Source of the DNA: an uncultured Candidatus Saccharibacteria bacterium
GTDB lineage: Bacteria > Patescibacteriota > Saccharimonadia > UBA4664 > CAZJNH01
Assembly: GCA_964478595.1 (NCBI GenBank)
Contig: CAYZIN010000005.1
Location: 1 to 51,111, forward strand
Direction of reading: 5' to 3'
DNA length: 51,111 nt
Shown here: one piece after another, positions 1-51,111 of the stretch
How the letters are laid out: the number at the start of each line of letters is the position of its first letter
Numbering within the stretch: the first letter of the stretch is position 1
The notes under the pieces: model-generated
What the model saw: only the letters and a program-made list of their open reading frames with translations
The model's database searches: none
What the model was told of the DNA's origin: nothing
Made by a program: the position numbers and the translations under genes

Positions 1-55
1 GAACCCGTGTTACTAGATTGAGAATCTAGCGTCCTAACCACTAGACGATGGGGCC
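1..55 (-). tRNA. tRNA-Glu (anticodon CUC), 3' part cut off by the window edge
   Basis: Reverse complement of 1-55 reads GGCCCCATCGTCTAGTGGTTAGGACGCTAGATTCTCAATCTAGTAACACGGGTTC. It shows a 7-nt acceptor strand, a D-arm GTCT/AGTGGTTA/GGAC, an anticodon stem CTAGA/TCTAG with loop TTCTCAA (CTC), and the start of the T-arm. The rest lies outside the window. Confidence 0.85.
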
Positions 56-142
56 AAACGAGCGGATAAGCTCCAAAAGCTTGCTTTTGGTCCGATACAA
101 CGTATGGGGCCGTAAAGCCCAAGAATTTTAGCATTTTCCAGG

Positions 143-171
143 TTGTGATGTCCAGAAGTTGTCGGTATAAT
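143..171 (+). promoter_or_regulatory. sigma-70-like promoter for the kinase/regulator operon
   Basis: TTGTGA (143-148), a 17-nt spacer, then TATAAT (166-171), about 20 nt upstream of the kinase start and its AAGGAG site. Confidence 0.5.
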
Positions 172-190
172 TGCCTTAAGCATAAGGAGT

Positions 191-1885
191 TTGGTGGATA
201 AATCTCCGCACAATCTGGAGCTTTTAGCTGTGGCTCAAGCTATCTTGGGCGGAGTTATTGCGCTTACCGCCGGGCTGGTCTTTTTAGTCAAACCCAACCT
301 GTTGCAAAACGAGATGGCCTCCTTTGTACTAGGTATCGTCGGCTTGGTTGAGCTGTGCTATTATCTTAGCCTTCACCGCTGGCTCAAGGACAAGCACCTA
401 CAGTTATCGACTATCATCCTGACGGTCCTTACCTCCGCCAACTTCGGTCTGTTAATCGTTCAAACCGGGGGGGCCGATTCGGCCTTTTACTCATTTTGGC
501 TGCTGATTATTATCATGTGCGGTCTTTTCGGACCGGTCTATATCTATACCGCAACCGCCGCGAGCTTAATCTTTTTCCTCACAGCCCTGCCGAGAAACGA
601 TAGCATCCCGCGCTTTCTTGGCGGACACGTCGGCGAGCTGCTGGCAACGTTGGTCACCGCAGGGGTCGCCCACTGGGCCTACGCCAGACTCCAGAAAGCT
701 TCGGCGGCTGCCAATCAAGCTGCTTCAAGAATCGGCGAGGAACAGGTTCGGGCCATGGCGTTGATGAACAACATTAACGATGGTGTGATGGTGATCGATG
801 CCAAACGGCGAGTCCAGCTACTCAACCCGGCAGCAGCGATTTTGACCGGCTGGGACAAAGACTCGGCTGTAGGACTAGACAGCAGTTTGATCTTTAAACT
901 CAAAACCGGGGACGACACCGATATCCCACCCGAGCGGGACCCATTTACTGAAGCCTGGCAAAAAGGCACCGGAATAGTTAAAAACAGCCTAACCTTAATT
1001 ACTAAATCCGGACGAAGGTTGGCCGTTACACTATCGGTTTCGCCGCTGTTTGACGTTAATCGCCAGCCGAGCGGTGGTATTGTTTTGTTCCGGGATATTA
1101 GTTCAGAGCGAGAGATGGACAGGCAACGCAGCGAGTTTATTTCGACGGCGTCGCACGAAATGCGCACGCCAATCGCTGCCCTGGAGGGCTACATTTCACT
1201 GGCTATGAATCCCAACGTCGCCCACATCGACACTAGAGCTAAGGAGTACCTCGAAAAGGCCCACAACACGATTTTGCACTTGGGCCAACTATTTAAAGAC
1301 CTGCTTAGCGCCGCCAAGATGGAGGAGGGTGGTGTTATCGAGAAGATCGAACCGGTTGAGGTGGGCTCGATCATTAAAGAAATTATCGACAATCTTTCCT
1401 TCGCCGCCGGCAAAAAAGGTCTTGGTCTCGACTTTCAAAATACCCTAGACCCTTCGCGGCAAAGTTTAGCGCCGCTTTACTACGTTCGGGCCAACCCGGA
1501 ACGCTTGAGAGAGGTGACTACCAACCTGATCGATAACGCCATTAAATTCACGACCGCCGGTAAAGTTACGGTCACCGTCACCGGTACAGCCGATGTCGTG
1601 ACGGTCAGCGTCAAAGACACCGGCGCCGGCATTGCGCCCGAAGACATCCCGCACCTTTTTCAAAAGTTCTACCGGGTCGACAACTCCGCCACCCGCACCA
1701 CTGGCGGTACCGGCTTAGGGCTTTACCTCTGCCGCACCATCATTGAACGTTACCAGGGCCGGATATGGGTCGAAAGTGCTGTGGGCAAGGGCAGCGCGTT
1801 CAACTTTAGCTTGCCCAGGCTCTCCACCACTCAGGTGCAACAAACCCAGGCATTGGTAAGTGGACAGGCGACAGGAGTGCATTAG
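191..1885 (+). CDS. membrane sensor histidine kinase (multi-pass N-terminus, PAS-like, HisKA, HATPase)
   Basis: 564-aa ORF with a hydrophobic N-terminal region. H-box FISTASHEMRTPIAAL; ATPase boxes NLIDNAIKFT, KDTGAGI, GGTGLGLYL. AAGGAG at 184-189 precedes a TTG/GTG start. Confidence 0.9.
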   Translation: MVDKSPHNLELLAVAQAILGGVIALTAGLVFLVKPNLLQNEMASFVLGIVGLVELCYYLSLHRWLKDKHLQLSTIILTVLTSANFGLLIVQTGGADSAFYSFWLLIIIMCGLFGPVYIYTATAASLIFFLTALPRNDSIPRFLGGHVGELLATLVTAGVAHWAYARLQKASAAANQAASRIGEEQVRAMALMNNINDGVMVIDAKRRVQLLNPAAAILTGWDKDSAVGLDSSLIFKLKTGDDTDIPPERDPFTEAWQKGTGIVKNSLTLITKSGRRLAVTLSVSPLFDVNRQPSGGIVLFRDISSEREMDRQRSEFISTASHEMRTPIAALEGYISLAMNPNVAHIDTRAKEYLEKAHNTILHLGQLFKDLLSAAKMEEGGVIEKIEPVEVGSIIKEIIDNLSFAAGKKGLGLDFQNTLDPSRQSLAPLYYVRANPERLREVTTNLIDNAIKFTTAGKVTVTVTGTADVVTVSVKDTGAGIAPEDIPHLFQKFYRVDNSATRTTGGTGLGLYLCRTIIERYQGRIWVESAVGKGSAFNFSLPRLSTTQVQQTQALVSGQATGVH

Positions 1886-1926
1886 CTTGCGTGCACCAAA
1901 GATAATGGTTATGATTAAGCCCAGCA

Positions 1927-2310
1927 ATGCCTAGAATTTTACTCGTCGAAGACGATATTAATTTACGCGACATCTACATGGCGCGGCTTCAAGCTGAAAA
2001 GTATGAAATTATTACCGCTTCCGACGGAGAAGAAGCGTTGGCGGTGGCGGTTAAGCAGAAACCCGACTTGATTTTACTCGATGTGATGATGCCAAAAATC
2101 AGTGGGTTTGATGTTTTAGATATCTTGCGCTCAACACCAGAGATCAAAAATACCAAAGTCATCATCATGACCGCGCTCAACCAGGAAAGCGACCGAAAGC
2201 GCGGCGAGGCGCTGGGTGTCGACAAGTATTTGATCAAATCCCAAGTTACACTCGAAGACGTGGTGCGCTCGATTAAAGAAATGCTGCCGCAGCAAGCTAA
2301 GCCGGCATAG
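1927..2310 (+). CDS. stand-alone response regulator receiver (CheY-like, no output domain)
   Basis: 127 aa. Receiver motifs ILLVEDD, DLILLDVMMP, IIMTAL and a conserved Lys in DKYLIKS. The protein ends right after the receiver fold. Confidence 0.9.
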   Translation: MPRILLVEDDINLRDIYMARLQAEKYEIITASDGEEALAVAVKQKPDLILLDVMMPKISGFDVLDILRSTPEIKNTKVIIMTALNQESDRKRGEALGVDKYLIKSQVTLEDVVRSIKEMLPQQAKPA

Positions 2311-2325
2311 GGTAAACTAGAGCGA

Positions 2326-3219
2326 ATGAATTTTTTTGCCCAGTTAGTTCTGGCGGTCTTGGTTTTAGCGCGGCCGAATTCGGCCACCAGCCAGGCTGCT
2401 TCGCTGTGGCAAAGATTTACTCCCGGCTCAGCTATCACCGTCAGCTCTCCGGGGATACCGCAACCGGTCAAAACCGGGTTGGGGGTAATTAATTTGGGCG
2501 CCAAAGGAGTAGTGGCTCTCGATCGTGGAACCGGCACCGTCTTGTTCGATCAAAACGCCGCACAAATGCTGCCAATCGCCTCCGTCACCAAACTGGCAAC
2601 CACGGCGGTTATTTTGCGCGACCATCAAACCGGCGAGGTGATTAGCGTACCAACTTTGCCTGCTTATCCTCCGGGAGCAGTCATTTTACCGGTGCACTTC
2701 GGCGAAAACTTTACCGTCGAGCAAATGATCAAGGCGATGCTGGTTCCCTCGGCCAACAACGCCGCCGACACCCTGGCAATCGACGACAGCCAGTCGCTAA
2801 ACGCTTTTGCGGCCAAGGCCAACAACTTAGTTGCCGGATGGGGAATAACGGGAGTAAAGGTCGCCGACGCCAATGGCCTCAACCCAAACAGCCAAGCCTC
2901 TCCGCTCGCTCTGGCCAAACTCTCAGACCTTTTGCTCCACAATCAATTGTTTGCCCAGACCGTCTCAAGCCCCCAGGTGACCGTCTCGGACACCTCCGGC
3001 CGCAGTTTTAACCTAACTAGCACCAATCACCTGCTGACCTCCGACAAGCGCATCACCGGCATTAAAACCGGCTACACGTTAGTGGCGGGAGAGAACTTGG
3101 TGGCTCTGGCAAACATCAAAGGCCATGAAGTTATTACCGTTGTACTGGACAGCCCCGACCGGTTTGCCGAAACTGAAGCGCTGGTTAACAATCTCGAGCA
3201 AAACTGGAGTTGGCAGTGA
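2326..3219 (+). CDS. D-alanyl-D-alanine carboxypeptidase (peptidase S11, low-MW PBP)
   Basis: 297 aa with an N-terminal signal-like segment. SxxK (SVTK), SxN (SANN) and KTG (KTGYT) occur in the canonical order. Confidence 0.85.
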   Translation: MNFFAQLVLAVLVLARPNSATSQAASLWQRFTPGSAITVSSPGIPQPVKTGLGVINLGAKGVVALDRGTGTVLFDQNAAQMLPIASVTKLATTAVILRDHQTGEVISVPTLPAYPPGAVILPVHFGENFTVEQMIKAMLVPSANNAADTLAIDDSQSLNAFAAKANNLVAGWGITGVKVADANGLNPNSQASPLALAKLSDLLLHNQLFAQTVSSPQVTVSDTSGRSFNLTSTNHLLTSDKRITGIKTGYTLVAGENLVALANIKGHEVITVVLDSPDRFAETEALVNNLEQNWSWQ

Positions 3220-4517
3220 ATAAAGTCGTGGCCATAGTTGGCCGGCCAAACGTGGGTAAATCAACCTTGTTTAACCGACTGGTTGGTCAAAGGCAGGCAA
3301 TTACCGCTGAGGAGCCTGGCACCACCCGCGATCCGGTTTACGGGGAAGTGGGCTGGAACGGCAAATACTTTTTACTGGTAGACACCGCCGGTCTTGGCGG
3401 GGAGAGTGAGTTAACTCAGCAGGTCGAGGCCCAAATCCATCAAGTCTCGGCCCTAGCGGATGTGGTTTTGGTGGTTGTTGATTCGAGCGGTATGGTGACC
3501 GATCAAGATCTAGAGGCAGCAAAACTGGCACTCAAAACCGGCAAGCCCATAATTTTGGCGCTAAATAAAGCCGATATAAAAAAACGCGATACCGACCAGT
3601 TTAAAAAACTTGGTATTAAAAACACGATCGAGGTGTCGGCAACCCATGGTACGGCAAGCGGCGACTTGCTGGATTTGATTATTAAACTGCTGCCAAAGGC
3701 CCCGACTAAACCCTCAACCAACAATTCTCTACAACTCGGCGTAGTTGGCCGGCCAAATGTGGGCAAATCGACTCTATTTAATCAGTTGGCGGGCAAGCCG
3801 CGCGCGATCGTTGCCGAGGTTGCCGGCACCACGAGGGATATTAACCGCACCGAAATTAAGTACGAAAAACAACTCATCAGCATTTTTGATACTGCTGGGT
3901 TTCGGCGGCGCGGTAAAATCGAACGGGGAGTAGAGCAATTTAGTATTTTGCGTACCCTTGCTGCGATTAACCAAGCCGATATTTGTGTGTTAGTTATGGA
4001 TGCGGCCGAGCCCGGATCGCACATCGACCAACAGGTTGCTGGGCTAGTTAAAGAAGCAGGCAAAGGTCTGATTCTGGCCGTTAATAAATGGGACGCGATC
4101 GACAAAGACGACAAAACCCAGGGTCGGATGGCCGCCAAGCTGCAGCTGCGCTTTCAGTTCACGCCCTGGGCACCGCTAGTTTTTATTTCGGCCCTTAACG
4201 GCAAACATACCGACGAGCTGCCGCGTCTTGCCATCGAAATCGCCGAGCGGCGCAAACAACAAATTACCGAAGCCAAATTAAAGGCCTACCTGCGTGAGGC
4301 AATCGTTAACCAGCCGCCGGCCGGCCGAGGTAATAAGCACCCCAAACTAACTGAAATTCGCCAGCTTTCTTCCGACCAACCGAGCTTTTTAATTGAGGGT
4401 ACGAACACCAAGCTTTTGCACTTTTCTTACCCCCGTTACCTCGAGAATAGGCTCCGCGAGCGCTTTGATTTTACCGGTACGCCAATTAGACTGGTGATCA
4501 AGGATAAAAAACTATGA
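3210..4517 (+). CDS. der: ribosome-associated GTPase Der/EngA
   Basis: Two tandem GTPase domains, each with GRPNVGKSTLFN, DTAG and NKAD/NKWD, plus a C-terminal KH-like tail. The track start is TTG 3210. GTG 3216, following GGAG 3206-3209, is an equally likely start. Confidence 0.95.
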   Translation: MAVNKVVAIVGRPNVGKSTLFNRLVGQRQAITAEEPGTTRDPVYGEVGWNGKYFLLVDTAGLGGESELTQQVEAQIHQVSALADVVLVVVDSSGMVTDQDLEAAKLALKTGKPIILALNKADIKKRDTDQFKKLGIKNTIEVSATHGTASGDLLDLIIKLLPKAPTKPSTNNSLQLGVVGRPNVGKSTLFNQLAGKPRAIVAEVAGTTRDINRTEIKYEKQLISIFDTAGFRRRGKIERGVEQFSILRTLAAINQADICVLVMDAAEPGSHIDQQVAGLVKEAGKGLILAVNKWDAIDKDDKTQGRMAAKLQLRFQFTPWAPLVFISALNGKHTDELPRLAIEIAERRKQQITEAKLKAYLREAIVNQPPAGRGNKHPKLTEIRQLSSDQPSFLIEGTNTKLLHFSYPRYLENRLRERFDFTGTPIRLVIKDKKL

Positions 4518-5077
4518 AGTTAGTTGTGGGGTTGGGAAATTTAGGTGGGCGCTACGAAAATACGCGTCACAATTTAGGCTTTATGGTGATCGACCAATTC
4601 GCCAAAACTCACGATGCAAAGTTTGAGACCGACAAAGAGCTACGTGCTGAGGTGGCGGCAATCCAACTGGTGGGCCAAGAGATTACCCTGGCCAAACCCC
4701 AGACCATGGTGAATCTTTCGGGTCTGGCCGTCCGCAAACTAATCGAAAAGCATAATCTCGAGCCCGGCGAGGTTAGTGTCGTGGTTGATGACTTCAATTT
4801 ACCCTTCGGACAGCTCAGGGTCCGCTTAGGCGGGGAGGACGGCGGTCATAACGGCCTTGGATCAATTATCGAATCGATCGGCCCGGAATTTTGGCGGTTT
4901 CGGATTGGCGTCGCCAGCGGTTACTTAGATAAATCCGACCATTCCGAGTTCGTCGTTAGCCCTTTTTCACCTGAAGAAACCAGAGAGCTCAAACACATTA
5001 TCGAACGTGCTGGTGAATTACTCGAAGAATACTTAATTAAAGGCGAGCCCCGCCACGAAACCATCCGCCTCGCCTAG
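4514..5077 (+). CDS. pth: peptidyl-tRNA hydrolase
   Basis: 187 aa. N-terminus LVVGLGNLGGRYENTRHNLGF and GGHNGL are typical of Pth. A 4-nt ATGA overlap with der is present. Confidence 0.92.
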   Translation: MKLVVGLGNLGGRYENTRHNLGFMVIDQFAKTHDAKFETDKELRAEVAAIQLVGQEITLAKPQTMVNLSGLAVRKLIEKHNLEPGEVSVVVDDFNLPFGQLRVRLGGEDGGHNGLGSIIESIGPEFWRFRIGVASGYLDKSDHSEFVVSPFSPEETRELKHIIERAGELLEEYLIKGEPRHETIRLA

Positions 5078-5730
5078 AACTTGATCGTCGAAATAATCTG
5101 CGAGAATTCCTTTAACGCCTGCTGATCGTCGGCTTTAGTCAAATCTAGGGCACCGGGTCCCCCGGGGCCAACGTACAAATAAACAAAAGCGAATAGGTAT
5201 GAACCATCCGATAGCTTAGGTGAGCAAGCTGAACTGGAGGTCGGGGCACAATCGCTTAAGTAAGACCCACCAGTAGTCGATGACGACACCACGTAGTATG
5301 TCTTCCCACTAGAGGTAAAGTTGCTGTAAGTACTGAGGCTTAGAGCGTATGCGCCACCCTTGGCTAAGTATTCGGTGTTATTTTTCTGAAAGCTGATGAT
5401 ATATTTGCGGCCACTTACCGTTTTTGTTAGCTGCGAGGTGCTTGACTCTGTCCAGTTATTATCATACTTAACGGTAACGCCTACTGCGTCATTAAAGCCT
5501 GAACCCGTTGAGTCACTCATCTTAGCGTTAAAGTTCTTCCAGTTGGCGTACGGGTCGACGGTGGCAGTTTTAGGTGTTGTCTGTGACTGTGTTGAGGTCT
5601 TGGCTGGTTCAGTTTTATGACGGCTTTGCCACCAACGGTAGCCGACCGCACCGAGCACGAGCGTGACTACTGCTACAAGAATAAATTCTAGGATTAGCGC
5701 AACACCGCGTTGGTCTTTTAGATGATTCAT
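5074..5730 (-). CDS. hypothetical exported/membrane-anchored Ser/Thr-rich protein with a pilin-like N-terminus
   Basis: 218 aa. N-terminus MNHLKDQRGVALILEFILVAVVTLVL is a basic stretch, Gly, a hydrophobic helix and a Glu. The rest is S/T/Y-rich and beta-like with two Cys. No family recognised. Confidence 0.6.
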   Translation of the reverse strand: MNHLKDQRGVALILEFILVAVVTLVLGAVGYRWWQSRHKTEPAKTSTQSQTTPKTATVDPYANWKNFNAKMSDSTGSGFNDAVGVTVKYDNNWTESSTSQLTKTVSGRKYIISFQKNNTEYLAKGGAYALSLSTYSNFTSSGKTYYVVSSSTTGGSYLSDCAPTSSSACSPKLSDGSYLFAFVYLYVGPGGPGALDLTKADDQQALKEFSQIISTIKF

Positions 5731-5800
5731 GAATTAAGCATAACAATTTTGCGACAAACGGGAAAGAGGAGAGCGACGCTTGATTGCCTCTAGCTGCCAT

Positions 5801-5831
5801 CAAAAAATACCCCTCGACTTGCTCGGGGTAT
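5801..5831 (-). terminator. intrinsic terminator-like hairpin with a U-tract (minus strand)
   Basis: The minus strand reads ATACCCC-GAGCAAGTCGA-GGGGTAT followed by TTTTTTG. The stem is 5807-5813/5825-5831 and the T-tract corresponds to 5802-5807. Confidence 0.5.
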
Positions 5832-6070
5832 AATTTTCGCATAACTTCGAAGGCTCAAATTATAAAGACCCGAGTAAGGGTGGTGGTGGTTCCCCGCGTA
5901 CTCAGGTCTTTATCATGCCCTTCAATCAAACTCCACCCAGGGCGGACTGATCCAACTTTAATTTTGAAGCTGGGGTTCGCCAGGGGCGAACGTCAATTGA
6001 AGGGGCTGATCCGCCAGCATTGATTCCTAAAGGAGGGTGCGTTTAGGGCAAGTGCAGGCGGGTCGGCCAA
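5801..6070 (-). ncRNA. candidate structured RNA of unknown class, or a cis-regulatory leader of the 5074-5730 gene
   Basis: The 400-bp divergent intergenic region has no credible ORF. It contains nested helices: GACCCGCCTGCA/TGCTGGCGGATC, CCTAAA/TTTAGG, GTTCGCC/GGCGAAC, CCCTTCAAT/ATTGAAGGG, TCCGCC/GGTGGA, and a 13-bp stem AAAGACCTGAGTA/TTACTCGGGTCTTT. It ends in the 5801-5831 terminator. Strand and class are uncertain. Confidence 0.3.
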
Positions 6071-6133
6071 AAATAGGTTGTGAATCTCTCGAACTGCTGT
6101 TACGATCTGGAAGGTTAACACTTTTTGTGAGTT

Positions 6134-6997
6134 TTGTCAACGCATTTTATGCAATATACCGAAATAGATCGTCGCTCCGACGAATACCCAGATTTGTTAA
6201 AAGAGTTCTCGCGCCCTCCGAAGCGCTTATTTGTGGACGGCGTTATCCCAAAAGCCGAGATGGTCGCTATCGTTGGGAGCCGAAAACCGTCACCTTATGG
6301 AGTAGATCTGACCTATCATTTGGCCTACGACTTAGCCAAAGCCGGTGCAGTGATTGTTAGTGGGTTAGCTATCGGGATCGACGCGGTAGCTCATCGGGCT
6401 GCGCTTGAAGCGGGCGGACAGACAATAGCCGTACTGGGATGTGGACTTGACGTAGGCGGACCGGCCACCAACTCCAGTTTGAGGCGTAAGATACCGCAAT
6501 CCGGAGCCGTTATTAGCGAATACGAGCTTGGCATGCCCGGATTAAAGCAAAACTTTCCGGCCCGTAATCGGATTGTGGCTGGACTTTCTCGGGCGATTAT
6601 AGTCACCGAAGCTAAAGCGGGGAGCGGCGCACTAATTACTGCCGCTTTTGCTCGTGATGACAACCGAATGGTTATGGCATTACCCGGGAATGTGACTAGT
6701 GAACTTTCGGTCGGACCGAATAACCTCATCAGGCAGGGAGCGATTCCCATTACTACTTCGACAGATGTGATTGACCTACTCAACCTTAATCGCCCCACAG
6801 ACCCTGTTACCATCAAGGCCGACGGTCCGGAAGAGGCTCTAATCATGAAGTTAATCAGGCACGGCATAACCACATCGGAAGAAATGATCGAGAAGATGGA
6901 GATTTCGGCCAGCCAATTTGCCCAGCTTATTTCTTTAATGGAGGTCTCTGGCAAAGTTAAAAGCCTGGGTGCCGGCCATTGGTCTTTGTCCCGTTAG
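6134..6997 (+). CDS. dprA: DNA processing protein DprA
   Basis: 287 aa. DprA core GLAIGIDAVAHRAALEAGGQTIAVLGCGLD and NFPARNRIVAGLS. Start is TTG 6134 or ATG 6149. Confidence 0.9.
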   Translation: MSTHFMQYTEIDRRSDEYPDLLKEFSRPPKRLFVDGVIPKAEMVAIVGSRKPSPYGVDLTYHLAYDLAKAGAVIVSGLAIGIDAVAHRAALEAGGQTIAVLGCGLDVGGPATNSSLRRKIPQSGAVISEYELGMPGLKQNFPARNRIVAGLSRAIIVTEAKAGSGALITAAFARDDNRMVMALPGNVTSELSVGPNNLIRQGAIPITTSTDVIDLLNLNRPTDPVTIKADGPEEALIMKLIRHGITTSEEMIEKMEISASQFAQLISLMEVSGKVKSLGAGHWSLSR

Positions 6998-7038
6998 ACT
7001 TGCGCCATTTGCCAAATCGCTTAGTATGGTAGGTCGAC

Positions 7039-8991
7039 ATGCCAGCCAAAAACGTTGTTGTAGTTGAATCTCCAGCCAAAGCCAAGACGATTGAGCGCTA
7101 TTTGGGTAAGGACTTTAAGGTTCTTGCCAGTTTTGGCCACGTTCGCGATTTGCCGAAAAGTAGATTGGGAATCGACGTCGAGGACAACTACCGGCCCGAT
7201 TACATCATCCCTAAAGGGTCATCAAAACAAATTAAGGCGCTGCAAAAAGAATTGTCTGGGGCTAAAAGCATTTATCTAGCCACCGACTACGACCGAGAAG
7301 GGGAGGCGATTGCTTGGCACATCCTAGAGGCTATTCCGCCACAACCCGGACAGGACGTCAAGCGAATTACTTTTACTGAAATTACTAAAGATGCCGTAAC
7401 CGCCGCCATCAAGAACCCACGTCAGATCGATGCAGACCTGGTCAACGCCCAGCAAGCCAGACGAGTATTGGATCGCTTGGTCGGCTATTCCTTAAGCCCG
7501 GTATTATGGAAGAAAGTGCGCAGCGGTCTTTCCGCCGGCCGCGTACAATCGGTTGCAGTGAAGTTAATCGTTGACCGTGAACGCGAAATTCAAGCCTTCA
7601 AACCTGAAGAGTATTGGTCGCTCGAAGCCGAAGTTAGTACCAAAAAGGCAGAAAAATTCGTGGCCAAGCTAGTTAAAATCGATGGCAAGAAAGCTGAGCC
7701 GATCGACAAAAAAACCGCCGAACAGGCCGAAAGGGATTTGAATCAGGCGGACCTTAACGTCGCCGGGTTCGAGACCAAACCAGTTAACCGCAATCCATTT
7801 CCGCCCTACATCACCAGCTCTTTGCAGCAGGATGCCTCACGCCGGCTAGGTTTTACCGCCAGGCGGACGATGCGGGCGGCTCAGTCGCTCTACGAAGACG
7901 GCCACATCACCTATATGCGCACCGATAGTTATAACATTGCTCAAGGGGCCCAAAAAGACATTGTATCTACGATCAATCAGCAATTTGGCGCTAATTATTC
8001 GGAAGCGCGCCAGTTTAAGAAAGCCGTTCGGGGCGCTCAGGAAGCCCACGAAGCGATCCGGGTTACTAACCCAGCCCAGCAAGCTGGCGAGCTAGGGCTC
8101 GGCGGCGATGAGGCTAGGCTCTATGATTTAATTTGGCGCCGCACTCTTGCTTCTCAAATGGCGCCAGCCAGGTTCGAACGTCGAACCATTACCATTCTTG
8201 CCGGTAAATACGAGCTGCGCGCTTCAAATGAAGAGCTCAAGTTCGATGGTTTTACGAAAGTTTACCAGATTGGGCAGGATGAAGATGAAGAAGCTGAAAA
8301 AAGCCAAAAAATACCAAACGTCTCGCCCGGAGATAAGCTTAAGCTCGAACAACTTTTAAGAGAGCAACATTTCACCACGCCGCCGCCGCGTTATAACGAA
8401 GCTTCCTTAATTAAACGCTTGGAGGAGGCGGGGATTGGGCGGCCTTCGACCTACGCGCCAACGATTTCAACGATCATTGACCGAGGCTACGTCCAAAGAG
8501 AAGCTCGTCAGCTGGTGCCGCAAGATATCGGCTTTTGGGTGAGTGATCTTCTAACTAAGCATTTCCCAGCGGTTGTGAACGAAAAATTCACCGCCGAAAT
8601 CGAAGAAGGACTGGATGACATCGCCGAAGGTAAAACCGAATGGCAACCGGTCGTAAAAAACTTTTTTGAACCACTAGAAAAGCGGATTAAAACCGAAAAA
8701 ATCGACAAGGTTGAGATTCCAGTAATCGAAACCGACGAAAAGTGCGACAAATGCGGCCGCCCGATGGTAATTAAGACCGGCCGGTTTGGACAGTTTATGG
8801 CCTGCTCCGGCTTTCCGGAATGCAAAAACACCAAGCCTATCTTAAAGAAGCTGGGAATTACTTGTCCGAAAGATGGGGGAGAGGTGATCGAAAAGCGGAC
8901 TAAACGCGGCCGGGTTTTTTATGGCTGCGCCAATTACCCCAAGTGCGATTTTGCCAGTTGGACCAAACCCGAAGCCGTACCGGCAGATTAG
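7039..8991 (+). CDS. topA: DNA topoisomerase I
   Basis: 650 aa. Toprim N-terminus VVVESPAKAKTIERYLG, TDYDREGE, active-site Tyr region GHITYMRTDS, and C-terminal Cys4 zinc ribbons (CDKCGRP..CSGFPEC and CPKDGG..CANYPKC). Confidence 0.95.
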   Translation: MPAKNVVVVESPAKAKTIERYLGKDFKVLASFGHVRDLPKSRLGIDVEDNYRPDYIIPKGSSKQIKALQKELSGAKSIYLATDYDREGEAIAWHILEAIPPQPGQDVKRITFTEITKDAVTAAIKNPRQIDADLVNAQQARRVLDRLVGYSLSPVLWKKVRSGLSAGRVQSVAVKLIVDREREIQAFKPEEYWSLEAEVSTKKAEKFVAKLVKIDGKKAEPIDKKTAEQAERDLNQADLNVAGFETKPVNRNPFPPYITSSLQQDASRRLGFTARRTMRAAQSLYEDGHITYMRTDSYNIAQGAQKDIVSTINQQFGANYSEARQFKKAVRGAQEAHEAIRVTNPAQQAGELGLGGDEARLYDLIWRRTLASQMAPARFERRTITILAGKYELRASNEELKFDGFTKVYQIGQDEDEEAEKSQKIPNVSPGDKLKLEQLLREQHFTTPPPRYNEASLIKRLEEAGIGRPSTYAPTISTIIDRGYVQREARQLVPQDIGFWVSDLLTKHFPAVVNEKFTAEIEEGLDDIAEGKTEWQPVVKNFFEPLEKRIKTEKIDKVEIPVIETDEKCDKCGRPMVIKTGRFGQFMACSGFPECKNTKPILKKLGITCPKDGGEVIEKRTKRGRVFYGCANYPKCDFASWTKPEAVPAD

Positions 8992-9050
8992 AATTGTCGG
9001 TTTGCACAAGATTTAATATAATGCTTGTGAAATCATACTAAAAAGGCCGT

Positions 9051-11357
9051 TTGGCCCGGAGTATTCAAATGGCCAGAAAAACCCAATCTAAAGCTAAATC
9101 CTGGCCCGGCGACGCTACCTTTTACGAGCAACTACTGGCCAGGGCAGACGAAGCTTGGCGCGGTCAGATCGATTGGGACAGATTGATTACTCATATGCAC
9201 GGCAGCATTGATCGAGCCGGGCCACTAATACTCGCTGGCCTACTGGACTTTGCTAGCTTTGTTTTAATCGGGCTGCACCGCAGCATCCGAGCGATTCCTA
9301 AACCCAGAAAAAGTCTTGTGCTGGCGGTTGCGCTAGCCTCGGTCGGGACTAGCGTAATCGTGGGTGGGATTTTTGTTGACCACACCTACCGAACCTACGC
9401 TGCCGACTTAGACAATCCTAAGGCGCTGGTTAGTCGCAACCATCAAGGCACCACCATTACCGACCGGGGCGGCAATGTTTTATACCGAGTCGACGGGGCC
9501 GACAACAGTATTCAAGTTAAATTTGCCGACGTCCCCAGAAGTTTTGTCGATGCAACGCTGGCCGCCGAAGATCCAGGCTTTTACTCTCATGACGGCGTCA
9601 GCTTAAAGGGTACTGCCCGAGCGGCTTGGGAAGATTTAACTCACGGCCAAAAGGTTGAAGGCGGCTCAACTTTATCGCAGCAACTGGTTAAAACCGCTTT
9701 TTTAAAGCCGGAAAAAAGCTATACCCGAAAACTAAAAGAAATGGTGCTGGCGACAATGCTCGAACGCAAATACACCAAAAACCAAATCTTAGAGCTCTAC
9801 TTTAATGAAGTACCCTACGGGCAAGGGTCGACCGGGGCCCAGCGGGCTGCTCAAACTTATTTCCATAAAAACCTTAGCGACCTTACGCTGGGAGAGCAAG
9901 CAATGCTAGCCGGATTGCCCCTGGGCACTAACCGGTTCGATCCCAACTTCGACCCTGCAGCCGCCAAAGATCGGCGCGACTACATTTTGGGACGCATGCA
10001 AGACCTCGGCTACATTACGGCAAAGCAGGCCAGCGCTGCCAAGTCCGAGAATTTAGTGGCTTTCGCTCAGCAAATTGATATTAAGGCGCCTCACTTTGTC
10101 TTTTTTGTGCTCGACCAACTGCGCCAAGCTTACGGCGAGGATATGTTAGAGCATGGCGGTATCACCGTAAAAACCACGCTCGATTTATCCAAACAGCAAA
10201 TCGCCGAAGAAGAGGTTCAAAACCAAATTAGCCAACTGGCGCGCCAACACGTTACCAACGCCGGATTAGTCTCGCTCGACCCAAAGACCGGAGAGGTATT
10301 GGCTATGGTTGGCAGTGTGGATTTCAATAACCAGGACTTTGGCAAGGTTAACGTCACCTTAGCGAAACTGCAGCCGGGTTCATCGTTTAAACCTTTTGTA
10401 TATGCCACAGCTTTTAAGAAAGGTTGGACCGGGGCCACCGTCATTCAAGACACACCCATCGCTCTTCCCGATGGTAGCGGGCAAATTTATCGGCCAGTTA
10501 ACTACGATGGTAAATTTCGCGGGCCAGTGCTGGCCAGACGTGCCCTCGGCAACTCGTTTAACATTCCAGCCCTGCGCACTATTCAGTTTGCCGGGGTGGC
10601 AGACACCATTCAAACCGCCAAAGACCTAGGCATTAGCACCTTGGGAGATCCGAGTCAGTACGGTATTAGTTTGGCGCTCGGTTCAGGCGAAGTGACTCCG
10701 TACGATATGGTCCAGGCCTACGGAACCTTCGCCGAGCTAGGCACAAAAGTTAGCGCTAAAAGTATTTTAGAGGTGGACGACCGCTATGGCGGCAACATTA
10801 CTAAAGAAACCCCCAGCCAAAACCCACAGGTACTCGATCCGCGAATAGCCTATATGCTAGTCAATATTTTGGGCGATAACAGTTCCCGAGTTGAGGAGTT
10901 TGGTCCAAACTCGCCGCTGCTTTTGCCGCGTCCTTCATTTGCTAAAACCGGCACGACCAATGATTTTCGCGACAACTTTACTGCGGGGTCAACTCCTGAT
11001 CTAACCACCGTTGTCTGGGTTGGTAACAACGACCACTCACCAATGATCGGCGTAAATGGTATTACGGGTGCGGCGCCAATTTGGCACAACTATATGGTCC
11101 GGGCCTTAGCGGCTGTGCCGCCAAGCGATTTCGTTCGACCCGCCGGATTAGTTGATCGAGTTGTTTGCTCAACCGACGGGGGGCTGGCTAACCCTTGGGA
11201 CCATGGCATTTCGGAATTATTTTTAGCCGAAGCTCCAGCCCCCAAACCCTGCGCCTCGACCAAACCCGAGCCCCCGAAACCTCCGGACGCTCAACCAGAC
11301 GCCAACCTGCCCAAAGTGGACAACCTCAATAAAGACAAAAAGCCGACTATTTTCTGA
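9051..11357 (+). CDS. class A penicillin-binding protein (glycosyltransferase GT51 plus transpeptidase)
   Basis: 768 aa. GT51 motifs EDPGFYSHDGV and GGSTLSQQL. Transpeptidase motifs SxxK (SSFK), SxN (SFN) and KTG (KTGTT). Hydrophobic N-terminal anchors. The start could also be ATG 9069. Confidence 0.9.
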   Translation: MARSIQMARKTQSKAKSWPGDATFYEQLLARADEAWRGQIDWDRLITHMHGSIDRAGPLILAGLLDFASFVLIGLHRSIRAIPKPRKSLVLAVALASVGTSVIVGGIFVDHTYRTYAADLDNPKALVSRNHQGTTITDRGGNVLYRVDGADNSIQVKFADVPRSFVDATLAAEDPGFYSHDGVSLKGTARAAWEDLTHGQKVEGGSTLSQQLVKTAFLKPEKSYTRKLKEMVLATMLERKYTKNQILELYFNEVPYGQGSTGAQRAAQTYFHKNLSDLTLGEQAMLAGLPLGTNRFDPNFDPAAAKDRRDYILGRMQDLGYITAKQASAAKSENLVAFAQQIDIKAPHFVFFVLDQLRQAYGEDMLEHGGITVKTTLDLSKQQIAEEEVQNQISQLARQHVTNAGLVSLDPKTGEVLAMVGSVDFNNQDFGKVNVTLAKLQPGSSFKPFVYATAFKKGWTGATVIQDTPIALPDGSGQIYRPVNYDGKFRGPVLARRALGNSFNIPALRTIQFAGVADTIQTAKDLGISTLGDPSQYGISLALGSGEVTPYDMVQAYGTFAELGTKVSAKSILEVDDRYGGNITKETPSQNPQVLDPRIAYMLVNILGDNSSRVEEFGPNSPLLLPRPSFAKTGTTNDFRDNFTAGSTPDLTTVVWVGNNDHSPMIGVNGITGAAPIWHNYMVRALAAVPPSDFVRPAGLVDRVVCSTDGGLANPWDHGISELFLAEAPAPKPCASTKPEPPKPPDAQPDANLPKVDNLNKDKKPTIF

Positions 11358-11404
11358 TCTAGGCTAGTTGCGTAGGGCACTATTTTGTTGTATAGTTATT
11401 TTTA

Positions 11405-12388
11405 ATGAACTACCGGGAAATCACATCAGAATTAATTGAAAGCCTCGAAAAAGACCGCGACCGCGCCGTCCTGACCAAGCGTTACGGCTTAGATGGAGGT
11501 AAGGGAGAGACGCTCGACAAAATCGGCCGCCGTTATGGTATTACTCGTGAACGCGTCCGCCAAATTGAACGCGCCGCCCTAAAAAAACTTAGCTCACTTG
11601 GCAATCCCAAAACCAAGGCTATTAACCAATGGCTGATTGCTCAGCTGGCCAAAGAAGGTGGAGTCGCGACCCTGGAAACTCTAACCACTAAGATCGCCGA
11701 CGCCGACGCCGCCATTTTGTATTTTCTAGCCAGAGTTGCCCCGGGTATTGAAGTTATCGAAGAAGACAAACGTTTTAATACCACACTGCTAGACAAGCAG
11801 ATGCTTTCCTCGGCTCAGGTTGTTGGCCAAGTGAAAACTCTAGTTGACGCATTTAAAACTCGTCAGTCTCCGGCACCCTTAAAGGAGGTTGCTAGCTCCA
11901 AACTCGGACCTGCGGCTTTAACCAATATCGCTCGCAGCTCCAAGGAGTTAGCCCATTTCGGAGAAGTTTGGGGACTAAAGGCCTGGCCGACGGTTAATCC
12001 CAGAAGCATCAAAGATCGTGCCTACCTAGCCCTTAAAAACCACCGCCAGCCTCTGCATTTCTCCGAAATCGCCACCCATATTACCCGAATTACCCCCAGC
12101 GGCCGGAAAGTCACGACTCAAGCCGTCCACAACGAGCTGATTAAGGATGAGCGATTTGTACTTATTGGCAGGGGAATTTACGCGCTTTCGGACTGGGGCT
12201 ACACCGCCGGGACCGTGGCTGATATGATTATAGAAGTCTTGCGGCTAGAGCAGCCGCTCCACAAGGACGAAATCGTGAGGAGGGTTCTAGAAAAACGGCA
12301 GGTAAAGGTCACAACCATCGCGTTAAATCTGCAAGAAAAAAAGCACTTTGAGCGCGTGGCCAAAGCCACCTACAAACTGAGACCATGA
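11405..12388 (+). CDS. sigma-70 region-4-like HTH protein with a C-terminal HARE-HTH-like domain
   Basis: 327 aa. The N-terminal LTKRYGLDGGKGETLDKIGRRYGITRERVRQIERAALKKL resembles sigma region 4. The C-terminal AYLALKNHRQPLHFSEIATHI...FVLIGRGIYALSDWGY resembles the HARE-HTH of RpoE-delta-like proteins. Confidence 0.6.
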   Translation: MNYREITSELIESLEKDRDRAVLTKRYGLDGGKGETLDKIGRRYGITRERVRQIERAALKKLSSLGNPKTKAINQWLIAQLAKEGGVATLETLTTKIADADAAILYFLARVAPGIEVIEEDKRFNTTLLDKQMLSSAQVVGQVKTLVDAFKTRQSPAPLKEVASSKLGPAALTNIARSSKELAHFGEVWGLKAWPTVNPRSIKDRAYLALKNHRQPLHFSEIATHITRITPSGRKVTTQAVHNELIKDERFVLIGRGIYALSDWGYTAGTVADMIIEVLRLEQPLHKDEIVRRVLEKRQVKVTTIALNLQEKKHFERVAKATYKLRP

Positions 12389-15099
12389 ATTTTTTGGGCG
12401 ACATTTTAAAAGTTATCGGACTAATCTTGTTTCAATTCTGGGGCTGGGTGCCTCTGGTTGCAATTGGCGGCTTTTTGACTTGGCAAAACCGCAGGCGAAC
12501 GGTTTGGATCGCGGGGGTCGAGCAGACCCTGCTATTAGTTGAAGTCCCCAAAGAAAACGAAAAAAGCGCTCTTTCAGCCGAGCAAATGTTTGCCTCACTG
12601 CACGGAATTTTGCGGACCAAGTCCGACATCGCAAAAGAAGGTTCCGTCCAGGAACATATCAGTTTTGAGATTGCTTCAATCGGTAACCGTATTCATTTTT
12701 ACGTCTGGTGCCCGAAACACCTCAAAGATTTCGTAGAGGGCCAAATCTACGCTCAATATCCAAGCGTTCACATTAAAGAAGCCGACACCGACTACTCGCA
12801 CCGTCCGGAGTTGGTGCAAAAAACCATTCTCTCCAGCGAATTATCTTTGGCCAAAGAGCCAGTGCTGCCAATAAAAACCTACACCAGTTTTGAGGTCGAT
12901 CCGATTAGCTCCATTACTTCGGTAATGGCCAAACTGGATCCAGGTGAGGAAATTTGGATCCAATTACTGGTTCGTCCGATCGAAGATAGCTGGCACGGCC
13001 AAGGAAAAAAGTTTATCGCCGAAAGCAAGGGTGGCAAAGGCAAAACTCTAAAAGACGTCTTGCTTGAGCTGCCGATTCACGTTATTACCAACGCCCTAAG
13101 CGCTCTTACAGCGCCACCTGAGGCTCCCGAAAAGAAAGACGAGAAAAAGGATCTTTCCGAAGGCGAAAAAGGTTTTTACAGCGCCATCGAGAATAAAATC
13201 TCCAAGCTTGGCTACGAAACAAAAATCAGATTGGTGTATCTGGGAAATCACCCCGACCAAGCCAGGCTGCGCATGCAGGCTTTGCTCGGTTCGTTTAAGC
13301 AATTTAACACTCTAAATCTGAATGGACTGAAAGACAGCGGCCTGTCCGATAGCACCGGCGTGGTAGAGGAGTATGCCGCCAGGTTCTTTCCCAGCAAAGG
13401 CTCGATCATGAATACCGAAGAGCTGGCGAGTCTTTACCACTTGCCCCACAAATCGGTCGAAACGCCAAACATCGTCTGGAACGTAGCCCGAACCAGCGAA
13501 CCGCCAGCCGCTCTACCGGTCGAAGTTAAGGGCGAGGAGGCGGCGCTTAGTTTATTTGGACTAACCAATTTCCGCGGCATCCGCCAAAAGTTCGGCATTA
13601 AACGCGGTGATCGGGGCAGACACCTCTACATCGTTGGCCAAACCGGAACCGGTAAGTCAATGCTGCTGCAACTTCTAACTTTGTCCGACATCTACCACGA
13701 CCAAGGCTTTGCCATCATCGACCCGCATGGTGATCTTGCCACGGACATAATGAAATACATCCCCGAACATAGAGTTAAAGACGTTATTTATTTCAACCCG
13801 GCCGACATTGAGTTTCCGATTGCCTTTAACCCCATGGAAGTGACCGATCCTAACTTTAAAAACAATATTTCCTCCGAGATCGTCGGCGTTCTAAAACGCA
13901 TGTTTGAAAGCTGGGGACCGCGCCTGGAATACATACTCCGTTTTACGATCTTGGCACTTTTAGACTATCCGGATTCAACTCTACTTGGAATCACCCGCAT
14001 GTTAACCGACAAAGAATTCCGCAAAAAAGTCGTTCGTGAAGTCCAGGACCCGGTGGTTAAAAACTTCTGGTTAAACGAGTTCGCCAGCTGGAACGACAAA
14101 TTCGCCAACGAGGCCGTGGCACCAGTGCTAAACAAGGTTGGGGCTTTTACCGCCAATCCCTTAATTCGTAACGTTATCGGCCAGCCGAAGAGTGCTCTAA
14201 ACCTGCGTAAAATCATGGACGAAGGTAAAATCTTAATTGTTAACCTCAGCCAAGGACTAATAGGGGAGGACAACGCCTCCGTTTTAGGGGCCTTAATGGT
14301 TACCAAGCTGCAGCTTTCGGCAATGAGTCGAGCCAATCAGCCGCTTAGTGAGCGCCGGCCTTTTTACCTCTACGTCGACGAGTTTCAAAACTTCGCTACG
14401 GACTCTTTTGCGGTCATTTTAAGCGAGGCTCGGAAGTATGGGCTGTATTTAACCGTTGCCAACCAGTACATCGCTCAAATCGCCGAAACGGCCGTTAAGG
14501 ACGCGGTGTTTGGTAACGTCGGTTCGATAGTAACTTTCCGGGTTGGGGCTGATGACGCTGGCTATTTGGCAAAGTACTTTAAACCGATTTTTGAAGACAC
14601 CGACATCGTTACGCTCAACAACCAGCATATTTTGCTGTCTATGAGCATCGACGGCGAAAAATCACCGCCTTTTTCCGGGACCACGCTTGTTATGCCCGAG
14701 CCCGAACAGGATCTCTCTAGTCAAATCATCGACCAATCACGCACCCTCTACGCTAGCTCCAAGGCCAAAGTCACGGAGGATATCTCCAATTGGAGCTACG
14801 ACATGCATCAAAAAACCAGGGGAGCGATGGACGAGGAGGCAGCTGCAGGAGAAGATGCGCCGGTTCGCATGGGTGAACGAAAACCGAACATCCTCAATGA
14901 GCTAAAAAATCCAGATCGCACATCTGGAAAATCTCAGCCGCGCTCTGGTGGACAGGAGAAACACTCCGAGCGCCGATCTGGCCACCAGGAGAACCGACCG
15001 GCAGAGGAACCGAAAACCTCCGAACCGGTCCAAAAATTGCCGCAACATATGGAACATGGTCTCAAGCCAGACGAAGTAGTCCAGCTGCACAAAGAATAG
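12385..15099 (+). CDS. membrane-anchored TraD/VirD4-like (FtsK/HerA superfamily) P-loop ATPase
   Basis: 904 aa with an N-terminal TM segment. Walker A is GQTGTGKS, Walker B is LYVDEFQNF, followed by ARKYGLYLTVANQ. The C-terminal ~110 aa tail is charged and low-complexity. A 4-nt ATGA overlap with the upstream HTH gene is present. Confidence 0.75.
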   Translation: MNFLGDILKVIGLILFQFWGWVPLVAIGGFLTWQNRRRTVWIAGVEQTLLLVEVPKENEKSALSAEQMFASLHGILRTKSDIAKEGSVQEHISFEIASIGNRIHFYVWCPKHLKDFVEGQIYAQYPSVHIKEADTDYSHRPELVQKTILSSELSLAKEPVLPIKTYTSFEVDPISSITSVMAKLDPGEEIWIQLLVRPIEDSWHGQGKKFIAESKGGKGKTLKDVLLELPIHVITNALSALTAPPEAPEKKDEKKDLSEGEKGFYSAIENKISKLGYETKIRLVYLGNHPDQARLRMQALLGSFKQFNTLNLNGLKDSGLSDSTGVVEEYAARFFPSKGSIMNTEELASLYHLPHKSVETPNIVWNVARTSEPPAALPVEVKGEEAALSLFGLTNFRGIRQKFGIKRGDRGRHLYIVGQTGTGKSMLLQLLTLSDIYHDQGFAIIDPHGDLATDIMKYIPEHRVKDVIYFNPADIEFPIAFNPMEVTDPNFKNNISSEIVGVLKRMFESWGPRLEYILRFTILALLDYPDSTLLGITRMLTDKEFRKKVVREVQDPVVKNFWLNEFASWNDKFANEAVAPVLNKVGAFTANPLIRNVIGQPKSALNLRKIMDEGKILIVNLSQGLIGEDNASVLGALMVTKLQLSAMSRANQPLSERRPFYLYVDEFQNFATDSFAVILSEARKYGLYLTVANQYIAQIAETAVKDAVFGNVGSIVTFRVGADDAGYLAKYFKPIFEDTDIVTLNNQHILLSMSIDGEKSPPFSGTTLVMPEPEQDLSSQIIDQSRTLYASSKAKVTEDISNWSYDMHQKTRGAMDEEAAAGEDAPVRMGERKPNILNELKNPDRTSGKSQPRSGGQEKHSERRSGHQENRPAEEPKTSEPVQKLPQHMEHGLKPDEVVQLHKE

Positions 15100-15397
15100 T
15101 AGAAAGTTAGCATGGGGAAGAGTGGTGGGGTGGTAGTACGATAATTGATCGAAAAATCTCAGCCACAAAGTTTAATGAAGCCCGGCAGAAGAAACCAGAC
15201 CAAAGGTCGTACAATGTATATTTTGCGACATAGACTATGTGCTGGTTCGGGGGTCTGATTATACCTGATTTATGGCTTAGGAAAGGCAAAAGACAGCTAG
15301 TAGGCAAAAAGCGCTACGCTCGCTTCTCCGGTTTTAACTACCCCGTCAAGTTGTTTATAAATAAATCCCCCGGAAAAATTTTGAGTACTATCGAATG

Positions 15398-15432
15398 AAA
15401 ATCGAACAAAGCGGTGGAGCAGAAAGCACCAC
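15398..15432 (-). terminator. possible terminator after ftsQ
   Basis: The minus strand reads GTGGTGC-TTTCT-GCTCCAC (one mismatch) followed by the T-rich CGCTTTGTTCGATTTTC. Confidence 0.3.
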
Positions 15433-15436
15433 TACC

Positions 15437-16264
15437 TTACTTATAGTAAGCCTTACCATCGACCCGTAAATCAATGTACTCAGCTGGTTTCTTACCTTCC
15501 TTGCTCAACTCCGCCAACACCTTCCTTAAGTCACCGATTTGAGGCGCGACCGGGCGGGTAGTATCAAACTTTATGGCGTAGCTAGTTTTAAGTTGGGCGG
15601 TTAATTCGCTAGTAGAATCCGTAATACTTAGCTGGTCAAGCGGCAGACTTAAACCGTTTATACCCTTAACTACCCCGAGTGCAAAGGAGACAAAACCGCT
15701 CCCCACCACTCTATTCCCCACCCTAACGGGCAGATTAGTAGTATCAACAACCACCGGCAACCTTCCCAGTTTATCGGTAATCGGCTGAATAACCGTTCCG
15801 TCGGCATCTAGTAAATACAAAACTCCCCCGCTTTTCCAAGCCAAAGATGGCTCGCGCTCGACCACCTGAACCTTCAAGCCGTGCGGCCATTTGCGAGAGA
15901 CAATTAATTCTTTGATTTCTGGAATTTCGGCAACGACAGAACTTTGCAGGCGAGATGAAGAGATAGTCAGTAGATTATCCCCCAGTAGCTGAGCGGACAT
16001 CCCCTTCCTTGTCGACAACTCAATGGCTTTGGGGTCAAGACTTCTCTCCCCAGTTATGGCTACGGTCTGGATTGCAAAATAACGCCAGCCAAAAAATAGG
16101 GCCATAAGGATAATTACGTATTTTAACCACCACCGTTTCCTGGGCGCCCGAGGTAAATATTGCCGACTCGGAGCGGGCTTCGAGCGAGTAAAGACGGGTC
16201 GGCCAACTGGCCTAACTTGTCGGCTATTCACTCCTCTCCTCGTCTGGACGAACTCTGGCAACAT
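15437..16264 (-). CDS. ftsQ: cell division protein FtsQ/DivIB-like
   Basis: 275 aa. It has a basic cytoplasmic N-terminus, a single TM (WWLKYVIILMALFFGW) and a POTRA-like region. It lies directly after murG in the dcw cluster. Confidence 0.7.
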   Translation of the reverse strand: MLPEFVQTRRGVNSRQVRPVGRPVFTRSKPAPSRQYLPRAPRKRWWLKYVIILMALFFGWRYFAIQTVAITGERSLDPKAIELSTRKGMSAQLLGDNLLTISSSRLQSSVVAEIPEIKELIVSRKWPHGLKVQVVEREPSLAWKSGGVLYLLDADGTVIQPITDKLGRLPVVVDTTNLPVRVGNRVVGSGFVSFALGVVKGINGLSLPLDQLSITDSTSELTAQLKTSYAIKFDTTRPVAPQIGDLRKVLAELSKEGKKPAEYIDLRVDGKAYYK

Positions 16265-17390
16265 CGACGATAGTTTCCGCTAGACGCTTGGCCGCATCTG
16301 GGACAGCAAATTCGCCAATGTGTTTTGACAGACTTTTTTGCTCCTGTTCGCTACCTAGTACTACCCCCACCTCCCGCTCCAAAAGCAAAGGAGTAAGGCG
16401 GTCTTCGGTAATCAGCCGAACCGCCCCGGCCCGGGCAAGAATTTGAGCGTTTGCTGTTTGGTGCCCGCCGGTCAGATAGGGATTGGGAATCAAAATCGTC
16501 GGTTTTTTGAGTAGCGCCAGCTCGGCAATAGTATTGGCACCGGCCCGGGAAATTACCAAGTCAGCGGCCTCTAATGCCATACCTATCTCTTCGCCCAAAA
16601 AGCCAACCAGCCGATATTTTTTAGCCAACTCAGGCTCGAGTTTTCGGGTAGCAAACTTTACCTGCTCGATGTCACGCTCTCCAGCAATATGAATCAGTTG
16701 GGTTTTACTCAAAAGCCTTGGTAAAGTGGCAATAATCGCCTGGTTAATCGTTCGCGCACCCGTACTGCCCCCTAAAACGAGGGTTACTGGCTGTCTTTCA
16801 TCTAACTCAAAGTGCTTTAATCCCGCTAAGCGGTGCGACGTCGAAATAATCGACCGAACGGGATTGCCAACGTAAACCAACTTGTCGGATTTTTCACCGC
16901 GAAAATTCTTAATTGGAAAACCCAATGCCAGCTTGTCGGCCCAGCGCGACAGAATTTTATTGGTAAGGCCTGGCACAACATCTGAGTCGTGAATAACTAG
17001 CGGGTACTTCATTAAACCCGCCGCTATCCCCACGGGCAAACCAACATACCCCCCCTTCACAAATACAACGTTTGGATCAAACCGTTTAATAATTTTTCGA
17101 CTTTGCCCAACGCCCGCTAGCACGCGAAACAGGTCGGTAGTATTTCGTCCTATACTTGACAAATTAGCAATTCTGTGTCGTAGCTCTAAGTTGTGAAAGC
17201 GGCGGTATTTGCCCGAGCTGATTCCCATAAACTTAATTCCGGCTGCGCGAACCAACTTGGCCTCTAAGCCGCTGCGCGAACCAATATAGAGGAACTCGAC
17301 GTCTTTATTAAGCTTCTTTAGGGCGTCGGCGGTAGCTAGAATCGGCGAGACGTGACCAGCCGTTCCCCCGCCGGACAGCAGAATGCGCAT
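16224..17390 (-). CDS. murG: UDP-N-acetylglucosamine-lipid I transferase MurG
   Basis: The canonical N-terminus MRILLSGGGTAGHVSPI begins at ATG 17390. The track ORF extends to 17468 with an implausible leader. Motifs GGYVGLPV and GGSTGA are present. Confidence 0.92.
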   Translation of the reverse strand: MRILLSGGGTAGHVSPILATADALKKLNKDVEFLYIGSRSGLEAKLVRAAGIKFMGISSGKYRRFHNLELRHRIANLSSIGRNTTDLFRVLAGVGQSRKIIKRFDPNVVFVKGGYVGLPVGIAAGLMKYPLVIHDSDVVPGLTNKILSRWADKLALGFPIKNFRGEKSDKLVYVGNPVRSIISTSHRLAGLKHFELDERQPVTLVLGGSTGARTINQAIIATLPRLLSKTQLIHIAGERDIEQVKFATRKLEPELAKKYRLVGFLGEEIGMALEAADLVISRAGANTIAELALLKKPTILIPNPYLTGGHQTANAQILARAGAVRLITEDRLTPLLLEREVGVVLGSEQEQKSLSKHIGEFAVPDAAKRLAETIVDVARVRPDEERSE

Positions 17391-18492
17391 TGGCCTCTCC
17401 AGTCGTGTGTTTGGATATGTTATGCAAAATGCCGACCGACAATAGCGTAATAACCAGGTTGGTGCCACCGAAACTAATAAACGGCAGCGGGATTCCTGTT
17501 AGCGGCATCAATGAGAGCATCGCCATGATATTAATAATGGCCTGAAACATTATCCAGAGCGTGATTCCAGTGGCCGCCAGGCGAGAAAAGGTGTCTGGGG
17601 CACTGCGGGCGATTTTAAAACCGCGATAAATCACAATGCCCAGTAATGCAATGACAATCAGCGAGCCGATCAGCCCGAATTCCTCGGCAATCACAGCAAA
17701 GATCGAGTCGTTGGCCGCTTCAGGCAAATAGCCGTAAACCTGCACGCTTCTGCCCAGCCCGACACCGAACAAACCGCCAGAGCCAATGGCGATTAGAGCC
17801 TGATTAATGTGGTAGCCCACACCCGTTACGTCCTTAGAGGGGTTTAAGAAGGCCGTAATCCGCGCCAAGCGGTGAGAAAACGCCACGACCGCCAAAAAGC
17901 CCGCAGCGGCCGCAGCCCCCAAAAGCATTGCAAAATCGCGGTATCGCATGCCGGCAATAAAATACATAAAAATAGCCGCCAGTGCTATAACCGACATGGT
18001 ACCAAGATCCCGTTGGAAAAAAACAATCACTAGCGACACCCCCAGCATGATTACGCCAAAGGGCACCAAGCCGTCCCAAAAAGTGCGAATGTTATCGCGC
18101 TGTTTCTCAAACCAGGCCGCTAAGTACAAAATGACCGCCGGTTTCAGCAGTTCGGCTGGCTGAAAAGTTAATGGGCCTAGGCCGACCCAGCGCGTGGCGC
18201 CATTGCGGGTAAGCGATAAACCGGGTACCAATAATGCTACTAGGCCAATAATCGCCAAAATTCCTAAATACTTCGACCATATCCGCCAGCGGCTGTAGTC
18301 AACGCTAGACGCCCACGCCCATGCCGCCAGCCCTAGCCCTAGGCTAATAACCTGTCGCAAGAAGAAATTGCTCCCCTCCCCCAAGTTATTGGAAAGAATT
18401 GGAGACAGCGAATAAATCATAATCAGGCCGATGCCCAAAAGCGCCGCTACGGCAAAGGTTAGCAAATGATCTGCTTTATGCCCGCGTCTCAT
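17308..18492 (-). CDS. ftsW: SEDS-family peptidoglycan polymerase FtsW
   Basis: Multi-pass membrane protein containing FQPAELLK and PLTGIPLPFISFGGT. The ATG at 18492 overlaps the mraY stop (ATGA). The 3' end overlaps murG by 83 nt. Confidence 0.9.
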   Translation of the reverse strand: MRRGHKADHLLTFAVAALLGIGLIMIYSLSPILSNNLGEGSNFFLRQVISLGLGLAAWAWASSVDYSRWRIWSKYLGILAIIGLVALLVPGLSLTRNGATRWVGLGPLTFQPAELLKPAVILYLAAWFEKQRDNIRTFWDGLVPFGVIMLGVSLVIVFFQRDLGTMSVIALAAIFMYFIAGMRYRDFAMLLGAAAAAGFLAVVAFSHRLARITAFLNPSKDVTGVGYHINQALIAIGSGGLFGVGLGRSVQVYGYLPEAANDSIFAVIAEEFGLIGSLIVIALLGIVIYRGFKIARSAPDTFSRLAATGITLWIMFQAIINIMAMLSLMPLTGIPLPFISFGGTNLVITLLSVGILHNISKHTTGEANAHSAVRRGNGWSRLADSSYRRRPKEA

Positions 18493-19595
18493 TTTAAGAT
18501 GTGAGTCCCAAGTAGCCCAACCATTAAGCCAATCGCACCACAAACCTGGCCGATTACCCACAGCCGCATGGTCACCTTCGTTTCGGGCCAGCCCTTTGCC
18601 TGCAAATGATGATGGAGGGGTGCCGAAATAAAGATTTTGCGCTTAAAGACCTTTTTGGAAAAAATTTGCAGTAAGCTCGAAGCGGCTTCGACTACAAAAA
18701 CTCCACCAATAATTGGCAGTACAAATACAGTGTTGGTTAACATCGCCACAACTCCAAGCGCCGTACCGATTGCGAAAGCACCGGAGTCGCCCATTAAAAA
18801 ACGGATCGGGTAGATGCTGAACCAAGTATAAGTTAGCATCGCACCAACCACCGTGGCGCAAAAGGCAGCGATTCCGTGGTTACCCTGGAAATAAGCGATA
18901 ACGGCGTAGGCGCCAAAGGCAGTCGACAGCAACCCTCCCGACAACCCATCCAGGCCGTCGGTAATATTAACGGCGTTAGCGGTTGACACGACTACGAATA
19001 TAAATAGTGGGATGTAGAGCCAGCCGATATTAAAGTCCCCGACTGCTGGGACGTGGATTAAGTTGTAACCCAGCTTAAAGTAGAACCACCAGGCACCGAG
19101 CGCCGCTACCCCCAAGATTAAGACCATTTTCATCTTGGCCCTCAGCCCCCCTGCCAGATTTTTTGACCCCCGAATATTGATGTAATCATCGAGCAAGCCA
19201 ACAAATCCGGCACCCAGTAGTGCGAACAGCGGCAAATAGGTTTGGGAGCGGCTCCAGTTGAAAATCAGCGTGACCGCCGCAATCGATGCCATTAAGATCA
19301 TGCCCCCCATGGTGGGGATGTTGCGTTTATGCTTTTCAGCTTGCTGTGAGAAGGCCACTGGAGCGGCTTCACCTGTGGTGGCATGAGTGCGAGCTTTTTT
19401 CCACCATTGCCTTTTAAAAGCAAAGTGCGTGTAAACCGGCGTTAAGGCCATAGATAGCACAAACGCCGCCACAGCGTCGAAAAAGACGTGAGACAGCGGC
19501 AAAATTTGCGCGGCGTGCTGAAAATGAAGCAGCATAGGTTGGCCTAATTTTAGCACAATGACAGATAGAAACATCAGCGCAGAGAGGCTTTTCAT
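18489..19595 (-). CDS. mraY: phospho-N-acetylmuramoyl-pentapeptide transferase MraY
   Basis: 368 aa, multi-pass. Motifs GLLDDY, NAVNITDGLDGL, GDSGAFAIG and APLHHH. Confidence 0.95.
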   Translation of the reverse strand: MKSLSALMFLSVIVLKLGQPMLLHFQHAAQILPLSHVFFDAVAAFVLSMALTPVYTHFAFKRQWWKKARTHATTGEAAPVAFSQQAEKHKRNIPTMGGMILMASIAAVTLIFNWSRSQTYLPLFALLGAGFVGLLDDYINIRGSKNLAGGLRAKMKMVLILGVAALGAWWFYFKLGYNLIHVPAVGDFNIGWLYIPLFIFVVVSTANAVNITDGLDGLSGGLLSTAFGAYAVIAYFQGNHGIAAFCATVVGAMLTYTWFSIYPIRFLMGDSGAFAIGTALGVVAMLTNTVFVLPIIGGVFVVEAASSLLQIFSKKVFKRKIFISAPLHHHLQAKGWPETKVTMRLWVIGQVCGAIGLMVGLLGTHILK

Positions 19596-21340
19596 GCCGG
19601 CGGAATCCCCATGTAGGTAATTAGAAATTTGGCAATCGAAGCAAATACTGGCACTGTGGTGGTTTCAGCAAACCCATCAATGTGCGGTTCATCAATTCGC
19701 ACCATCATCACAAAGCGAGGATTGTTGGCGGGTAAAAAGCCGACAAACGAGCCAATATTCTTGTTTGGATCGTATCCGGGTCCATTGGTTAGCGGCACCT
19801 GCGCAGTTCCGGTTTTGCCGGCGACACTATAGCCCGAAATCTGAGTTAAGTACCCATTACCATGCTGTACCACTGTAACCATCATGGCCCGCAGCTGGCT
19901 GGCCGCCCTGGCAGAAATTACCTGAGGATTCACCACCCGAGGCGCAAAGGTTTTTGTCTTACCGTCAGAGCCCACTAGCTTATCCACCAGCTGGGGCTGA
20001 TACAGTTTTCCGCCGTTGGCAATCGCCGTCGCCGCCATTACCATCTGCATGACAGTTACCGTCTCGCCTTGCCCAAAGGTCATGTTGGCGTAGTTAACGT
20101 CACTTGAGCTCACCTTCGGCACAAATCCATACGACTCGGTTGGCTGCTGGACTCCAGTTTTTGAGCCGAAACCAAACTTCGTGATGTAATCATGAAGCAC
20201 AATTTTGCCAGCCGGCGTGATTTTGTCTGGGTTGTTGCCTAATAAACGCAAAATATACATGACTCCAGTGTTAAGCGAGAAGGTAATAACGTGCGTCATA
20301 TCCTGCTCCCCCCAGCTTTTATTTTCGGCGTTATGGACCGTGTAGCCGTCAACGTCAAACGAACCGGTGTCGGTGTATTTCATGTCAGGTGTAACCTTGC
20401 CCGTATCAAGCCCAGTCGCCATGGTGATGATCTTAAAGCCCGAACCCGGCTCGAATAAACCCGAAACAACTCGGTTGTCAAACAAGCTATAATCCGTCAC
20501 TTCACTAAATTTAGCCGGATCGTAGGTCGGGTAGTTGGCCATCGCCCAGATTTTGCCGGAATTAGGATCTACCACCACTACACTCCCCGACTTCGCACCA
20601 ACCTTTTTAACGCCATCCTGCAACGCCTCCTCGGCTTTGGCTTGAATGTTACGGTCAATCGTTAGATCTAGCTCTGAGCCATCCACCGGGGGCTTAATCA
20701 AGTTCTTGGCGGTCGGAATCGGATTACCCTGGGTGTCGGTAATGGCTTTGAGCAGCCCCGGCTGTCCAGATAATTCCTTATTAAAATAACCCTCCAGTCC
20801 ATACTGACCCTGCCCTTCTCCGTTGACGAAACCTAGCACCTGCGACGCCAATTCCCCCTCCGGGTAAGTTCTAGCCTGACTTTCGGTTAGACCAATTCCC
20901 ACTAACTTCAAGGTCTTGATTTTGTTGGCCAGCGGCGAATCGATCCGGGTTTTTAAAACCACGTACTCCCCCGGCGTTTTGAGCTTTTTTAAATAATCAA
21001 CCGCCGAGTCGCCGGTGGCTTCCGAAAGCGCCGTGGCGGTTTTTAGCTGGTCATCCCCCTTAATTAAGCTTGGATCAGCATAAAGCAAATAGAGCGATTG
21101 ATTAAGCGCCAATGGCACCAAATTATCCCCATCGTGGGCCATAATCTCGCCGCGCTTGGCAGCCACTTCAAATTTTCGCGAATGGGTTTTAGCCGCTAGC
21201 GACACGTAATGTGAATGCTCTACTACTTGCAGGTTAAATAAACGATAAATTAGTAGGCCGCCAACTATAAACATTACGGTTACGAGCGCCGCAATCCGAC
21301 GCCCGCCCACTTTCGGCCCTAAATAATCAAAGGAATCCAT
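19592..21340 (-). CDS. ftsI: class B penicillin-binding protein / FtsI transpeptidase
   Basis: 582 aa. N-terminal TM, SxxK (SGFK), SxN (SLN) and KTG (GKTGTA). Located between the ftsL-like gene and mraY. Confidence 0.9.
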   Translation of the reverse strand: MDSFDYLGPKVGGRRIAALVTVMFIVGGLLIYRLFNLQVVEHSHYVSLAAKTHSRKFEVAAKRGEIMAHDGDNLVPLALNQSLYLLYADPSLIKGDDQLKTATALSEATGDSAVDYLKKLKTPGEYVVLKTRIDSPLANKIKTLKLVGIGLTESQARTYPEGELASQVLGFVNGEGQGQYGLEGYFNKELSGQPGLLKAITDTQGNPIPTAKNLIKPPVDGSELDLTIDRNIQAKAEEALQDGVKKVGAKSGSVVVVDPNSGKIWAMANYPTYDPAKFSEVTDYSLFDNRVVSGLFEPGSGFKIITMATGLDTGKVTPDMKYTDTGSFDVDGYTVHNAENKSWGEQDMTHVITFSLNTGVMYILRLLGNNPDKITPAGKIVLHDYITKFGFGSKTGVQQPTESYGFVPKVSSSDVNYANMTFGQGETVTVMQMVMAATAIANGGKLYQPQLVDKLVGSDGKTKTFAPRVVNPQVISARAASQLRAMMVTVVQHGNGYLTQISGYSVAGKTGTAQVPLTNGPGYDPNKNIGSFVGFLPANNPRFVMMVRIDEPHIDGFAETTTVPVFASIAKFLITYMGIPPA

Positions 21341-21358
21341 AGCTTCTTAACCCATAGA

Positions 21359-21679
21359 TTATTGGATAAAAGTCGGCTTTCCTTCCGAAACCATATTTTT
21401 GACAGCGCTTGAAGACTGAATTGATTGAATCGACTGCAACCGGGCGGCCTCAATTTCTAAGTCACGCTTGTCTGACACTAACTTATCGCGCTGGCTTTTA
21501 AGCTGATTTAGTTGCGTCCCGAAGACACTGGTTTTGGTAATTTGCGTCAGATAAAGCAGCGCTAGTGCCCCTACGATCGCCACCACCACAAAGCGGCTGG
21601 AGATCGGTCCGACTAAAACGCCGGTTCTGGCTCGGTATAAGTTCTGGTTTCGCCTCGCGGCGACGGTGAAGGTGGTCAT
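21359..21679 (-). CDS. ftsL: FtsL-like small bitopic division protein
   Basis: ATG 21679 follows AAAGGAG. The protein has a basic N-terminus, one TM (FVVVAIVGALALLYL) and a coiled-coil tail. Its position between rsmH and ftsI is the main evidence. Confidence 0.6.
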   Translation of the reverse strand: MTTFTVAARRNQNLYRARTGVLVGPISSRFVVVAIVGALALLYLTQITKTSVFGTQLNQLKSQRDKLVSDKRDLEIEAARLQSIQSIQSSSAVKNMVSEGKPTFIQ

Positions 21680-21818
21680 TTTTTTGCTCCTTTTATTTTG
21701 GTTTTTTCGGGGGCCCGCCCTCGCGGCTACCCCCAATGCGCATTGGTTAACTATTTGCGGTTACGCAAAACTCGGACTTTGATGGCGATCTGTGCCGATC
21801 GGCCTTTGACTGGAATGG

Positions 21819-22700
21819 TCATTTTTTCCCTCCCCTTTTTGTTTTTAGTTTCAGCGCCGCCCGGAGCTTCGCACTCCTAGCGCGCGGGTTTGATGTGTCA
21901 AATTCTTTGCCGGAAATTGGCTTTTTGGTCAGGATTTCGAGTTCGTCCGATTCTTTGAAGATATTTTTTACAATCCGATCCTCTAAAGAGTGGAAGCTAA
22001 TCACCGCAATTCGTCCGCCTTCCGAAAGTAGATCGATCATGACCGGCAAGCCCTCCTTGAGCTGTTCTAGCTCGCCGTTCACTTCGATCCGAATCGCCTG
22101 GAACGTCCGGGTCGCCGGATCGATTTTGCCCGAGTACCCCACCGCTTTGCGAATTACCTCAGCCAGATGCTGAGTGTCGCTAAACGGCCTGTTCTCGACA
22201 ATCGCTCGGGCGGCCCGACCTGACTTATGCTCCTCGCCGTATTCACTCAAGATGCGTTTCAAATCTGCTTCTTTATAAGTGTTTACGATATCGGCGGCCG
22301 TTAGGCTCTGCGAGCTGTCCATCCGCATATCTAGCGGACCGGCTTCGCGAAAGCTAAATCCCCTTTCCGGATTGTCAAACTGTGGTGACGAAACCCCCAG
22401 ATCCAGCAAAATCAGATCAAACTGCGAACCCTCCTGCTGCAACCTGCGAGTTGCGTCGGAAAAGCTTGCCTGGTAGATAGAGGCCCGGTCGCCGAACTGA
22501 GCTTTGAGTGACTCGGTTGCGGCCGGATCCCTATCTACCAGTACTGCTTTTGCCTTGCCAGTCCTTTCCAGTATCGCTGCTGCGTGCCCTCCGAACCCCG
22601 CTGTGGCGTCCAAATACGAATCGCCTGGCCGCGGGTCGAGCAGCTTGATTACCTGGTCTAATAAGACTGGCTGGTGCTGTGGTTTCATTTTCAAGGTCAC
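21819..22700 (-). CDS. rsmH: 16S rRNA (cytosine1402-N4)-methyltransferase RsmH
   Basis: 293 aa. Motifs DATAGFGGHA, LLDLGVSSPQFD, RGFSF and SFHSLEDR. Confidence 0.95.
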   Translation of the reverse strand: MTLKMKPQHQPVLLDQVIKLLDPRPGDSYLDATAGFGGHAAAILERTGKAKAVLVDRDPAATESLKAQFGDRASIYQASFSDATRRLQQEGSQFDLILLDLGVSSPQFDNPERGFSFREAGPLDMRMDSSQSLTAADIVNTYKEADLKRILSEYGEEHKSGRAARAIVENRPFSDTQHLAEVIRKAVGYSGKIDPATRTFQAIRIEVNGELEQLKEGLPVMIDLLSEGGRIAVISFHSLEDRIVKNIFKESDELEILTKKPISGKEFDTSNPRARSAKLRAALKLKTKRGGKK

Positions 22701-22954
22701 CTAGTCAGCAGCCAACTGTTTGTTTTAGGTTTTCTTTTTTGGGCAGCTTTTTACTTAAGGGGTAAGAAGCTACCTAATTTTTGAGAGTTGTGGCAAGGAA
22801 TTTGTAATAAATTCCTTATCTCGAGAGATGTGAGGTGGAGTTTTGTGTCAGAAGGTGCAAGGACTACGGGTCCTCTGCCGGTTTGCTGACTGCCAACTAG
22901 TTAACGGTGAAAATTTGTTTTGGTAGTTTTTGTTTTGTTATCAACGAGCTTTGA

Positions 22955-23371
22955 TTACAGTTTGGGTTTGGCGCTTAGTTTACGAATCCGCCAGTAGCTT
23001 CCAGTGTCGGCCGGGATTCGTACCGCCTTCCAATCTTTTTCCTTATCGAGGCCCGAGGCTTCGGCCAGCTCTTGGTCGAGCGTAATCCGTCCCCGCTTGG
23101 CGTCGATCGTAACCTCTTGCAACTGGCTGTAGAAATAATCTGCCATTTCAGCCAGTTCTCGGTTTAGGACCGTCGGCGTTTTGTCGCCTTCCTTGGGATT
23201 AACTTTCAAGGCTTTTTCGACCTCGCCCCAGACTTTCTTGGGGTATAGGTGCAGGCTTTGGTTAAACCCAGGAGTTACTACAGCTATTCCGTCAGCGAAT
23301 TCGCCTCGCACCAAGGGTGGAAGCGTTAACCGATTCTTTTCATCTAGTCGCCCTCGGAAGTTGTAGATCAT
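22955..23371 (-). CDS. mraZ: transcriptional regulator MraZ
   Basis: 138 aa. Two SpoVT/AbrB-like halves (RLDEKNRLTLPP and DAKRGRITLDQ). First gene of the dcw cluster. Confidence 0.8.
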   Translation of the reverse strand: MIYNFRGRLDEKNRLTLPPLVRGEFADGIAVVTPGFNQSLHLYPKKVWGEVEKALKVNPKEGDKTPTVLNRELAEMADYFYSQLQEVTIDAKRGRITLDQELAEASGLDKEKDWKAVRIPADTGSYWRIRKLSAKPKL

Positions 23372-23396
23372 TGTTTTTCAACCCTCCTGGGTTTAC

Positions 23397-23411
23397 CCAC
23401 TGTAACCCACT
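23397..23411 (-). promoter_or_regulatory. two GTGGG direct repeats with 10-bp spacing (candidate MraZ boxes)
   Basis: The minus strand reads AGTGGGTTACAGTGGGTAAA. The CCCAC cores are at 23397-23401 and 23407-23411, immediately downstream of the -10 element. Two further GTGGG cores overlap at 23433-23441. Confidence 0.5.
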
Positions 23412-23418
23412 AAATCCA

Positions 23419-23448
23419 ATATACGCTGTCCCCCACCCACCTGTCAAC
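23419..23448 (-). promoter_or_regulatory. sigma-70-like promoter of mraZ/dcw
   Basis: On the minus strand: TTGACA (23448-23443), an 18-nt spacer, then TATATT (23424-19). Confidence 0.55.
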
Positions 23449-23460
23449 TACTTTATATCA

Positions 23461-23488
23461 CAAAAGAAGAACCCCGCCGGGTTCTTCT
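23461..23488 (-). terminator. intrinsic terminator of the 124-aa orphan gene
   Basis: The minus strand reads GAAGAACCC-GGCG-GGGTTCTTC (9-bp stem) followed by TTTTGTG. Confidence 0.7.
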
Positions 23489-23501
23489 CCCTGCGAGGTC
23501 T

Positions 23502-23876
23502 CTAGAGCGCTAGTTCTTCTTCGGCGAGCTGTACGTCCTGCGGTCTTGTATCGATGTAGTGAGTCGCACTCGGAACGACGTTGATTGTGACACCGATCCG
23601 ATACCCTTTCTTCAGTCTAGACGCGACTGCTTCAGCGAGTTGACGTGCGACGTCATCAGCATTGGGTCGTGGATAGAGGTAGTTCGGTACGAAGCCAACT
23701 ATACGTATGTCGCAAGTGCCCTGATCGCTGAAACCGTCCATCTGGCGCTCGTGAACTTCGAAGTCCTCGGGCGTACAAGGCAAGATGCCCTTAACGATAT
23801 GCCAGAGACTGTACAGGATACTCTGGGTCTCGTGCTCCCAGCATTTCTTCGAAACGGCCACTTCGAAAGAAAGCAT
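23502..23876 (-). CDS. hypothetical 124-aa protein (orphan; weak resemblance to small beta-alpha-beta tautomerase-like proteins)
   Basis: GAAGGAG sits 5 nt upstream of ATG 23876, and the gene has its own terminator. The overlapping plus-strand ORF has no ribosome-binding site. No family recognised with confidence. Confidence 0.6.
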   Translation of the reverse strand: MLSFEVAVSKKCWEHETQSILYSLWHIVKGILPCTPEDFEVHERQMDGFSDQGTCDIRIVGFVPNYLYPRPNADDVARQLAEAVASRLKKGYRIGVTINVVPSATHYIDTRPQDVQLAEEELAL

Positions 23877-23906
23877 TCCTGCTCCTTCTCTTGGAAACGG
23901 TCAGCA

Positions 23907-23915
23907 AACTATACC
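23907..23915 (-). promoter_or_regulatory. possible extended -10 promoter (TGGTATAGT) for the orphan gene
   Basis: The minus strand reads TGGTATAGT about 30 nt upstream of ATG 23876. The -35 element is weak. Confidence 0.3.
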
Positions 23916-23954
23916 AGAAGTATCTCGAACTTAGAAGGTGGCGAGGCAATAATT

Positions 23955-25244
23955 CTACTCCCAAATTGGGGCAACGGTTTGGTGGAGTGTTTCGCCGAGC
24001 TTTTGATCGATATCCCCAACCAAACTTAGGCCCCAGCGCTTTTCTGAAGTAATTAGGTTGGCGAACTTCACCACGTCGTCTTTGGTAACCGTCGCAAGAT
24101 CGTGAACGTATTTATCGAAATCAAAAATCCGCTCGTAGGTAATGTAGTCCGAGCCGTACCAGTCAGCGAGATGGTCGGTGGTCTGAGTTAGAACCTTGAG
24201 TAACCCCTGGACGTAAACGCAGGCCTCATCGACCTCTCGTTGAGTGAAGTCCCCCGCCTTAGCTTTGATGAAATATTTGGTAAACAATTTGAACAATTCC
24301 TCGGCGTTCTTGGGCGTGACATAAGCCCGGAAACCGAGCGAAGACATTACCGGTCCGCTGTCGCCCGCCACACCAACGTGATAGGCCAATCCCCGCTCGC
24401 GGGCTTCTTTAAGCACCCAAGAATCGTAGCGCCCACGAAACAATCGCCTCAAGATTTGTCCAGCCAGCATCTCTTCATAAATAAGTGGACGCGATAAGTA
24501 TGAATAGAGAGTGTAATAAAGTTGCTTGATCGGCTTCGGTTCAACAACCACCGGTAAACTGTCGATGGTGGGAACTTTGGGAATCTCGAGCAGCTGCCCC
24601 TGCGGAAGTCCGGACAAGGACGCATTAAGTAAATCGACAAAATGCTGCGGGCCTTGCGGAATTGCGCCGGCAATGACGATGCGCAAGTTCTTGGCGGTGT
24701 GAGTTCTGTTGTAATGCGCTTTGAGATCTTCTAGTTTGATAGCGTCGAGTGTTCCCAGTCGAGTTTCGTCGGTTTGCGCAATATTGGGAATAAACTGGCT
24801 TTGGACGAGCTGGTGGCTTAAGCGTTCGTAGTTCGAGGTGTTACGGCTCAGCTCCTCGCGGACGTTGCCAACTTCGGTCTTAAATGATTTTTCGGGAAAC
24901 AAAGGGCTGGAGACTTGAGCAGCTAGCAAATGAACAATCCGCTCGGCCTCATCGGCAGCGCAAGTATAAACGTAATCGTTGAGGTACTGACCGGTGTGGG
25001 CGTTTTGCAACGCCCCGTTTTTTTGGACTTCCACTTTGAAACTGACTGCGTCTGGATAAAGTTTGTTGCCAGAAAGCATCATGTGTTCCATCACATGCGG
25101 CACTTCGTATGTAGCCTTGTCGGCCGCGTAGGCATATCCCGAACGGAAATACGCGTTTATGCTGGTGGTTTGCGCCCCAGGCGCTTCAATAAATAAAACC
25201 TTCGCCCCATTTTTCAGCTCGTGTTCGCGAAGTATGTGCTTCAT
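23955..25244 (-). CDS. M16-family zinc peptidase (pitrilysin-like)
   Basis: 429 aa. The inverted zinc motif HxxEH (HVMEHMML) lies near the N-terminus, and the length fits a two-lobe architecture. Confidence 0.8.
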   Translation of the reverse strand: MKHILREHELKNGAKVLFIEAPGAQTTSINAYFRSGYAYAADKATYEVPHVMEHMMLSGNKLYPDAVSFKVEVQKNGALQNAHTGQYLNDYVYTCAADEAERIVHLLAAQVSSPLFPEKSFKTEVGNVREELSRNTSNYERLSHQLVQSQFIPNIAQTDETRLGTLDAIKLEDLKAHYNRTHTAKNLRIVIAGAIPQGPQHFVDLLNASLSGLPQGQLLEIPKVPTIDSLPVVVEPKPIKQLYYTLYSYLSRPLIYEEMLAGQILRRLFRGRYDSWVLKEARERGLAYHVGVAGDSGPVMSSLGFRAYVTPKNAEELFKLFTKYFIKAKAGDFTQREVDEACVYVQGLLKVLTQTTDHLADWYGSDYITYERIFDFDKYVHDLATVTKDDVVKFANLITSEKRWGLSLVGDIDQKLGETLHQTVAPIWE

Positions 25245-26606
25245 CTAGAACGTGGCGAGTTGGGAGTTGATGGCGGCGTTGAGGTCGGTGATTTTGATAC
25301 GGTCTTGCTTCATTGTGTCGCGGTGGCGGATGGTCACAGCTTTGTCGTCTAAGCTATCAAAGTCGACGGTTACGCATAGCGGCGTGCCGATTTCGTCTTG
25401 GCGGCGATAACGGCGACCGATACTTTGAGTTTCGTCGTACTCGGTTTTAAATTCACCGGAGAGTTGCTCCCAGACTTCGTGGGCTAATGGGCTCAGTTTG
25501 GCGTCTTTCGATAGCGGCAGAACGGCCACCTTAACCGGAGCGATGTCGGGATGAAATTTAAGGACAACTCGCTTCTCGTCTTTGACGGTTTCTTCGTGGT
25601 AGGCATCAAGCATTAGAGCGAGGAACAACCGGCCGATGCCGATTGAGGGCTCAATCACGTACGGCGTGTAGCGTTTGCCCGAGGCCTCGTCGAAAATGGA
25701 TAAGTCTTTGCCGCTGGTTTTGGCATGGGCAGAAAGATCATAGTCGGTACGGTTGGCTATCCCCCATAGCTCCTTAAAGCCCATCGGGAAGTTGTACTGA
25801 ATGTCGACCGACGCCGCGGCGTAATGCGCCCGCTCGTCTTTGGCGTGGTCGTGAAACTTCAAATTGTCCTTTTTCATGCCTATTGAAAGCAAAAAGTCCC
25901 AGCAAAACTGCTTCCATTTTTTGTACTCCGCTTCCGCCGCCTCGGGCTCCACAAAGTACTCAAGCTCCATTTGCTCAAACTCGCGCACGCGAAAGACAAA
26001 GTCGCCGGGCGTAATTTCGTTACGGAAGGCTTTGCCGATTTGGGCGATGCCGAAGGGAATTTTCTGGCGGGTCGTCTCGCGCACGTTCTGGAATTGAGCA
26101 AAGATGCCGCCGGCGGTTTCTGGTCGCAGATAAGCGATCGCCGAGTCGTCTTGCACCGGGCCGACGTGGGTTTTAAACATCATGTTAAACTGGCGGGCTT
26201 CGGTCAGTTCCTTTTTGCCGCAGTTTGGGCAGGGTTTGTCTTTGAGCGCGGCGTTCAGTTTTTTAAGATCATTCGTGTCGACACCTGCTACATGGTCAGC
26301 TCGAAAGCGGTGCTTGCAGTTTTTGCAGTCGACCATTGGATCAACAAAGGTCTCAACGTGCCCGCTGGCCTCCCACAGCTTCGAACTTTGGATAATTGTG
26401 GAATCTAGGCCGACGACGTTTTGGTGGCCGTAAACAAAAGCCCTCCACCAGGCTTTGCGGATATTGTCGACCATTTCGGTACCGTACGGGCCCCAGTCCC
26501 AAAAACCGGAAATGCCGCCGTAAATTTCCGACGCCTGAAACACAAAACCCCGCCGTTTGGCGAGTGAAACAATCTCATCCATGCTGACTTTCGATTTTTC
26601 GGGCAT
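25245..26606 (-). CDS. glyQS: glycine-tRNA ligase (homodimeric GlyQS type)
   Basis: 453 aa. Motifs RGFVFQASEIYGG..WDWGPYG, FRNEITP and a class II core, with a C-terminal anticodon-binding domain. Confidence 0.93.
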   Translation of the reverse strand: MPEKSKVSMDEIVSLAKRRGFVFQASEIYGGISGFWDWGPYGTEMVDNIRKAWWRAFVYGHQNVVGLDSTIIQSSKLWEASGHVETFVDPMVDCKNCKHRFRADHVAGVDTNDLKKLNAALKDKPCPNCGKKELTEARQFNMMFKTHVGPVQDDSAIAYLRPETAGGIFAQFQNVRETTRQKIPFGIAQIGKAFRNEITPGDFVFRVREFEQMELEYFVEPEAAEAEYKKWKQFCWDFLLSIGMKKDNLKFHDHAKDERAHYAAASVDIQYNFPMGFKELWGIANRTDYDLSAHAKTSGKDLSIFDEASGKRYTPYVIEPSIGIGRLFLALMLDAYHEETVKDEKRVVLKFHPDIAPVKVAVLPLSKDAKLSPLAHEVWEQLSGEFKTEYDETQSIGRRYRRQDEIGTPLCVTVDFDSLDDKAVTIRHRDTMKQDRIKITDLNAAINSQLATF

Positions 26607-26825
26607 TTAAAACTTCAAATTATCGTCGCTCGTTACCTCATTGTACTCATCGGGTGTAATTCTGCCTAGCTCCAGCAAATTGTCCATGTCGCCGATAAAA
26701 GCTTTTTTAACTTTTTCAAACACCGGCGAGGTCTGGTCGCGTAAAACCATCAAGACCCGAACACAATCATCGATGTAGCATTCGACTTCGTCCTCGGTCA
26801 TTACCTTAAGTTCTTCAAGCTCCAC
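26607..26825 (-). CDS. hypothetical highly acidic 72-aa protein
   Basis: It fills the recO-glyQS gap exactly, overlapping the recO 3' end by 11 nt and abutting the glyQS start. No recognised family. Confidence 0.5.
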   Translation of the reverse strand: MELEELKVMTEDEVECYIDDCVRVLMVLRDQTSPVFEKVKKAFIGDMDNLLELGRITPDEYNEVTSDDNLKF

Positions 26826-27531
26826 TCTCTAACATCTCCCGACTACTTAATCTGAGGTTTAGAGTATGCTCCATAAAAGCGTTGCAAATCAAGATCGAGT
26901 GGGCCGCAAGCTTCTCGGCCTCATCAACACTTTGACCGATCAGCAAAGCTCGCCACAACGCCCTGGTTGGCTGATCCATTTTAAACGGCCGGCTTTGGGA
27001 GCACCCGCCATCAACGATCCCGCCAAGATCCGGGTCAAAGTAAAACTCCCCCACCGTCTTGCCGCACACTACGCAGTGATCGAGCTGAGGGTGGTAACCC
27101 AATAAATCCATCAGCCGCAGCTTAAACCCCAATTCCAAAGTTTCACTGTATCCATTATCGTTAGCCGACCCTAGGGTCTCAACCGCCAGGGCGTAGACTC
27201 GTCGCGTCGTCATCCCCTCCTTCACCGTTCGACCCAAAATCTCCGCTAGCAAATAAGCAAACGTTAACGAGCGATAATCTTCGGTTAGGTTTTGAAAGTG
27301 CCGTTTAAGCCTGGCACCGGCGATAACGTCTAGGTTGCGTCCTTTAGCCAGCATCAGTTCGGTTTCACTAAATAACTCAAGGTGCCCCGCCTGCCGGCTT
27401 TTAATTTTACGTACGCCCTTGGCTACCGCCTTTAACTTTCCGTAATCGGGCGTAAGAAAGGTAATAATCCGATCGGCCTCACCAAAATTAAGCCGGGACA
27501 GCACCAGCCCGGTGGTTTTATAGGTTGGCAT
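26815..27531 (-). CDS. recO: DNA repair protein RecO
   Basis: 238 aa. The N-terminal OB-fold segment TTGLVLSRLNFGEADRIITFLT and the zinc motif CVVCGK...C are typical of RecO. Confidence 0.88.
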   Translation of the reverse strand: MPTYKTTGLVLSRLNFGEADRIITFLTPDYGKLKAVAKGVRKIKSRQAGHLELFSETELMLAKGRNLDVIAGARLKRHFQNLTEDYRSLTFAYLLAEILGRTVKEGMTTRRVYALAVETLGSANDNGYSETLELGFKLRLMDLLGYHPQLDHCVVCGKTVGEFYFDPDLGGIVDGGCSQSRPFKMDQPTRALWRALLIGQSVDEAEKLAAHSILICNAFMEHTLNLRLSSREMLESGA

Positions 27532-27552
27532 ACCAACCGCTCCCTTCTGTCT

Positions 27553-27933
27553 CTAGCTCTTCCCGAGAGCGACCATGGCCTTTTCGACCACTTCGTCTGG
27601 TGTGTGATGGGATTTAATCAGATAGTCGGCAACCCCCAGGGCTTTAGCCAGATCTTTATTCATATCAACTTCACTCTCGCCTAGGTTAGTAAGCAAAATA
27701 ACCGGAATCTGCCGTAAATTAGGATCTTTTTTGATTTCTTTCAAGACGTGAAAGCCGTTGACTTTAGGCATCAAAATATCGAGCAAGATCAGTTCGGGTC
27801 GGTAAGTTTCTAAGACTTTCAGGCACTCTTCCCCGTTGGTTGCAACCGTGATGTCGTGACCCTCAAGTTCGAACTTGGCTTGATACATTTCAACCAGAAT
27901 CGTATCGTCTTCAACCAGTAAAATATTGGCCAA
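27553..27933 (-). CDS. stand-alone response regulator receiver
   Basis: 126 aa. Motifs ILLVEDD, ELILLDILMP, LLTNL and a conserved Lys in DYLIKS. No output domain. Confidence 0.9.
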   Translation of the reverse strand: MANILLVEDDTILVEMYQAKFELEGHDITVATNGEECLKVLETYRPELILLDILMPKVNGFHVLKEIKKDPNLRQIPVILLTNLGESEVDMNKDLAKALGVADYLIKSHHTPDEVVEKAMVALGKS

Positions 27934-28003
27934 GTCACTCTCCCTCTTAACTAATTAACGATACTAACAGTCGCCGATCCTTTTCAAAAGCGTAAGCACT
28001 TCC

Positions 28004-30340
28004 CTAACTGAGTAGAGTCAATTGTTTTGCCACTGGCAAGGAAAAACTAAACTTCGACCCTGCCGCCTCACGGCTGGTCACCCAGATTCGCCCGCCATGC
28101 GCCTCGACTAGATTCTTGACAATATAAAGCCCCAGCCCCGTTCCCCCTGCCTGTACGGTCATCGGGTTAAACACTCGCCCAAATTTTTGAAATAGTTTGC
28201 CGATTTGGCTCGGCGTTATCCCAACCCCCTTGTCGGTCACGCTGGTAATTAACTCGTCGCCGTGAATCTTAAAATCAATCGTAACTTCGCTTTTCGGCAG
28301 CGAATACTTAATCGCGTTATCGACCAGGTTGGTTAAAACTTGCCTCAACCGCGACTCGTCGGCTAGCACTAACGGCAAACGGTAGCGCCGGTTAATTTTA
28401 AGGGTAATGTCTCGCTCAAAGGCTTTGCCGGCCAGTTCAGTCACAACGTCTCGGATAATATTTTCCATTGGCAGCGGCCGCAGATCCAAATTAATCTTGC
28501 CCCCCTCAATGTGCGAAATATCTAACAGATCCTCGACCAAGTTAATCATGCGTTGGTTACTCTGATAAACCCGCGACAGAAAGTGAAACTGTCGGTCGGT
28601 GAGCTCCCCGAAATCCTTGTTAAGCAGCATGCTCATAAAGCCCTTAATGGCCGACAACGGAGTGCGCAGCTCGTGAGACACGATCGAAATAAAGTCCGAC
28701 TTAATCTCTTCAATTTCACGATCGCGCTGGATGCTGCGGATAACGGCAATACCCGAAGTTACATTACCTTCCTGATCGCGCATCGGCGAATAGCTGACGT
28801 TGGCCCAAAACCGGTCTCCCCTCTTGGTCTCAATCAACTGCTCACTTTTTGAGACCGTCCGGCCCTGACTTAAGACTTCCTTCATCGGCGACCGCAGCGC
28901 CAAATCAACCCCTTCCGGACTAACCGCCCGGATAATTTTAGTAAAGGGCTGCCCAATTGCCTCCGACACGGAATAGCCTGTCATTTCGGCGCAGGTAGCG
29001 TTAAAGCCAACTACGTTGCCGTCGTGGTCATAGATAACCACGCCGTCGTCGGTAAACCGGAAAACGGCCTCCCAGCGTTCACGCCGAGCATTGGTTTCTT
29101 GGTACAACCTTGCGTTTTCCAACAAAAAGGCTTTACGGGTGGCGGCGATCCTAAACAGTGAAGCATCACTTTGGGTATAGGGCTTATCGGTGCGGCTAAC
29201 TAAAATACAGCCCAAGCTTTTAGAATGAGAAGAAATCGGCGCGCACATGGTGTGGTGAGCAAACACTCCATCACCGCCTTTTTCTTCACGGTTTTGGACT
29301 TGCAGTTTGCGAGACAAAAAAGCGCTCCCGACGATTCGATTTTTGTCGACCGGCACCTCTTCGGGGTGTTCGTTAAAGCTGGTAGAGGTAGCCACCCGCT
29401 CCATTTTTAATTTTTCCGGTGAGTAGACGTAGATGCTGACGTAGGGCGATTCTGTGAGTGACACTAAATGGCTGGTGAATTTCTGATACAACTTCTCGAC
29501 GTTTAAACTGTAAATCGAGGCAATGTCGGCCAGATCGCGCAACTTCCGATTTGTCTTTTGGGCTTCCATTGCCAAGGCGTTGGCCTCAATGGTTTTTTCA
29601 ACCAAGTCGGTAATGTCCCTCCCGGTGGCAATTAAGCCCAGGCTTCGGCCGGCAATTAAAAGCGGCCCGGCCGAAAACTGTAAGTGTCGGTTGCGCTTTG
29701 GGTCGAAGCAATAAATTAAGACTTTCTTACCGACCAGACACTGATTAAAAATTTCCTTAGGATCATTATCAAACTCGAGCGGCTGCAGCTCTTCTAATAC
29801 GTCGGCCATTTTACGCCCAAGGATTGGTTCACTAACGCCAAATAGTTCTAGCCACTCCCGGTTGTGATTTAAAACCGTATCGGTTTCGTCGATTACTACA
29901 AAACCGTCGTTCAAGTTTGAGATTAGGGCGGTTAGGCGATCAAAGACCCAAGCCCGGGAGGACACGTCGCGCAGGGTAATCACCCAGCCGATGGTTTGCT
30001 GGCCATCTTGCTCTGGGCGTATTGTAATCCCCATGACCCGTTCCCCGAGGTGAATGTAGCTACCGTCGCTGGACTCACTTTCCAGCTTGGCCACCAGCTC
30101 AGTCGATTTTTTGCCAGACAACCGTGCCAGTGTCGACATGAAGTTACCATTGCCAAAATCCTCACCGGCTAGCTCCAAGGCCCTTGAGCTGATGTAAACC
30201 GTATTAAATTTAGGGTCGGTAAGAACAATTCCCTGGACCAACAAATCGGCGGCGGCAGCTAACTTAGCGGCGGCCTCTTCTAGCCGAGCGTTGGCCTTGG
30301 ACTTAGATTTGAGTTCGGGTTTTAGGTCTTTGGTTGGCAA
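28004..30340 (-). CDS. cytoplasmic multi-PAS/GAF sensor histidine kinase
   Basis: 778 aa, TTG start, no TM segment. H-box FISIVSHELRTPLSAI; boxes LVDNAIKYS, DKGVGI and GGTGLGLYI. Several PAS/GAF-like repeats lie upstream. Confidence 0.9.
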   Translation of the reverse strand: MPTKDLKPELKSKSKANARLEEAAAKLAAAADLLVQGIVLTDPKFNTVYISSRALELAGEDFGNGNFMSTLARLSGKKSTELVAKLESESSDGSYIHLGERVMGITIRPEQDGQQTIGWVITLRDVSSRAWVFDRLTALISNLNDGFVVIDETDTVLNHNREWLELFGVSEPILGRKMADVLEELQPLEFDNDPKEIFNQCLVGKKVLIYCFDPKRNRHLQFSAGPLLIAGRSLGLIATGRDITDLVEKTIEANALAMEAQKTNRKLRDLADIASIYSLNVEKLYQKFTSHLVSLTESPYVSIYVYSPEKLKMERVATSTSFNEHPEEVPVDKNRIVGSAFLSRKLQVQNREEKGGDGVFAHHTMCAPISSHSKSLGCILVSRTDKPYTQSDASLFRIAATRKAFLLENARLYQETNARRERWEAVFRFTDDGVVIYDHDGNVVGFNATCAEMTGYSVSEAIGQPFTKIIRAVSPEGVDLALRSPMKEVLSQGRTVSKSEQLIETKRGDRFWANVSYSPMRDQEGNVTSGIAVIRSIQRDREIEEIKSDFISIVSHELRTPLSAIKGFMSMLLNKDFGELTDRQFHFLSRVYQSNQRMINLVEDLLDISHIEGGKINLDLRPLPMENIIRDVVTELAGKAFERDITLKINRRYRLPLVLADESRLRQVLTNLVDNAIKYSLPKSEVTIDFKIHGDELITSVTDKGVGITPSQIGKLFQKFGRVFNPMTVQAGGTGLGLYIVKNLVEAHGGRIWVTSREAAGSKFSFSLPVAKQLTLLS

Positions 30341-30392
30341 GGCACCCTCATCTTAGGTTTAACTTAGCACGGCAACAAATCGTCACTCAAGC

Positions 30393-30875
30393 TTAAGGGA
30401 AACGGTAAACAAAAAAATTACGACCCTCACTCTGGGCATGACGAGTTGGCAGCTTGTAAATATAACTTACAACGCGGGTCGGCCGCTTGAGCTGTTTCGC
30501 CAAAAATTGCTCCAGTTTACCCATGTAATGTTCGATTAAAAAGACAAAAATGGCGTCCGCTTCAGGAAGCTGCACCCGCCAAAAATTACCAAATCGGATT
30601 GTAATCTTCGGCTGAGACCAGCAGTTTATTTTGGCCGCGATAAACAGCCAAGGGTTAATTTCGTAACCGACACCTTTAATGCCCCGCTTAGCAGCAGCCT
30701 TAAGGAGCCGACCATCCCCGCAACCAAGATCGATCAATGTTTGTCCCGGCTTAAGCTCAAGCGCCTCCAGAATCGGATCAACTTCTTTTTTGAGAATTGG
30801 AACGTAAGGAGCGCCGAACATAACAGCCGCTGCAAAACCCGCCAAAATCAGCAGAAAGATCCAGGCAAAGATCAA
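30393..30875 (-). CDS. small class I SAM-dependent methyltransferase with an N-terminal TM helix
   Basis: 160 aa. SAM motif I is LIDLGCGDGRL. The N-terminus is hydrophobic. Confidence 0.7.
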   Translation of the reverse strand: MIFAWIFLLILAGFAAAVMFGAPYVPILKKEVDPILEALELKPGQTLIDLGCGDGRLLKAAAKRGIKGVGYEINPWLFIAAKINCWSQPKITIRFGNFWRVQLPEADAIFVFLIEHYMGKLEQFLAKQLKRPTRVVSYIYKLPTRHAQSEGRNFFVYRFP

Positions 30876-31093
30876 AGCTCAGCTTGTTCGGCCGGGGCCG
30901 CGTCGTATTTGCGTTTGATCTCCTCGACTCGATTCTCCACTTCATCAAGCCGGGTTTTTAGTTCTTGCCAAAGCTTCATCCCCTTCTCGAATTGCCCCAG
31001 GCCCTTATCCAAATCGACCTCACCGCTTTCCAACTCGGCGGCGATTTTTTCCAGCTCAGCTAATTTTTCTGAAAAATTATTCTTTTCGCTCAT
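30872..31093 (-). CDS. xseB: exodeoxyribonuclease VII small subunit
   Basis: 73 aa. FSEKLAELEKIAAELESGEVDLD is typical of XseB. It overlaps xseA by 17 nt. Confidence 0.88.
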   Translation of the reverse strand: MSEKNNFSEKLAELEKIAAELESGEVDLDKGLGQFEKGMKLWQELKTRLDEVENRVEEIKRKYDAAPAEQAEL

Positions 31094-32255
31094 CGACTTT
31101 CGCTCCTAGTTTTCCTGCGTGCAATTGTATCACTAGCGCATCCCCAGGTTTCACTTTACCCGGATCCTTTAAAATCAGACCGCCGGTTGAAGTTATTGAG
31201 TAACCCCGCTCCAATAACTTTTTCGGGTTTGCCGCCTCTAGCAGTCGGGAAAGCCCAGCCAGTTGAGCCTTTTGCCGGCCTACTTCTCCACTCATACGCG
31301 TAATCGCTTGGCGCAACTTCATCTCGCTCAATCTTAACCGTTCTAGCGGCCGGCGCAGGACCACCTCTAACGCCCTAGCTAACTGCTCAAGCCTTTGATT
31401 TTGCAAGTTCAGTTGACGCGACATATGATGATTAATTTTTTGCTTGGCGTGGTTAAGTTCAAGCATAACCTCAGACCGCAGCGGAGCGATTATCCGAGCC
31501 GCTTGAGTTGGGGTTGAAGCCCTGACGTCTGCCACCAAGTCTGCCAGGCTAATGTCCGGCTCGTGCCCCACTCCAACCACCATCGGCGTTCGGCTAGACG
31601 ACACCTCTCTGGCTACTGGTTCACTGTTAAAAGTGAGTAGATCTTCCAGGCTGCCGCCGCCTCTAATTAGTGCAATCACTTCAAGCGGTTCGGGTAATTG
31701 ATTGAGGGTCCTAATAGCCTCAACGATTTGCTCAACCGATCCGGTCCCTTGCACCATCACCGGAACGAACACGATGTGCACCCCGCCCCAGCGAGCATTC
31801 AGCTCCTTCATAAAATCGTGGAACACAACACCTTGCTTGGAAGTAATTACCCCAACTCGCTGCGGAAACCTAGGCAACGGCCGTTTACGCGACACGTCAA
31901 ACAAGCCCTCGCTCTCTAGTTTGGCCTTTAGAAGTTCATAGGCTCGCATCAACTCCCCTTCCCCGGCTAGCTCCACCGAATCGACGTGGAAACTAAAACC
32001 ATACTGCGGGTGCAGTTTGGGCGTACCGGTAGCGCGAATTTTCATCCCGTCTTCTAGCGGCTGCTGGAGTCGGTTTTTGAAAATTACACTCCGCAGCGCT
32101 GCCTCACCTTCTTTCAGCGAAAACTGGAAGGTCGCCGGGGTGGCGCGAAAACCAGAAATCTCACCTTCCACGGTTACGCCTTGATAACCAAACTGTAAAT
32201 GCAAATCAACCGCTTCGATAAACTCCTTAACTCCTAGCGGCTGCTGCGGATTCAC
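31077..32255 (-). CDS. xseA: exodeoxyribonuclease VII large subunit
   Basis: 392 aa. N-terminal OB fold (VTVEGEISGF), core GVITS...RGGGSLEDL, and a coiled-coil C-terminus. Confidence 0.92.
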   Translation of the reverse strand: MNPQQPLGVKEFIEAVDLHLQFGYQGVTVEGEISGFRATPATFQFSLKEGEAALRSVIFKNRLQQPLEDGMKIRATGTPKLHPQYGFSFHVDSVELAGEGELMRAYELLKAKLESEGLFDVSRKRPLPRFPQRVGVITSKQGVVFHDFMKELNARWGGVHIVFVPVMVQGTGSVEQIVEAIRTLNQLPEPLEVIALIRGGGSLEDLLTFNSEPVAREVSSSRTPMVVGVGHEPDISLADLVADVRASTPTQAARIIAPLRSEVMLELNHAKQKINHHMSRQLNLQNQRLEQLARALEVVLRRPLERLRLSEMKLRQAITRMSGEVGRQKAQLAGLSRLLEAANPKKLLERGYSITSTGGLILKDPGKVKPGDALVIQLHAGKLGAKVDERKE

Positions 32256-33262
32256 GTCGCAACCCTGTTGCGCCTAACGCGTTGGCGATAAAAGTAAAAT
32301 CCGGCCGGCAAAAAAGTGGCCATATTAACCACCCGATAAACCAGTACGATCGAAAAACTCAAGCTAAAAGATTGACCAAGCGCCACAAGAGTCGCAATCA
32401 TCGCCGCCTCGTAAGCCCCAGCGCCGTTAGTGGCTACCCCAGTTAGACTAAAGATGTTCGCAACTGTGTAGGCAGCAATCACGACTCCGGGGTTGATAGG
32501 GTGCCCAAAAGCCATAAACACTACATAAACCGTAGCTACTTCGGTTATATTGCCCAGGAGTGCGTAAAGCGCCGGCTGATGCCACAAACCCCGCTGCTGG
32601 AACAACAACTCTTTGCCTTGATAAAAATCATCCAAAAAATGCTTCAGCTGAGCGGTGCCGACCAATGCACGATGCCGAATTCGATGCCAGAACCGGTTAA
32701 TCAAACCAATGACTCTGTCGGTAATCGACTCTACCATCGACCGCTGATTAATAATGGCTGCAATAAATATCCCCACCCCGAGCAAGATGATAATAAATAG
32801 CAAAATCAGCCGCACAGTGACCCTATAAACGTTGCCGCCGTAAAACAGCAACAAAAAGCCAACTCCGAGCACAATCAGAAACGACAAATACCCAAACACC
32901 TGCCAGCCCAACTGGGCCAGAGTTGATTTACCCCCCGGCACTTCATCGGAAAGATCGTTGGCAAAGTAAGAAATGCCGGAAATACCGCCGGATGGGAAAG
33001 CCTGATTAACGAAATTGATGGCCATAGCCGCTTTATACAGCCGCTTTACCTCAACTTTGTAGCCCATGATTTTAAGAAAGCTTTGGTAGAATTTGGCGTT
33101 GAAATAATACCCCACGAGCTGGACCGGGATTAGAAGGACCAGAATGAATAAATTAACGTGACCGAAAATCTGCGGCAGCTGGGATAGTCGGCCAAGGTTG
33201 GCGGCGATAATGACAACAAAGGCCAATAGACCGACGCTAACAAGCACACGGCGAACATTCAT
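32252..33262 (-). CDS. flippase-like / lysylphosphatidylglycerol-synthase-TM-region family membrane protein
   Basis: 336 aa with about 8 TM helices. The pattern resembles the UPF0104/LPG_synthase_TM family. The assignment is from memory only. Confidence 0.55.
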   Translation of the reverse strand: MNVRRVLVSVGLLAFVVIIAANLGRLSQLPQIFGHVNLFILVLLIPVQLVGYYFNAKFYQSFLKIMGYKVEVKRLYKAAMAINFVNQAFPSGGISGISYFANDLSDEVPGGKSTLAQLGWQVFGYLSFLIVLGVGFLLLFYGGNVYRVTVRLILLFIIILLGVGIFIAAIINQRSMVESITDRVIGLINRFWHRIRHRALVGTAQLKHFLDDFYQGKELLFQQRGLWHQPALYALLGNITEVATVYVVFMAFGHPINPGVVIAAYTVANIFSLTGVATNGAGAYEAAMIATLVALGQSFSLSFSIVLVYRVVNMATFLPAGFYFYRQRVRRNRVAT

Positions 33263-33291
33263 AAGAGCGATTATACTGATAAACTGTCGTT

Positions 33292-34401
33292 ATGTATCTA
33301 GCTGTCTTGGGGCGAGAAAGAGACCTGTCTCTAGCCGAACTAGAAAGCCTAGTAGGCAGTGCCACACCGTTTGGTGAGTGCGCATTAGTCGAGCAAGGGT
33401 TCGAGCTGGCCCGAGCTGGTGGTGTGGTTAAACTAGCCAAGGTTATCGACACTCAACCTTGGAGCGGCTGGGATCATCTCAAGGTCGACCGAACCCTGCT
33501 GCCAACCAGATCGACCAAAACAATCGTTGGCGTCAGCTTCTACGGCCCTTCAAATCTGCAGAACGGCACCAAGGGCTGGGCCTTTAACCTTAAAAAAGAG
33601 CTAAAATCCAAGAGCAGCATTCGGATCATCGTGGACAATGCCCCCCTCACCGCTGCCCAACTAAAGTTCAACGAAATACCGGCCAAAGGTTTCGAGCTAA
33701 TTATTGCGGTCAAAGCTGACCAAGCGGTGCTGGCCCTAACCGAAGCTTTTCAAGATATCGATTGGTATTCTAAACGGGATTACGACCGGCCCAAACGCAG
33801 CGCCAAGGTTGGAATGCTGCCGCCCAAGCTAGCCCAAATAATGATCAATCTAAGTAAGGGCGAAAAAATTTACGATCCGTTTTGTGGAACGGGGGTAGTT
33901 TTGCAAGAAGCTTTGCTTATGGGTAAATCCGCCGCCGGGTCTGACCTGGAACCGAAGATGATCGAATTTAGTACCGCCAATTTAAAATGGCTGGCTGATC
34001 AGATCGACCAAAACTTGCCGACGTTTACTTTGGATGTTGCCGATGCGACCACCGTTAAGATTCCACCCGGCTACTCAATCGTTTCAGAAGGCTACCTCGG
34101 TCCTCCGCTGGTTAAACCGCCTGATTCCAATGAACTAGCCCAGCTTAAGGCCGAGGCTAACGCTTTGTTTCAGCGAGCACTCAAAAACTGGTCCGGGCAA
34201 CTTAGGACTGGTGCCAGAGTAGTCTTGGCGGTCCCCTGCTGGAAGACGCACGGACAGTTCGAAACGCTCTCGCTGATTGACCAGATTAACGAAATTGGCT
34301 ATAATCTAGTGCGATTTAAACATGCCGACAGTCGTAAATTAATTTACGCGCGACCCGACCAAATCGTCGGACGCCAACTGTTGGTCCTGGAATCAAAGTA
34401 A
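33292..34401 (+). CDS. SAM-dependent methyltransferase (Trm11/UPF0020-like)
   Basis: 369 aa. SAM motif I is IYDPFCGTGVVLQEA, followed by a Rossmann-type pattern. The substrate is unknown. Confidence 0.6.
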   Translation: MYLAVLGRERDLSLAELESLVGSATPFGECALVEQGFELARAGGVVKLAKVIDTQPWSGWDHLKVDRTLLPTRSTKTIVGVSFYGPSNLQNGTKGWAFNLKKELKSKSSIRIIVDNAPLTAAQLKFNEIPAKGFELIIAVKADQAVLALTEAFQDIDWYSKRDYDRPKRSAKVGMLPPKLAQIMINLSKGEKIYDPFCGTGVVLQEALLMGKSAAGSDLEPKMIEFSTANLKWLADQIDQNLPTFTLDVADATTVKIPPGYSIVSEGYLGPPLVKPPDSNELAQLKAEANALFQRALKNWSGQLRTGARVVLAVPCWKTHGQFETLSLIDQINEIGYNLVRFKHADSRKLIYARPDQIVGRQLLVLESK

Positions 34402-34442
34402 ATTAAAATCCTAGATTTTGGATGGATTTCAAGGCAGCGCGA

Positions 34443-34483
34443 GAAGCACAGCGAAGCGTACAATAATTTGTACGGTGAGCGAG
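34443..34483. repeat. short intergenic hairpin element (copy A)
   Basis: GAAGCACAGC, a 7-bp hairpin CGTACAA/TTGTACG, then GAGCGAG. It shares both flank words with the element at 37736-37790. Confidence 0.3.
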
Positions 34484-34537
34484 CATCGCAAGCGCTAACG
34501 ATGAAAGCCGCTGAAATCTAGGGTTTTAGGAGAAGAA

Positions 34538-34816
34538 ATGGCACACGTAAAGGCTGGGGGTACATCTAGACTAGGGAGAGACTCGGAGTCAAAACGGCTC
34601 GGAGTAAAACTGTTTGGTGGCCAAAGCGTTAAGGCTGGCCAGATTATTGTGCGCCAACGCGGGACCAAGATGCTAGCAGGGGAAGGCACTGCTCTCGGTA
34701 AAGACCACACTATTCATGCCTCTATTGCCGGTAAAGTTGATTTTCAGACCAAGCGCAAAACCAGTTTCTCAAGCTCTCACACTCGCCACACACTCGTATC
34801 GGTTAAGCCCGACTAA
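34538..34816 (+). CDS. rpmA: 50S ribosomal protein L27
   Basis: N-terminus [24 protein letters not shown] and QRGTK. AGGAG lies upstream. Confidence 0.95.
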
Positions 34817-36479
34817 GCCTCATTTTCAGTTTTTCAACTAGCTTTCGATCTTCCCAGTAATGTCGGATGGCGGCTTGAATAAAGCCATCGAACAAAGGGT
34901 GCGGCGTATGCGGCCGCGATTTAAACTCTGGATGAAATTGACTGGCCACAAAAAACGGATGGTCCTTAAGCTCGATTAACTCAACCAATCTATTGTTTGG
35001 ACTCACACCGGCCATCACTAGGCCGGCTTTTTCTAATTTCGGCCGGTAGGCGTTGTTTAACTCATAGCGGTGGCGGTGTCTTTCTTGAATCTGACTTTTG
35101 GCGTAGAGCTTGCGGCTGAGCGTGCCGGTCTTTAGTTTGCAGGGATAATTACCAAGCCTCATGGTGCCGCCTTTGTCGGCCACCCCTTTTTGGTCAGCCA
35201 TAATATCGATGATCGGATGTTTGGTTTTAGGATCAACCTCGGTTGTGTTAACCTGATCGGTCCCCAGCGCCCGCCGGCCCAGCGCCACCACAGCCGTTTG
35301 CATGCCTAAGCACAAACCCAGATAAGGCAGCTGGTTATCGATAGCGTAGCTGGCAGCCTTAATCTTTCCTTCAATTCCCCGCGAGCCGAACCCTCCGGGT
35401 ACGATAATCCCATCTAACCCGGAGAGCATCGTCAAGTCGTCCTCGTCTTCTAGCTTCTCGGCCTCGATCCACTTTAGCTCTACACTAACCTCACTAGCCC
35501 ACCCCGCCGCCTTAGCTGCCTCAAAAACACTCATGTAGGTGTCTACATTACTCATGTATTTGGCAACGACGCCAACTCGGATTGTCGGGTGGGGTGCCTT
35601 AATCGTTTTAACCAGTTTCTCCCAACCATTATGCTGAGGCTTTTTGTGGGGCAAACCCAGGTGTTTACAAACGTAGGACCCAAACCCCTCGGCCTCGAGC
35701 AAAAAGGGGATCTCATAAACCGACTCAACGTTTGGCAAAGCAATAATCCCCTCTTGGTCGACGTCGCAAAACAGCGACAATTTTCTGATAGTGCCTTCGT
35801 CAACCGGCCGCTCGGCACGAGCAAAAATAATCTCCGGTTGAATACCGGCTTCCCGCAAGTCGCGCACCGTATTTTGGGCTGGCTTGGTCTTTAGTTCTTT
35901 GCTGGTTGAGATATAGGGCAAATAAACCAAATGGGCATACAGGGTGTTTTCCGAGCCGACTCGCCTTTTAAATTGACGAATCGCCTCCAAAAATCCCAAA
36001 CTCTCGTAGTCACCCACGGTACCGCCAATTTCAACGATATGAATATCAAAACCCGTTCCGGAGGCTTCGATTTGCCGCTGGATTTCACCGGTTACGTGCG
36101 GAATAATCTGAACGGTTTTACCCAAATACTTGCCTTCCCGCTCAGCCGCAATGATGTTGGCGTAAATCCGGCCAGACATTAGCGAGCTTTTGCGCTCTAA
36201 TTCTTGGTCTAAAAAGCGCTCGTAATGGCCAAGATCCAAGTCGGTTTCGGCCCCGTCTTTAGTCACAAAAACTTCGCCGTGCTCCCCGGGGTTCAGGGTG
36301 CCGGCGTCGGTATTAAGATATGGATCGCATTTTTGGATGTTGACGGAAAATCCGCGGGCTTTCAGGAGGTGACCGATAGCTGCGGAGGTGATGCCCTTAC
36401 CGAGTCCCGAAAGCACTCCGCCGGTTACAAAGATATACTTTGTTTGCTTACTCGCCACAATCCCCCAAAGCATTACCAA
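34803..36479 (-). CDS. pyrG: CTP synthase
   Basis: Motifs [24 protein letters not shown] and HRHRYE. The start is TTG 36479 or ATG 36473. No obvious SD sequence. Confidence 0.95.
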
Positions 36480-36503
36480 TTTTCTACATCATACTAGAGG
36501 CTG

Positions 36504-36520
36504 GAGTCTAGAGTCTAGAC
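36504..36520. promoter_or_regulatory. perfect 17-bp palindrome AGTCTAGA-G-TCTAGACT upstream of pyrG (candidate operator)
   Basis: Perfect dyad with a 1-nt centre, so it cannot form a hairpin loop. It overlaps the -35 position of a possible TAGACT-N18-TATGAT promoter on the minus strand. Confidence 0.35.
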
Positions 36521-36531
36521 TTTCATACGCC

Positions 36532-37680
36532 CTATTTGAGCAGCGCGAGGGCTTGATCAAGCTGCGGATCGCTTAAACTGTCATTGTTATCCGGCTGCTT
36601 AATTTCAACGTCAGGTTTTATGCCTTGGTGGTCAATCCCGTGACCTTTAGGCGTAAACCAGTGGGCTACGGTTACCTTCAGTTCGGTCCCGTTATCCAGC
36701 TTCTCGATCGTTTGCACGCTGCCTTTACCAAAACTTTGCTCACCCGCCACCTTAGCAACGCCCTGATCACTCAAAGCACCCGTGACGATCTCGCTGGCTG
36801 ATGCGCTTCCCCCGTTAATCAAGACAACTAGGGGCAAGCCAATCAACTGCCCGCCAGCCATTGACTGCAATTTTTGCTGGGTTTTTCCACCGTGCCGCTC
36901 CTCCACCACAACTTTGCCGGCCGGCAGAAACTGACTGGCTACTTGTACCGCGCTATCGAGATAACCACCGGGGTCGTTGCGCAAATCGAGCAAAACTTTG
37001 GTTGCTCCCTGACTTTTTAAATCTTTTGCTGCATCTTGCAGCTTGCTCCCGGTATCGGTCGCGAAACGGGTAACTTTTATGTACCCAACCCCTCCGTCCT
37101 TCATACTCCACTTGACGCTTGGTTCGGTAATAACGGCGCGTTTAATCGTTACGTCAATAATTTTGGAGCCCCGGGCAAGTTCCAGAGCAATCTCTGTGCC
37201 CGCGGGTCCTCGAATTTTATCGACGGCCGAAGCCACGCTCATTCCCTGGGTATCGATTTTGCCGATTTTAACGATAATATCACCGGCTCGGAGTCCGGCT
37301 GCGGCGGCAGGCGAACCATCAAGCGGCGCGACAATCACTATGTTGCCATCCTTTTGGCCAATCTCGGCGCCTATCCCGCTTAAGGTGCCGGACAGGTCGT
37401 CGTTTAGCTGCTTGGCCTCGTTGGCGGTCAAATAAACCGTGTAGGGATCCCCGGCCGCCGAAACCAATCCCGCCTTTGCCCCGTCGACCAACTTTGATTC
37501 ATCGATTTGACCATCAAACTGGTTTTTGAGCTTGGTTTCCAAATCGGCTAGAGCGCCGTAGGTTAACGTAGCTTGGCTGCCTTGGACCTTGGCGTAAATC
37601 CAGCCCATGCCAAACCCGTAAGCGATTAGCAAAAAGCCGATGATAAATCCGAAAATGCCGCGTTTGGATTTTGAAGCCAT
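36532..37680 (-). CDS. carboxy-terminal processing protease (S41, PDZ-containing)
   Basis: The likely start is MASKSKRG at 37680. It has a TM anchor, a PDZ domain (GLRAGDIIVKI), and the S41 motifs NGGSASASEI and FGKGSVQ. Confidence 0.88.
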   Translation of the reverse strand: MASKSKRGIFGFIIGFLLIAYGFGMGWIYAKVQGSQATLTYGALADLETKLKNQFDGQIDESKLVDGAKAGLVSAAGDPYTVYLTANEAKQLNDDLSGTLSGIGAEIGQKDGNIVIVAPLDGSPAAAAGLRAGDIIVKIGKIDTQGMSVASAVDKIRGPAGTEIALELARGSKIIDVTIKRAVITEPSVKWSMKDGGVGYIKVTRFATDTGSKLQDAAKDLKSQGATKVLLDLRNDPGGYLDSAVQVASQFLPAGKVVVEERHGGKTQQKLQSMAGGQLIGLPLVVLINGGSASASEIVTGALSDQGVAKVAGEQSFGKGSVQTIEKLDNGTELKVTVAHWFTPKGHGIDHQGIKPDVEIKQPDNNDSLSDPQLDQALALLK

Positions 37681-37735
37681 ATTTCCTAAGTCTAACCGAA
37701 ACATAAAGACTTTCAAATTTAGATACATCGAGGAT

Positions 37736-37790
37736 GAGCGAGAACCGTAAACGAGCCGTATTGATCATACGGCAAGTGCGGAAGCACAGC
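37736..37790. repeat. short intergenic hairpin element (copy B)
   Basis: GAGCGAG, a 7-bp hairpin GCCGTAT/ATACGGC, then GAAGCACAGC. Confidence 0.3.
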
Positions 37791-37824
37791 TCAGACGAAG
37801 ATGTGGGCTAAAGTTGAAGTCCGG

Positions 37825-38946
37825 CTAGTGGATGAAGGAGAGGGAGGATGTATTCCAGTAGCTTTCGGAGTAACGGCCGGTGAAGTCGGCGTTGTATTGG
37901 CTAACAAACACCCGACTACCCACCACCGCCTCAACGATCATGACGTGGCCAAATTCTCCGCCGGTGTAGACGCCGATGGCACCGTACTCGGGATTGTGGT
38001 CAACGGTCATGCCGGAAGCTTGGGCCCAACCGATCCAGTCTTTGGCGTTGGCCTCTCCCATACGCCCCCACGGTGGAATTGGCCGGCCAATGTTTGAGCG
38101 CTTCCAGGCCGCGTAAGACGTACATTCGCGATAATAAAAGCCCCACGGGTCGGCGCCGCTGTCTTGCTCGACGTTTGCCCAAGGATAACCACCGGTACCA
38201 CCATAACTACCCCCGCTGGAGTTGGCGTCAATTAAGGCCCGCTGTTGCGCCTGCAGCGACGATAGTTGGGCTTTGTCGTTTTGCAGTTTGGCTTGATATT
38301 GCGACTCTTCCCCCTGGGTTTGCGACAATAGATCGGCGGCTTCTTGCTGTTGCTGGGCTAAACCAAACTGCAATGCCTGCTCTTGGGCAATCGTGGCGTT
38401 AAGCTGCTTTTGCTCATCCTCGAGCTGCTTTTTGAGTGCCGCAATGGCCTTCGAGGCTTGCTGAACGTTATTTTTAATGCGCTCTTCATATTCTTGCTGG
38501 TCAACGAATTGACTTAGGCTGCCACTAGAGAATAAAACCTCAAGCGGAGTTTCTTGGGCCGACTGATAAATTAGCTTCACATTGGCGTGCAGCACCGCCT
38601 TTTTCTTTTCTAAATCGATATTGGCCTGGTTGATCTGATTGGTGATTTGTTGTTGCTTGGCGTTGTCTAGATCCAGCTGCGCCTGGTTGGCGGCAATTTG
38701 GGCATTGATTAAAGCGAGGTGGTTGGCCAAGGTGTCGGACTTACCCTTGATGTCATTATATTGCGCCTGACTATCGTTAACCTGGGACTGAGCAGCATCG
38801 ATTTGATCCTGCAACTGATCGGCTTTGGCGCGATGTGCAGACACTATAGCGAGCAACAAAAAAGCCGCCATTACAATTAGCAGCTTGGTTACCCAATCGA
38901 ACCGAACTAAGCTAGCGACTTTGGTTTGAACGTTTTGATATTGCAT
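37825..38946 (-). CDS. coiled-coil CHAP-domain peptidoglycan hydrolase (PcsB-like architecture)
   Basis: 373 aa. N-terminal TM, about 230 aa of Q/A/L-rich coiled coil, and a C-terminal CHAP domain with Cys (RECTSYAAWK) and His (GHVMIVE). Confidence 0.8.
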   Translation of the reverse strand: MQYQNVQTKVASLVRFDWVTKLLIVMAAFLLLAIVSAHRAKADQLQDQIDAAQSQVNDSQAQYNDIKGKSDTLANHLALINAQIAANQAQLDLDNAKQQQITNQINQANIDLEKKKAVLHANVKLIYQSAQETPLEVLFSSGSLSQFVDQQEYEERIKNNVQQASKAIAALKKQLEDEQKQLNATIAQEQALQFGLAQQQQEAADLLSQTQGEESQYQAKLQNDKAQLSSLQAQQRALIDANSSGGSYGGTGGYPWANVEQDSGADPWGFYYRECTSYAAWKRSNIGRPIPPWGRMGEANAKDWIGWAQASGMTVDHNPEYGAIGVYTGGEFGHVMIVEAVVGSRVFVSQYNADFTGRYSESYWNTSSLSFIH

Positions 38947-39003
38947 GCTGCCCCCTTACAGGCACAGCAATTATACCGCTTAGGCTTCGGGGTTGTCAAA
39001 GTG

Positions 39004-39927
39004 CTAGAGCTTTAGGTAACGACTCATCGCCAGCATCGAGGAGCCGACGCCGATCAGGGCCCCAAGCACCAGCTCACCGGCCAAGATCAAAAATGGTGAA
39101 TGCTGGAGGAGCTGGTCAACCCGCACCATATCGAAGTTCTTGGCCAAAAGCGCCTGTGGTGCCGTTACGGCGGTGAAAGCAATCAGGGTAGCAATCACTG
39201 CACCCATTAAACCGTAGAGCATGGCTTCAAAGAGGAAAGGTCCGCGAATAAACCATTTGGTCGCCCCCACCAGTTGCATGATTTCAATCTCCTCTTTTCG
39301 CGTAAAAATAGCCATGCGAATGGTGTTAAAAATGATTAGCGTTGAAATCGTCACGAACAATAAACTGGCAATCAACCCGAAAGTTTTAATAAAGTTACTG
39401 GAGTGAATAATTTTGTCGATGGTTTGCTTATGCTCACCTTCGTAGCTGGTCGGTTTTTGCGGATCAAGCAGGGGCTTCACGTCTTTACGGGAGACAAAGT
39501 CGGCGATTGGTGAGAGTTTGTTCTGGTCCTTAACCTTAACCTCAAATGAGGCTGGCAGCGGGTTGTCTTGTTCGTTTACCTGCTCCAACAAAATCGGCAC
39601 ATCTTTGTTCTGCTCGCGATAGCGGCGCAGCGCCTCCAGTTTGGAAACGTAATTTACCTGGACCACATTCTCGACTTGGCTTAGTTGATCTTTAAGCGTT
39701 GCGGTCTGTTGGGGGTTGGTTGAATCGTTAAGGTAAATTGAAACATCAATTTTATTCAGCAAATCTTTAATCGTGTCGGTGAGCGCCATATTAGCCACAA
39801 AAGACAGTATGATAATCGTTAAGGTCATGGTCATAACTACTGCCGCCGCGGTTGATAGCCAGGCATTGCGGAATAAGTTCCGGCCGCCGGCTTTCATGAT
39901 CCGACGTAGTGAAATAAACGAGCTCAT
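39004..39927 (-). CDS. ftsX: cell division permease-like protein FtsX
   Basis: 307 aa. Topology is TM, a large extracellular loop, then three TMs. A 4-nt overlap with ftsE is present. Confidence 0.9.
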   Translation of the reverse strand: MSSFISLRRIMKAGGRNLFRNAWLSTAAAVVMTMTLTIIILSFVANMALTDTIKDLLNKIDVSIYLNDSTNPQQTATLKDQLSQVENVVQVNYVSKLEALRRYREQNKDVPILLEQVNEQDNPLPASFEVKVKDQNKLSPIADFVSRKDVKPLLDPQKPTSYEGEHKQTIDKIIHSSNFIKTFGLIASLLFVTISTLIIFNTIRMAIFTRKEEIEIMQLVGATKWFIRGPFLFEAMLYGLMGAVIATLIAFTAVTAPQALLAKNFDMVRVDQLLQHSPFLILAGELVLGALIGVGSSMLAMSRYLKL

Positions 39928-40604
39928 AGCGTATATCTCCCCTGCTGGTCGTCACGGACAATCCGGCCCCGATTAATTGTAATCACTCGGCGCTTTAAGG
40001 CGTTGACGATTTCTTTGTTGTGAGTGGTTAATAGCACAGTCGTGCCAAAACGATTAATTTTAAGCAGCAGCTCAATAATTTCCCAAGCTGTTTTAGGATC
40101 CAAATTCCCAGTCGGCTCGTCGGCCACTAAAATTTTTGGTTGGCGGACCAGGGCTCGAGCAATCGAAGCTCTTTGGCGTTCACCGCCGGAGAGTTCGTCG
40201 GGAAAATTATTTAACTTCGCCGAAAGCCCTACCAGCTGCAGCACCTTGGGTACTGCCCGTTTAATTTCTTTGCTTGGGCTACCGGAAACTTCTAAAGCGA
40301 AGGCAACATTTTCAAACACGTTACGGTTAGGCAGCAATTTAAAGTCCTGAAACACCACCCCGATTGTGCGCCGAACTTTGGGAATATCCTTTTCGCTTAA
40401 AGTGTCATAATCCATTCCCGCCACCACAATTTTTCCCGAAGTCTGTTTTTCTTCACGAGTCAGTAATTTGATCAGTGTCGACTTCCCTGCCCCCGAAGCA
40501 CCGACGATGGTAACGAACTCTTTTGGCTGGATATGCAAATTCACGCCGCTTAAAGCGACGCTTTTGTTGGGATAGATTTTAGTAACACGGTCAAACAGTA
40601 TCAC
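39924..40604 (-). CDS. ftsE: cell division ATP-binding protein FtsE
   Basis: 226 aa. Walker A GASGAGKST, signature LSGGERQR, Walker B ILVADEPTG. Confidence 0.95.
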   Translation of the reverse strand: MILFDRVTKIYPNKSVALSGVNLHIQPKEFVTIVGASGAGKSTLIKLLTREEKQTSGKIVVAGMDYDTLSEKDIPKVRRTIGVVFQDFKLLPNRNVFENVAFALEVSGSPSKEIKRAVPKVLQLVGLSAKLNNFPDELSGGERQRASIARALVRQPKILVADEPTGNLDPKTAWEIIELLLKINRFGTTVLLTTHNKEIVNALKRRVITINRGRIVRDDQQGRYTL

Positions 40605-40638
40605 TACCGGAGTATTCTAGCATATTTAACTCTTACGG

Positions 40639-41715
40639 TTACTGTTGTAAATGACCGTATAAAGTTTCGAATCCGCCATGGTTGATGATGATGTAATGAC
40701 CGAAGCCGTAGGGCTGCCAGCCGTTATCAACAATCGTACCAGAAGCTGCTGCGTGCACCGGTTCGCCGTACGGACCAGACATGTCAATACCGTTGTGGAA
40801 ATGCAGATTTGGGCAACTGGGGTCGTAGGCTTCGAAGGAGTAGCTAGTGCAGCCGAAGCCTTGCGAAATCGTGAAATCATCGAGCGGCCAACTCACACGG
40901 CCAGAGTTTAAATACCCATTCGGGTCAACCGCTGCGCCGCCGCTAATGACCGTAAAGTGCAAGTGCGGACCAGTTGAATTACCGGTTGAACCTTCGTAGC
41001 CAATCACCTGGCCCTTAACCACAAACCCATAATTCTTGGCGCCGCCACTACCCACAGCCGCCGAAATGCTTGAGATAATTTGCGCCTGCTGAGCATTGGC
41101 CTGGTTTAGTAGGGCTTGATAGCTCGCTTCCTCGCCCTGCGTTTTAGCCAAAAGGTCAGCGATGTTTTTCTGCTGCGCGGCCAAAGCGTTTTTGTCGGAA
41201 TCTAGCTTGGCTTTTTGATTATCGAGCTCTTTTCGATCGGCCGTAATTTCCTTGATTAGCTGCTGAACCTCGGTCTGGCCGGCCTGAAGATACTGCTCCT
41301 TGTCCATAAACTGGCTAAAGTTGTCGGAGCTGTAAAGCATCTCAAGATCCGAGGTGTCCCCGTTGTAATATTGCTGGCGAATATATTCATCTAAAACTTT
41401 TTTCTTGGCATCAATGCGAGCATTAATTAATTCAATTTTAGCCTCTACGTCATTGATCTGACCCTGCAACGCATCGGCTTGAGCCTGCATGGCAGCAATT
41501 TGGCCCTGCAAAGTCGCAGCTTCGTCGGACTTTTGATTAACGTTGTTTTGTAGTTGCTGGATCTGCGTGTCGTTACTTTGTGCCTGTTGCTCAAGCTGAT
41601 CCAGCGAAGCGGCCCGGGCAAAAAGCGGAGCCAAAATAAAGGCCGCTACTAGGGCTAATCTGCCATAGCGGCGGCTAAAAGTTACTAAATTCCTTGCCGG
41701 TACCCTCAACTCCAC
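40639..41715 (-). CDS. coiled-coil M23 metallopeptidase (EnvC-like architecture) with permuted motif order
   Basis: 358 aa with a signal/TM segment and about 190 aa of coiled coil. TGPHLHF (HxH) at residues 251-253 precedes HNGID (HxxxD) at residues 307-311. The protein ends at FETLYGHLQQ. Confidence 0.8.
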   Translation of the reverse strand: MELRVPARNLVTFSRRYGRLALVAAFILAPLFARAASLDQLEQQAQSNDTQIQQLQNNVNQKSDEAATLQGQIAAMQAQADALQGQINDVEAKIELINARIDAKKKVLDEYIRQQYYNGDTSDLEMLYSSDNFSQFMDKEQYLQAGQTEVQQLIKEITADRKELDNQKAKLDSDKNALAAQQKNIADLLAKTQGEEASYQALLNQANAQQAQIISSISAAVGSGGAKNYGFVVKGQVIGYEGSTGNSTGPHLHFTVISGGAAVDPNGYLNSGRVSWPLDDFTISQGFGCTSYSFEAYDPSCPNLHFHNGIDMSGPYGEPVHAAASGTIVDNGWQPYGFGHYIIINHGGFETLYGHLQQ

Positions 41716-41793
41716 GAACTCTAATTTACCGTAGGCATTTTGAAAGTCAAACCTTGATTTTTAAAGTAATCGTGGTAATGCTAGCGGCTAAAT

Positions 41794-42873
41794 TTAAGTA
41801 ATATTCTTCTGTAAAAATGCGTTAATAAATAAATCGATATTGCCGGACAAAACCGCGTCGGTATCGCTCGTCTCAATATTGGTACGATGATCTTTAACCA
41901 TTTGGTAGGGGTGCAGAACGTACGACCTTATTTGACTCCCCCATTGCTCCGGCCCGCTCTCTACTTTAATTTCCGAAAGCTTCTGCTTATGCTGCTGCTC
42001 CATTAAGGCCGCCAACCGGGCCCGCAAAACTTCCATGGCCTTTTCTTTGTTTTGCATCTGCGAACGTTCGTTTTGGATACTGACCGTAACTTTGGTTGGC
42101 ATGTGCGTAATGCGCACCGCCGAATCGGTGGTATTAACCGACTGGCCGCCATGGCCGCCACTTCGAAAGACATCAATTTTTAAATCTTTGGGGTCGATCT
42201 CCAGTTCCGGTCCGGAAATTTTCGGCATCACCTCAACCAACGCAAACGAAGTTTGACGCAAATTGTCGGCATTATACGGACTTAGCCGGACCAATCGGTG
42301 GACTCCTTTTTCGCTTTTTAGGTTGCCGTAAGCGTATGGCCCATCGATTTCAAGGGTGACGCTCTTGATTCCAGCTTCCTCGCCTTTAGATTGGTCTAAA
42401 ACGTTGGTCTTAAAAGCTTTTTTCTCCGCCCAACGCAAATACATCCGCTCGATCATTTCCGCCCAGTCCTGGGCATCGGTACCGCCGGTACCCGCATAAA
42501 TTGAAATAACGGCCGAGTCCCTGTCGTAATCTCCGGCCATTTTCAATTCAAACTCTTTTTGCCCAAACTCTTTCGCTAACCGGTTGTAGCCCAGCTCCAC
42601 CTCGGGTTTCAAAGAATTGTCGCCGGTTGAGGCTAATTCGAAATTGTCCCCCACCTCTTGTTGTAACTCCCGCCAAGCTTCGATGTGTTTTTTGAGTTGT
42701 GCCTGCTCGGCCGCCACCCCCGCGGCCTTTTCTTGATTCGACCAAAAATCCGGCTTGGCCATCTGCTCCTCTAGCTCAGCCGCCTTTTTTTCTTCGCCAG
42801 CTAAATTGATTTGCTCAATCGCCTGATCGACTCTTTGCTTTAAGCCTTCAAGCTTGTGCCGCAGTTCTTCCAT
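41794..42873 (-). CDS. prfB: peptide chain release factor 2
   Basis: 359-aa single uninterrupted ORF. GGQ is present (SGGHGGQSVN). The RF2-type tripeptide region reads RLSPYN. The C-terminus includes WGSQIRSYVLHPY. Confidence 0.92.
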   Translation of the reverse strand: MEELRHKLEGLKQRVDQAIEQINLAGEEKKAAELEEQMAKPDFWSNQEKAAGVAAEQAQLKKHIEAWRELQQEVGDNFELASTGDNSLKPEVELGYNRLAKEFGQKEFELKMAGDYDRDSAVISIYAGTGGTDAQDWAEMIERMYLRWAEKKAFKTNVLDQSKGEEAGIKSVTLEIDGPYAYGNLKSEKGVHRLVRLSPYNADNLRQTSFALVEVMPKISGPELEIDPKDLKIDVFRSGGHGGQSVNTTDSAVRITHMPTKVTVSIQNERSQMQNKEKAMEVLRARLAALMEQQHKQKLSEIKVESGPEQWGSQIRSYVLHPYQMVKDHRTNIETSDTDAVLSGNIDLFINAFLQKNIT

Positions 42874-42903
42874 AACCTAAGTATGACGTATCTTCAGGTA
42901 CAC

Positions 42904-42929
42904 AAAAAGACCCCCGAAGGGGTCTTTTT
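42904..42929. terminator. bidirectional intrinsic terminator
   Basis: AAAAAGACCCC-CGAA-GGGGTCTTTTT, with A/T tracts on both sides. It lies between the LPXTG gene and prfB. Confidence 0.8.
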
Positions 42930-42989
42930 GTTGCATTGTCATGCGACAAAGCGCCATAGTAATGGGCCTTTCGGCCCGCTACCGTTTGC

Positions 42990-44120
42990 TTAGCGCTTGT
43001 TCTTCAAAGCTTTAAGCAGGTTGCGCTTAGAACGGATCCAGCCGCGGGTTGCATAACCCAACGCACCGAGACCCATCACACCAGAAGTCGCTTCCGCGCC
43101 GGTTTGGGGCAACGGAGTTGAGCTCGGAGTGGGCGGGGTCGGAATGGTACCGCCGCCACAAGACTTGGTAACATGCGTTAAAGCCACGTTCACAATGTCG
43201 TTAGTGGTGTCGGCCCGGACAAACCCAACGTTCTTAAACAAGTGATCACCACAGGTGATGTCGTCGTTTATTTTAACCTTGAACAAAACGTAGGCTACCG
43301 AACCGGGTTCGTAGTCACCGACGTTAACACCACCGTGGGTGATGTTGTCGGAACCTAGCGGACCGCCGTTCGGATTAGCAGTAGTTTTGATCATCGCGCT
43401 ACCGTTAATGTAAGTCATGTTAGGCGGCAAGTTGTCGCCTACGATCACATTGGTGAGCTTGGTGTTACCTTCGTTTTTGAAACGAATTTCGTAGTCCAAG
43501 GTGTCGCCGGCGTTGGCGGTGTCCTCGGTTACGAAGTTAGAAGTACCGTCAACTCGGACGTACTTGTTGATCGAAAGTAACGGAGCCTTAACTCGAGCCA
43601 AAATAGTTACAGTAGCCGCGAAGTTAAAGCAAGGTTTTTCGTTTTCTAGAACCAAACCGCCATTGGCGACTTGGTCTGAGATACCTTCGGTTACCCAGTT
43701 AGGGTTAGCGTTGGTACCGGTGTTGTGGCGCCATTTGGCTGAACCCGGAATGTATTCCAGGAACGAGTTGGCGTTAGTGTTAACCGTAGCGGTCGAAACA
43801 ACCGTATTAGAGTTGTCGGCCGAAGCGGTACCGGTAATAGTGTGAGTAGCACCGGTGGTGGACGGAACGTCGATTTTAACCTTTAGGTTTTGCGCAATTT
43901 TGCCAGAGTTGGCATCTTCCATGTTGTGATAGGTCACTTGGACCTTAACCACATCATCGTCGTGCGCGTTCACACTATAGGCGTAGTCAACGTTTTGAGT
44001 AACGTTACCAACTTGGGTAACGGACTCGATCGTGACTTGGTCAACGGCGTGGGCCATAACCGGCATTAAAGCCAGCGCGCCCGCACCGATTGCCATAGCC
44101 AATTTCTTAAATAGCTTCAT
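42990..44120 (-). CDS. LPXTG-anchored surface protein with DUF11-like repeats
   Basis: 376 aa. Signal peptide MKLFKKLAMAIGAGALALMPVMAHA. The C-terminus is LPQTG, a hydrophobic stretch, then a basic tail RSKRNLLKALKNKR. A strong AAAGGAGG lies upstream. Confidence 0.8.
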   Translation of the reverse strand: MKLFKKLAMAIGAGALALMPVMAHAVDQVTIESVTQVGNVTQNVDYAYSVNAHDDDVVKVQVTYHNMEDANSGKIAQNLKVKIDVPSTTGATHTITGTASADNSNTVVSTATVNTNANSFLEYIPGSAKWRHNTGTNANPNWVTEGISDQVANGGLVLENEKPCFNFAATVTILARVKAPLLSINKYVRVDGTSNFVTEDTANAGDTLDYEIRFKNEGNTKLTNVIVGDNLPPNMTYINGSAMIKTTANPNGGPLGSDNITHGGVNVGDYEPGSVAYVLFKVKINDDITCGDHLFKNVGFVRADTTNDIVNVALTHVTKSCGGGTIPTPPTPSSTPLPQTGAEATSGVMGLGALGYATRGWIRSKRNLLKALKNKR

Positions 44121-44228
44121 TAAAATTCCTCCTTTTGAAGGAAAAGCTTAAGTTAATATACTTTTTGACTTACAAAAAGCTTTGAAATGATGACAATGTC
44201 AATGGACACTTTTCCGCACCTGCGGATA

Positions 44229-44262
44229 GTCCTTTAAGCCGAATAGTCAAAGATAATCAAGA
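44229..44262. repeat. left arm of the imperfect inverted repeat flanking the GC-rich cassette
   Basis: GTCCTTTAAGCCGAATAGTCAAAGATAATCAAGA matches the reverse complement of 47588-47623. The matching blocks are GTCCTT, a 15-nt exact core GCCGAATAGTCAAAG, and AATCAAGA. Confidence 0.75.
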
Positions 44263-44272
44263 AAATGTTGCC

Positions 44273-44302
44273 CCTCGGAGCCCCCTAGTGGGGACTCCGA
44301 GG
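44273..44302 (-). terminator. strong hairpin after the last cassette gene
   Basis: CCTCGGAG(C)CCCC-TAGT-GGGG(A)CTCCGAGG. On the minus strand it is followed by GGCAACATTTTCTTG. Confidence 0.55.
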
Positions 44303-44338
44303 TCCTTGGAATTAACCTTCCTTGAGAGGTAGTGGAAG

Positions 44339-45724
44339 CTAGAAGCCTCCGGGATCGCCAGAGCCGTGATCGGTTCCAGACTGGTTGCTGTTGGGATCTG
44401 GTGTCCCGCCAGTAGAGCCATTCTGGCCGTTATCCGTTCCGGGATCGTTGGTGTTACACCCTTGGCAACCAGTGTTGGTGCCGTAGGGGTTTGGGGTCAT
44501 TATGGGGCCCCCATCGGGCGGCGGCTGTTGCTGCTGCTCGATGTTTTGCATGCAACCGGGAGAACCGCACCCCGCAGAGGGTGCAACCTGCGCAGGATTG
44601 TTATCCTGCAACGGCTGCTTCTGCGGCCCGTTCAGGTTGACACAAGGTGTCGCCCTGTCCGTCGTCGCGCCCCCGTTGGGACACTTCACCGACTGAGGCG
44701 GCGGTGGTTGGCAGTTGTGCGTGCACGGCGGCTGGTTGATCGGCGGTGCCGGCGGCGTGTTAGGCCTGACCGGCACAATCGCGCGGAAGTTGGGGTTACC
44801 GCAGTCCGCGCGAATCGATGCACCTAGTACCGGGATGCCATCCTTTCTGATGAACAACCAGAGGATGTCATGCGCCGGTACCGAGCGGGCCTGGTCCTCG
44901 GTCAGGACCTGGCCGCCAACGTGGTACGTCGTACCGAACCACTGAGCCGGGACTGCAAACCACACCGGGACGTAACCTGAGCCGTCGAGCGCTCGAGACT
45001 GTTCGTCCTTTGGCAGGGCCGACAACACGCGAGCGCGAGCCGCCGGATTCGCCGCCAAGAAGTCCGCAATGTCCTTATGAGACCTCAACGTCTTTCCGGA
45101 GAAAGCCGCCGAGCCGCGAACTTCGGTGTGATCGTTGAACGGCACTTCGTTGCCGACCTTGATCTCGCCTGGCTGCCAGCCCATCGGGCCGAACACAGCC
45201 ATGGCGATTGCCTTGGGGTCGGAGCATTTGCCTCCGGCCAAGACCGCGCCCTTCGGGCAGGTCGGAACAGACGAAGCTTTGCTGGCCGACGTCGGGGTGG
45301 TTGAGCAGAAGATCCCAACCGCCAGGAGGAGGATCGCTCCCCATCCAAGTGCCCGGTTCATCCTCACCCGCTGCACCCGGCTGCTGTAGTGATCGTTGAA
45401 CCCGATCGCTACCGTCAGCACAAGCGTGACGATGAAGATGGCGACCAGCGCGACCCACCAAGCGTGATCGAGGTGATCGAACCGCCGGGAGACCGCGGGC
45501 CAGACCTTGCCGACGAGCTGGTGGTTGTACAGGTTGTACCCGACCAGCGCCAGCAGAGCCAGGATCGCCCCGATCGGCGGCCAGTACCACCCGTGAAACA
45601 GGATCGGGCGGTCGAACTGGTCGGTCTCGGTCGGGTCGTGGCGCTGTCTTTCGAGGTCGCGAACCTCGTCTTCGAGGTCCTCAACCTCCCTACGGAGCCT
45701 GACTTCATCCTCGATGATCGCCAT
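44339..45724 (-). CDS. hypothetical 3-TM membrane protein with a large extracytoplasmic domain and a Pro/Cys/Gly/Asn-rich tail
   Basis: 461 aa. GAAAGGAGC sits 4 nt upstream of the ATG. It has an acidic coiled-coil N-terminus and three hydrophobic helices (about residues 46-66, 89-109 and 126-142) with an Arg-rich inside loop. No family recognised. Confidence 0.75.
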   Translation of the reverse strand: MAIIEDEVRLRREVEDLEDEVRDLERQRHDPTETDQFDRPILFHGWYWPPIGAILALLALVGYNLYNHQLVGKVWPAVSRRFDHLDHAWWVALVAIFIVTLVLTVAIGFNDHYSSRVQRVRMNRALGWGAILLLAVGIFCSTTPTSASKASSVPTCPKGAVLAGGKCSDPKAIAMAVFGPMGWQPGEIKVGNEVPFNDHTEVRGSAAFSGKTLRSHKDIADFLAANPAARARVLSALPKDEQSRALDGSGYVPVWFAVPAQWFGTTYHVGGQVLTEDQARSVPAHDILWLFIRKDGIPVLGASIRADCGNPNFRAIVPVRPNTPPAPPINQPPCTHNCQPPPPQSVKCPNGGATTDRATPCVNLNGPQKQPLQDNNPAQVAPSAGCGSPGCMQNIEQQQQPPPDGGPIMTPNPYGTNTGCQGCNTNDPGTDNGQNGSTGGTPDPNSNQSGTDHGSGDPGGF

Positions 45725-45737
45725 CGAAGCTCCTTTC

Positions 45738-46574
45738 CTAGAGGATGTTGGACAGTCGGAACTTCTTCTTACCCTTCCGGCGGCGACCGTGGTCGCGTTC
45801 TGCCAGAAGATTCCGTTTGGCCCTCAGCAATTCCCTCTTCCGTTCGAGGAAGGACCTGCTGTCGGACACTTCGCGCACTTCGGGGGCAGGTGCTGCCGGT
45901 TTCGGGGCCAACTTCGGCTCCTCCACCGGAACTTCGGGTCGCTCGTCCGGTTCCGGATCCGCCGATGGTTTCGGCGTTGGTTCCGGTTCCAGCGTGAGCT
46001 TCGGCGGCCACTCGTAGTGGTCGTTCAGCTCTTCGAGCGGGATGATCGCCGACCGATCGTCCAACCCTTCCACTTCAGCGTAGGCAATGCCCCGCCGGGT
46101 GAAAGTGTCAACGACCTTGACCTCCATGCCCTGCCACCAGGCGGTGTAGGGCTCGACCGTTGTGCCGCGTGCCAGCGAACTGGCGACTTTGGCCCGGCGA
46201 TCGATGTTGGTCTTGGCTTCAACCGACAGTCTCCTCTCCCACTCGTCGAGACGATCGAGAGAGGTATCGGTGTTGGCCAAAAACTCGGCGACCTTGACGA
46301 CTTGGTCGGCCCGGACGTCCTCAGCGCGTGAGATCCTTGTTCTCACTTCATTGAGCTCGTCGTGAACCGTCTTCGTCTTGGGTTGATCCGTGTTTGTCCC
46401 AGGCTGGTTTGCCGGGGGAACTTGGGTTCGATCGGAGGGCTCGGGGGGCTTGTCACCTCCCAACCCCGTCTGATCGCTCCCTTTTCCACCTTCGTCGGGT
46501 GGCGCGTCCTTGCCTTCCTCGCGTTCCCGAATTCGCTGTTCGGCGAGTTCGAGGGCGGGGTCGATGTCGGACAT
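45738..46574 (-). CDS. hypothetical protein: disordered Pro/Glu-rich arms, small central globular region, basic C-terminal tail
   Basis: 278 aa. AAAAGGAGCC lies upstream. There is a 2-nt gap to the upstream gene and a 13-nt gap to the downstream gene. No family recognised. Confidence 0.7.
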   Translation of the reverse strand: MSDIDPALELAEQRIREREEGKDAPPDEGGKGSDQTGLGGDKPPEPSDRTQVPPANQPGTNTDQPKTKTVHDELNEVRTRISRAEDVRADQVVKVAEFLANTDTSLDRLDEWERRLSVEAKTNIDRRAKVASSLARGTTVEPYTAWWQGMEVKVVDTFTRRGIAYAEVEGLDDRSAIIPLEELNDHYEWPPKLTLEPEPTPKPSADPEPDERPEVPVEEPKLAPKPAAPAPEVREVSDSRSFLERKRELLRAKRNLLAERDHGRRRKGKKKFRLSNIL

Positions 46575-46576
46575 GC

Positions 46577-47461
46577 TTAGGCTCCTTTTCGTTTGCCCTC
46601 GATAACCCGAAGGTTACCGCGGAACGCGGACACGATCGTCGAGTAGTCGATGCCGTCATCCTCGTACTTACGGAAGATGGCGTCGATGATCTCGACGTAC
46701 AGCTCGGCGCGAAGGTTGATGTCCTCGGCGGCGTCCTGCAGCTCCACCATCCGGTCGCGCAAGTGCTCTCGAATGTCGAGGCACCAGGCGTGACTGTCTG
46801 GGAAGCGCAAGGCGTTGCGTCGGGCCTTGCCGGACGGATCCGGCAGAAACTTCTTGCCGGCCAGCAGCAGCTTGACCTCGGCGCGGAAACCGCCAGACAG
46901 TTCTTCATGGCAGAATCGGCATTGGTCGTTGGCGAGCCAGAGGCGAGAGAGCTTGCGCTCAAACTTCGCCAACAGCTCGTTGCTGCGCCAGCGGAAGTTG
47001 CGGGACGCGCTGGACAGGTAGAGATCGAGCTCTTCCAGTCCGATCCGGATGTAATTCACCGGAATTCGCTTGCCCGCGTCTTCCTCGAACGAGTTGCGTT
47101 CGCCGGGCTCCAAGAATTTCTGGAGCGGATCCGGGTACTGCACCATCGTTCGCTTGTACTTCTCGTAGCGCGGACGGAACGACTGGCCGGAGCGGAGAGC
47201 CTGGTCGGTGTCGATGACTTCCTGGCACCAGGCCAAGTTGTCGTCGTCCTCCTGAGTTCTGCCGCGGCGGCGCGGGATGCGGAGCAAGCTCCGTTCCTTC
47301 GTTCCGTTGTTGGGCGCGGACTCCAAAGCGGCTCTCACCGCATCGGGGTCAACGACCGTTCGCTCGTTACCGTCCGGTTTCCCGGCGGCAGCGAGCACGA
47401 CGTCGAGGGGCTTATTCAGCTCCTTGACCATCGTTCTGGCTTGTTTGCCTGTTCTGGGCAA
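46577..47461 (-). CDS. hypothetical cytoplasmic protein with CxxCH...HxxC residues
   Basis: 294 aa. The TTG start is preceded by GAAGGAGG; an internal ATG (MVKELNK) is an alternative start. Codon usage is GC3-rich. No family recognised. Confidence 0.7.
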   Translation of the reverse strand: MPRTGKQARTMVKELNKPLDVVLAAAGKPDGNERTVVDPDAVRAALESAPNNGTKERSLLRIPRRRGRTQEDDDNLAWCQEVIDTDQALRSGQSFRPRYEKYKRTMVQYPDPLQKFLEPGERNSFEEDAGKRIPVNYIRIGLEELDLYLSSASRNFRWRSNELLAKFERKLSRLWLANDQCRFCHEELSGGFRAEVKLLLAGKKFLPDPSGKARRNALRFPDSHAWCLDIREHLRDRMVELQDAAEDINLRAELYVEIIDAIFRKYEDDGIDYSTIVSAFRGNLRVIEGKRKGA

Positions 47462-47499
47462 AACTGCCTCCTTCTAACTTGGCGGTTGTAGATAGCAGC

Positions 47500-47541
47500 C
47501 TGCCAGCAGCTTACCTGGGCGGCAAGTAAGGGTGCTGGCAG
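47500..47541 (-). promoter_or_regulatory. stable hairpin in the 5' leader of the cassette
   Basis: CTGCCAGCA/TGCTGGCAG (9 bp) extended by CTTAC/GTAAG. It lies between the right inverted repeat and the first SD. Confidence 0.45.
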
Positions 47542-47587
47542 AGTGCTACCCGCAAACGCAGCTAAAAGGAATATTTTTTCTTTTAGG

Positions 47588-47623
47588 TCTTGATTGACCT
47601 TTGACTATTCGGCTGTCAAGGAC
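47588..47623. repeat. right arm of the imperfect inverted repeat flanking the GC-rich cassette
   Basis: TCTTGATTGACCTTTGACTATTCGGCTGTCAAGGAC is the reverse-complement partner of 44229-44262. On the minus strand it contains TTGACA. Confidence 0.75.
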
Positions 47624-47808
47624 CACACGTCATAACAAAAATCCCAGAACTAGCTGGGGTGAGGTTCTTGACTCGTCCGCCGATTGCGGACTGGCCAAGA
47701 GTGGTTTAAAACCACCTCACTGCCTGCCACAACGAGTTAGTGCGATAAGCCTAGCATAATTAGCCATTCTTGTCAACACTAATTATGCTTTCTTCCAAAT
47801 TGGTTATG

Positions 47809-50439
47809 CTATTTTGCCAAATGCTTCTGGTGTTCAGGAGAGTTAATCAAGCCGCACTTCTTGTATTTAAGGCCGCTGCCGCATGGGCACGGGTCGTTTC
47901 GACCTACCTTTTCGGTCTTACCTTCGGCATTTTGCTTAAAGGTTTTAGCCTGGCGTCTGGGCTTAGTTTCGGCCGCGGCGCCTTCGGCTGACTTCTCGGC
48001 TGCTTTAGTTAGCGCCGTTTCCACCGGCGCCTGCTCGACTGCCGGCGTTATTTCTACCTTATATATAGTAGAAGCAATTTCCGATTCCATAGTACCAATT
48101 AGCTGCTGGAACAGGCGGTAGCCTTCGGCTTTATACTCCACCAACGGGTCTTTTTGGCCAATCGCCCGCAGACCTATCCCCTCACGCAACCCAGTCATAG
48201 CTTCCAAATGCGAGATCCATAAATTATCCAGCACCCGCAAATAAGTCAGCCTCTCGGCCAGCCGCGTCAACGGTTCGCCGACCCGCTTAGTCCGCCAGTC
48301 ATACAGCGCCTCGGCGTGCTTCATTAGAAAGTCCGACAACTCCTCCGGCAGCGTCTTTTTGATTTGTTCAACCAACTTATTATCGAGCGGCACAATTTTG
48401 GCGGTGGCTTCAACTACTTTTTCTCGGTCCATTACACCGGTTCGCACATCGGTGTGGGCCGCTACAATCCCTTTAAACTCGTTTTCGACCATCTCCATCA
48501 CTTCTGGCCGCAGGTTCTCGTTTTCCAGAGCTTTACGGCGTTTGGCGTAAATCACTTCGCGATGCCGGTTCATGACGTCATCGTATTCAACTAGGTTTTT
48601 GCGGATATCGAAGTTGTGACCCTCTACCTTTTTCTGGGCGCTTTCGATCGATTTTGACACCATAGCGTTCTCAATCGGTGTGTCGTCGTCAATGCCGAGT
48701 GTATTCATTAACCCGGCAATCCGTTCACCGCCAAAAATTCGCATTAAATCATCCTCAAGCGACACGTAAAACTGACTTTCACCCGGATCACCTTGCCGTC
48801 CGGAACGGCCGCGGAGCTGGTTGTCGATGCGCCGAGCCTCATGACGTTCCGAACCCACCACCGCTAACCCGCCAAGCTTATCAACGCCTTTTTCCAGAAC
48901 AATGTCGGTACCCCGACCGGCAATGTTCGTGGCCAAGGTAACCGCCCCTTTTTGCCCTGCTCCGGCAATAATCGCGGCTTCTTTTTCGTTATTCTTAGCG
49001 TTTAAGATTTCGTGCGGCACCTTCAGCTGTTGCAGGAAACTGGCCAACAGTTCATTCTTTTGGATCGAAACGGTACCAATCAGCACCGGCTGCCCTTTTT
49101 CATGCATCGCCTTTACTTCTGTTGCAATCGCCCGAAACTTACCTTCCTCGGTCTTATAAATCTTATCGGCCAGATCTTCACGCACCATAGGTTGGTTGGT
49201 CGGAATTGCAATCACATCCAGATTATAAATGCTATGAAACTCCTCGCTCTCGGTTGCGGCCGTACCGGTCATTCCGGCCAATTTGTCGTATAACCGAAAG
49301 TAGTTCTGGAAGGTAATCGTTGCCAGTGTTAGCGATTCTTGCTGAATGTTAACGCCCTCTTTAGCCTCCACCGCTTGGTGCAAACCCTCACTCCAGCGCC
49401 GGCCCGGCATTAATCGCCCGGTAAACTCGTCAACAATAATAATTTCACCGTCTCGGGCCACGTAATCTCGATCGCGTTTAAACAACGCCTTGGCCTTAAG
49501 TGCCTGTTCAATATGATGCACCTCATCGATCCGGCCAGCTTCGTAAATATTGTCGACTTTCAGGGCTTTTTCAATCTTTTTAATGCCGTCGTCGGTCAAA
49601 CTGGCGGCTTTCAGCTTTTCATCTAACGTAAAGTCCTTTTCTTCGGTTAAGGTCTCGGCCAGCTTAGCGAATTGATAATACTTATCGGTACTTTCTTCAG
49701 CTGGCGCCGAAATAATTAAAGGCGTTCTAGCTTCGTCGATTAAAATCGAGTCGACTTCATCTACAATCGCGTAATGCAGCGGCCGCTGCACCATTCGCGA
49801 AACGTCATCGACCATATTGTCGCGCAAATAATCAAACCCAAACTCGTTGTTGGTTCCATAAGTAATGTCCGCCTTATAAGCTTCCTGACGCGTAACGGGC
49901 TTTAAATGGACAAGTCGTTCGTCGTCGTGCTCTGGATTTTTGAACTTAGGATCGAAGATTAGAGCCTGTTCGTGCACAATCACACCGGTCGTTAAACCGA
50001 GAGTATTGTAAATTTCACCCATCCAGCCGGCGTCACGTTGCACCAGATAATCGTTCACGCTCACTACGTGCACGCCCTTACCGGTTAGCGCGTTTAAATA
50101 CACCGGCAGCGTCGCCACCAGCGTTTTACCCTCACCCGTCTTCATTTCGGCAATGCTGCCTTCGTTTAGCACCATGCCACCAATTAGCTGCACGTCATAA
50201 TGCCTCTGCTTTAACTCTCGCTTCCCAGCTTCCCGTACTAAGGCAAACGCCTCTGGCAGCACGTCATCAAGCGTCTTCCCGCCCTCAATTTCCTTCTTTA
50301 ACCGCGCGGTTTCTTTAGATAAATCCTTAACCTTCTCGAACTTGGACTCTAGGTCATTAATTCGATCAACAGTGGGCGTGAGACGCTTCACCGCCTTGGC
50401 GTTCTGATCCCCCAACAATTTGGTAATTAAATTACGCAT
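47809..50439 (-). CDS. secA: preprotein translocase ATPase SecA
   Basis: 876 aa. Motifs MKTGEGKTLVATL, DEVDSILIDEARTPLIIS and TNIAGRGTDI, plus a C-terminal zinc finger CPCGSGLKYKKCG. Confidence 0.97.
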   Translation of the reverse strand: MRNLITKLLGDQNAKAVKRLTPTVDRINDLESKFEKVKDLSKETARLKKEIEGGKTLDDVLPEAFALVREAGKRELKQRHYDVQLIGGMVLNEGSIAEMKTGEGKTLVATLPVYLNALTGKGVHVVSVNDYLVQRDAGWMGEIYNTLGLTTGVIVHEQALIFDPKFKNPEHDDERLVHLKPVTRQEAYKADITYGTNNEFGFDYLRDNMVDDVSRMVQRPLHYAIVDEVDSILIDEARTPLIISAPAEESTDKYYQFAKLAETLTEEKDFTLDEKLKAASLTDDGIKKIEKALKVDNIYEAGRIDEVHHIEQALKAKALFKRDRDYVARDGEIIIVDEFTGRLMPGRRWSEGLHQAVEAKEGVNIQQESLTLATITFQNYFRLYDKLAGMTGTAATESEEFHSIYNLDVIAIPTNQPMVREDLADKIYKTEEGKFRAIATEVKAMHEKGQPVLIGTVSIQKNELLASFLQQLKVPHEILNAKNNEKEAAIIAGAGQKGAVTLATNIAGRGTDIVLEKGVDKLGGLAVVGSERHEARRIDNQLRGRSGRQGDPGESQFYVSLEDDLMRIFGGERIAGLMNTLGIDDDTPIENAMVSKSIESAQKKVEGHNFDIRKNLVEYDDVMNRHREVIYAKRRKALENENLRPEVMEMVENEFKGIVAAHTDVRTGVMDREKVVEATAKIVPLDNKLVEQIKKTLPEELSDFLMKHAEALYDWRTKRVGEPLTRLAERLTYLRVLDNLWISHLEAMTGLREGIGLRAIGQKDPLVEYKAEGYRLFQQLIGTMESEIASTIYKVEITPAVEQAPVETALTKAAEKSAEGAAAETKPRRQAKTFKQNAEGKTEKVGRNDPCPCGSGLKYKKCGLINSPEHQKHLAK

Positions 50440-50472
50440 ATTTAACCGTCAAAGTTTAGCATTTCAAGGAGT

Positions 50473-50511
50473 AAAACAAAAGAGTCCCACACCGCATGGG
50501 TGTGAGACTCT
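50473..50511 (-). terminator. intrinsic terminator separating the second GC-rich segment from secA
   Basis: The minus strand reads AGAGTCTCACACCC-ATGC-GGTGTGGGACTCT (one mismatch) followed by TTTGTTTT. Confidence 0.75.
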
Positions 50512-50524
50512 ATCGTCTTTGTTG

Positions 50525-50779
50525 CTAGTGGAAGAGTTTGCGGATCCACTTCCAGCCGGGGTCACGTTTCGTTTGGACAACTTGGCCCCCGTGTCGGTAG
50601 ACGTCGATCAGTTCCCCGCGTCTGACGCGGAATCGATCGTTGTCCACGGTGTGGAAGATGAAGCCACCCTCGACCTCTTCGATCCACGAAAGCTGCGGCA
50701 AGCAGCCTTCGAAGGCGACTCGGTCGCTCTCGATCACTTCTTCGGCCTTCACGATGAGGTTCGTCGTCCTGATCGGCAT
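50525..50779 (-). CDS. hypothetical 84-aa protein (GC-rich segment)
   Basis: ATG 50779 is preceded by AAAGGAGCCGCA. The track ORF extends upstream through the SD, which is implausible. No family recognised. Confidence 0.55.
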   Translation of the reverse strand: MPIRTTNLIVKAEEVIESDRVAFEGCLPQLSWIEEVEGGFIFHTVDNDRFRVRRGELIDVYRHGGQVVQTKRDPGWKWIRKLFH

Positions 50780-50783
50780 TGCG

Positions 50784-50821
50784 GCTCCTTTGCTCGGAAA
50801 CAAAACGGCTGCGGAGCTAGT
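50784..50821 (-). repeat. start-associated conserved intergenic sequence, copy 1
   Basis: The plus strand reads GCTCCTTTGCTCGGAAACAAAACGGCTGCGGAGCTAGT. It matches 51037-51076 apart from a few substitutions and indels, and it includes the SD. Confidence 0.6.
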
Positions 50822-51032
50822 ACCTCTTGATTCCGCCCATCGCTCCGGCAATCACCACCATCAGTGGCAGGCCGAAGAGAAACCCCTCCGCCGCAGCAGC
50901 GAACCCGCCGTGGCTGATTGCGGCCACGTTGGCCGACCAGTCAGCAACGAACAAGAGCTCCCAGAAAGCCACGGTGATCAACAGGATCCACCACACTGGG
51001 TCGGGACTGAAGAACAACCTAAACCGTCGCAA
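50817..51032 (-). CDS. hypothetical 71-aa two-TM membrane protein (GC-rich segment)
   Basis: TTG 51032 is preceded by AAAGGAGCAAAG. Two hydrophobic helices are present (VWWILLITVAFWELLFV and FLFGLPLMVVIAGAMGG). Confidence 0.5.
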   Translation of the reverse strand: MRRFRLFFSPDPVWWILLITVAFWELLFVADWSANVAAISHGGFAAAAEGFLFGLPLMVVIAGAMGGIKRY

Positions 51033-51036
51033 CTTT

Positions 51037-51076
51037 GCTCCTTTGCTCGGGGACAAAAAATGGCTGCGGAGCTGGT
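51037..51076 (-). repeat. start-associated conserved intergenic sequence, copy 2
   Basis: The plus strand reads GCTCCTTTGCTCGGGGACAAAAAATGGCTGCGGAGCTGGT. Confidence 0.6.
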
Positions 51077-51111
51077 TACTGCAACAGTTACGGGAAAGTT
51101 AGGAAAAGCGT

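Follow-up and report, generated by a model that had tools for sequence, protein, structure and literature searches.

The segment at positions 44229-47623 of the window (the whole 51,111-nt stretch of DNA that was analysed) is best explained as the local copy of a Saccharibacteria module (order Saccharimonadales), and as neither a recent island nor an autonomous mobile element. Because the same architecture recurs at a fixed locus and no mobility or defence family was found in it, we tentatively read the unit as a clade-wide, leader-controlled envelope operon rather than a recent island, with bracketing inverted repeats that would form a 5'-3' stem in the sense RNA; we give this reading as a whole a little less than an even chance of being right. 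A repeat-bracketed GC-rich block that is constant in place and composition is accounted for by no described system.

The G+C content of the segment is 0.612 compared with 0.504 for the rest of the window, and 1-kb windows within 44.5-47.5 kb range from 0.61 to 0.64 whereas the remaining window stays between 0.47 and 0.55. GC3 reaches 0.80, 0.72 and 0.77 in genes 1, 2 and 3, against 0.55-0.59 in the neighbouring M23, prfB, DUF11 and secA genes. In mononucleotide-normalised tetranucleotide usage the segment correlates with the remaining window at 0.395, which makes it the strongest outlier there (84 non-overlapping 3-kb windows gave a median of 0.88 and a minimum of 0.71). All three computed profiles deviate and bear out the sequence-only reading, which had described a compositionally foreign, self-contained segment with strongly GC3-biased ORFs; its figure of 37-52% G+C for the flanks, however, has to be replaced by about 50%. 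Cassette G+C across the related loci is 0.59-0.65, that of the hosts 0.45-0.59, and GC3 in five genomes is 0.70-0.82 for cassette genes and 0.53-0.81 for host genes. Tetranucleotide correlations of 0.64 from cassette to cassette and 0.33 from cassette to own host (0.61 from host to host) indicate that the cassettes are compositionally nearer to one another than to their own hosts. The really odd part of the unit is that its G+C is held at 59-65% irrespective of host composition.

Complete loci were found in 11 independent Saccharibacteria assemblies (the window, L001, L006, L013, L015, L017, L020, L021, L026, L027 and L028), and L002 and L009 contain the left end only. Sampling was unbiased for L026, L027 and L028, which were reached via prfB homologues alone without using the cassette. 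The unit consists, in its 5' part, of a consensus promoter, a variable leader, the left repeat and a covarying hairpin with the loop UGCCGCCCA and, in its 3' part, of one to four fast-evolving genes, a 3' hairpin, the right repeat and a gene for an LPXTG surface protein. It lies near secA...prfB and in one orientation in all 11 complete loci, and the contigs examined with relatives all have a Saccharibacteria-type secA/murD...prfB neighbourhood; host divergence from the window is large (prfB 55-73% identical). The gene upstream varies among loci (secA, murD, murI or an M16 peptidase gene) but the promoter and leader are kept. In the window, Pfam agrees with the flanking order CtpA-CHAP-FtsX-FtsE-M23-prfB ... 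secA that had been read from the sequence. The LPXTG neighbour (42990-44120, minus strand) encodes a DUF11 protein (PF01345, E = 4e-9) with an LPQTG motif; native in composition, it is not enclosed by the repeats, and all complete loci have a homologue or analogue after the right repeat. An example of replaced content is the window and L013: their prfB proteins are 73% identical, yet their cassette proteins are without detectable similarity and identity between their LPXTG proteins is a mere 28%. In L028 the architecture is complete around a single gene, which resembles gene 3 in layout and CGN motif (the similarity is not significant), and gene 1 is absent, while the first genes of L006, L013 and L015 fall outside the gene 1 family. 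This indicates that the repeats are independent of gene 1.

The three minus-strand ORFs are separated by gaps of 2 and 13 nt and preceded by the Shine-Dalgarno sequences described earlier, and we agree with the previous description of their products as a Cys/His cytoplasmic protein, a disordered protein and a membrane protein. Gene 1 (46577-47461) has a TTG start and encodes a cytoplasmic protein of 294 aa with a variable N-terminus, an invariant YPDP motif, a WRS motif and a putative zinc site, CxxC...HxxC. Its AlphaFold2 model has a pLDDT of 83, with core residues 70-294 mostly above 90, and searches of PDB and BFVD gave no match to it by structure or by sequence. Its relatives number 22 among 1.84 billion cluster representatives; gene 1 represents a small Saccharibacteria-only family with a confidently predicted fold. 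Gene 2 (45738-46574, 278 aa) is largely disordered, with a basic C-terminal tail and an N-terminal DPAL motif that is common to the relatives' translations. Similarities among these relatives are weak, and the versions of the window and L001, both 278 aa long, show no detectable similarity. The 461-aa product of gene 3 (44339-45724) comprises an N-terminal coiled coil, three transmembrane helices and an extracytoplasmic domain with an invariant CGN motif at its end, then a Pro-rich linker and a low-complexity, Cys-containing tail; it shares 40% identity over 344 aa with the L015 gene, and its AlphaFold2 model is poor (pLDDT 45.6). No family in Pfam, PHROG, NCBIfam or PADLOC matched any of the three products, which places them outside known families as had been proposed, and family searches likewise found no transposase, integrase, phage or defence signal for the cassette. 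With genes 1 and 3 as queries, tblastn returned nothing from 50,697 phage records, the IMG/VR viral scans yielded no more than a chance match, on a low-GC contig of 242 kb, and no homologues were found in Actinobacteria or their phages. Strict ORFan status does not hold, since gene 1 has its 22 relatives and gene 3 has relatives too.

The promoter (47748-47776, minus strand), read from the sequence, lies outside the repeat-bracketed segment. It has a perfect TTGACA -35 (47776-47771), a 17-nt spacer and a TAGGCT -10 (47753-47748) with TGC just before it; because this -10 matches only three of six positions the promoter was missed by a simple scan. TTGAC(A/T)-17 nt-TAnnnT stands at the equivalent place in L002, L006, L009, L015, L017, L020, L026, L027 and L028. 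The first part of the leader (47631-47745, minus strand) is a structured RNA that starts at about UUAUCGC and ends in an intrinsic terminator-like hairpin (47658-47643) with a T-run to about 47633. The RNA fold of 47462-47745 has a z of -7.5 against shuffles; no Rfam family matched the leader, an equivalent of which, variable in length, is present in all related loci. The second part (47482-47559, minus strand) is a long hairpin, roughly 75 nt across loci, with the invariant apical sequence UGCCGCCCA, and in the window its extended base (47466-47570) pairs with the gene 1 Shine-Dalgarno. In a 10-locus alignment 21 of its 29 pairs have compensatory double changes, and one pair is U.G in nine of the 10 loci. 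Gene 3 is followed by a G+C-rich hairpin (44273-44302, minus strand, read from the sequence). In L001, L006, L013, L015, L026 and L028 its equivalents stand 10-30 nt ahead of the right repeat. The leader and terminator hairpins attributed to the unit by the sequence-only reading are both present, but the 3' one is not a canonical intrinsic terminator, as no U-tract directly follows it and the terminator scan did not report it. Transcription may end there, short of the right repeat; in the window and L013 the left repeat has a terminator-like hairpin ahead of it.

The composition boundaries coincide with a pair of inverted repeats. The left repeat (47585-47630, perfect core 47599-47614) is conserved in all related loci and the right one (44222-44265, perfect core 44237-44252) is paired with it in every complete locus; both are given on the minus strand, the perfect core is 16 nt long, and the 51-kb window contains only these two copies. 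The end coordinates chosen in the sequence-only reading coincide with the outer ends of this pair, which that reading did not mention. The outer part of the left repeat holds a TTGACA similar both to a -35 box and to boxA, the latter no more than a lead, and its inner part folds into a small hairpin, GGTCAATCAAGACC, at 47586-47599. When the upstream intergenic zone was compared with the downstream one in 10 loci, the boundary pair (16-35 nt, 88-100% identity) came out every time as the best inverted match. Left and right repeats covary from lineage to lineage, and in the pair folded as an RNA stem nine of 20 base pairs have double changes, although such covariation arises for any DNA inverted repeat that is folded as RNA. 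One pair of the stem is G.U in six of 10 loci, A-U in three and G-C in one. By manual count about 12-13 left/right mismatches are G.U-compatible on the sense strand and one on the antisense strand, or about seven against one as independent events (p about 0.04). This G.U strand asymmetry is the sole RNA-specific signal and few independent events lie behind it; duplex energies favour the sense strand in only six of 10 loci. The repeat core, GAATAGTCAAAG, is conserved in sequence beyond what simple pairing would require, which fits recognition by a protein, and the left repeat region is identical over 44 nt between the window and L013.

Topology, composition and the LPXTG neighbour suggest that the products form a rapidly diversifying cell-envelope set, in which gene 3 would be a membrane-anchored extracytoplasmic Cys/Pro-rich protein, gene 2 its disordered partner and gene 1 a putative cytoplasmic zinc-binding factor that appears dispensable in some lineages. 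The set would work alongside the adjacent wall-anchored adhesin-like protein. Expression would be driven by the outside promoter through the leader, and in the window the terminator-like hairpin of the leader and the sequestered gene 1 ribosome-binding site could exert conditional control. For the repeats we weakly favour, from their sequence, long-range pairing in the sense transcript: a 5'-3' stem of 20 bp or more would bracket the whole mRNA and might act as a processing, stability or insulation device, comparable to the RNase III stems of rRNA or the icaR 5'/3'-UTR pairing. The lasting foreign composition may reflect a cassette that is repeatedly replaced, via recombination in the conserved flanks, with others from a shared pool, or else a constraint on the RNA or DNA itself.

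A live rival for the role of the repeats, although one we consider unlikely, is that they are DNA recombination sites for a recombinase encoded elsewhere in the genome, either making the segment invertible and the surface-protein operon phase-variable relative to a fixed promoter or serving as a docking site at which pooled cassettes are swapped. Each repeat does resemble a recombinase core (roughly 24-26 bp with the imperfect dyad CCTTGAC-N9-GTCAAAGG, the copies inverted), the promoter lies outside the segment, and the concerted evolution of the two repeats is what recombination between them would produce. Replacement of content between hosts as close as the window and L013, a composition shared among cassettes and surface-exposed, hypervariable cargo point the same way. 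Yet all 11 complete loci have one orientation, scanning the three products of the cassette plus 25 further proteins of the window revealed no recombinase domain, there is one pair of sites per 51-kb window, and a DNA-level site does not predict mismatches that lean to sense-strand G.U. The same bias, and the composition step at the repeats, would be left unexplained if the repeats were paired operators at which one DNA-binding regulator acts, possibly by looping, on both the promoter region of the cassette and the downstream LPXTG gene. We find this improbable, even though the repeat core is conserved where prfB identity between hosts falls to 55-60%, the left copy overlaps the -35-like TTGACA and two sites co-evolving with one protein would change in concert: the right copy, 20-37 nt upstream of the LPXTG gene -35, keeps no constant distance from that promoter, and the repeats persist where gene 1, the unit's sole regulator candidate, is missing or replaced.

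There is little likelihood that the unit is a small terminal-inverted-repeat transposon or integrated mini-element, whether strictly site-specific like Tn7 at attTn7 or fixed long ago, whose transposase would be gene 1 in unrecognised form. The exact fit of 16-35-nt terminal inverted repeats to the composition boundaries, foreign composition common to copies in different hosts, and the zinc-binding motif and unknown fold of gene 1 would suit such an element. It is opposed by the lack of a target-site duplication, of a transposase or integrase family match and of a real match in the IMG/VR scans, by one copy per locus in constant place and orientation, by L028, which has no gene 1, and by the promoter and leader, which lie beyond the left repeat and stay with the unit though the upstream gene differs; moreover the repeats track host lineage, not gene 1, those of the window and L013 being identical while the first genes are unrelated. 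More doubtful still, to the point of being very improbable, is the view that the unit was recently acquired by horizontal transfer from a donor of high G+C, an actinobacterial host or actinophage for example, possibly for defence or host interaction, as the sequence-only reading had supposed. The foreign G+C, GC3 and tetranucleotide usage and the lack of relatives beyond a small group would fit it, but the unit occupies the same locus in all sampled relatives, the examined contigs all have the Saccharibacteria-type neighbourhood, gene 1 matches so few proteins, and there is no phage or PADLOC match, which also leaves the proposed defence role without support from that search. A recent and sporadic acquisition at a synteny break is largely refuted by the presence of the unit at the same place in 11 of 11 complete loci, three of them reached via prfB. 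The prfB-secA interval had been put forward as a place where a shared position together with native composition would speak against acquisition; across relatives the position is the same and the composition is not native (59-65% G+C).

Beside the envelope operon with a sense-RNA stem that we favour, several known systems share part of this organisation. Tn7 at attTn7 likewise has inverted-repeat ends, a constant insertion point and orientation by a housekeeping gene and foreign composition, but the unit here has neither transposition genes nor target duplication, its promoter and leader beyond the left repeat belong to the conserved unit, and its repeats follow host lineage rather than cargo. 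Invertons in general are a further parallel, among them the phage Mu G and P1 C segments, which span about 3-4 kb and have inverted repeats of about 34 bp and an adjacent Gin or Cin invertase. Our 3-kb gene-carrying segment resembles them in its roughly 30-bp inverted repeats with internal dyad symmetry, its outside promoter and its surface-related cargo, and differs in having no invertase gene inside or beside it and no alternative gene set reading the opposite way, with one orientation in all 11 loci. O-antigen and capsule clusters with JUMPstart/ops and RfaH combine hypervariable surface antigens, an atypical composition and a leader element of their own. As in these, the position between conserved genes is fixed, content is highly divergent or replaced among relatives, composition departs from the host in every strain and a conserved non-coding leader comes first; the cargo here, however, comprises small proteins, one to four in number and of unknown fold, rather than sugar-pathway genes, the unit is G+C-rich rather than A+T-rich, inverted repeats bracket the locus, and no RfaH/ops or LoaP element was identified at the unit. 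Long-range bracketing RNA stems are known from the RNase III processing stems around 16S and 23S rRNA and from the 5'-UTR/3'-UTR pairing of Staphylococcus aureus icaR. Unlike these, the bracketed unit is a protein-coding operon of foreign composition, known from sequence alone, and its repeats are conserved beyond the needs of pairing; like them, it has complementary sequences upstream and downstream of a unit of 1.4-3.4 kb, a strong promoter and structured leader ahead of it, and covarying changes that keep the pairing, with G.U in the transcribed strand.

The sequence-only reading had singled out the segment at 44229-47623 as compositionally foreign, and the step in composition proved to be both real and sharp. 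The G+C content was 61-64% in 1-kb windows from 44.5 to 47.5 kb, against 47-55% in the remainder of the 51-kb window, and was 61.2% for the segment and 50.4% for all other sequence. The GC3 values of genes 1, 2 and 3 were 0.80, 0.72 and 0.77, compared with 0.55-0.59 for M23, prfB, the DUF11 gene and secA, and in all three ORFs GC3 exceeded GC1 and GC1 exceeded GC2, which is the pattern of real coding sequence. Tetranucleotide usage, normalised for base composition, correlated at 0.395 between the segment and the rest of the window, against 0.71 to above 0.88 for 84 non-overlapping 3-kb windows analyzed with the same measure. By G+C, GC3 and tetranucleotides the segment thus has the foreign composition of a horizontally acquired genomic island.

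The three ORFs on the minus strand, their gaps and their ribosome-binding sites were all found as the earlier reading had placed them. Gene 1 (46577-47461, minus strand) encodes 294 aa from a TTG start, gene 2 (45738-46574, minus strand) 278 aa and gene 3 (44339-45724, minus strand) 461 aa, with intergenic gaps of 2 and 13 nt. A predicted promoter is located outside the left repeat, on the same strand; its TTGACA is perfect, its spacer has 17 nt and its -10 region reads TGC-TAGGCT. Next comes a first leader of ~115 nt, whose end forms a terminator-like hairpin followed by a U-run. A long hairpin (47482-47559, minus strand) is found inside the left repeat, and the extension of its base pairs with the Shine-Dalgarno sequence of gene 1. 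The fold of the whole window leader is much more stable than those of shuffled controls (z = -7.5). Pfam assignments of the flanking genes agreed with the proposed order CtpA, CHAP, FtsX, FtsE, M23, RF2 and SecA. The prfB gene (41794-42873) is one unbroken 359-aa frame from ATG, with no trace of the programmed +1 frameshift site that is present near codon 26 of prfB in many bacteria.

Relatives of the locus were gathered in three ways, namely from contigs encoding relatives of the genes, by a scan of a genome collection for the repeats and from prfB homologues, the latter being sampled blind to the cassette. A word-seeded search of 5.8 billion proteins returned only two relatives of gene 1, a profile search of 1.84 billion representatives matched 22 other proteins, and gene 3 had one close relative. 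The repeat pattern scan of the genome collection gave three real loci and eight chance matches in unrelated or low-GC genomes, and that of the metagenome collection gave only the L015 contig, already found. In the JGI sample 3300056600 the relative of gene 1 occurs on 22 contigs. In all, this led to 11 complete loci (designated here by L numbers) from independent assemblies plus two left-end fragments, with record titles assigning the relatives to Candidatus Saccharibacteria or Saccharimonadales. L025 was left out of the presence count because its contig ends at that point. Those window proteins that were looked up and present in a cluster collection all formed one-member clusters (the M23 sequence is absent there), so that close strains give no reading of recent gain or loss.

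The architecture was the same at each complete locus. A consensus promoter, a leader of variable length, the left repeat and a hairpin with an apical UGCCGCCCA are followed by one to four family-less genes, a G+C-rich hairpin, the right repeat and an LPXTG surface-protein gene of native composition; in the sub-type formed by L020 and L027 the UGCCGCCCA hairpin is swapped for a different one. In most loci prfB-ftsE-ftsX-CHAP-ctpA come next. The upstream gene differs among loci (secA, murD, murI or an M16 peptidase gene), and promoter and leader accompany the unit at all loci whichever of these it is. The unit was present in all 11 complete loci, three of them reached via prfB alone, and no empty site was seen among them, so that its presence is not patchy like that of an island. 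The segment is a clade-wide, vertically syntenic, leader-controlled operon. The main proposal of the sequence-only reading, a recent and sporadic island, does not survive the occupation of the same locus in every complete relative: the foreign composition and the lack of a known function stand, and recent acquisition does not. An assembly chimera was excluded by the identical junction architecture of independent NCBI, JGI, ENA and Logan assemblies.

Several loci depart from the window in their details. L028 carries a minimal module at 6590-9170, made up of promoter, leader, left repeat, UGCCGCCCA hairpin, 3' hairpin and right repeat around a single 464-aa membrane/extracytoplasmic Cys-rich gene, with gene 1 and gene 2 missing. 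A second leader of 150-300 nt, from the UGCCGCCCA hairpin to gene 1, was observed in L001, L002, L006, L009, L015 and L026, with extra conserved blocks (GGGGCTG... and GATCTCGC...) and several hairpins. It is much longer in most relatives than in the window, which has lost the long second leader, its hairpin running straight to the start codon. In L027 the strands GCGGGGATTTGTGAG / CTCACAAACCCCCGC form a 15-bp helix that encloses three hairpins and closes the first leader (4220-4360), and the GTGAG/CTCAC closing motif was found again in the window and in other loci. The terminator-like hairpin with its U-run, located between promoter and left repeat, is limited to the window (47633-47658, minus strand) and its closest relative L013 (~7490-7530). 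Its stem overlaps CCTCAC, the 3' strand of the long-range leader helix GTGAGG...CCTCAC, an arrangement suggestive of alternative structures as in riboswitches or attenuators.

The composition anomaly is a property of the module and not of the window genome. In ten genomes the cassette had a G+C content of 59-65%, with flanks of 45-59%, and cassette-gene GC3 was 0.70-0.82 in all five genomes examined. There is no G+C step in L001 and L028 because their hosts are themselves G+C-rich (55-60% for the L028 host). The tetranucleotide correlation was 0.64 between cassettes, 0.33 between a cassette and its own host and 0.61 between host flanks, and to this shared signature a bias towards Pro, Ala, Gly and Arg and general features of G+C-rich coding sequence may contribute. 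Candidate explanations for the persistent high G+C are repeated replacement of the cassette from a shared pool, biased gene conversion at a recombination hot spot, and selection acting on the RNA. In the window and L013 the prfB genes are 73% identical and 44 identical nt are shared across the left repeat, and yet similarity between their cassette proteins is undetectable. At least one cassette has therefore been replaced outright or has diverged to an extreme degree, an observation that is neutral among the three candidates. The LPXTG/DUF11 protein next to the module (42990-44120 in the window, 3319-4470 in L013) is itself hypervariable, with an identity of only 28% between these two loci, against the 73% of prfB, and of 43-53% to more distant hosts.

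At both boundaries of the segment we found repeats, overlooked in the sequence-only reading, that are inverted, not direct, as at the ends of transposons and at the flanks of invertons. A 16-nt perfect core, AGCCGAATAGTCAAAG, occupies 44237-44252 and recurs as its reverse complement at 47599-47614, with no further copy in the window, and imperfect complementarity reaches about 44222-44265 and 47585-47630, over about 35-45 nt. When upstream and downstream intergenic zones were compared, the boundary pair was the best inverted match in all ten loci tested, with a length of 16-35 nt and an identity of 88-100%, and direct reading of the L028 sequence gave the same boundary pairing. The repeat sequence drifts between lineages with both copies changing in step, the types being GAATAGTCAAAG in the window, GGATAGTCA in L026 and L028, AATAGTCATGG in L017 and GATAATC in L020 and L027. 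As the window and L013 show, the repeats go with the host lineage and not with the cargo. In its outer part the left repeat reads GGTCTTTGACA in L020, GATCTTTGATA in L017 and GGTCCTTGACA in the window, a possible boxA that agrees with the gamma-proteobacterial consensus (GYTCTTTAANA; PMC5725501) at 7-9 of 11 positions. This boxA-like stretch, at 47615-47625 in the window, 3770-3782 in L020 and 7652-7664 in L017, resembles a -35 box too, and the right repeat is devoid of it.

The leader hairpin was aligned over ten loci and comprises 29 base pairs, 21 of which show compensatory double changes, around an invariant apical sequence. A U.G pair in nine of the ten loci places the structure on the sense strand. 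Such covariation argues that the hairpin is a real structured element. An Rfam search of the window and eight related loci gave nothing at gathering threshold near or in the module, and relaxing the cutoff to an E of 10 brought up just microRNA and snoRNA matches at chance level; searches for tRNA, tmRNA and Rfam families were negative in the vicinity of the segment. A tRNA gene cut by the window edge is represented by its 5' part at 1-55 (minus strand; Rfam RF00005, 37.4 bits).

The three products do fall outside known families, as had been supposed, with no match for any of them in Pfam, PHROGs, NCBIfam or PADLOC. The gene 1 family has an invariant YPDP, a WRS motif, a CxxC...(H/C)xxC motif and variable N-termini. 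In 17 relatives of gene 1 Pfam detected nothing but stray IF2_N and DUF5763 modules at the N-terminus; of these extra modules an IF2_N-like helix-turn-helix is carried by two and a DUF5763 Cys-rich motif by one of the proteins P0006, P0008 and P0018, a hint of nucleic-acid binding. The AlphaFold2 model of gene 1 reached a pLDDT of 83, mostly above 90 in the core. Its best structural hits in PDB (E = 0.26, TM 0.12) and BFVD (E = 0.023, TM 0.13) were counted as no match, its sequence had no match in either, and weak structure-search matches to viral polymerases were dismissed as noise. The first genes of L006, L013 and L015 were not recognised by the gene 1 family profile and profile-profile comparison was not significant, that of L006 being in register with the family at the CxxC...HxxC motif only. 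Gene 1 is thus not needed for the architecture, which L028 has around a single gene. All that gene 2 proteins have in common is a DPAL motif at the N-terminus, a disordered central part and a basic tail. Gene 3 proteins combine N-terminal membrane helices with an extracytoplasmic domain that closes on an invariant CGN; a linker rich in proline and a tail with cysteines follow. Their pairwise identity is 37-40% in some pairs and undetectable in others, and their alignment gave nothing credible in Pfam or in a PDB profile search; the AlphaFold2 model of gene 3 was poor (pLDDT 45.6) and unfit for a fold search. The last genes of L028, L027, L013 and L020 are missed by the gene 3 profile and are gene-3-like by layout only. 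A role of the products in the envelope is suggested by the membrane topology of gene 3, by tails of low complexity on the extracytoplasmic side, by the extreme divergence and by the LPXTG gene that is always next door.

Known kinds of element were screened systematically. PADLOC had no match at E up to 1, which speaks against the defence system that had been suggested. PHROGs gave nothing significant among phage families, tblastn of genes 1 and 3 against 50,697 phage records gave nothing, and pattern scans of IMG/VR viral sequences gave one chance match and then none; no phage, plasmid-like or defence signal came from the segment or from the 25 further window proteins that were scanned. Pfam, PHROG and NCBIfam revealed no integrase or mobility gene among the segment products, and no tRNA was found near the segment. 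We rejected an autonomous transposon: there is no transposase (no family match, and the gene 1 model is without structural match), the flanks hold no direct target-site duplication, all genomes have the element at one fixed locus instead of several copies at variable sites, conserved sequence extends beyond the repeat, and the repeats persist in loci without gene 1. A replication-terminus fork trap was ruled out by the cumulative GC skew, which continues straight through the region, and a DNA uptake sequence by the occurrence of the motif only twice in 51 kb. The locus was not described in the literature searched.

How the repeats act can be read in more than one way. We weakly favour pairing of the two repeats in the sense RNA. 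The left repeat is part of the 5' leader and comes after the conserved promoter, and when the repeats were folded together as a long-range 5'-3' RNA stem covariation was found, 20 pairs forming of which nine show double changes, and one position being G.U in six loci and Watson-Crick paired in the other four (three A-U, one G-C). Of the mismatches between left and right, about 12-13 would pair as G.U in the sense strand and one is of the opposite kind, or ~7 independent events against 1. A single transcript from the putative outside promoter would then carry both repeats, reading through the 3' hairpin, and a stem of at least 20 bp would bracket the mRNA. Duplex energies are weakly asymmetric, favouring the sense strand in just six of ten loci, and the repeat core is conserved in sequence beyond what pairing needs, which counts against a simple RNA stem.

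The main rival is that the repeats act in DNA, where a recombinase encoded at another place in the genome would invert the segment or exchange cassettes. Recombination would account for the concerted evolution of the repeats, for the position of the promoter outside them and for cassette replacement with a shared composition. Against it, orientation is identical in all 11 complete loci, with no inverted form in these assemblies, which as consensus assemblies could hide a minority orientation, and no site-specific recombinase is encoded nearby, either in the segment or among the 25 other window proteins scanned. The window encodes DprA (6134-6997) and RecO (26815-27531), which fits natural transformation and recombination proficiency and bears on the idea of cassette exchange. 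A further form of this idea, which we consider unlikely, is a docking site at which a host-encoded recombinase exchanges or flips surface-protein cassettes among Saccharibacteria, drawn from a compositionally autonomous pool with its own G+C and oligonucleotide signature. If true, these obligate epibionts would possess a single-site system, akin to an integron or shufflon, that rapidly renews their cell-surface interface. A third possibility is that the repeats are an operator pair for one regulator.

Saccharibacteria are ultra-small obligate epibionts of Actinobacteria, and to our knowledge their host-contact machinery is largely unknown. We describe here a conserved locus beside a wall-anchored surface protein, with genes that evolve so fast that orthologues are barely recognisable and a foreign G+C and oligonucleotide signature that is kept across host genomes (the step being absent in G+C-rich L001 and L028); foreign composition does not always mean recent acquisition. 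The locus contains at least two undescribed conserved nucleic-acid elements, the covarying hairpin with its invariant loop and the kilobase-range inverted-repeat pair, and its first gene defines a family with a confidently predicted fold and no structural relative in PDB or BFVD. Should the repeats act in DNA, they would make a new cassette switch or exchange site; should they pair in RNA, they would put an rRNA-style bracketing stem around an mRNA operon. Either way the locus offers a concrete, testable handle on surface variation in bacteria of the candidate phyla radiation. The stem proposed here to bracket the operon mRNA can be likened to the RNase III stems around rRNA genes and to the pairing of the icaR UTRs.
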